DNA of 28,639 nt from Erysipelotrichia bacterium (GTDB lineage Bacteria > Bacillota_I > Bacilli_A > RFN20 > CAG-826). How positions within the stretch are numbered: the stretch's first letter is position 1; every line of letters starts with the position of its first letter. The DNA is taken from positions 1-28,639 of the forward strand of contig JAAZFO010000065.1 in the NCBI GenBank assembly GCA_012511695.1, in the 5' to 3' direction. The position numbers were made by a program, and so were the translations under genes. Of the stretch, positions 1 through 28,639 are shown piece after piece. Below the pieces are notes generated by a model. It saw nothing but the letters and a program-made list of their open reading frames with translations, was not told the DNA's origin and made no database searches.

Positions 1-271
1 AACGAGAGCAAATTTTCAATAATTTCTCGATGTGTTTATATTTTCTAATTATTTTTATTTAACAATTAATAAAATAGTGTCCACCCCTACCCTCATAGTT
101 CCCTTCATTAATTTGGCTACAACATTATCAATTTTAACTATAAAAAACAATTTTGGCTGAGTAGTCTCATTTGGCAGTCTCGGTAATTATATTAAAATAT
201 CAAACGAATAAATCTCAAAAAGACAAACTGATGGAGTGTTTGTGTTAGCAGAGCTTTTTACATGGTTAATC

Positions 272-297
272 TATAAAAATAGCGAACGATTTTTATA
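272..297. other. AT-rich inverted repeat downstream of cysS (possible weak terminator or protein site)
   Basis: TATAAAAAT (272-280) / AGCGAACG / ATTTTTATA (289-297), about 30 nt past the cysS stop. The stem is all A-T. Confidence 0.35.
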
Positions 298-325
298 CTG
301 AACGCCATAATTTTATGATGAGAGT

Positions 326-1666
326 TTACATAACTCCCTTTTCGTTCAAAACTTTTCTTATCTCATCTGACAATGCGAACTCTTTATCAGCTCTATGTTT
401 TAAATATTTACCATACAAATGCACAATTTCATCATCAAAAGGTACATAAGTGATTTCCAACCCTAAAACATAAAACATGTCGGTCAGTGTTTTGAATAAG
501 TTATTCAATAAGTTAAAGTCACTTTCTTGAGCGCGAATTTGTGAATTGAGTTCTTTTAGGACACTAAAGACTTCTGCTAATGCGTTCGCGGTATTTAAAT
601 CATCCGCCAAAGCTTCTAAAAATTTATTAATAAAAAGTGGCTTACCTTCGCTTAAACGTATTTTGTTTGCCTGTAACTTCAATGCGGCTTGTTTATAGGC
701 ACTTTGTAAACGCTGAATAATTTGTGTAGCTTCAGCAATCGTTTCTTCAGTGAAATTAACCCCTTGACGATAATGGGCATTTAAAATGACTAAACGCGTT
801 ACAGGGCCGCCATGCTCGGCAATTATGTCTTTAGCGTAAACGACATTGCCTAATGATTTTGACATCTTTTCATTATCGATATTAATAAAAGCGTTGTGGA
901 GCCAATATTTGGCGATTTTATTGCCATTAGTCGCTTCAGATTGGGCGATTTCGTTTTCATGGTGGGGAAATTTTAAATCATAGCCGCCGCCATGGATATC
1001 AATATAGTTTTGGGGGAAAATATTTTCCACCATGACACAGCATTCTGTATGCCAGCCAGGACGCCCCTTTCCCCAAGGAGAATTCCATCTAATCCCTGAG
1101 TCAGCTTTTTTCCACAAGGCGAAATCTAACGGGCTTTCCTTGTACTTGTTTTCTTCAACACGTGCACCCACTAATAAGTCCTCAACATTAATGCCACTCA
1201 GGACGCCGTAATCTTTTATTTTGTGAACACGGAAATAAACATCGCCACTAACTACATAGGCAGCATCAAGAGCGATTAGATTCTCAACATAAGTGATAAT
1301 TTGATCTATGTACTCAGTTACGCGTGGCGTTATGCTTGCTGGTAAAGCTCCGATGTCTTTAACGGTTTGTTCATAAGCTGCGATATAAAATTCAGCTATT
1401 TCCTCTTCGGTTTTGCCTTCTTGTTTAGCGACTGTAATAATCTTATCGTCGACATCGGTGTAGTTGCTAACGTAAGTCACTTCATAGCCGACATACATTA
1501 AAAAGCGTCTTAAAGTATCAAAAACTACAACTGGGCGCATGTTGCCGATGTGCGCGTAATTATAAACAGTGGGGCCGCAGATATAGATGCTTACTTTATG
1601 TGCTTCTATCGTCTGGAAATCTTCTAAAGAATTAGAAAGTGAATTGTAAAATTTAATATTCAGCAT
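326..1666 (-). CDS. cysS: Cysteine--tRNA ligase
   Basis: CGPTVY, HIGN (HIGH-like), PGWHTEC, FPHHENE and KMSKS class I motifs; 446 aa; TAA stop. Confidence 0.98.
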   Translation of the reverse strand: MLNIKFYNSLSNSLEDFQTIEAHKVSIYICGPTVYNYAHIGNMRPVVVFDTLRRFLMYVGYEVTYVSNYTDVDDKIITVAKQEGKTEEEIAEFYIAAYEQTVKDIGALPASITPRVTEYIDQIITYVENLIALDAAYVVSGDVYFRVHKIKDYGVLSGINVEDLLVGARVEENKYKESPLDFALWKKADSGIRWNSPWGKGRPGWHTECCVMVENIFPQNYIDIHGGGYDLKFPHHENEIAQSEATNGNKIAKYWLHNAFINIDNEKMSKSLGNVVYAKDIIAEHGGPVTRLVILNAHYRQGVNFTEETIAEATQIIQRLQSAYKQAALKLQANKIRLSEGKPLFINKFLEALADDLNTANALAEVFSVLKELNSQIRAQESDFNLLNNLFKTLTDMFYVLGLEITYVPFDDEIVHLYGKYLKHRADKEFALSDEIRKVLNEKGVM

Positions 1667-3504
1667 AAGTATTTATATTGTAGATAAAAAAGAGGCGTTT
1701 TAGTAGTTATTTCCGCCTCTTTTGCTTTTTTAATTAATGATTTCTTCTTTGGATAGCAAGGACGCTCAGTGTTATAAGAAGTGTGGAGTAACTCTTCTGC
1801 TAAAGGGCTACCTGGTTTACCTAAGAAGTTAGTATAAAGACTTTGGATGTCTTTGTTGTTATGTGATTGACGGATGATGATCCGCTCATCTTCGCTATAA
1901 ATGACCGAAGCGCGTTTTTGCATATAGGTGTCAAGAATATCATCGTCTTCATTAGGCAAGAACATCGGTTTGATGAATGGTTGACCTCCACCAGCGATAC
2001 AGCCGCCTGGACAACCCATGATTTCAATAAAGGTATAAGGGGAAGTGCCTGCTCTTATTTCATCAAGTAAGACTTTCGCACTAGTCATTCCAGAAGTGAC
2101 TGCCACTTTAATCTCAGTGCCATTAATATTTAAGGTTGCTTCTCTTGTGCCTTTCATCCCGCGCACTTCTTGAAAATCAACTGGGCCATATTCTTCGCCA
2201 GTGAGCCAGAAGTAAGTCGTTCTTAAAGCTGCTTCCATCACACCACCAGTTACTCCAAAAAGGACACCAGCACCAGTGTATTCACCCAATATGTCATTAT
2301 CAAATTCTTCTTCTGGTAATGCGTGCCAATCAATACCGGCGCGTTTGATAACTTTAGCTAGCTCGCGAGTCGTTAAGACTGCATCAACATCGTTTGGCAT
2401 TTCATCTCTAGCCCGCTCATATTTTTTGGCAGTGCAAGGCATAATTGAAACGACAAAGAGATCTTTAGGGTCTAAGTTATGAACCTTGGCAAAGTGAGAT
2501 TTAATAATCGCACCGACCATCATGTGTGGAGACTTACAAGTGGAAACGTACGGAGCGACGTCCGGATAAAAGTATTCCATGTAATTAACCCAGCCTGGAG
2601 AACAGGAAGTGATTTGTGGAAGCGGGGCTGTTTTTTTAGTAATTCTATCTAGTAGTTCATTAGCTTCTTCCATGATAGTTAAGTCCGCGCCAAAGTTAGT
2701 ATCAAAGACGCGATAAAAACCTAATCTATGCAAAGCAGCGACCATTTTACCAGTGCCAGGAGTACCAACGGGTTCGCCGAATTCTTCAGCGATTGCCGCT
2801 CAGACGGCTGGAGCGGTTTGAACGATCACTTTCTTACCCGCTTTAAAAGCCGCATCAACTTTAGAGATTTCTTCATTCTCATATAAAGCACCAGTTGGGC
2901 AAACATTAACGCATTGACCGCATTGCAAGCATGGGGATTGCGCAAAACTTCTATTTTCCACTGGGGCAACTTTGGTATTAAAACCACGGTTTTCAAAACC
3001 TAAAATAGCGATACCGTGGGCTTTTTTACACGTCTCAATACAACGACCACATAAGATGCACTTCGCGGTATTACGCATTAAGCCAGGCGCTAATTCATCA
3101 ACGGTGTTCGGCGAAGAAGGCCCGATATATTTGAGGTCTCGCGCACCGACAATTTTAGAAACTTCTAATAGTTCACATTTATCTTGTTTTAGACATTGCA
3201 AACAGTTTTTTTGGTGATCGGAAAGTATTAATTCGACAGACGCCCTTCTCGCTTCTACCGCTTTTTGTGAATTGGTAATGATTTCTATTCCTTCATTAAT
3301 CGGATAAACACAAGAAGCGACTAAGCCACGAGCACCGACGACTTCAACTAAACAAACACGACAAGAGGCTTTAGAACATCCGTCATCTTTAAAAGAACAA
3401 AGAGTAGGAATTAAATAGCCACATTTTTTCGCAGCTTGTAAGACAGTGAGGCCAGCTTCTACTTGGTAAGACTGACCATTGATTTTAATATTAACTAATG
3501 CCAT
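1660..3504 (-). pseudogene. hydA: [FeFe]-hydrogenase catalytic subunit HydA (group A3, M3 architecture), interrupted by an in-frame TGA at 2800-2802
   Basis: ORFs 2800..3504 and 1660..2745 are in the same frame and joined by 18 sense codons (QTAPAV-TGA-AAIAEEFGEPVGTPGTGKMVAAL). N-terminal 2Fe-2S, His-ligated 4Fe-4S and 2x[4Fe-4S] motifs; H-cluster motifs TSCSPGW, MPCTAKKYE and EIMGCPGGCIAGGGQP. SD AGGAG overlaps the hydB TAG. Pseudogene status versus assembly error or readthrough is unresolved. Confidence 0.85.
1686..1723 (-). terminator. Intrinsic terminator lying inside the extended 3' end of the hydA ORF
   Basis: Minus strand AAAAGAGGCG-N16-CGCCTCTTTTTT: perfect 10-bp stem ending in a T6 tract. 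Confidence 0.75.
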
Positions 3505-3518
3505 ATGTATATTTTCTC

Positions 3519-5414
3519 CTATCTCTTGATAATGGCATCAAAGCGGCAAGCTGCTTCACAGCTACCACATTTTATGCACTTATCAACATCAATTTTTAAA
3601 ACAAATTTATTCGGGATTTTTGCTGGTTGGTCAGTCGGATGAATGCAATCGACTGGACAGGCGCGTTGACAAACACCGCAACCGATACAGTTTTCAGGAA
3701 TGATATAGTATTCCATCATATTCTTGCATACATGAGCAGGACATTTATGATCAACGACGTGAGCCCTAAATTCTTCTGGGAAAGCTTTCAACGTACTCAT
3801 AATTGGATTAGCAGCGGTTTGGCCTAAAGCGCAAAGGGAGTTGTTTTTAACAACTTCGGCTAATTCTTCAAGATTTTCTAAATCATTAGGGCTTCCTCTG
3901 CCATCACAAATTTTGGTCAAGATATCTAAAATTCTCTTGGTGCCGATACGGCATGGCGCACATTTACCACATGATTCATCACAAATAAATTCCATGTAAA
4001 ATCTGGCGACGTCGACCATGCAGTTGTCTTCATCCATGACAATCGCTCCACCAGACCCCATCATACTGCCAGCAGCTTCTAAACTACTGAAGTCAATTGG
4101 AGTATCTAAATCTTTTTCGGTTAAACAGCCACCAGATGGACCGCCGGTTTGAATGGCTTTAAATTTCTTGCCATCAGGAATACCACCACCGATATCAAAA
4201 ATTAATTGTCTCAGTGTCGTTCCCATCGGCACTTCAACGAGACCAACATTATTTACTTTACCACCTAAAGCAAAAACCTTAGTTCCTTTGGTATCATCAG
4301 TTCCAATGGCCGCAAAATTTTCCCAACCTTCACGTAAAATTAAAGGCACACTAGCGAGTGTTTCCACATTATTAACAATGGATGGGCATCCCCACAAACC
4401 TTTAACTGCTGGGAATGGGGGGCGAGGATTTGGCATCCCGCGCTTGCCTTCGATGCTGTTGATGAGAGCGGTTTCTTCGCCACAAACGAAAGCTCCAGCA
4501 CCTAATCTAATGTGACAACGGAAAGAGAAGTCTGTTCCTAAAATATTGTCACCTAACAAACCGAGCTCTTCTAATTCTTTGATAGCTTTGGATAGTCTCT
4601 CAACTGCAACTGGATATTCAGCCCGCACATAGAAATAACCATCTTGCGCGCCGATAGCGTAGCCGGCAATCATCATCCCTTCAATGAGGTTAACTGGATT
4701 GCCTTCGATGATCGAGCGATCCATAAAAGCACCTGGGTCGCCTTCATCTCCATTACAAATCATATATTTTGGGCCATCAGTTTTTGGAACAAATGACCAT
4801 TTTTTACCAGTTGGGTATCCAGCGCCACCGCGCCCTCTTAAACCGGATTTAATGACTTCATCAATGACTTCATCTCTCGTCATTTTCAAAGCTCTAGCTA
4901 AACCCTTAAAAGACCCGTAACCGATGGCTTCATCGATATCTTCAGGGTTGATTTCACCATTGCCAACTAGCGCGTAATTTCTATTTTGTAAACGATAAAA
5001 ATTAATATCGTTTTGTTTTTGTACTTGTTCTTTAGTTTGTGGATCTATAAAGAGCAAACGGGTGACGACTTCACCATTTAAGATATCTTTTTCAAAGATT
5101 TCTTTAACATCTGCTGGTGTCACCTTCGTATAAAGTGTATCTTCAGGGAAGATTTTGACAAACGGACCTTGCGAACAAAAACCAAAACAACCAACGATAT
5201 TGGCGGTCACTTTGTCTTCTAAATCGTTATCCTTAATTAATTGGAGAAAATTATCGACTACACCTTGTGAATCGCTCGATAAACAACCAGTTCCACCACA
5301 GACGACAATCGCCCGATGTCCTGGTTCGGCGTTAAATTTTTTGTCCAAACACTTGCTGCAATGATCAATGCGCTCAAATAGTTCTTTTTCGTTACTAATC
5401 TTTTTTAAACTCAT
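3519..5414 (-). CDS. hydB: Electron-bifurcating [FeFe]-hydrogenase NADH/FMN subunit HydB (NuoF-like)
   Basis: N-terminal thioredoxin-like 2Fe-2S domain (CGGTGC..GCFGFC), GLRGRGGAGYPTG, DEGDPGAFMDR, GAGAFVCGEETAL, GGPSGGC, ESCGKCAPCRIG and C-terminal 2x[4Fe-4S]. Confidence 0.95.
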   Translation of the reverse strand: MSLKKISNEKELFERIDHCSKCLDKKFNAEPGHRAIVVCGGTGCLSSDSQGVVDNFLQLIKDNDLEDKVTANIVGCFGFCSQGPFVKIFPEDTLYTKVTPADVKEIFEKDILNGEVVTRLLFIDPQTKEQVQKQNDINFYRLQNRNYALVGNGEINPEDIDEAIGYGSFKGLARALKMTRDEVIDEVIKSGLRGRGGAGYPTGKKWSFVPKTDGPKYMICNGDEGDPGAFMDRSIIEGNPVNLIEGMMIAGYAIGAQDGYFYVRAEYPVAVERLSKAIKELEELGLLGDNILGTDFSFRCHIRLGAGAFVCGEETALINSIEGKRGMPNPRPPFPAVKGLWGCPSIVNNVETLASVPLILREGWENFAAIGTDDTKGTKVFALGGKVNNVGLVEVPMGTTLRQLIFDIGGGIPDGKKFKAIQTGGPSGGCLTEKDLDTPIDFSSLEAAGSMMGSGGAIVMDEDNCMVDVARFYMEFICDESCGKCAPCRIGTKRILDILTKICDGRGSPNDLENLEELAEVVKNNSLCALGQTAANPIMSTLKAFPEEFRAHVVDHKCPAHVCKNMMEYYIIPENCIGCGVCQRACPVDCIHPTDQPAKIPNKFVLKIDVDKCIKCGSCEAACRFDAIIKR

Positions 5415-5416
5415 AT

Positions 5417-5902
5417 TTATTGAATCTCCTTTGCGCGATATGTATCAACGATCTTTTTCACATTATCAACTTTAACTTGCGGGTAAACTTTGCCATTAAT
5501 AGTAACAGCAGGGGCGACAGCACAAGCGCCGATACAGCGCAAGATATCTAAAGTGAATAAACCATCAGCGGTCGTCTCGCCCGGTTTAATGCCGAGGGCT
5601 TCGCTAAACTTATCACAAACTAATTGTCCACCCTTGACATAACAAGCAGTTCCTAAACAAATGCCAACGACATATTTGCCCTTTGGCTCCATTGAAAAGA
5701 ATGAATAAAAAGTCACAACTCCGTAAATTTCACTGAGTGGCACACCAGTTAATTGACTGACTAATTCTTGGGCTTCAAGTGGCACGTAGCCAAATTCTTT
5801 TTGAATGTCTCCAAGGATCATCATGGTGGGGGTCGGTTCGTCCTTAAACCGGTTAACTATTTCAGTAATCATTTTTACAGCTTGTGGTTGTAATTTTGCC
5901 AT
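5417..5902 (-). CDS. hydC: [FeFe]-hydrogenase 2Fe-2S subunit HydC (NuoE-like)
   Basis: VVTFYSFF, CLGTAC and CIGAC motifs; 161 aa; SD AGGAGG; adjacent to hydB. Confidence 0.93.
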   Translation of the reverse strand: MAKLQPQAVKMITEIVNRFKDEPTPTMMILGDIQKEFGYVPLEAQELVSQLTGVPLSEIYGVVTFYSFFSMEPKGKYVVGICLGTACYVKGGQLVCDKFSEALGIKPGETTADGLFTLDILRCIGACAVAPAVTINGKVYPQVKVDNVKKIVDTYRAKEIQ

Positions 5903-5917
5903 ACTAGCCTCCTAAGT

Positions 5918-5933
5918 ATTACTTTTAAGTAAT
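5918..5933. promoter_or_regulatory. Palindromic candidate operator in the hydC leader
   Basis: ATTACTT-TT-AAGTAAT: perfect 7-bp arms, between the -10 box and the SD. Confidence 0.4.
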
Positions 5934-5945
5934 CAAGCGTCTTCT

Positions 5946-5974
5946 ATTATACGAGCGCGCGTGAGAAATAACAA
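5946..5974 (-). promoter_or_regulatory. Sigma-A-type promoter of hydCBA
   Basis: TTGTTA-17 nt-TATAAT on the minus strand. Confidence 0.7.
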
Positions 5975-5984
5975 CATTAATTGA

Positions 5985-6018
5985 ATGAAAGCGGTCAAAT
6001 AGTTTGCGACCCTTTCAT
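5985..6018 (-). terminator. Stem-loop after adhE (terminator-like, lacks a clear U-tract)
   Basis: ATGAAAGGGTC / GACCGCTTTCAT: 11-bp stem with one bulge, starting 8 nt after the adhE stop. Confidence 0.55.
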
Positions 6019-6026
6019 AGTTGAAT

Positions 6027-8645
6027 TTAATTCCCCTTATAACTGTCGATCAGAATCTGTTTCATGTCAGCAATTAAAGGCATTCTTGGGTTAGCCGGAG
6101 AACACTGGTCTTCATAAGCTAAATAAGCAATGTCATCAAGTTTCGCTAGCCAATCACTTTCTTTAATGTTGTAAGCCGAGAAATTTGGATCAACTCCGAC
6201 TTCTCTTAACAAAGCGATGACAGCACTAGCTAATGCTTCCACTCCTTCTTCAGGAGTATCGGCTTTCAAACCTAATAATTGAGCGATCTCTTGATAGCGC
6301 TCATGAGCCACATAATGATTATACTTCGGCCAAACATTTAATTTGGTCGGTATTTGACCGTTATAACGAATGACATGTGGTAAAACAATAGCGCAGGCCA
6401 AACCATGAGTCACGTCGAATTCACCACCAATTTTATGGGCTAAACTATGGGTGATTCCTAAAAACGCATTCGCAAAGGCCATCCCCGCAATCGTTGCCGC
6501 ATTGTGCATTTTTTCTCTAGCCTCTAAATCTTTAGCCCCGTATTTAACCGCTCGCGGTAAGTACTTGAAAACTAATTGAATAGCTTTTAAACACAAACCG
6601 TCAGTAAAATCATTAGCCATAATAGAGACATAGGCTTCAACAGCATGCGCTAAGGTGTCTAAACCAGTCATCGCCGTCGCATCTTTCGGTAAGTTGGTCG
6701 CAAATTCAGGGTCAACAATAGCAATGGTTGGAGTAAGAGAATAGTCAGCAAGTGGATATTTCTTTTTATTAACTTTATCCGAAATAACAGCAAAAGGTGT
6801 AACTTCACTCCCAGTGCCTGACGTTGTGGGGATACAAATTAATTTAGATTTTTTGCCTAACTCTGGATATTTGAAAGCCCTTTTACGGATATCCATAAAC
6901 TTTTGTTTTAAATCATCAAAATTGACTTCCGGATATTCATAAAATAACCACATCCCTTTAGCGCCATCCATCACGGAACCGCCGCCCAAAGCAATAATCG
7001 TATCGGGCTCAAAAACTTTCATCATTTCGGCTCCTTTTTTCACCGACAAAATATCTGGGTCTGGTTCGATACTGCTACATATTTGAATAACTGGCTTTTC
7101 TTTTCTTAAATTGAGCTGTTCTTCGATTTTATGCAAAAAACCGAGCTCAATCATCGTTTTATCAGTGACGATAAAAACTTTATGCATCTCTTTGCAATCT
7201 CTTAAATATTCAATCGAATTTCTTTCAAAATAAATTTTTGAAGGTACTTTGAACCATTGCATATTATTTCTCCTTTTGCCGACTTGTTTAATATTTAAGA
7301 GGTTTACAGCGCTGATATTACCACCGATAGAGTTATGGCCATAGGATCCACACCCCAAAGTCATCGATGGTAAGAATGAGTTATAGACATTGCCGATTCC
7401 CCCGAATGTAGCCGGGCTATTCCAAATTATTCTAATCGCCTTGACGAGTTTGCCAAAATCATCCGCCATAGCTTGATCTTTGCAATGGATAGCGGCACTA
7501 TGGCCGAGGCCGTGGAAAGCAACCATCGCAGCGGCTTTTTGGAAACCATCTTGCACATTTTCACTTCGAAGAAAAGCTAACACTGGTGATAATTTTTCAC
7601 GAGTTAGTGGCTCTTTTGGACCGATGACATCACAAAAAGCACCTAAAATTGAAGTGTCAGCAGGCACTTTAAAACCCGCCTGTTCCGCAATCCAAGCCGC
7701 GGATTGCCCTACTGCTTTAGCATTAAGAACGGCTTTTTCTACCTCTTTATCACCGGTGGCGTAACCAAACATATACCGAGATAGTTTTATTTTTTCTTCC
7801 TCATTAAGAAAATAAACTCGAAATCTCTTAAACGAGGAAATGGTTTCATCCCAAATATCTTGATCGATGATTATCGCTTGTTCCGAAGCACACACCATCC
7901 CGTGATCAAAAGCTTTACTTAAGACAATATCAGTTACCGCTTGTTCAATATCGCAGGATTTATTCATATAAGCAGGGGCATTGCCCGCGCCTACACCTAG
8001 AGCTGGTTTCCCGCAACTGTAAGCGGCTTTAACTAAAGCGTTGCCACCAGTTGCTAAAATTGTTGCCACCCCTGGATGGTTCATTAAAGCGGAAGTCGCT
8101 TTTAAACTTGGGTGTTCGATCCATTGAATACAGTTTTTTGGGGCACCAGCAGCTTCGGCGACTTCTTTCATAATAGCGGCGGCTTCTTTACTGCATTGCT
8201 GTGCCGAAGGATGAAAGGCAAAGATGACAGGGTTACGTGTTTTCAAACAAATCAATGCCTTAAAAAGAACAGTACTAGTGGGATTAGTCACCGGAGTAAT
8301 GCCGCAGATGACACCGACTGGTTCTGCAATTTCAGTAATACCAGTGACACTATTTTCACTAATGACACCGACAGTTTTTAAACGGTGCATATTGTTTTGC
8401 ACATATTCGCAAGCGAATAAATTTTTGACAGCTTTATCTTCAAAAACACCACGTTTAGTTTCTGCAATGGCTGCCTTTGCTAAAGAACCGTGATGGTCTA
8501 AACCTGCGACACAACACTTAGCGACGATATAATCGATTTGTTTTTGATCGAAAGTTTCAAATTCGCTAAGAGATTGTAAGCCGTTGGCGACGAGAGTGTT
8601 GATTTCTTCTAATACTTCTGGGGCAAATTTATTTTGTTCTAGCAT
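6027..8645 (-). CDS. adhE: Bifunctional acetaldehyde-CoA/alcohol dehydrogenase
   Basis: 872 aa. ALDH domain (PVTNPTST, GVGAGN, CASEQ), linker NLLNIKQVGKRR, Fe-ADH domain (GGGSVMD, PTTSGTGSE, GITHSLAHKIG). Confidence 0.98.
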   Translation of the reverse strand: MLEQNKFAPEVLEEINTLVANGLQSLSEFETFDQKQIDYIVAKCCVAGLDHHGSLAKAAIAETKRGVFEDKAVKNLFACEYVQNNMHRLKTVGVISENSVTGITEIAEPVGVICGITPVTNPTSTVLFKALICLKTRNPVIFAFHPSAQQCSKEAAAIMKEVAEAAGAPKNCIQWIEHPSLKATSALMNHPGVATILATGGNALVKAAYSCGKPALGVGAGNAPAYMNKSCDIEQAVTDIVLSKAFDHGMVCASEQAIIIDQDIWDETISSFKRFRVYFLNEEEKIKLSRYMFGYATGDKEVEKAVLNAKAVGQSAAWIAEQAGFKVPADTSILGAFCDVIGPKEPLTREKLSPVLAFLRSENVQDGFQKAAAMVAFHGLGHSAAIHCKDQAMADDFGKLVKAIRIIWNSPATFGGIGNVYNSFLPSMTLGCGSYGHNSIGGNISAVNLLNIKQVGKRRNNMQWFKVPSKIYFERNSIEYLRDCKEMHKVFIVTDKTMIELGFLHKIEEQLNLRKEKPVIQICSSIEPDPDILSVKKGAEMMKVFEPDTIIALGGGSVMDGAKGMWLFYEYPEVNFDDLKQKFMDIRKRAFKYPELGKKSKLICIPTTSGTGSEVTPFAVISDKVNKKKYPLADYSLTPTIAIVDPEFATNLPKDATAMTGLDTLAHAVEAYVSIMANDFTDGLCLKAIQLVFKYLPRAVKYGAKDLEAREKMHNAATIAGMAFANAFLGITHSLAHKIGGEFDVTHGLACAIVLPHVIRYNGQIPTKLNVWPKYNHYVAHERYQEIAQLLGLKADTPEEGVEALASAVIALLREVGVDPNFSAYNIKESDWLAKLDDIAYLAYEDQCSPANPRMPLIADMKQILIDSYKGN

Positions 8646-8657
8646 GTCAATTACCTC

Positions 8658-9290
8658 CTAGGTTTTTTGGTTGATACGATGAGCAAGGATGGCGAGTGAG
8701 GCAGCAAAATCGAAATTTTCAATAACGATTTCTTTTGGGGCATCGAGGTGCATGGGCACAAAATTCCAAATAGCCACAATGCCGAGACTCACTAATTTAT
8801 CGACAATATCTTGGCTGACAGATTTTGGGGTGGTGAGAATCGCAATTTTGATATTTTTTTCAAAAATAATCCGCGACAGTTCCCCTAAATCATAAATAGG
8901 TTTTTCAGCGAGAGTTGAGTTGACAAGTGCGGGATCAATATCAAATCCAGCAACGATTTCTAATCCGAAATCGCCAAACCCTCTAAATGACATCAGGGCA
9001 CTTCCCAGATGACCGACACCGATCAATATCGCCTCATTAATTTTTTTATAACCAAGAAAATTTTTTAAATATTCGATGAGATCTCCGACTTCGCGTTGAC
9101 GACCTGGCAAAGCTTTTTTCGGAGAGATAAGTTGTAGGTCCTTGCGTACTTGCTCTTCAGAACAGGACATCATGTCCGCGATTTGTCTTGATGAAACCTT
9201 GTCAATTCCACTATTTCGCAACGACAGTAAAAAATTGAGATATACTGGATATCTTTCTAATTGACGTAATGAGACTTTTTTACTTTTCAT
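8658..9290 (-). CDS. rex: Redox-sensing transcriptional repressor Rex (divergent wing)
   Basis: R-x-P-x-Y N-terminal helix, SS..I and QVRKDL HTH, Rossmann IGVGHLGSAL, AGFDID, AIWNFVP; 210 aa. Its TAG overlaps the adhE SD (TAGGAGG). Confidence 0.92.
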   Translation of the reverse strand: MKSKKVSLRQLERYPVYLNFLLSLRNSGIDKVSSRQIADMMSCSEEQVRKDLQLISPKKALPGRQREVGDLIEYLKNFLGYKKINEAILIGVGHLGSALMSFRGFGDFGLEIVAGFDIDPALVNSTLAEKPIYDLGELSRIIFEKNIKIAILTTPKSVSQDIVDKLVSLGIVAIWNFVPMHLDAPKEIVIENFDFAASLAILAHRINQKT

Positions 9291-9292
9291 AC

Positions 9293-9313
9293 TTTCGGTA
9301 TTTTTTTACCAAA
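9293..9313. promoter_or_regulatory. Candidate Rex operator variant just downstream of the rex promoter
   Basis: TTTCGGTA-TTTTTT-TACCAAA imperfect palindrome. The 18-mer at 9295-9312 matches TTGTTAA-N4-TTAACAA at 10 of 14 positions. Confidence 0.4.
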
Positions 9314-9316
9314 CTA

Positions 9317-9345
9317 TTTATACCCTATCTTTTAAAATTAATCAA
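9317..9345 (-). promoter_or_regulatory. Sigma-A-type promoter of rex-adhE
   Basis: TTGATT-17 nt-TATAAA on the minus strand. Confidence 0.65.
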
Positions 9346-9393
9346 TAATTATTTACCGAATTAATTCAAAGTGTTGAATTTCTCACTCTACTG

Positions 9394-9404
9394 TGTGCTA
9401 AAAT
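9394..9404 (+). promoter_or_regulatory. Extended -10 promoter (TRTG type) of the enoate reductase gene
   Basis: TGTG-C-TAAAAT, 24 nt upstream of the ATG. TTGAAT lies 19 nt upstream of the -10 box, which is a suboptimal spacing. Confidence 0.5.
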
Positions 9405-9428
9405 AAATTTATAGGCAAGGTACATAGT

Positions 9429-11501
9429 ATGAAAAAAATTTATAAACCTTTATTTACCCCTTGGAAAATTCGTGACGTGGAAATAAAAAACCGTATCGTG
9501 ATGACCTCGATGGGTGGCACTTCTATTTTTGGGTGGATGGAACCAGCGCACTTTGATAAAGAAGCAGCTAACTTCTTACTAGAAAGAGCAAGAAACAATG
9601 TTGGTTTAATTCTTCCTGGCATTGCGCCAATTAGAAATCCGATGATGGGTGGTTGGCTTTATTCCAATAAGCGGATGTTTAAAAAACTCAAACCGTTTAT
9701 GGAAGAAATCCACAAAACTGGCGCTAAGCTTTTTGTGCAATTAACGGCTGGTTTTGGTCGCGTGATGGCGATTAATGACATCATGGTCAAAGCTAGTAAA
9801 AACAAATTCATCGGTGGTTTACTTAAACCGATTTTTAATATGGATTGGATTAATGCCTCTCCGAGTGTTTTGCCAAATCGCTGGGATGAAACGGTGATAA
9901 CAAAACAAATAAGCGAAAAACAAATTCTTCAACTCATCGATGGTTTTGCTAAAGTTGCAAAATTATGCCAAGAAGCCGGAGTTGATGGTGTTGAAATTCA
10001 CGCCGTTCATGAAGGGTATTTATTAGATCAGTTCACCCTTCCCTATTCCAACTTTAGAACTGATAAATGGGGTGGGAGTTTTGAAAATCGCTACCGCTTT
10101 CCAGTGGAAATCGTCAAAGCGATTAAAAAAGTATGCGGTGAAAACTATCCAGTTACTTTAAGATATTCGGTCGTCAGTAAAACAAAAGCTTTCGGCAGTG
10201 GCGCGATGCCAAACGAGGAATTCATAGAAATCGGTCGCGCGATGAAAGAAAGCGAAAGAGCGGCTAAATACTTACAAGACGCTGGCTACGACATGCTCAA
10301 CTGCGACAATGGCACTTATGATGCGTGGTATTGGGCACACCCGCCCGGCTATATGCCTAAAAATTGTAATCTTGAGGATGCGTCTCACATTAAAAAATTT
10401 GTTGATATTCCTATTGTTGTTGCTGGTCGCATGACACCTAAAGTGGCAGCGGAAGCCATTAAAGATGGTCAGATTGATGCTATGGGTGTTGCCCGCCAAT
10501 TTCTTGTTGATCCAGCTTGGGTCACCAAATTAATGGCAGGCAAAGAAGAAGAAATTATGCCGTGTATTCACTGCCATAATGCCTGTTTTAATATGGCTCA
10601 TTATAAAGGAGTGGCTAACGATCAACCTTTATATGACGCTTTACACATGGCGCGGTGTGCACTTAATCCAACGACCATGCAAGTAAATAAATATAAAATT
10701 GTTCCCGCAAAGAAAGTAAAAAATATCGCCGTAGTCGGCGGAGGTATTGGTGGCATGGAGACAGCAATTGTTTTAGCCAAAAGAGGCCACGCGGTTTCGG
10801 TATTTGAAAAAACCGATCAACTCGGTGGGGTTTTTGTAAATGCGACCACACCAGACTTTAAAGAAGCGGAACGCAACTTATTGCAGTGGTACCGTAGTGA
10901 GATCAAAAAATACAAAAATATTAAAGTATCTTTAAATGCCTCCATTAATTGTAGTACCTGTTTAGTTAAACAAGGGCAATTCGATCACATAGTCGTTGCC
11001 ACTGGCTCAAAAGCCAAGAGTCTAAATGTCCAAGGCATCCAATTAGCCGTTGAAGCTCTTGATTACTTAAAAGATAGAAATGGTGATTATGGCGAAAATC
11101 CAATCGTAGTTGGCGGAAGCTTAACCGGTTGTGAAATTGCCTATGACTTAAGTCTGGCCGGTAAAAAACCGAGTATTATTGAAATGAAAAATGATTTAAT
11201 CGCAACGCCAGGAGTTTGTCTTGCTAACTCATCTTATTTAAGAGATTACTTCTTATTACACAAAACACCAGTCTACTTAGAAGCCAAAGTAAAAGAGATT
11301 CGGGAGGACGGTGTTGTTGTCGTTGATAAAGAAGGTGAAGAGTCATTCATCGCCGGTAGCAAAGTCATCATCTCAATTGGCTATACGCCAGCGCCACAAT
11401 TTAAAAAAGGTAAAAACATCCACTTTGTTGGTGATTGCCATTCGGTCGGTAATCTTCGCACCGTCATCTGGCGCGCTTGGGATGTGGCGATGAGATTATA
11501 A
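9429..11501 (+). CDS. Old-yellow-enzyme/FAD Fe-S oxidoreductase, 2-enoate reductase (Enr/FldZ-like) subfamily
   Basis: FVQLTAGFGR, DGVEIHAVHEGYLLDQF, GTYDAWYWAHPP, CxxCxxxC..C Fe-S motif, VVGGGIGGME FAD motif and a second GGSLTGCE motif; 690 aa. Confidence 0.85.
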   Translation: MKKIYKPLFTPWKIRDVEIKNRIVMTSMGGTSIFGWMEPAHFDKEAANFLLERARNNVGLILPGIAPIRNPMMGGWLYSNKRMFKKLKPFMEEIHKTGAKLFVQLTAGFGRVMAINDIMVKASKNKFIGGLLKPIFNMDWINASPSVLPNRWDETVITKQISEKQILQLIDGFAKVAKLCQEAGVDGVEIHAVHEGYLLDQFTLPYSNFRTDKWGGSFENRYRFPVEIVKAIKKVCGENYPVTLRYSVVSKTKAFGSGAMPNEEFIEIGRAMKESERAAKYLQDAGYDMLNCDNGTYDAWYWAHPPGYMPKNCNLEDASHIKKFVDIPIVVAGRMTPKVAAEAIKDGQIDAMGVARQFLVDPAWVTKLMAGKEEEIMPCIHCHNACFNMAHYKGVANDQPLYDALHMARCALNPTTMQVNKYKIVPAKKVKNIAVVGGGIGGMETAIVLAKRGHAVSVFEKTDQLGGVFVNATTPDFKEAERNLLQWYRSEIKKYKNIKVSLNASINCSTCLVKQGQFDHIVVATGSKAKSLNVQGIQLAVEALDYLKDRNGDYGENPIVVGGSLTGCEIAYDLSLAGKKPSIIEMKNDLIATPGVCLANSSYLRDYFLLHKTPVYLEAKVKEIREDGVVVVDKEGEESFIAGSKVIISIGYTPAPQFKKGKNIHFVGDCHSVGNLRTVIWRAWDVAMRL

Positions 11502-11510
11502 AGATTACTT

Positions 11511-11548
11511 AAAAAGAAAAGCACCGGTTAGTAAACAGGTGCTTTTTT
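11511..11548. terminator. Bidirectional intrinsic terminator between convergent genes
   Basis: AAAAGCACC-N12-GGTGCTTTTTT with A- and T-tracts on both sides. Confidence 0.85.
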
Positions 11549-11563
11549 ATCAGCTTTCTATTG

Positions 11564-12571
11564 TTAATAAAAATTAATTTCGTTTTGTTTTTTTCTTGCG
11601 AATAAGGCGCTCACTGCTTCTCTGACTGCCATTTTGCCTTCTACGATACGATAAACACTATCAATAATCGGTAGTGATAAATCATATTTTTTTTCTAAAG
11701 CAATCGCGGCTTTTAAACAATTGAGCCCTTCGACAACCATTCCTACTTTGGCTAATGTTTCTTGCAAAGAATAACCTTGGCCCAACAAATAACCCGCCTG
11801 ATAATTTCTCGACTGCGCACTAGTCGCTGTTACAACGATATCGCCGATTCCAGTTAAGCCGGAAAAAGTTTCAACATTAGCGCCCATTGCTAACCCGATA
11901 CAGATAATTTCTCTTAGGCCGCGTGTGATTAAGGCTGCCTTAGCATTATCTCCGTAACCCAAACCATCACTCATACCAGTAGCGATAGCGATAATGTTTT
12001 TTAAAGCGCCACAAATCTCGACACCCAAAATATCTTGATTGGTATAAACTCTTAAACACTTAGATGAATAAAAGACATTTTGAATAATTTCAGCATACTT
12101 TAAATCTTCGCAGGCAGCGACAATACAAGAAGGTAGCTCGAGAGCCACTTCTTCAGCGTGAGTCGGTCCAGAAAGAGCGACTATCGGAAGGTTTTTTTCT
12201 TTTAAGGTATCGCGAATAGCCTCGCTAGTCGTCAATAATGTCCCTTCCTCAATGCCTTTTGCCACCGTGACAATAATTTGCTCGCCAGACAGAAAAGGAC
12301 ACGCCAGAAGGGCTGTTTCGCGCACAAAAACCGAAGGGGTAGCAAAAACAATGATGTCTTGATCGCGGACACTTTCAACTATCTCCGTAGAAAAGTAAAT
12401 TTTTGAATTTAATTTAACACCTGGAAGATTCGGGTGTGTTAAGTTTTTTTCTAAAGCATCTTTTTCATGAGGAAACTTGGACCACAAGGTTACTTGATGG
12501 CCGATGCCCGTTAATAAATTTGCTAACGCTGTGCCCCAAGTGCCGGAGCCTAATATGCCGATTTTTTTCAT
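11564..12571 (-). CDS. gpsA: NAD(P)H-dependent glycerol-3-phosphate dehydrogenase
   Basis: GSGTWGTALA, AKGIE, LSGPTHAEEV, GALKNIIAIA, GIGDIVVT and SRN motifs. Confidence 0.97.
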   Translation of the reverse strand: MKKIGILGSGTWGTALANLLTGIGHQVTLWSKFPHEKDALEKNLTHPNLPGVKLNSKIYFSTEIVESVRDQDIIVFATPSVFVRETALLACPFLSGEQIIVTVAKGIEEGTLLTTSEAIRDTLKEKNLPIVALSGPTHAEEVALELPSCIVAACEDLKYAEIIQNVFYSSKCLRVYTNQDILGVEICGALKNIIAIATGMSDGLGYGDNAKAALITRGLREIICIGLAMGANVETFSGLTGIGDIVVTATSAQSRNYQAGYLLGQGYSLQETLAKVGMVVEGLNCLKAAIALEKKYDLSLPIIDSVYRIVEGKMAVREAVSALFARKKQNEINFY

Positions 12572-12681
12572 ATATTATTTAATCTTTCTAATTCGTTTTT
12601 AACTCCTGCGTTATAATGCTTTACATTTTACCCTTTACGTCTTGGAAATGGAAATAAAAGTAATTGAGCGTGTTTATTGAG

Positions 12682-12717
12682 AAAAAAATACCCCGTCCAT
12701 TAAAGGTGGGGTATTTT
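12682..12717 (-). terminator. Intrinsic terminator of the S10-spc-alpha cluster
   Basis: Minus strand AAAATACCCC-N13-GGGGTATTTTTTT, about 30 nt after the rplQ stop. Confidence 0.9.
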
Positions 12718-12749
12718 ACTTTTACTTTGTATCTTAGTGAAAAAAACGA

Positions 12750-13157
12750 TTAATCGACCCAAGTAACTAAAACGATTGGGGCGTTGTCACCACGACGATT
12801 TCCTAATTTAAATTGTCTGGTATAGCCACCATTACGATCTTTCATTTTTGGACCGATATCAGCGAATAATTTATCTAACGCTGTCGCATTAGTTTTTTTA
12901 TCAGCAACGATGTTGCGAACGAATCTCGCCGCTTGGCGTTTAGCGTTCATCACATCTTCACTCTTGGCCAAAGTCACTAAACGGTCAGCTTCTTTGATCA
13001 CGTCTTTAGAAACGGCCGCGGTCACTTTAATAGCGCCGTGAATAATCAAATCAGTGACGACATTACGAAGCATGTTTTCATGTTTGCTCTTGGTATATGG
13101 GGCTTTAAATCTAACGCCAGCTTTTCCGCGAACATTTTTTCTACCTTGTGTTGCCAT
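12750..13157 (-). CDS. rplQ: 50S ribosomal protein bL17
   Basis: MLRNVVTDLI, RNGGYTR and RRGDNAP; follows rpoA. Confidence 0.96.
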   Translation of the reverse strand: MATQGRKNVRGKAGVRFKAPYTKSKHENMLRNVVTDLIIHGAIKVTAAVSKDVIKEADRLVTLAKSEDVMNAKRQAARFVRNIVADKKTNATALDKLFADIGPKMKDRNGGYTRQFKLGNRRGDNAPIVLVTWVD

Positions 13158-13171
13158 ATTAGTTGACCTCC

Positions 13172-14137
13172 CTATTCAAAATCTTTGAATGATAAGCCAT
13201 AAGCCGCAAGTTTCTCTTTAATTTCTTTAAGAGACTTCTTGCCAAGATTTTTGACCTTCATCATTTCTTCTTCGGTTTTTTCTGTGAGTTCTAAGACGGT
13301 AGCGACACCTGCTCTTTTCAAACAGTTATAAGAACGAACCGATAAATCGAGTTCTTCAATAATGAAGTTCTCATATTTATTTTCTTCCACTTCGACGATA
13401 TCTTTTTCGATGTTGATATCGCGAGCGATGTCCGCCACATCGAGAAATTTTGCAAAGTGGTCAATTAAAATTTTTGCTCCTAACGCAAGTGCTTCTTGCG
13501 GAAGCATCGAGCCGTTAGTCCATACCTCAATTGTTAAGATATCAAAACGGCTATCGTGGCCGACACGTGTGCCATCAACGTTAAAGTTAGCTTTTTTAAC
13601 TGGTGAATAATTACTATCGGTACAAATAGTGCCGAATGGTAACGACGAGAACAATGTTTTGTTATATTCGCCAGTGACGAAACCACGACCATTACGGGCA
13701 TGTAAAATCATATGTAATGAGCCGCTGTCAGTGACATTAGCAATGACTAACTCTGGATTAACAATCTGAACGCTAGAAGGGCAAATAATATCGCCAGCTT
13801 TAACAACAGCAGGGCCGGTGACATTAATTTCTAAACGTTTATTCGACAAATCTTCGCTATCGATACGCAATACTAAATCTTTTAAGTTCAAGATGATAGT
13901 CGTCATATCTTCTTCCACGCCTGGAAGGGCAGTGAATTCGTGACGGGCTCCCTCGACTTCAACCGCATAAACGGATGCGCCAGGTAGAGCGGATAATAAA
14001 ACTCTGCGTAAGGCATTACCTAAAGTGAGACCGAAACCTCTTTCCAAGGGTTCTATAACAAAGCGACCATAGTTTTCCTTGTCATCATAATCAGCTTGAG
14101 TAATACCAAATCTTTCAAATGGATTTGCAATTTTCAT
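13172..14137 (-). CDS. rpoA: RNA polymerase alpha subunit
   Basis: EPLERGFGLTLGNALRR; CTD IEELDLSVRSYNCLKRAG..KNLGKKSL. Confidence 0.99.
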   Translation of the reverse strand: MKIANPFERFGITQADYDDKENYGRFVIEPLERGFGLTLGNALRRVLLSALPGASVYAVEVEGARHEFTALPGVEEDMTTIILNLKDLVLRIDSEDLSNKRLEINVTGPAVVKAGDIICPSSVQIVNPELVIANVTDSGSLHMILHARNGRGFVTGEYNKTLFSSLPFGTICTDSNYSPVKKANFNVDGTRVGHDSRFDILTIEVWTNGSMLPQEALALGAKILIDHFAKFLDVADIARDINIEKDIVEVEENKYENFIIEELDLSVRSYNCLKRAGVATVLELTEKTEEEMMKVKNLGKKSLKEIKEKLAAYGLSFKDFE

Positions 14138-14161
14138 AACTTACTTCCCTCCTAATTTAAG

Positions 14162-14548
14162 TTAGCCACGTGGTTTTTTTGGTGGGCGGCAGCCATTGTG
14201 CGGAATTGGAGTTGTATCAACTATTGATAATACTTGTAAGCCCGCCACAGCCAGGGAACGGATAGCTCCTTCTCGACCTGGTCCTGGACCTTTAACATTG
14301 ACATCGACTTGACGAATGCCTTGATCATAAGCCGCTCTGCCGGCAGCTTCTGAAGCTTGCATCGCGGCAAATGGAGTGCTCTTTCTTGCGCCTTTGAAAC
14401 CATTAGCGCCGGCGCTGCTCCATGCAAGAGCATTACCTTTTTCATCACAAATAGTGATAATAGTATTATTGAAAGTCGCGTGGATGTGAGCCACACCACG
14501 AGTAAAGGTACGTTTGACTCTCCTTTTACGAATTGTAGTTCTAGCCAT
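14162..14548 (-). CDS. rpsK: 30S ribosomal protein uS11
   Basis: [30 protein letters not shown]. Confidence 0.99.
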
Positions 14549-14566
14549 AAAGCTTTACTCCTTTCA

Positions 14567-14941
14567 TTATTTAGATGCCATCTTCTTGTTGGCGATGGTC
14601 TTGCGCGGACCCTTGCAAGTACGAGCGTTGGTCTTCGTTCTTTGACCACGAACCGGCAAGCCTCTTCTGTGGCGAAAACCACGGTAGCACCCAATTTCAG
14701 TTAAACGTTTAATATTTAAAGCGACTTCACGACGAAGCTCACCTTCGGTCTTATAGTCGCCGATCGCGTTACGAACGGCCCCTAATTGCTCGTCTGTTAA
14801 GTCTTTCACTCTAATGGCGAAATCAACTTTCGCCTTTTCGCAGATTGATTCTGCGGTATAACGACCGATACCATAAATGTAAGTAAGAGCGATACCTACT
14901 GGTTTGTTGTCGGGAATATCAACACCAACAATACGTGCCAT
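14567..14941 (-). CDS. rpsM: 30S ribosomal protein uS13
   Basis: [34 protein letters not shown]. Confidence 0.99.
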
Positions 14942-14959
14942 ATTCTAATTCCTCCTTAA

Positions 14960-15073
14960 TTAACCTTGCCTCTGCTTATGCTTGGGGTCAGAACAAATGA
15001 CCATGACTTTGCCATGTCTTTTGATGACCCTGCATTTTGAGCAGATCGGTTTGACGGAAGTTCTAACTTTCAT
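14960..15073 (-). CDS. rpmJ: 50S ribosomal protein bL36, Zn-ribbon (C+) form; not in the ORF track
   Basis: Translated by hand: [45 protein letters not shown]. Confidence 0.98.
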
Positions 15074-15097
15074 AGTTTTTTCCTCCTATTTGATTTT

Positions 15098-15316
15098 TTA
15101 CCTAAATCGGTAAGTAATGCGGCCCCGTGTTAAATCGTAAGGCGAAATTTGTACCGTAACTCTATCTCCTGGGAGAATGCGTATGCGATGCATACGGATT
15201 TTTCCAGAAACGGTGGCCAGAATTACGACGCCGTTTTCGAGCTCTACTTTAAACATCACGTTTGGTAAACACTCTTTAACGACCGCCTGAACTTCGATGA
15301 CATCTGCTTTAGCCAT
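15098..15316 (-). CDS. infA: Translation initiation factor IF-1
   Basis: [34 protein letters not shown]. Confidence 0.99.
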
Positions 15317-16082
15317 TAATTTTTTTCTCTCCTTCAGTTAATGTGATTATTTCGCAACCTCCTTCAGCGATGATGATGGTATTTTCGTAATGACAGGTTA
15401 ATTTTCCGTCTTTACTTTTAACTGTCCAACCATCCTCGAGAACCCGCGTTTGTGCCTGTCCTTCTAGAATCATTGGTTCGACCGCTAACGCCATGCCCAC
15501 TTGCAATAAAGGCCCTGTACCAGGTGTTCCATAATTAGGAACGCTTGGTTCTTCATGCATATTTTTTCCGATGCCATGGCCAGCAAAATTGCGCGCGACT
15601 TGATAGCCTGCACTTTCAACGTGTTGTTGAATGGCAGCGGAGATATCTCCGACTCTCTGTCCTGGTTTAGCTTGTTTGATCCCGGCAAAGAAGGCTTGAC
15701 GACAAACTTCCATAAGTCTTTTCACATTTTCTTTACCAGCGCCAACGAGGAAGGTTCTAGTCGCATCAGCGCAATAGCCCTTGAGACATGCCACAACATC
15801 AAGAGAAACAATATCTCCTTCTTGCACAATGATTTTTTTAGAAGGAATGCCGTGGATTAAGGTATCGTTAACTGAAACGCAGGTGCCCGCTGGATAACCA
15901 TAGTACCCTTTGCAAGGACAACTGCCACCAGCATCATAGATAATTTTCTCGGCGGCTTCGTTAATTTCATAAGTGGAAACGCCAGGCTTAATCATTGGTC
16001 CGACCATCTCGAAGACTTTAGCAACGAGGCGACCAGCTTCTTTCATAATAGCGATTTCTCTTGGTGACTTGATAATAATCAT
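15309..16082 (-). CDS. map: Methionine aminopeptidase type I
   Basis: HGIPS, DIVSLD, GHGIG, EPSVPN, AVEP and HYENT metal ligands. Confidence 0.98.
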
Positions 16083-16085
16083 AAG

Positions 16086-16733
16086 TTAACTTTTCAGAAA
16101 TTGGGCAATTTCATCGAACAGTGCTTCACTACTAACTAAACTGTTAAAGTGGTGAAGCAACCCTCTAGCTTGATAAAAATCAAGGAGGGGTTTGGTTTGA
16201 TGGTTATAGTGATCTAAGCGTACCTTTAGGGCTTCTTCGTTATCATCATTACGTTGATACAAAAGGCCACTACATAAATCACAGATGCCATCAATTTTTG
16301 GTTTTAGTGTTTCGATATGGTACGGGGCACCGCACACTTTACAGATGCGGCGACCAGCAATCCGGCGCACTAATTCCTTTTCGTTGCAATCGAGATTAAC
16401 AACTGTTTCAATTGGGCGATTTATTTCTTTAGTTAGCTCCTCAAGTGCTTCGGCTTGGACCAAAGTACGTGGAAAGCCATCTAATAGAAAACCTTGGGCG
16501 CAATCATCTTGCGAAAGTCTTTCTTTCACAATGCCGATTGTAACATCGTCGGGTACTAAGTCCCCGCGTTTGATGAATTGCTCTGCTAGCTGGCCAAGCG
16601 CAGTCCCAGCCTTAATTGCTTTGCGAAACATATCACCAGTAGATATATGGGCAAAGCCGAGCGACATTAATTTTTTTGCGAGGGTACCCTTACCTGCTCC
16701 AGGAGGGCCCATAAGGATAATGTTGCGCTTCAT
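16086..16733 (-). CDS. adk: Adenylate kinase with Zn-binding LID
   Basis: GPPGAGKGT, HISTGDMFR, LDGFPR, CKVC..CDLC. Confidence 0.99.
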   Translation of the reverse strand: MKRNIILMGPPGAGKGTLAKKLMSLGFAHISTGDMFRKAIKAGTALGQLAEQFIKRGDLVPDDVTIGIVKERLSQDDCAQGFLLDGFPRTLVQAEALEELTKEINRPIETVVNLDCNEKELVRRIAGRRICKVCGAPYHIETLKPKIDGICDLCSGLLYQRNDDNEEALKVRLDHYNHQTKPLLDFYQARGLLHHFNSLVSSEALFDEIAQFLKS

Positions 16734-18101
16734 TTATTCTTGTCCTCTAGCTACGACCTCATCAAAGGATTTACCTGCTAATAAGCCGTCGATCTGCGAG
16801 TTAAGTTCAAGGGCCACACCAACAACAATGATTAAGCCAGTACCGCCTAATGCCAGTGATTGGTTGCTTCCGAAGACTCCTGTCATGGTGAGAATCGGTG
16901 GCAAAGCAGCGATTAAAGCTAAGAAGCCCGCACCTATAACAGTAACACGATTTAAGACTTTACGCACGTAACGTTCAGTTTCATTGCCTTGACGAACCCC
17001 CGGAATGTAAGAACCATTTTTTTGAAAATTTTCCGCGAGCTGTTGCGGATTGATTTGCATATTCGCATAAAAGAAAGCGAAAGCAATAATCAAGAAAAGG
17101 TAAATAATTAAACCCCAGGGCATATACCAACCACCGTGATCATAAAGAGCAGAGGAGTTGAAAATATTTAGCCATTCGGCATTTGCACCTTGATCACTAT
17201 CGATAAAAGCCATGATGACGCTAGGTGCCATCAAAATAGAACTAGCGAAGATGACTGGAATAACACTGGCGGAGTTAATCTTAATCGGCAAGAAAGAAGC
17301 GCGGGCCATACTTTGAGTTTGCCCTCCGCCCTTGCCAGAATGTTGAACGGGAATTTTTCGTTTTGATAATTCGATAAAAGTGACAAAGGCTACAATGAGC
17401 AAATAAGCAAATATATAAAGCAAGAATTTGAAGATGCCCGCGATAGCCTCGCTTTCACCTTGTGCGAAGACATATGGAGAACCCCACATGTTCCAAGCGG
17501 TGACAAATTGAGAAGGTAAAGAGGAAACGATACCGGCGAAAATAATCATCGACACACCGTTGCCAATACCTTTAGTTGAGATTTGATCACCGAGCCACAT
17601 GACAAGCATTGTGCCAGCCAGTAAAACGATGACGATATAGATGTAAGTCAGCCACTCATATTCCGCAGTTGCAAACGAAATGTATTCGCTTGCTTCCATG
17701 GTTTTGATAATACCGTATGCTTGAACTGCCCCTAACATAAGGGTGAGATAGCGTGAGGTCATTTCAATTTTCTTACGACCGTATTGCCCTTGACGTTTTA
17801 AATCAGACAGAGCTGGTAAAACATCAGTAGACAATAGTTGGACAATAATTTGAGAAGTGATGTAAGGGCTGACGCCGAGTGCGAAAATAGAAAAACTTTG
17901 TAATGTACCGCCGCCCAATAAGTTCATGAGCGACAAAGCGTTATTACCACTTAAGTACTGGTTAAGCATACTGTCATCAGGAATAGAAACGCCTGGGACA
18001 GTTACTTGCGCGCCAAGCCGAAAGATAAAAAGAATTAGGACTGTAAATACAATCCGTCCCATTATCTCTTTGTTTTTGACGATATTAACAAGTTTTTTCA
18101 T
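16734..18101 (-). CDS. secY: Preprotein translocase SecY
   Basis: SIFALGVSPYITSQI, GIGNGVS, VIPVIFASS, GSYIPGVRQG, GGTGLIIVVGV. Confidence 0.99.
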   Translation of the reverse strand: MKKLVNIVKNKEIMGRIVFTVLILFIFRLGAQVTVPGVSIPDDSMLNQYLSGNNALSLMNLLGGGTLQSFSIFALGVSPYITSQIIVQLLSTDVLPALSDLKRQGQYGRKKIEMTSRYLTLMLGAVQAYGIIKTMEASEYISFATAEYEWLTYIYIVIVLLAGTMLVMWLGDQISTKGIGNGVSMIIFAGIVSSLPSQFVTAWNMWGSPYVFAQGESEAIAGIFKFLLYIFAYLLIVAFVTFIELSKRKIPVQHSGKGGGQTQSMARASFLPIKINSASVIPVIFASSILMAPSVIMAFIDSDQGANAEWLNIFNSSALYDHGGWYMPWGLIIYLFLIIAFAFFYANMQINPQQLAENFQKNGSYIPGVRQGNETERYVRKVLNRVTVIGAGFLALIAALPPILTMTGVFGSNQSLALGGTGLIIVVGVALELNSQIDGLLAGKSFDEVVARGQE

Positions 18102-18102
18102 G

Positions 18103-18543
18103 TTAAACTACCTCGATTTTACCACCAGCATTCACAATTGCGGCTTCTGCAGTTTTGGAAAAAGCCTTGGCTTGGACAGTTAGCTTTTTAGTTAACTTCC
18201 CGCCACCTAAAACTTTTAATCCATCTTTTTCTTTTTTAATAACGCCTTCTTCAATGAGCAATGCCGGAGTGACCATTGTTCCATCTGCAAATTTTTCTAA
18301 AACAGAAATATTTATAGTTGCGTAATTGATGCGATTAACATTTTTAAAACCACGTTTGGGCAAAGTTCTCCAAATTGGTAATTGGCCACCTTCGAACCCT
18401 AGAGCTACACCGCCGCCACTACGTGCTTTTTGACCTTTGTGGCCTCTGCCTGAAGTTTTACCTCTGCCAGAACCGATGCCACGCCCTTTACGGATACGGA
18501 CGAAGCGGGATCCTTCTGTGCTTTGAAGTTCATGCAATTTCAT
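18103..18543 (-). CDS. rplO: 50S ribosomal protein uL15
   Basis: [33 protein letters not shown]. Confidence 0.99.
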
Positions 18544-18584
18544 ATGTACACCTCCGATTTCTTTCGTTGTTATAAGTAATTAAA

Positions 18585-19199
18585 CTATTCTTTACCACGA
18601 AGTTTTTTCATAACGTGGTAGTTTTTGAGGTTATTTAAGCCTTGGTTAGTTGCTCTAATAATATTTATTGGCGCGTGACTACCGTAGACTTTACTACAAA
18701 CGTTTTGTACGCCTGCGAGTTCCAGAACTGCTCTTACAGGACCACCAGCGATAACACCGGTACCTTCTGGTGCGGATTTTAATAAAACTCTACATGCACC
18801 AAACTTACCGACGATATCGTGCTCAATAGTGAAACCTTTAGCTAATTTAATATGGTGTAAATTCTTTTTAGCAGCTTCAGTAGCCTTTTTAATGGCGTCT
18901 GGGACTTCCGCGGCTTTGCCAACGGCGAATCCATATCTCCCCTTACGATCACCAACGACGACTAGCGCTGTAAATTTTATCCGCCGACCACCCTTGACAG
19001 TTTTACTCACTCTATTGATATAAACAACACGCTCTTCAAACTCTTTAGGTTCGTGACGACGAAAGCGCCGTGGGCCACCTCTATGAGTTGGACGACGATG
19101 ATCGCGACGATGCGGGCGTTGTCCTTGTGGAGCATTGGCTTTAGGAGCATTTGGTGTAGCGACTTCTTTTTTTGCTACAACGGCTTTACTTTCTTCCAT
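18585..19199 (-). CDS. rpsE: 30S ribosomal protein uS5 with N-terminal extension
   Basis: [22 protein letters not shown] at 19199 preferred over 19205 from SD spacing (GGAGG-8 nt-ATG). Confidence 0.97.
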
Positions 19200-19213
19200 T
19201 TGCATTTCCTCCT

Positions 19214-19570
19214 TTAGAACACCAAGCCAGCTTCACGAGCGGCTTCGGCTAAAGCCTTGACACGGCCATGATAGAGATACCCACCCCTATCAAAGACGAT
19301 GGCTTTAATATTTAAGTTAAGTGCTTTTTCAGCAATGTCTTTACCGACAATTTTGGCAGCTTCAATGTTGCCACCATTTTTAAGCTTTAAGGTCATAGAG
19401 GAAGAAGCCGCTAAGGTAACGCCTTTTACATCATCAATGAGTTGCACTTCAATATTTTTATTAGAACGATAGAGACAGAGTCTTGGTCTTTCTGCGGTAC
19501 CAGAGACTTTTGTTCTGACACGTGCATGTCTTCTCAAACGAGAAATATTTTTGCTAGGCTTGTTTGTCAT
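19214..19570 (-). CDS. rplR: 50S ribosomal protein uL18
   Basis: [30 protein letters not shown]. Confidence 0.99.
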
Positions 19571-19587
19571 AACTCATTCCTACCTTC

Positions 19588-20133
19588 CTATTTAATAGCG
19601 CCAGCGCGCTTACCCTCTTTAGTAATAACCACTTCACCTTTGTAACGAATTCCTTTGCCAAGATATGGTTCTGGGGGCCGGACTTCGCGGATGAGAGCGG
19701 CCGTTTGGCCGACAGCTTGTTTATCAATGCCTTCAACGATAATCTCAGTGGCATTCGGAACTGAAATGTTGACTCCGGGCTCTGCTTGAACAGTCACGGT
19801 GTGACTAAAGCCAACCCAAAGTTCAACCGCGTTGTCCCTTAATTGCGCTCTATAGCCAATGCCGCGGAGTTCTAAGACTTTTTTATAACCTTCAGAAACG
19901 CCGATGATGGCATTGTAGACATTAGAACGGGTCGTCCCGTGGTTTTGTTTGGTTTGTTTAGTATCGTTATCGCGTTTAAAAGCGACAACGGGACCATCAA
20001 CGTCCATTTTAATGCCTTTGTTGACAATAACATCTAAGGTACCTTTTGGACCAGTGACGACGGCAAAGCCATCCTTTTCACTTACAGTTACACCTGAAGG
20101 GAGATCGATATGTTTTTTTCCAATACGTGACAT
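19588..20133 (-). CDS. rplF: 50S ribosomal protein uL6
   Basis: MSRIGK, GPKGTL, RPPEPYLGKGIRY. Confidence 0.99.
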   Translation of the reverse strand: MSRIGKKHIDLPSGVTVSEKDGFAVVTGPKGTLDVIVNKGIKMDVDGPVVAFKRDNDTKQTKQNHGTTRSNVYNAIIGVSEGYKKVLELRGIGYRAQLRDNAVELWVGFSHTVTVQAEPGVNISVPNATEIIVEGIDKQAVGQTAALIREVRPPEPYLGKGIRYKGEVVITKEGKRAGAIK

Positions 20134-20146
20134 ATATCTTTCCTCC

Positions 20147-20536
20147 TTACCAGACGTAGCAAATTACTTCACCACCAATACCAAGCGTTCTGGCTTTTGT
20201 GTCAGTCATCACGCCTTGAGAGGTGGAAATAATTGCGATTCCTAAGCCTTTTAAGACTCTAGGGAGCTTTTCAAATCCGACATTAACTCTTAAGCCGGGT
20301 TTGGAAATTTTTTTAAGACCAGAAATAATTCTTTCTCCGTCGAAATATTTAAGGCTAATGTTTAATTCTTTTTTAACTTTACCAGTGACTTTGTAGCCAA
20401 TGATAAAGCCTTCTTCTTTTAGAATCTTTGCGATTTCAACTTTCATCTTACTAGAAGGCATCTTCACAGATTCGTGTTTTGACGCGTTTGCGTTTCTAAT
20501 GCGGGTTAGCATATCCGCGATTGGATCAGTCATCAT
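20147..20536 (-). CDS. rpsH: 30S ribosomal protein uS8
   Basis: [30 protein letters not shown]. Confidence 0.99.
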
Positions 20537-20560
20537 AAATAATCGATATCCTCCTTTTCT

Positions 20561-20746
20561 TTACCAAGATGATTTCTTCATGCCGGGAATTTCGCCTCGG
20601 TAGGCTAATTCTCTGAGACAGATGCGGCATAATTGAAATTTGATGTAAACAGAACGTGGCCGTCCACAACGCTGACAGCGAGTATAGTTACGCACTTTGA
20701 ATTTCGCTGGACGGCTTTGACGGACTCTTAAACTTTTCTTTGCCAT
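20561..20746 (-). CDS. rpsN: 30S ribosomal protein uS14, type Z (Zn-binding)
   Basis: 61 aa; RCQRCGR..CRIC; [11 protein letters not shown]. Confidence 0.98.
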
Positions 20747-20764
20747 AATGTTGTGAACTCCTTT

Positions 20765-21811
20765 CTAACGTTGGAAGGGCATACCCAATAATTCTAACAG
20801 GGCATACGCTTCTATATCGTTTGGGGCGGTAGTGACGATAACAACGTCCATACCGCGAACCTTTATCACCTTATCATAGTCGATTTCAGGGAAAATTAAT
20901 TGTTCTCTGATACCGAGAGTATAATTGCCGCGACCATCGAAAGCATTTTTATTAGCGCCTCGGAAGTCACGCACCCTTGGAAGAGAAATGGTCACCAATT
21001 TATCAAAGAAGTCATACATCCTAATGCCTCTTAGAGTAACTTTACAACCGATTTCTTGGCCTGCTCTTAACTTGAAGCTCGCAATACTCTTTTTTGCTTT
21101 AGTAATGATTGGCTTTTGGCTGGAAAGAAGAGCTAACTCGTTAACAGCTTGTTCTAGCTTCTTGCCATCTTGGGTCGCATCACCAACACCAACATTAATA
21201 ACAATTTTACTCAAAGCAGGAATTTGCATTGGTGAGCTGTAGCCAAATTTTTCTAATAATTTAGGGGCTACTTCGTTCTTATATTTGAGTTGCAAACGAT
21301 TAGCAACAATCGCTTTCTTATGACCTTTGACGACCTTTGAGGCGGCTGGTTTCGCTTTGGCTGGAGCCGCAGCTTTTGGCGCTGGGTCTTTCTTAACAGT
21401 TGCTTTTTTCTTTGGAGCCACTTCTTTTTTAGGAGCCGGCTCTTTCTTTGGAGTTGCTGCTTTTGGAGCTACTTCTTTCTTTGTAGCAGCTTCTTTCTTA
21501 ACAACTGATTTTTTATCCACAACTACTTCTTTTTTAGCAACGGGTTCTTTTTTAGTGGCTGCTTTCGTAGTTGGCTCTTTCTTTGGAGCAGCTTCTTTCT
21601 TAACAGCTTCTTCTTTCTTCGTAGCCTTAGCTTTTGGAGCTACTTCTTTTTTAGGGGCTGACTCTTTCTTCGCAGCTACTTTTTTCTTTGGAGCAGCTTC
21701 CTTCTCTGCAACTACTTCTTTTTTAGGGGCTGCAACTTTTGGAGCTACTTCTTTCTTTGGAGCAGCTTTCTTCGCTGGCGCTTTGGTTTCTTTTTTAATT
21801 TCTTCGGCCAT
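20765..21811 (-). CDS. rplE: 50S ribosomal protein uL5 with a 170-aa Lys/Ala/Glu/Pro-rich N-terminal extension
   Basis: L5 core of 178 aa at 20768-21301 ([34 protein letters not shown]). Start at 21811 follows AAGGAGG-8 nt; the ORF-track start at 21856 lies inside rplX. Confidence 0.96.
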
Positions 21812-21824
21812 GACAGCTTCCTCC

Positions 21825-22130
21825 TTATAGCACAGTGTCACTAGCTTTGGTGACACGGACTTTCTTACCCTTGACGACTTTATGACCGATACGGGTAGGT
21901 TTTTTAGTTTTTGGATCTAGCAACATGACATTACTAGCATGGATGGGCGCATAAATTTCAACAATGCCACCATCTGGATTTTTTTGTGATGGTTTATTGT
22001 GTTTCTTACGAATGTTCACATTTTCCACCACCACACGATTTTGTTTAGGAATAACTTTTTGAATAGTGCCAGTTTTTCCTTTATCGCGACCAGCGATCAC
22101 GATAACTTTATCACCTTTTACAAGATTCAT
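21825..22130 (-). CDS. rplX: 50S ribosomal protein uL24
   Basis: [23 protein letters not shown]. Start at 22130 follows AAGGAGG-8 nt. Confidence 0.97.
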
Positions 22131-22143
22131 AGTTTTTTCCTCC

Positions 22144-22521
22144 TTATAAAACTTCAGGGGCGAGGGAAACAATTTTCATGAACCCTTCAATACCCTTTTC
22201 GCGAAGTTCTCTAGCCACAGGTCCGAAGACACGCGTACCTATGGGTACATTGTCCTCATTAATAATAACAGCAGCATTATCATCAAAAGTAATGGTTGAA
22301 CCATCACGACGACCGATCGCTTTTTTGGTTCTAACGATCACGCATCTAACGATGTCGCCTTTTTTCACTTTACCATGTGGTACAGCGGATTTGACGGAAC
22401 AAAGAACGATATCTCCAACACTGCTAAATTTACGATTAGAACCGCCATAGAGAGTAAACGCGCGGACGGATTTAGCACCAGAGTTATCAGCGACAACTAG
22501 GTTGGTCTCTTTATGGATCAT
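22144..22521 (-). CDS. rplN: 50S ribosomal protein uL14
   Basis: [33 protein letters not shown]. Confidence 0.99.
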
Positions 22522-22523
22522 AA

Positions 22524-22883
22524 CTATTCGTCCTCCTTGTTTTCTGCTGGAGCTTCAACAGCTGCTTCCACTTCAACGATTTCTTCTTGGTTGGGTTCAG
22601 CTTCAGTTTGTATGACAATCGAGTTTTCTTTCCTATCGATTGAGACTAATCTCCAACGTTTAATAGCGCTTAATTTACGTGTTTCCATGATGGTGACCAC
22701 ATCGCCGACTTTAGCGGAGTTTTCTTCATCATGAGCATAATATTTTTTACCGTATTTAACGCGCTTACCGTATTTGGGATGTTTTCTGTGTGTTTCGACA
22801 AGGACAACGATAGTTTTGGCGTTCTTGTCTGAAACGACGACGCCTTGGACAGCACGGCGTGCTTTTGTTGTTCTAACTTCCAT
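22524..22883 (-). CDS. rpsQ: 30S ribosomal protein uS17 with acidic C-terminal extension
   Basis: [30 protein letters not shown]. Confidence 0.98.
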
Positions 22884-22897
22884 TTTCTGCGTCCTCC

Positions 22898-23101
22898 TTA
22901 TTTACCTTCCGCTTCAATTTCGCGTTCTCTAATGACGAGATTGACGCGAGCAATGTTTTTTCTAACAGCGGTGACATCTTCACCTCTATCGAGAGCCCCG
23001 ACAGCTTTTTTTCTGCGCAGCTCAAACAATTGTTCTTTGAATGAGTATAATTTTTCTTTTAATTCACTTGTCGTAAGTTCACGAACTTCATTAATTTTCA
23101 T
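22898..23101 (-). CDS. rpmC: 50S ribosomal protein uL29
   Basis: Position in the operon; ELTTSEL..LFELR..RKNIARV. Confidence 0.95.
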
Positions 23102-23106
23102 AACTA

Positions 23107-23517
23107 TTACTCACCTTTCTTAACAACTCTACATTTGATGGGGAGTTTATAAGCCGATAAGCGAAGGGCTTCTCTCATAACTTCTTCAGCTACACCATCA
23201 ATTTCGAACATGATGCACCCTTTTCTAACTACGGCTACCCAATGATCTGGCGAACCTTTACCGGAACCCATCCGCACTTCAGCTGGTTTTTTGGTTTTAG
23301 CTAAATGTGGGAAAATTCTGATCCAGATTTTGCCACCTCTTCTAGTGTAGCGAGCGAGGACAATACGGGCAGCTTCAATTTGACGGGCGGTAATCCAAGC
23401 CCCTTCGACTGCTTGTAAACCAAGTTTTCCAAATACCACTTTTTGAGTGGATTTGCAGTGTCCCTCATATTTAATAATATGCGGACGACGATATTTAACA
23501 CGTTTTGGTTGTAACAT
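23107..23517 (-). CDS. rplP: 50S ribosomal protein uL16
   Basis: [31 protein letters not shown]. Confidence 0.99.
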
Positions 23518-23519
23518 GG

Positions 23520-24197
23520 TTATTCTCCTTTCTCACGAGCTTTCTTTTGAAGTTCAGGGCGAATTTCACCGCGGCAAATCCACACTTTAACGCCTAAACG
23601 GCCGTACTGTGTCGCAGCGTGGACGCACATATAGTCGATATCACTTCTCAACGTATGTAGAGGAATGATACCTTCGCGATAGCCTTCTGAACGAGCAATA
23701 TCTGTACCGCCTAAACGACCACTGACGAGAGTTTTAATACCTTTAGCGCCAGCTTTGCGAACTCTTTGAATCGCTCTTTTTTGGACGGTTCTAAAGCTTG
23801 CTCTTTCCTCGAGTTGTTTAGCGATTCCTTGCGCAACGATGTTGGCGTCTAAATCAGGATTTTTGACTTCAACGACGTCGATACGCACTTCGCTGTTATT
23901 TAATAATTTATTTAACTTCTCTCTTAACGCTCTGATGTTTTTGCCGTCTTGGCCGATAACTACACCTGGACGAGCGACAAAAATCATGACCACAACGTTG
24001 TAGCCCTTATCAGTTTTAATTCTTTCGATTTCAACATGAGAGAGTAAGGCTTCTTTTAATTCAACAGTGAGGAACTCACGTACTTTGATATCTTCATGTA
24101 AAAAGATGGCGTATTCTTTATCATTAGCAAACCAACGAGAATTCCAATCCTTGTTGATGCCAACTCTTAAGCCTACTGGATTAACTTTTTGACCCAT
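23520..24197 (-). CDS. rpsC: 30S ribosomal protein uS3
   Basis: [37 protein letters not shown]. Confidence 0.99.
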
Positions 24198-24210
24198 TGA
24201 CGATTTCCTC

Positions 24211-24717
24211 CTATTTCATCTTCACCACAACGGTGATATTGGAACTGCGCTTAACTAAGCCAGAAGCAGAACCTTTTGCTCTCGGCATGTAGCGTTTCAT
24301 TTTTAAGCCATCGTTAGCATAGATTTCATCGATATACAGTGTATCTTCATCCATGCCAAAGTTATTGACGGCATTAGCGACAGCAGATTTAATAACTTTA
24401 ATGACTGGCTTACTCGCGGAACGATTGACGTTTCCGAGAATGCTTAGTGCTTGTTTGACTTCCAAACCTCTCACGAGATCAATGACTAAGCGCACTTTAC
24501 GTGGTGTGACTTTGACATTTCTTGCGATAGCTTTGGCTTCAGTGGGCATTAGCTTTTCAGGAGCGACTGGTTTCACTTTTTCTTTTGCCACTTTTGCCGC
24601 TTTCTTAGAAGCGACTTTCCTGGGAGCTTTTTTTTCTTTAGCGACGGCAGCACTTTCTTCCACTACTGGTTCCGCCACTTTTTTTGCTTTTTTAGGAGCT
24701 TTCTTTTCTTCTGCCAT
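24211..24717 (-). CDS. rplV: 50S ribosomal protein uL22 with a 56-aa K/A/E-rich N-terminal extension
   Basis: Core [31 protein letters not shown] precedes 24717; no SD precedes the internal Met57. Confidence 0.96.
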
Positions 24718-24728
24718 GATTAGTCCTC

Positions 24729-25025
24729 CTATTTTCTACGGGCCCTAGCTGCTTTATCTTCAGCAGTGTGACCTGTATGTCCAGCAAATCTTCTCGTTGG
24801 AGAAAATTCACCTAATTTATGTCCGACCATATCTTCCGTCACATAAACAGAGATATGTTCTTTACCGTTGTAAACCGCGAATGTGTGACCTACAAATGAT
24901 GGATAAATTGTAGAGCGGCGTGACCAAGTCTTGATGACTTCTTTTTTGTTTTTTGCATTCAAAGCTTCAACTTTTTTCATTAGTGGAGCATCAACGAATG
25001 CACCTTTTTTTAAACTTCTTGCCAT
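24729..25025 (-). CDS. rpsS: 30S ribosomal protein uS19
   Basis: [28 protein letters not shown]. Confidence 0.99.
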
Positions 25026-25045
25026 ATGTTTATCTCCTTTCGCGA

Positions 25046-25879
25046 TTATTTAGCAGGCCGGCGTCTCACAATTAATCTGCTGGAAGCTTTTCTCTTATTC
25101 CGTGTTCTGACACCTAGTGCACGTTTGCCCCATGGGGTTCTCGGTGCATCGTGGCCGATTGGTGATTTCCCCTCACCACCACCGTGTGGGTGATCGCTTG
25201 GGTTCATCGCACTTCCGCGGACGGCAGGCCTTCTGCCATACCAACGACTTTTGCCAGCTTTACCTAAGTTAATTAAGTTCCAACTCTCATTACCGACAGT
25301 CCCTATAGTAGCACGACAGGAACCTAATACTTTGCGTACTTCACCTGAGGTTAAGCGGAGCAAAACATATTTGCCTTCACTGCCGAGGACTTGAGCTTTA
25401 GCGCCAGCGGCTCTACACATCTGGCCGCCTCTGCCGGGAGCTAGTTCAATGTTGTGAACGAGAGTTCCTTCAGGAATGTTCCGGAGGGCGCAGGCATTAC
25501 CTATGATGATATCAGTGGCTTCATCAGCAACAATTCTTTGACCAACTTTGATATCTTTTGGGGCGATAATATAACGCTTTTCACCATCTAAATAATTAAT
25601 TAAGCAAATGTTAGCGTTACGATTTGGATCATATTCGATTGATTTGACAACCCCTGGAACACCATCTTTATTACGTTTGAAATCAATAATGCGATATTTT
25701 CGCTTATGACCTCCACCTCTGTGGCGGCAGGTGATAACGCCTTGGTTATTTCTACCACCAGTTTTGGGTAAACTGACTAATAAACTTTTCTCAGGAGCGG
25801 TTTTGGTGAGTTCACCAAATGTCAAATTCGTCATGTTTCTGCGACTTGGGGTCGTAGGTTTGTATTTTCTAATTGACAC
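25046..25879 (-). CDS. rplB: 50S ribosomal protein uL2
   Basis: [32 protein letters not shown]. Confidence 0.99.
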
Positions 25880-25917
25880 TATTTTTTCCTCCTATATTTG
25901 TGGAATAAGCCCATATC

Positions 25918-26262
25918 TTATTCTTTGAAAAGGTCGATTGCTTCGCCTTCAGCGACGGTAACAATGGCCTTTTTATAACCAGAAATCTTACCAGGGTATC
26001 TGGTGCCTCTTGTGGTTGCTTTTGCTTTTTGATTTAAGACTTTGACGTCATCAACTTTCACTTGGAAAATTCTTTCAAACGTTAATTTGATTTCAATTTT
26101 AGTCGAAGTTGATAACACCTTAAGGGTGACTTTGTTTTCGTTTTGCATCAAATCCATCGCTTTTTCAGTGATAATCGGCTTAGCGATAACAGAAAAGTCT
26201 TTTTCGGTTGCTTTTGGAAAGCGAATTTTTGTTTTTAATGCAGCTTTTTTCTTAGATGCCAT
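25918..26262 (-). CDS. rplW: 50S ribosomal protein uL23 with short basic N-terminal extension
   Basis: PIITEKA, KIEIK..FQVKV, KKAIVT. Confidence 0.97.
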   Translation of the reverse strand: MASKKKAALKTKIRFPKATEKDFSVIAKPIITEKAMDLMQNENKVTLKVLSTSTKIEIKLTFERIFQVKVDDVKVLNQKAKATTRGTRYPGKISGYKKAIVTVAEGEAIDLFKE

Positions 26263-26263
26263 A

Positions 26264-26902
26264 TTACCTTAGCGCCTCCTCAATTGTTTTAATGCTAGTT
26301 TTCGAGACGATGAGATTTTCGACATTTAATAAATCGAGAACACTGACATTGTCTGGAGTGACAACCTTGGCGTAACGAATGTTGCGCGCACTAGCATAAA
26401 TTTCTTCGGTGATTTCATCGACGACGACAAGGGCTTTTCTATCGACCTTAAACGCATCTAAGAAAGTGACAAAATTTTTAGTTTTCATCTCTTCAAATTG
26501 AATAGCATCGACGACGACGAGTCCGTTTTTAGTTTTTAAACTTAACGCAGACTTAAGCGCAAGTTTATGTTCTTTTTTGTTTTGGGAAAGTTTGTAATTT
26601 TGGTTTCCCACTGGTCCAAAGATGGTACCTCCACCGACCCAAATTGGGGAACGTCTACTACCAGCACGGGCGCGGCCGGTACCTTTTTGACGGAAGGGTT
26701 TTTTACCACCACCACGAACTTCTTTGCGGGTTTTGGTTTTTGCAGTAGCTTGTCTGGCATTAGCCTGTTCAACTTGAACGGCATCAAACATCACTTGCTG
26801 ATGTGGTTCAACATTGAAGACTGCGGCATTAAGAGCCATTTTGGACACTTCTTCGCCAGCCATGTTATAAACTTTGACACTAACTGTTTTCTTTTCTGCC
26901 AT
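26264..26902 (-). CDS. rplD: 50S ribosomal protein uL4
   Basis: TKTRKEVRGGGKKPFRQKGTGRARAGS, WVGGG. Confidence 0.99.
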   Translation of the reverse strand: MAEKKTVSVKVYNMAGEEVSKMALNAAVFNVEPHQQVMFDAVQVEQANARQATAKTKTRKEVRGGGKKPFRQKGTGRARAGSRRSPIWVGGGTIFGPVGNQNYKLSQNKKEHKLALKSALSLKTKNGLVVVDAIQFEEMKTKNFVTFLDAFKVDRKALVVVDEITEEIYASARNIRYAKVVTPDNVSVLDLLNVENLIVSKTSIKTIEEALR

Positions 26903-26924
26903 AATTCAGTTCTCCTTTCCGTAC

Positions 26925-27653
26925 TTATTTAGTAGCTTCAGCCGCTGGCGACGCTTCGGTTGCAGCAGCTTCAGCGATCACTGGAGTGCGATCAATTAAC
27001 TTTTTAACTTTTTCTGGATTTTTAACATCTTTAATTGCCGATCTAATGGTGACAATACCCTTACGTGGGCCTGGGACACCGCCTTTGATTAAGATGTAGT
27101 TTTTTTCAGCATCAACAGCGATAACTAATTGGTTGTGTATTGTAGATGATTTGTTGCCATGGTGGCCAGCCATACGTTTGCCTGGCATAACACCGTGATT
27201 ATAACGACCGTTATTAGCAAACGAGCCGTGGCCTCGATGGAAAGTTGAGCCGTGGCTTCTAGGACCGATAGATTGATTCCAACGTTTGATAACACCAGTA
27301 AATCCGTGGCCTTTAGAAGTGCCGATCACATCGACAACATCTCCGACTTGGAAGAGGTCGGCTTTAATCTCATCACCGAGTTGGAATTTTGCCATTTCAT
27401 CCCCCTTTAATTCTTTATGAACTTGATGTGGGACTGTATTGGCTTTTTTAGCAATGCCTTTTTCTGGTTTGTTGGCTCTAGATTCTTTTAATTCTTCATA
27501 ACCAACTTGAATAGCGGCATAACCATCTGTTTCGATAGTTTTAACTTGTGTGACGACGTTTGGTAAGACTTCAACGACCGTCACTGCATAGATTTGTCCA
27601 TCTTCAGCGAAGACTTGTGTCATGCCCATTTTACGGCCAATAATTGCTTTCAT
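26925..27653 (-). CDS. rplC: 50S ribosomal protein uL3 with C-terminal extension
   Basis: GRKMGMTQVF, DGYAAIQ, SKGHGFTG, PGKRMAGH, KGGVPG. Confidence 0.99.
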   Translation of the reverse strand: MKAIIGRKMGMTQVFAEDGQIYAVTVVEVLPNVVTQVKTIETDGYAAIQVGYEELKESRANKPEKGIAKKANTVPHQVHKELKGDEMAKFQLGDEIKADLFQVGDVVDVIGTSKGHGFTGVIKRWNQSIGPRSHGSTFHRGHGSFANNGRYNHGVMPGKRMAGHHGNKSSTIHNQLVIAVDAEKNYILIKGGVPGPRKGIVTIRSAIKDVKNPEKVKKLIDRTPVIAEAAATEASPAAEATK

Positions 27654-27667
27654 GAATTCTTACCTCC

Positions 27668-27979
27668 TTATAACTTAATTTCGATATCAACACCAGCAGG
27701 TAGATCTAGATTCTTCAACGAATCAATAGTTGCCTTGCGGTAATTACGGATATCAATGATTCTCTTGTGTGTTCTGATTTCGAATTGTTCACGAGAATCT
27801 TTATCTTTGTGAACAGCTCTTAAGATTGTATACACTTGTCTTTCCGTTGGGAGCGGAATTGGTCCGACAACTGTTGCACCAGTATTTTTCGCTGCGGTAA
27901 TAATCTTTTCAGCACTTGAATCTAAACTGACATGATCATACGCCTTCAGACGAACCCTAATTTTGGTTGCTTTTGCCAT
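27668..27979 (-). CDS. rpsJ: 30S ribosomal protein uS10
   Basis: [35 protein letters not shown]. Confidence 0.99.
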
Positions 27980-28108
27980 GAATTAACTTTCCTCCTATCA
28001 CTTTAGGTTTTGACAATAGCTCTCTTAATGCGAATTACCTGAATACACCTTCATGACAACGCCTGTGGGTGTATCAGCAACCTCGCACATCAACGCGAAC
28101 CGTCAACG
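27980..28108 (-). ncRNA. Structured S10 (rpsJ) 5' leader, Firmicutes type
   Basis: About 128-nt leader containing GAGGTTGCTGATACACC-N18-GGTGTATTCAGG, a long imperfect stem spanning 28028-28088. It resembles the B. subtilis rpsJ leader as I recall it (not aligned here). Confidence 0.7.
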
Positions 28109-28114
28109 TTTTAT

Positions 28115-28143
28115 ATCATACATTTACGCGTATACACTGTCAA
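28115..28143 (-). promoter_or_regulatory. Sigma-A promoter of the S10-spc-alpha cluster
   Basis: TTGACA-17 nt-TATGAT, with an AT-rich upstream (UP-like) tract. Confidence 0.9.
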
Positions 28144-28230
28144 CTATTATTTAATAAATATAATAACAAGTAGAAAATGATAAAAAATAAAGAAATATTT
28201 AATGAGTTTTTTAGGACTTAAATTTAAGTA

Positions 28231-28267
28231 AAAAATGGAAAAAGGGCACTTTTGACCCTTCATTTTT
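28231..28267 (-). terminator. Probable intrinsic terminator insulating the S10 promoter
   Basis: Minus strand AAGGG-TCAAAAGTG-CCCTT followed by TTTCCATTTTT. Confidence 0.5.
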
Positions 28268-28327
28268 GCATTTATCAAAGAAAAAAGATCTTATTTTACT
28301 TAAAAACAGCACTTAGATTTTAATGAA

Positions 28328-28540
28328 TCAAAGTTGACAGCTTGCAAAAAGGGCCAGATCTTCATTTTCTTCGGTGATAAGCATTACTGTAAAATTCCAT
28401 TTGTTTAGGTATTCAACTTCGCTATACCAACCAGTAAAGTCATAACCTTCTAAAATAGGAATGGCGGCTCAAAAATCACCATTTTCGATATTGTCAAGCG
28501 GTAAAACCCTCCATTATCGGCAAGAAAATAATTATTTATA
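28328..28540 (-). pseudogene. Degraded InlB B-repeat (Listeria-Bacteroides repeat) gene remnant
   Basis: IPILEGYDFTGWYSEVEYLNKWNF..DLALFASC matches the P..EGYxFxGWY..W.F..L(Y/F)AxW signature. In-frame TGA at 28469-28471 and an apparent frameshift after DNGG near 28515. Confidence 0.6.
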
Positions 28541-28639
28541 AAATTGATACTAGCAGGAGCCAATAATTTGGATTATTTCAGTTTAATCCTTGATAGAAAA
28601 TTGACATCCGCAATAGCGCTGAAAATACAAACCGTGTTC

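Follow-up and report, generated by a model that had tools for sequence, protein, structure and literature searches.

Low-complexity tails on bacterial ribosomal proteins are already documented as a general phenomenon. The carriers reported by Ntountoumi et al. (2019, PMC6821194) include S2, S16, L25, S3, S6, L3, L10, L17, L19, L21 and L31; uL5 is not among them. Nucleic acid binding was proposed for the subset with at least 30% lysine, and such tracts are recurrent and lineage-specific (PMC6821194). In Mycoplasma pneumoniae, eleven ribosomal proteins are extended by more than 20 aa (Xue et al. 2022, PMC9534751). The extensions are described as mostly disordered, solvent-exposed and located away from the active sites; their function is unknown, and disruption lowers fitness. 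Extended proteins named there are S2, S3, S5, S6, L22, L23 and L29, without uL5. In these, C-terminal extensions prevail, and several form helices that are resolved on rRNA. A 2026 preprint considers such fragments as a general ribosome coat (10.64898/2026.06.18.733196).

Outside the ribosome, tails rich in lysine, alanine and proline that are repetitive, disordered and polycationic are present in the C-terminal domain of histone H1, Chlamydia Hc1/Hc2, Pseudomonas AlgP and mycobacterial HupB. KKE-type units occur in the KKE/D repeat tails of the eukaryotic Nop56/Nop58 and in the KKEE/KKEV repeats of MAP1B, within disordered tails of RNP proteins or of proteins that bind polyanions. uL5 lies at the junction of 5S rRNA, the elbow of the P-site tRNA, bL31 and bridge B1b. 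Direct contacts of uL5 involve 5S rRNA and bL31 (PMC5137454). A description of a uL5 tail was not found in the literature, in agreement with the original prediction, which knew of none for a bacterial uL5.

The uL5 gene and its setting

The window, the whole analysed stretch of 28,639 nt, contains the uL5 gene rplE on the minus strand (20765..21811), identified in the list of open reading frames and by its translation into 348 aa. Its neighbours in the spc operon are rplX and rpsN/Z (uL14-uL24-uL5-uS14-uS8). In the window, the S10-spc operon on the minus strand comprises, in this order, uS10, uL3, uL4, uL23, uL2, uS19, uL22, uS3, uL16, uL29, uS17, uL14, uL24, uL5, uS14, uS8, uL6, uL18, uS5, uL15, SecY and Adk. 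A Shine-Dalgarno sequence AAGGAGG (21820..21826, minus strand) overlaps the stop codon of rplX (uL24), and a spacer of 8 nt separates it from the ATG start codon of the tailed uL5 (21809..21811, minus strand). The TAAGGAGG context is also located 5' of the tailed start in relatives. The 170-aa in-frame extension behind a strong Shine-Dalgarno sequence was thereby found again at the predicted coordinates.

The canonical uL5 core comprises codons 171-348 (20768..21301, minus strand), followed by the stop codon at 20765-20767. Pfam recognised the domains Ribosomal_L5 at aa 193-249 (PF00281, 87.2 bits versus a cut-off of 34.9) and Ribosomal_L5_C at aa 253-346 (PF00673, 131.6 bits versus a cut-off of 27.8). 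The core is 80-86% identical to orthologues of the same genus. Residue 171 is the first of the canonical bacterial N-terminus (NRLQLKY), and Ala170, encoded by GCT, occupies the position of the start methionine in other bacteria. A translation start near 21301 would have yielded a uL5 of normal length. This is ruled out by Ala170 and by the sequence near the core, in which no ATG, GTG or TTG with a Shine-Dalgarno sequence was found. The entire genome has one uL5 match, hence rplE is a single-copy gene. With alanine in place of the methionine, without an internal start and with a single uL5, every uL5 is therefore synthesised with the tail. These observations confirmed that the only uL5 gene of this uncultured small-genome bacterium of gut or digester habitats encodes a 170-residue N-terminal tail. 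The fusion that doubles uL5 is genuine and obligatorily translated. The genome is a bin of 0.96 Mb with 89% completeness; its nearest named relatives are metagenome-assembled genomes (MAGs) from digesters and rumen, labelled 'Erysipelotrichaceae bacterium' and 'Bacilli bacterium'.

The tail consists of three parts, all on the minus strand. A conserved N-terminal cap (codons 1-20, 21752..21811) was defined by the match to the related genome G005 and by residue counts in 72 tailed uL5. The variable low-complexity body (codons 21-162, 21326..21751) holds amplified KKE/AAPKK-type units, as seen with Tandem Repeats Finder (TRF) and in the matches to G005. The junction motif GHKKAIVA (codons 163-170, 21302..21325) was identified in the alignment with other tailed uL5 and adjoins the canonical N-terminus.

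Composition and predicted disorder

Residues 1-170 comprise 54 K, 41 A, 19 each of E, P and V and 8 T, with 3 S, 2 D, 2 I and one each of G, H and M as minor residues. Arginine, leucine, asparagine, glutamine, cysteine, phenylalanine, tyrosine and tryptophan are absent. The tail thus holds 32% K, 24% A, 11% P and 12% D+E (21 residues) and has a net charge of +33. KKE occurs 14 times, including KKEVAPK four times, KKEAAPK once and KKEP three times. The earlier hand counts of lysines, acidic residues, net charge, KKE units and absent residues were exact on recount.

The fraction of charged residues (FCR) is 0.44 and the net charge per residue (NCPR) +0.19. A kappa of 0.12 indicates well-mixed charges. 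Prolines follow each other at distances of 2-26 residues. The mean hydropathy of 0.394, compared with the Uversky boundary of 0.483, classifies the tail as disordered. AF2 modelled residues 1-170 as a coil without secondary structure at a pLDDT of 34-47. This result is supportive, not strong, because the shallow alignment of 24 sequences left the core with low confidence too. Both approaches predict a disordered tail, as the original prediction had expected. A set of 74 uL5 tails and linkers of the order is net positive throughout, from +3 to +33, with 14-33% lysine and about zero arginine and aromatic residues. The tail of the window has the highest net charge of this set.

The likeness to histone H1 put forward in the original prediction holds in part: the uL5 tail shares with the H1 C-terminal domain, Hc1/Hc2, AlgP and HupB the richness in K/A/P, the repetitive sequence, the polycationic character and the predicted disorder. 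In contrast to these tails, it is 12% acidic, follows a KKE pattern, and belongs to a ribosomal rather than a nucleoid protein. The net charge density of H1-type tails is roughly double that of the uL5 tail. Membership in the H1/Hc2 families was rejected: Pfam found the two L5 domains only and no match to HC2 (PF07382) or linker histone at E<=1. Another long uL5 tail, that of G397, reached 28 bits against HC2, below the cut-off of 40. Judged by family matches and residue content, the uL5 tail is H1-like in composition only. The resemblance to Nop56/Nop58 and MAP1B is an analogy only, with proteins unrelated to uL5 and from another domain of life.

Like the tracts of Ntountoumi et al. (2019, PMC6821194), the uL5 tail is terminal, low-complexity and rich in A/E/K. 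Unlike these, it doubles the protein, and its site is shared with fusions to folded domains in relatives. M. pneumoniae resembles the organism of the window as a genome-reduced relative within the Bacilli; the uL5 tail differs in its N-terminal position from the mostly C-terminal extensions of the proteins named by Xue et al. (2022).

Distribution among relatives

The tail is not a one-off. Within the same genus, translated uL5 have K/A/P/E tails of 34-56 aa, except for G018 with 120 aa and the window with 170 aa. Among 283 sampled genomes of the family, most of the listed uL5 open frames exceed 200 codons. At a further 49 translated loci of the window's family (f1), most tails measure 20-90 aa, and a few genera lack a tail, namely g25, g39 and part of g22. 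Long tails of low complexity are encoded by G415 (144 aa), G397 (179 aa) and the pair G350/G311 (110-119 aa), making the tail of the window the second-longest pure low-complexity version found. Among close relatives, the length ranges from 20 to 206 aa.

In the same order, family f2 has K/T-rich uL5 tails of 24-78 aa, and tails are absent in families f5 and f7. In other orders of the Bacilli, uL5 open frames have 179-197 codons in 132 of 133 genomes, and more than 197 in one. A sporadic, unrelated uL5 tail of about 75 aa was found in a Xanthobacteraceae MAG.

The tails have a common plan, in which an M-A-E-E-x-K-K cap is followed by a variable body of low complexity and then by a G-N-K-K-A-A-I-V junction. 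In 72 tailed uL5, whose residue counts are not independent because many sequences are close relatives, A2 and E3 of the cap are present in 64/72 and K6 in 55/72, and the junction has G at position -8 in 51/72, N at -7 in 41/72, K at -6 in 56/72 and A at -4 in 47/72. In the junction alignment, G163, K165 and A167 are invariant. By sequence comparison, the long arm is an enlarged form of the tail of about 50 aa found in most sampled members of the family. It is terminal, low-complexity, predicted to be disordered, lineage-restricted and of variable length, as is characteristic for a lineage-specific disordered extension. The tail of the window is the extreme of a family-wide, undescribed uL5 trait, and the trait is a marker of a large uncultured small-genome group of Bacilli in gut, rumen and digesters.

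Origin of the long tail

Tail length and repeat unit vary among the rplE of relatives. A uL5-core tree placed the window as sister to G018 (support 99/86), which has the 120-aa tail with a different repeat unit, and both as sister to G005/G020 with 55-aa tails (support 100/98). Its deep nodes are unresolved because it is based on one short protein. Nucleotides 1-61 of the tail are 96.7% identical to the G005 orthologue. Downstream, the segments 109-129, 127-161, 214-235 and 316-337 all match nucleotides 39-61/74 of G005, the AAPKK unit. These four internal matches explain the approximately 115 extra residues by repeated duplication of a short unit in the lineage and bear out the proposed internal amplification. 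The tail body of the sister species G018 cannot be aligned with that of the window. The duplications in the window and the PKAEAK-type expansion in G018 probably arose independently.

The original prediction had seen near-identical units of about 21 nt and had suggested slippage expansion. The recurrence of the units was reproduced: the 21-mer given as an example has two exact copies and six with up to three mismatches, versus zero expected by chance. Five of the six matches are inside the tail, and the sixth is located in the core at KNEVAPK (21260-21280). The term near-identical does not apply to the repeats overall. Tandem Repeats Finder detected periods of 18, 51, 69 and 105 nt at 61-85% match, and the best in-frame self-match over 60 nt is 80%. 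With copies only 61-85% alike, the body is no fresh slippage tract. Near-perfect units and length polymorphism between strains, the features of a hypervariable slippage (contingency) tract, are lacking, and length and sequence are equal in four metagenomes. The repeats are old and diverged, and slippage as an active process was dismissed. As a side observation, the KKEVAPK unit matches the KNEVAPK segment in helix alpha-1 of the core (21260-21280) at 18/21 nt.

A genome-wide scan for lysine-rich low-complexity stretches yielded four only: the uL5 tail, an N-terminal tail of uL22, the C-terminal AEKAK repeat of an ORF on contig C23 and a short linker in a sigma-70-like ORF. By their Pfam boundaries, several neighbours of uL5 have additional termini as well: the domain begins at residue 63 in uL22 (168 residues), at residue 25 in uL23 (114 residues) and at residue 56 in uS5 (206 residues), and it stops at residue 80 in uS17 (119 residues). 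Gene conversion between the 5' ends of rplV and rplE was considered and rejected, as a near-identical segment was not found in this genome.

Proposed role of the arm

The sole uL5 would permanently carry an intrinsically disordered arm at its N-terminus, with lysine, alanine, proline and glutamate as prominent residues. In the lineage, an AAPKK/KKEVAPK-type unit would have been duplicated repeatedly, with copies diverging while selection held the composition: lysine only, without arginine or aromatics, and always net positive. The G-N-K-K-A-A-I-V junction would lead into the core helix alpha-1. The placement assumed here for the uL5 N-terminus follows general ribosome structure and the natural fusions described below. 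From the solvent face of the central protuberance, the arm would extend as a polycationic coil with well-mixed charges and a contour length near 60 nm, and the expanded coil could reach over the protuberance and the 30S head. It probably contacts polyanions electrostatically, in a weak and non-specific manner. The most likely partner would be rRNA of the same ribosome, at its surface near the central protuberance and 5S rRNA. Such contacts could aid assembly or stability in an order without detected bL25 or uL30. A weak, non-specific electrostatic arm that acts mainly on the RNA surface of its own ribosome or in 5S RNP assembly may well describe the tail, and we hold this reading with moderate confidence.

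Several observations limit this interpretation. The tail is only moderately cationic, with its NCPR of +0.19 and 12% acidic residues, and it lacks arginine, the residue usually favoured at RNA interfaces (preprint 10.64898/2026.06.18.733196). The body varies in length and cannot be aligned, which excludes a precise structural role for it. The linkers in the domain-fusion variants of relatives are near neutral (+3 to +9). The presence of the tail also does not follow the loss of bL25 and uL30. In the window, uL30 is missing from its slot, with a gap of 41 nt between uS5 and uL15. Neither bL25 nor uL30 was found in the genome, and 0 of 161 genomes of the order had either protein over the family cut-off; bL31 is present. 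Many other Bacilli are also without bL25 (PMC5137454). A tail compensating for this loss was rejected: the tail-less families f5 and f7 lack both proteins as well, without a family-level association, and therefore the loss does not explain the tail.

The uL5 tail could also be an almost neutral expansion that the ribosome tolerates. It would then serve as a spacer or entropic bristle exposed to solvent, without a binding role, and would have grown by replication slippage or unequal recombination in a small-genome lineage under weak selection. The range from 20 to 206 aa in close relatives with independent expansions of different units, the bodies of G018 and the window that cannot be aligned, the near-neutral linkers of the fusion variants and the missing link to the loss of bL25 or uL30 are all consistent with such a spacer. 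The composition is not. Unconstrained substitution of the tail's own DNA was simulated with 2000 runs per level, and stop-free products were kept. At 5, 10 and 20% divergence, the average tail had acquired 5.5, 10.7 and 20.8 residues from among the eight missing types, and tails with none of these occurred in 6, 0 and 0 of 2000 runs. Together with the divergence of the repeat copies, this outcome, far from the actual composition, indicates selection on the composition of the tail. All 74 of 74 tails are net positive. The arm adds an estimated 2% or so to the ribosomal protein mass, in a very highly expressed gene, and length and sequence are equal in four independent samples from 2016-2025. 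A spacer of this kind is possible, and we consider it the main, though less probable, alternative to the electrostatic arm.

Folded domains at the same site

Relatives have folded modules of 100-125 aa on the uL5 N-terminus. In the genera g23 and g28, two DUF1508 (YegP-like) domains and a K/A/P/E linker precede uL5. One of these proteins, P0096, matched the DUF1508 family with 109 bits, and relatives in the PDB include 2K8E and 2K7I. The only DUF1508 copies in the g23/g28 genomes are those fused to uL5. In G379 and dozens of metagenomic clusters, a DUF2188 domain is followed by an acidic stretch, a K/A/P linker and uL5. This module is about 90% identical between two lineages, compared with about 80% for their uL5 cores. 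Elsewhere, DUF2188 is usually terminal to a similar charged linker, often after a multi-pass membrane anchor. The AF2 model of DUF2188 (pLDDT 79) has a beta-beta-beta-alpha-beta-beta topology. It had no PDB match at E<=0.001, and the best hits were weak RNase-H-like cores. Homology between DUF2188 and DUF1508 was rejected with an hhalign probability of 0.3%. Free-standing DUF1508 or DUF2188 proteins were not found in the genome of the window, and a literature search for a link of either domain to the ribosome found none.

These natural fusions, the best available evidence on this point, suggest that solvent surrounds the N-terminus of uL5 and that the segment of low complexity acts as a flexible tether. 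The tail of the window might link ribosomes to the nucleoid, mRNA, anionic membrane lipids or each other. This is close to the original prediction, which had named rRNA coating, tethering to the nucleoid or nascent mRNA and ribosome clustering as possible roles. Its contour length of about 60 nm would exceed the diameter of a ribosome, the lysine-only chemistry suits non-specific binding of polyanions or anionic lipids, and a similar K/A/P/E linker joins DUF2188 to multi-pass membrane anchors in other proteins. This intermolecular tethering is possible but not favoured; the charge density is about half that of H1-type tails. Tail-driven clustering is also not needed for hibernation, given that genomes across the order carry a long-type HPF gene. 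A loss of HPF, considered as a hint of tail-driven hibernation, was rejected on the same grounds; the HPF copy of the window's genome appears short because the contig ends there.

A broader view would make the uL5 N-terminus of this family a modular display arm on the central protuberance, which presents either a long polycationic tether or small folded modules on a shared K/A/P/E linker. We regard this as doubtful. If true, the arm would organise ribosomes spatially, by tethering ribosomes to each other, to the membrane or to the nucleoid, or by stress-linked sequestration, and would be a bacterial counterpart of the eukaryotic fusions of small domains to ribosomal proteins. Since relatives carry conserved folded domains at the uL5 site, the locus offers an entry point to the roles of disordered tails of ribosomal proteins. 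Owing to the location of uL5 at the meeting point of 5S rRNA, P-site tRNA elbow, bL31 and B1b bridge, the charged arm of 170 residues on every ribosome is a natural experiment on the extent to which bacterial ribosomes tolerate, or make use of, additions to their surface.

In contrast to the permanent arm favoured here, a transient pro-sequence would aid uL5 solubility or 5S RNP assembly and then be cleaved at the conserved junction. The extension of bL27, about nine residues long, is cleaved. Like the uL5 tail, it is a lineage-specific N-terminal addition to a 50S protein, and the G-N-K-K-A-A-I-V junction could serve as a processing site. The removal of the N-extension of Firmicute bL27 by a dedicated protease (mentioned in PMC5137454) provides a precedent for processing. 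The DUF2188 module fused to this end is more strongly conserved (about 90%) than the uL5 cores (about 80%), which points to an N-terminal part that is retained and in use. A pro-sequence is very unlikely. Against it also stands that we know of no protease for uL5.

Extremely improbable is a leader that senses the lysine supply, in which the 54 lysine codons (38 AAA and 16 AAG) slow ribosome synthesis when Lys-tRNA is scarce: the codon content is all that speaks for it, most tails of relatives hold just 10-15 lysines, and the conservation is at the level of protein composition, not of codons alone.

Assembly and reading frame

A misassembly of repeats, or an untranslated stretch upstream of a uL5 of normal length, has a next to negligible probability, even with a source that is a low-depth metagenome bin of 217 contigs. 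The longest exact repeat within 21250-21860 is 24 nt, and therefore an assembler with a k of 31 or more resolves the tail region. An independent ENA assembly (k127) of a digester run, probably of the same sample, encodes the identical 348-aa protein on an 8.7-kb contig. Logan contigs from four studies, a digester (2016), manure (2025), wastewater (2025) and a bioreactor (2019), cover the entire tail at a minimum of 99% identity. No single Logan contig covers the full tail; the pieces overlap by about 30 nt. They agree with each other, and insertions, deletions or joints in the tail were not present in the Logan contigs of the four studies. The check for a repeat artefact asked for with the original prediction thus revealed no conflict.

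Translation of the tail is supported by the lack of an internal start in uL5 and by the conservation of the cap between species. Compared with G005/G020, cap codons 1-20 have two synonymous and no non-synonymous differences, and all 20 residues are identical. Compared with G018, there are seven synonymous and two non-synonymous differences. By this pattern of substitutions, the first 20 uL5 codons are constrained at the protein level. The other two sense frames over the tail contain 6 and 12 stops. An antisense ORF of 167 aa (21327..21830, plus strand), rich in F/A/G/S, was rejected as a gene; it mirrors the lysine and alanine codons. The transcript trace is weak: one biogas metatranscriptome holds 6% of the sampled words of the tail. 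A single site varies within the tail: position 21484 (minus strand), T in the window, is G in all four other samples and changes Thr110 to Pro.

Origin of the repeat unit in the uL5 tail

The KKEVAPK unit of the Lys-rich uL5 tail resembles a segment of the uL5 core itself. KNEVAPK in helix alpha-1 (window 21260-21280, minus strand) matches the tail unit in 18 of 21 nucleotides. The unit may stem from this core segment or from the ancestral AAPKK unit seen in the shorter tails of relatives, or the resemblance may be convergence. An antisense open reading frame of 167 codons with many F, A, G and S residues lies opposite the tail (21327-21830, plus strand). It mirrors the repeated Lys/Ala codons of the other strand and was rejected as a gene.

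Long Lys-rich low-complexity regions in the genome were limited to uL5, uL22 and a minus-strand frame of 446 codons on contig C23. The C-terminal region of the latter, about 90 amino acids of AEKAKAEVEKAK-type repeats after an R/G-rich stretch, is possibly the tail of an RNA helicase. In genome G397 of the same family, the uL5 tail (locus L118) has 179 amino acids and is K/T-rich. It scored 28 bits against the Pfam family HC2 of histone-H1-like bacterial proteins, below the cut-off of 40. Residues ~55-90 form a segment that is not of low complexity (EEISEELRILREIRDTL...) and is probably helical.

Domain fusions to uL5 in relatives

Two genera of the same family carry two N-terminal DUF1508 (YegP-like) domains and a K/A/P/E linker on uL5. 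These products of 353-384 amino acids are encoded at loci L112-L115 and L119 (genomes G286, G396, G371, G374 and G249) and include protein P0096. The genomes have no DUF1508 copies besides those on uL5. The DUF1508-uL5 fusion was present in six genomes (G286, G396, G249, G371, G374 and G432) of a 201-genome family sample, in which tails of the type of genome G415 were not specifically included.

Another form of uL5 starts with a DUF2188 domain, followed by an acidic stretch, a K/A/P linker and uL5. It has 327-350 amino acids and was found in proteins P0009, P0014, P0026, P0041, P0072 and others, at locus L117 (genome G379) and in dozens of metagenomic clusters. Between lineages, the DUF2188 module is ~90% identical, compared with ~80% for their uL5 cores. 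An AF2 model of DUF2188 predicted a beta-beta-beta-alpha-beta-beta fold (pLDDT 79), and a comparison of the model with the PDB gave no significant match.

Outside uL5, DUF2188 is located C-terminally, after a K/A/P/E/T low-complexity linker of the kind in the uL5 fusions (P0133-P0136, P0142 and P0155). Such proteins often begin with a multi-pass membrane region, which is followed by an E/P linker of acidic character, a basic one of K/A/P type and finally DUF2188.

Other ribosomal proteins

Extra termini are also present on other ribosomal proteins of the operon, all encoded on the minus strand. The domain of uL22 (24211-24717) starts at residue 63 of 168, after a K/A/E/P tail beginning with MAEEKK. 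Domains start at residue 25 in uL23 (25918-26262) and at residue 56 in uS5 (18585-19205). An acidic C-terminal tail of 39 amino acids is part of uS17 (22524-22883), and uL3 (26925-27653) has 242 amino acids.

Between rpsE and rplO, a gap of 41 nucleotides (18544-18584) holds no uL30 gene. Across a sample of 161 genomes from the order, no match to uL30 or bL25 exceeded the family cut-off. The HPF gene (Ribosomal_S30AE; contig C5, 7591-7950) looks short due to an assembly cut, as it runs off the contig end; HPF open frames in relatives have ~190 codons.
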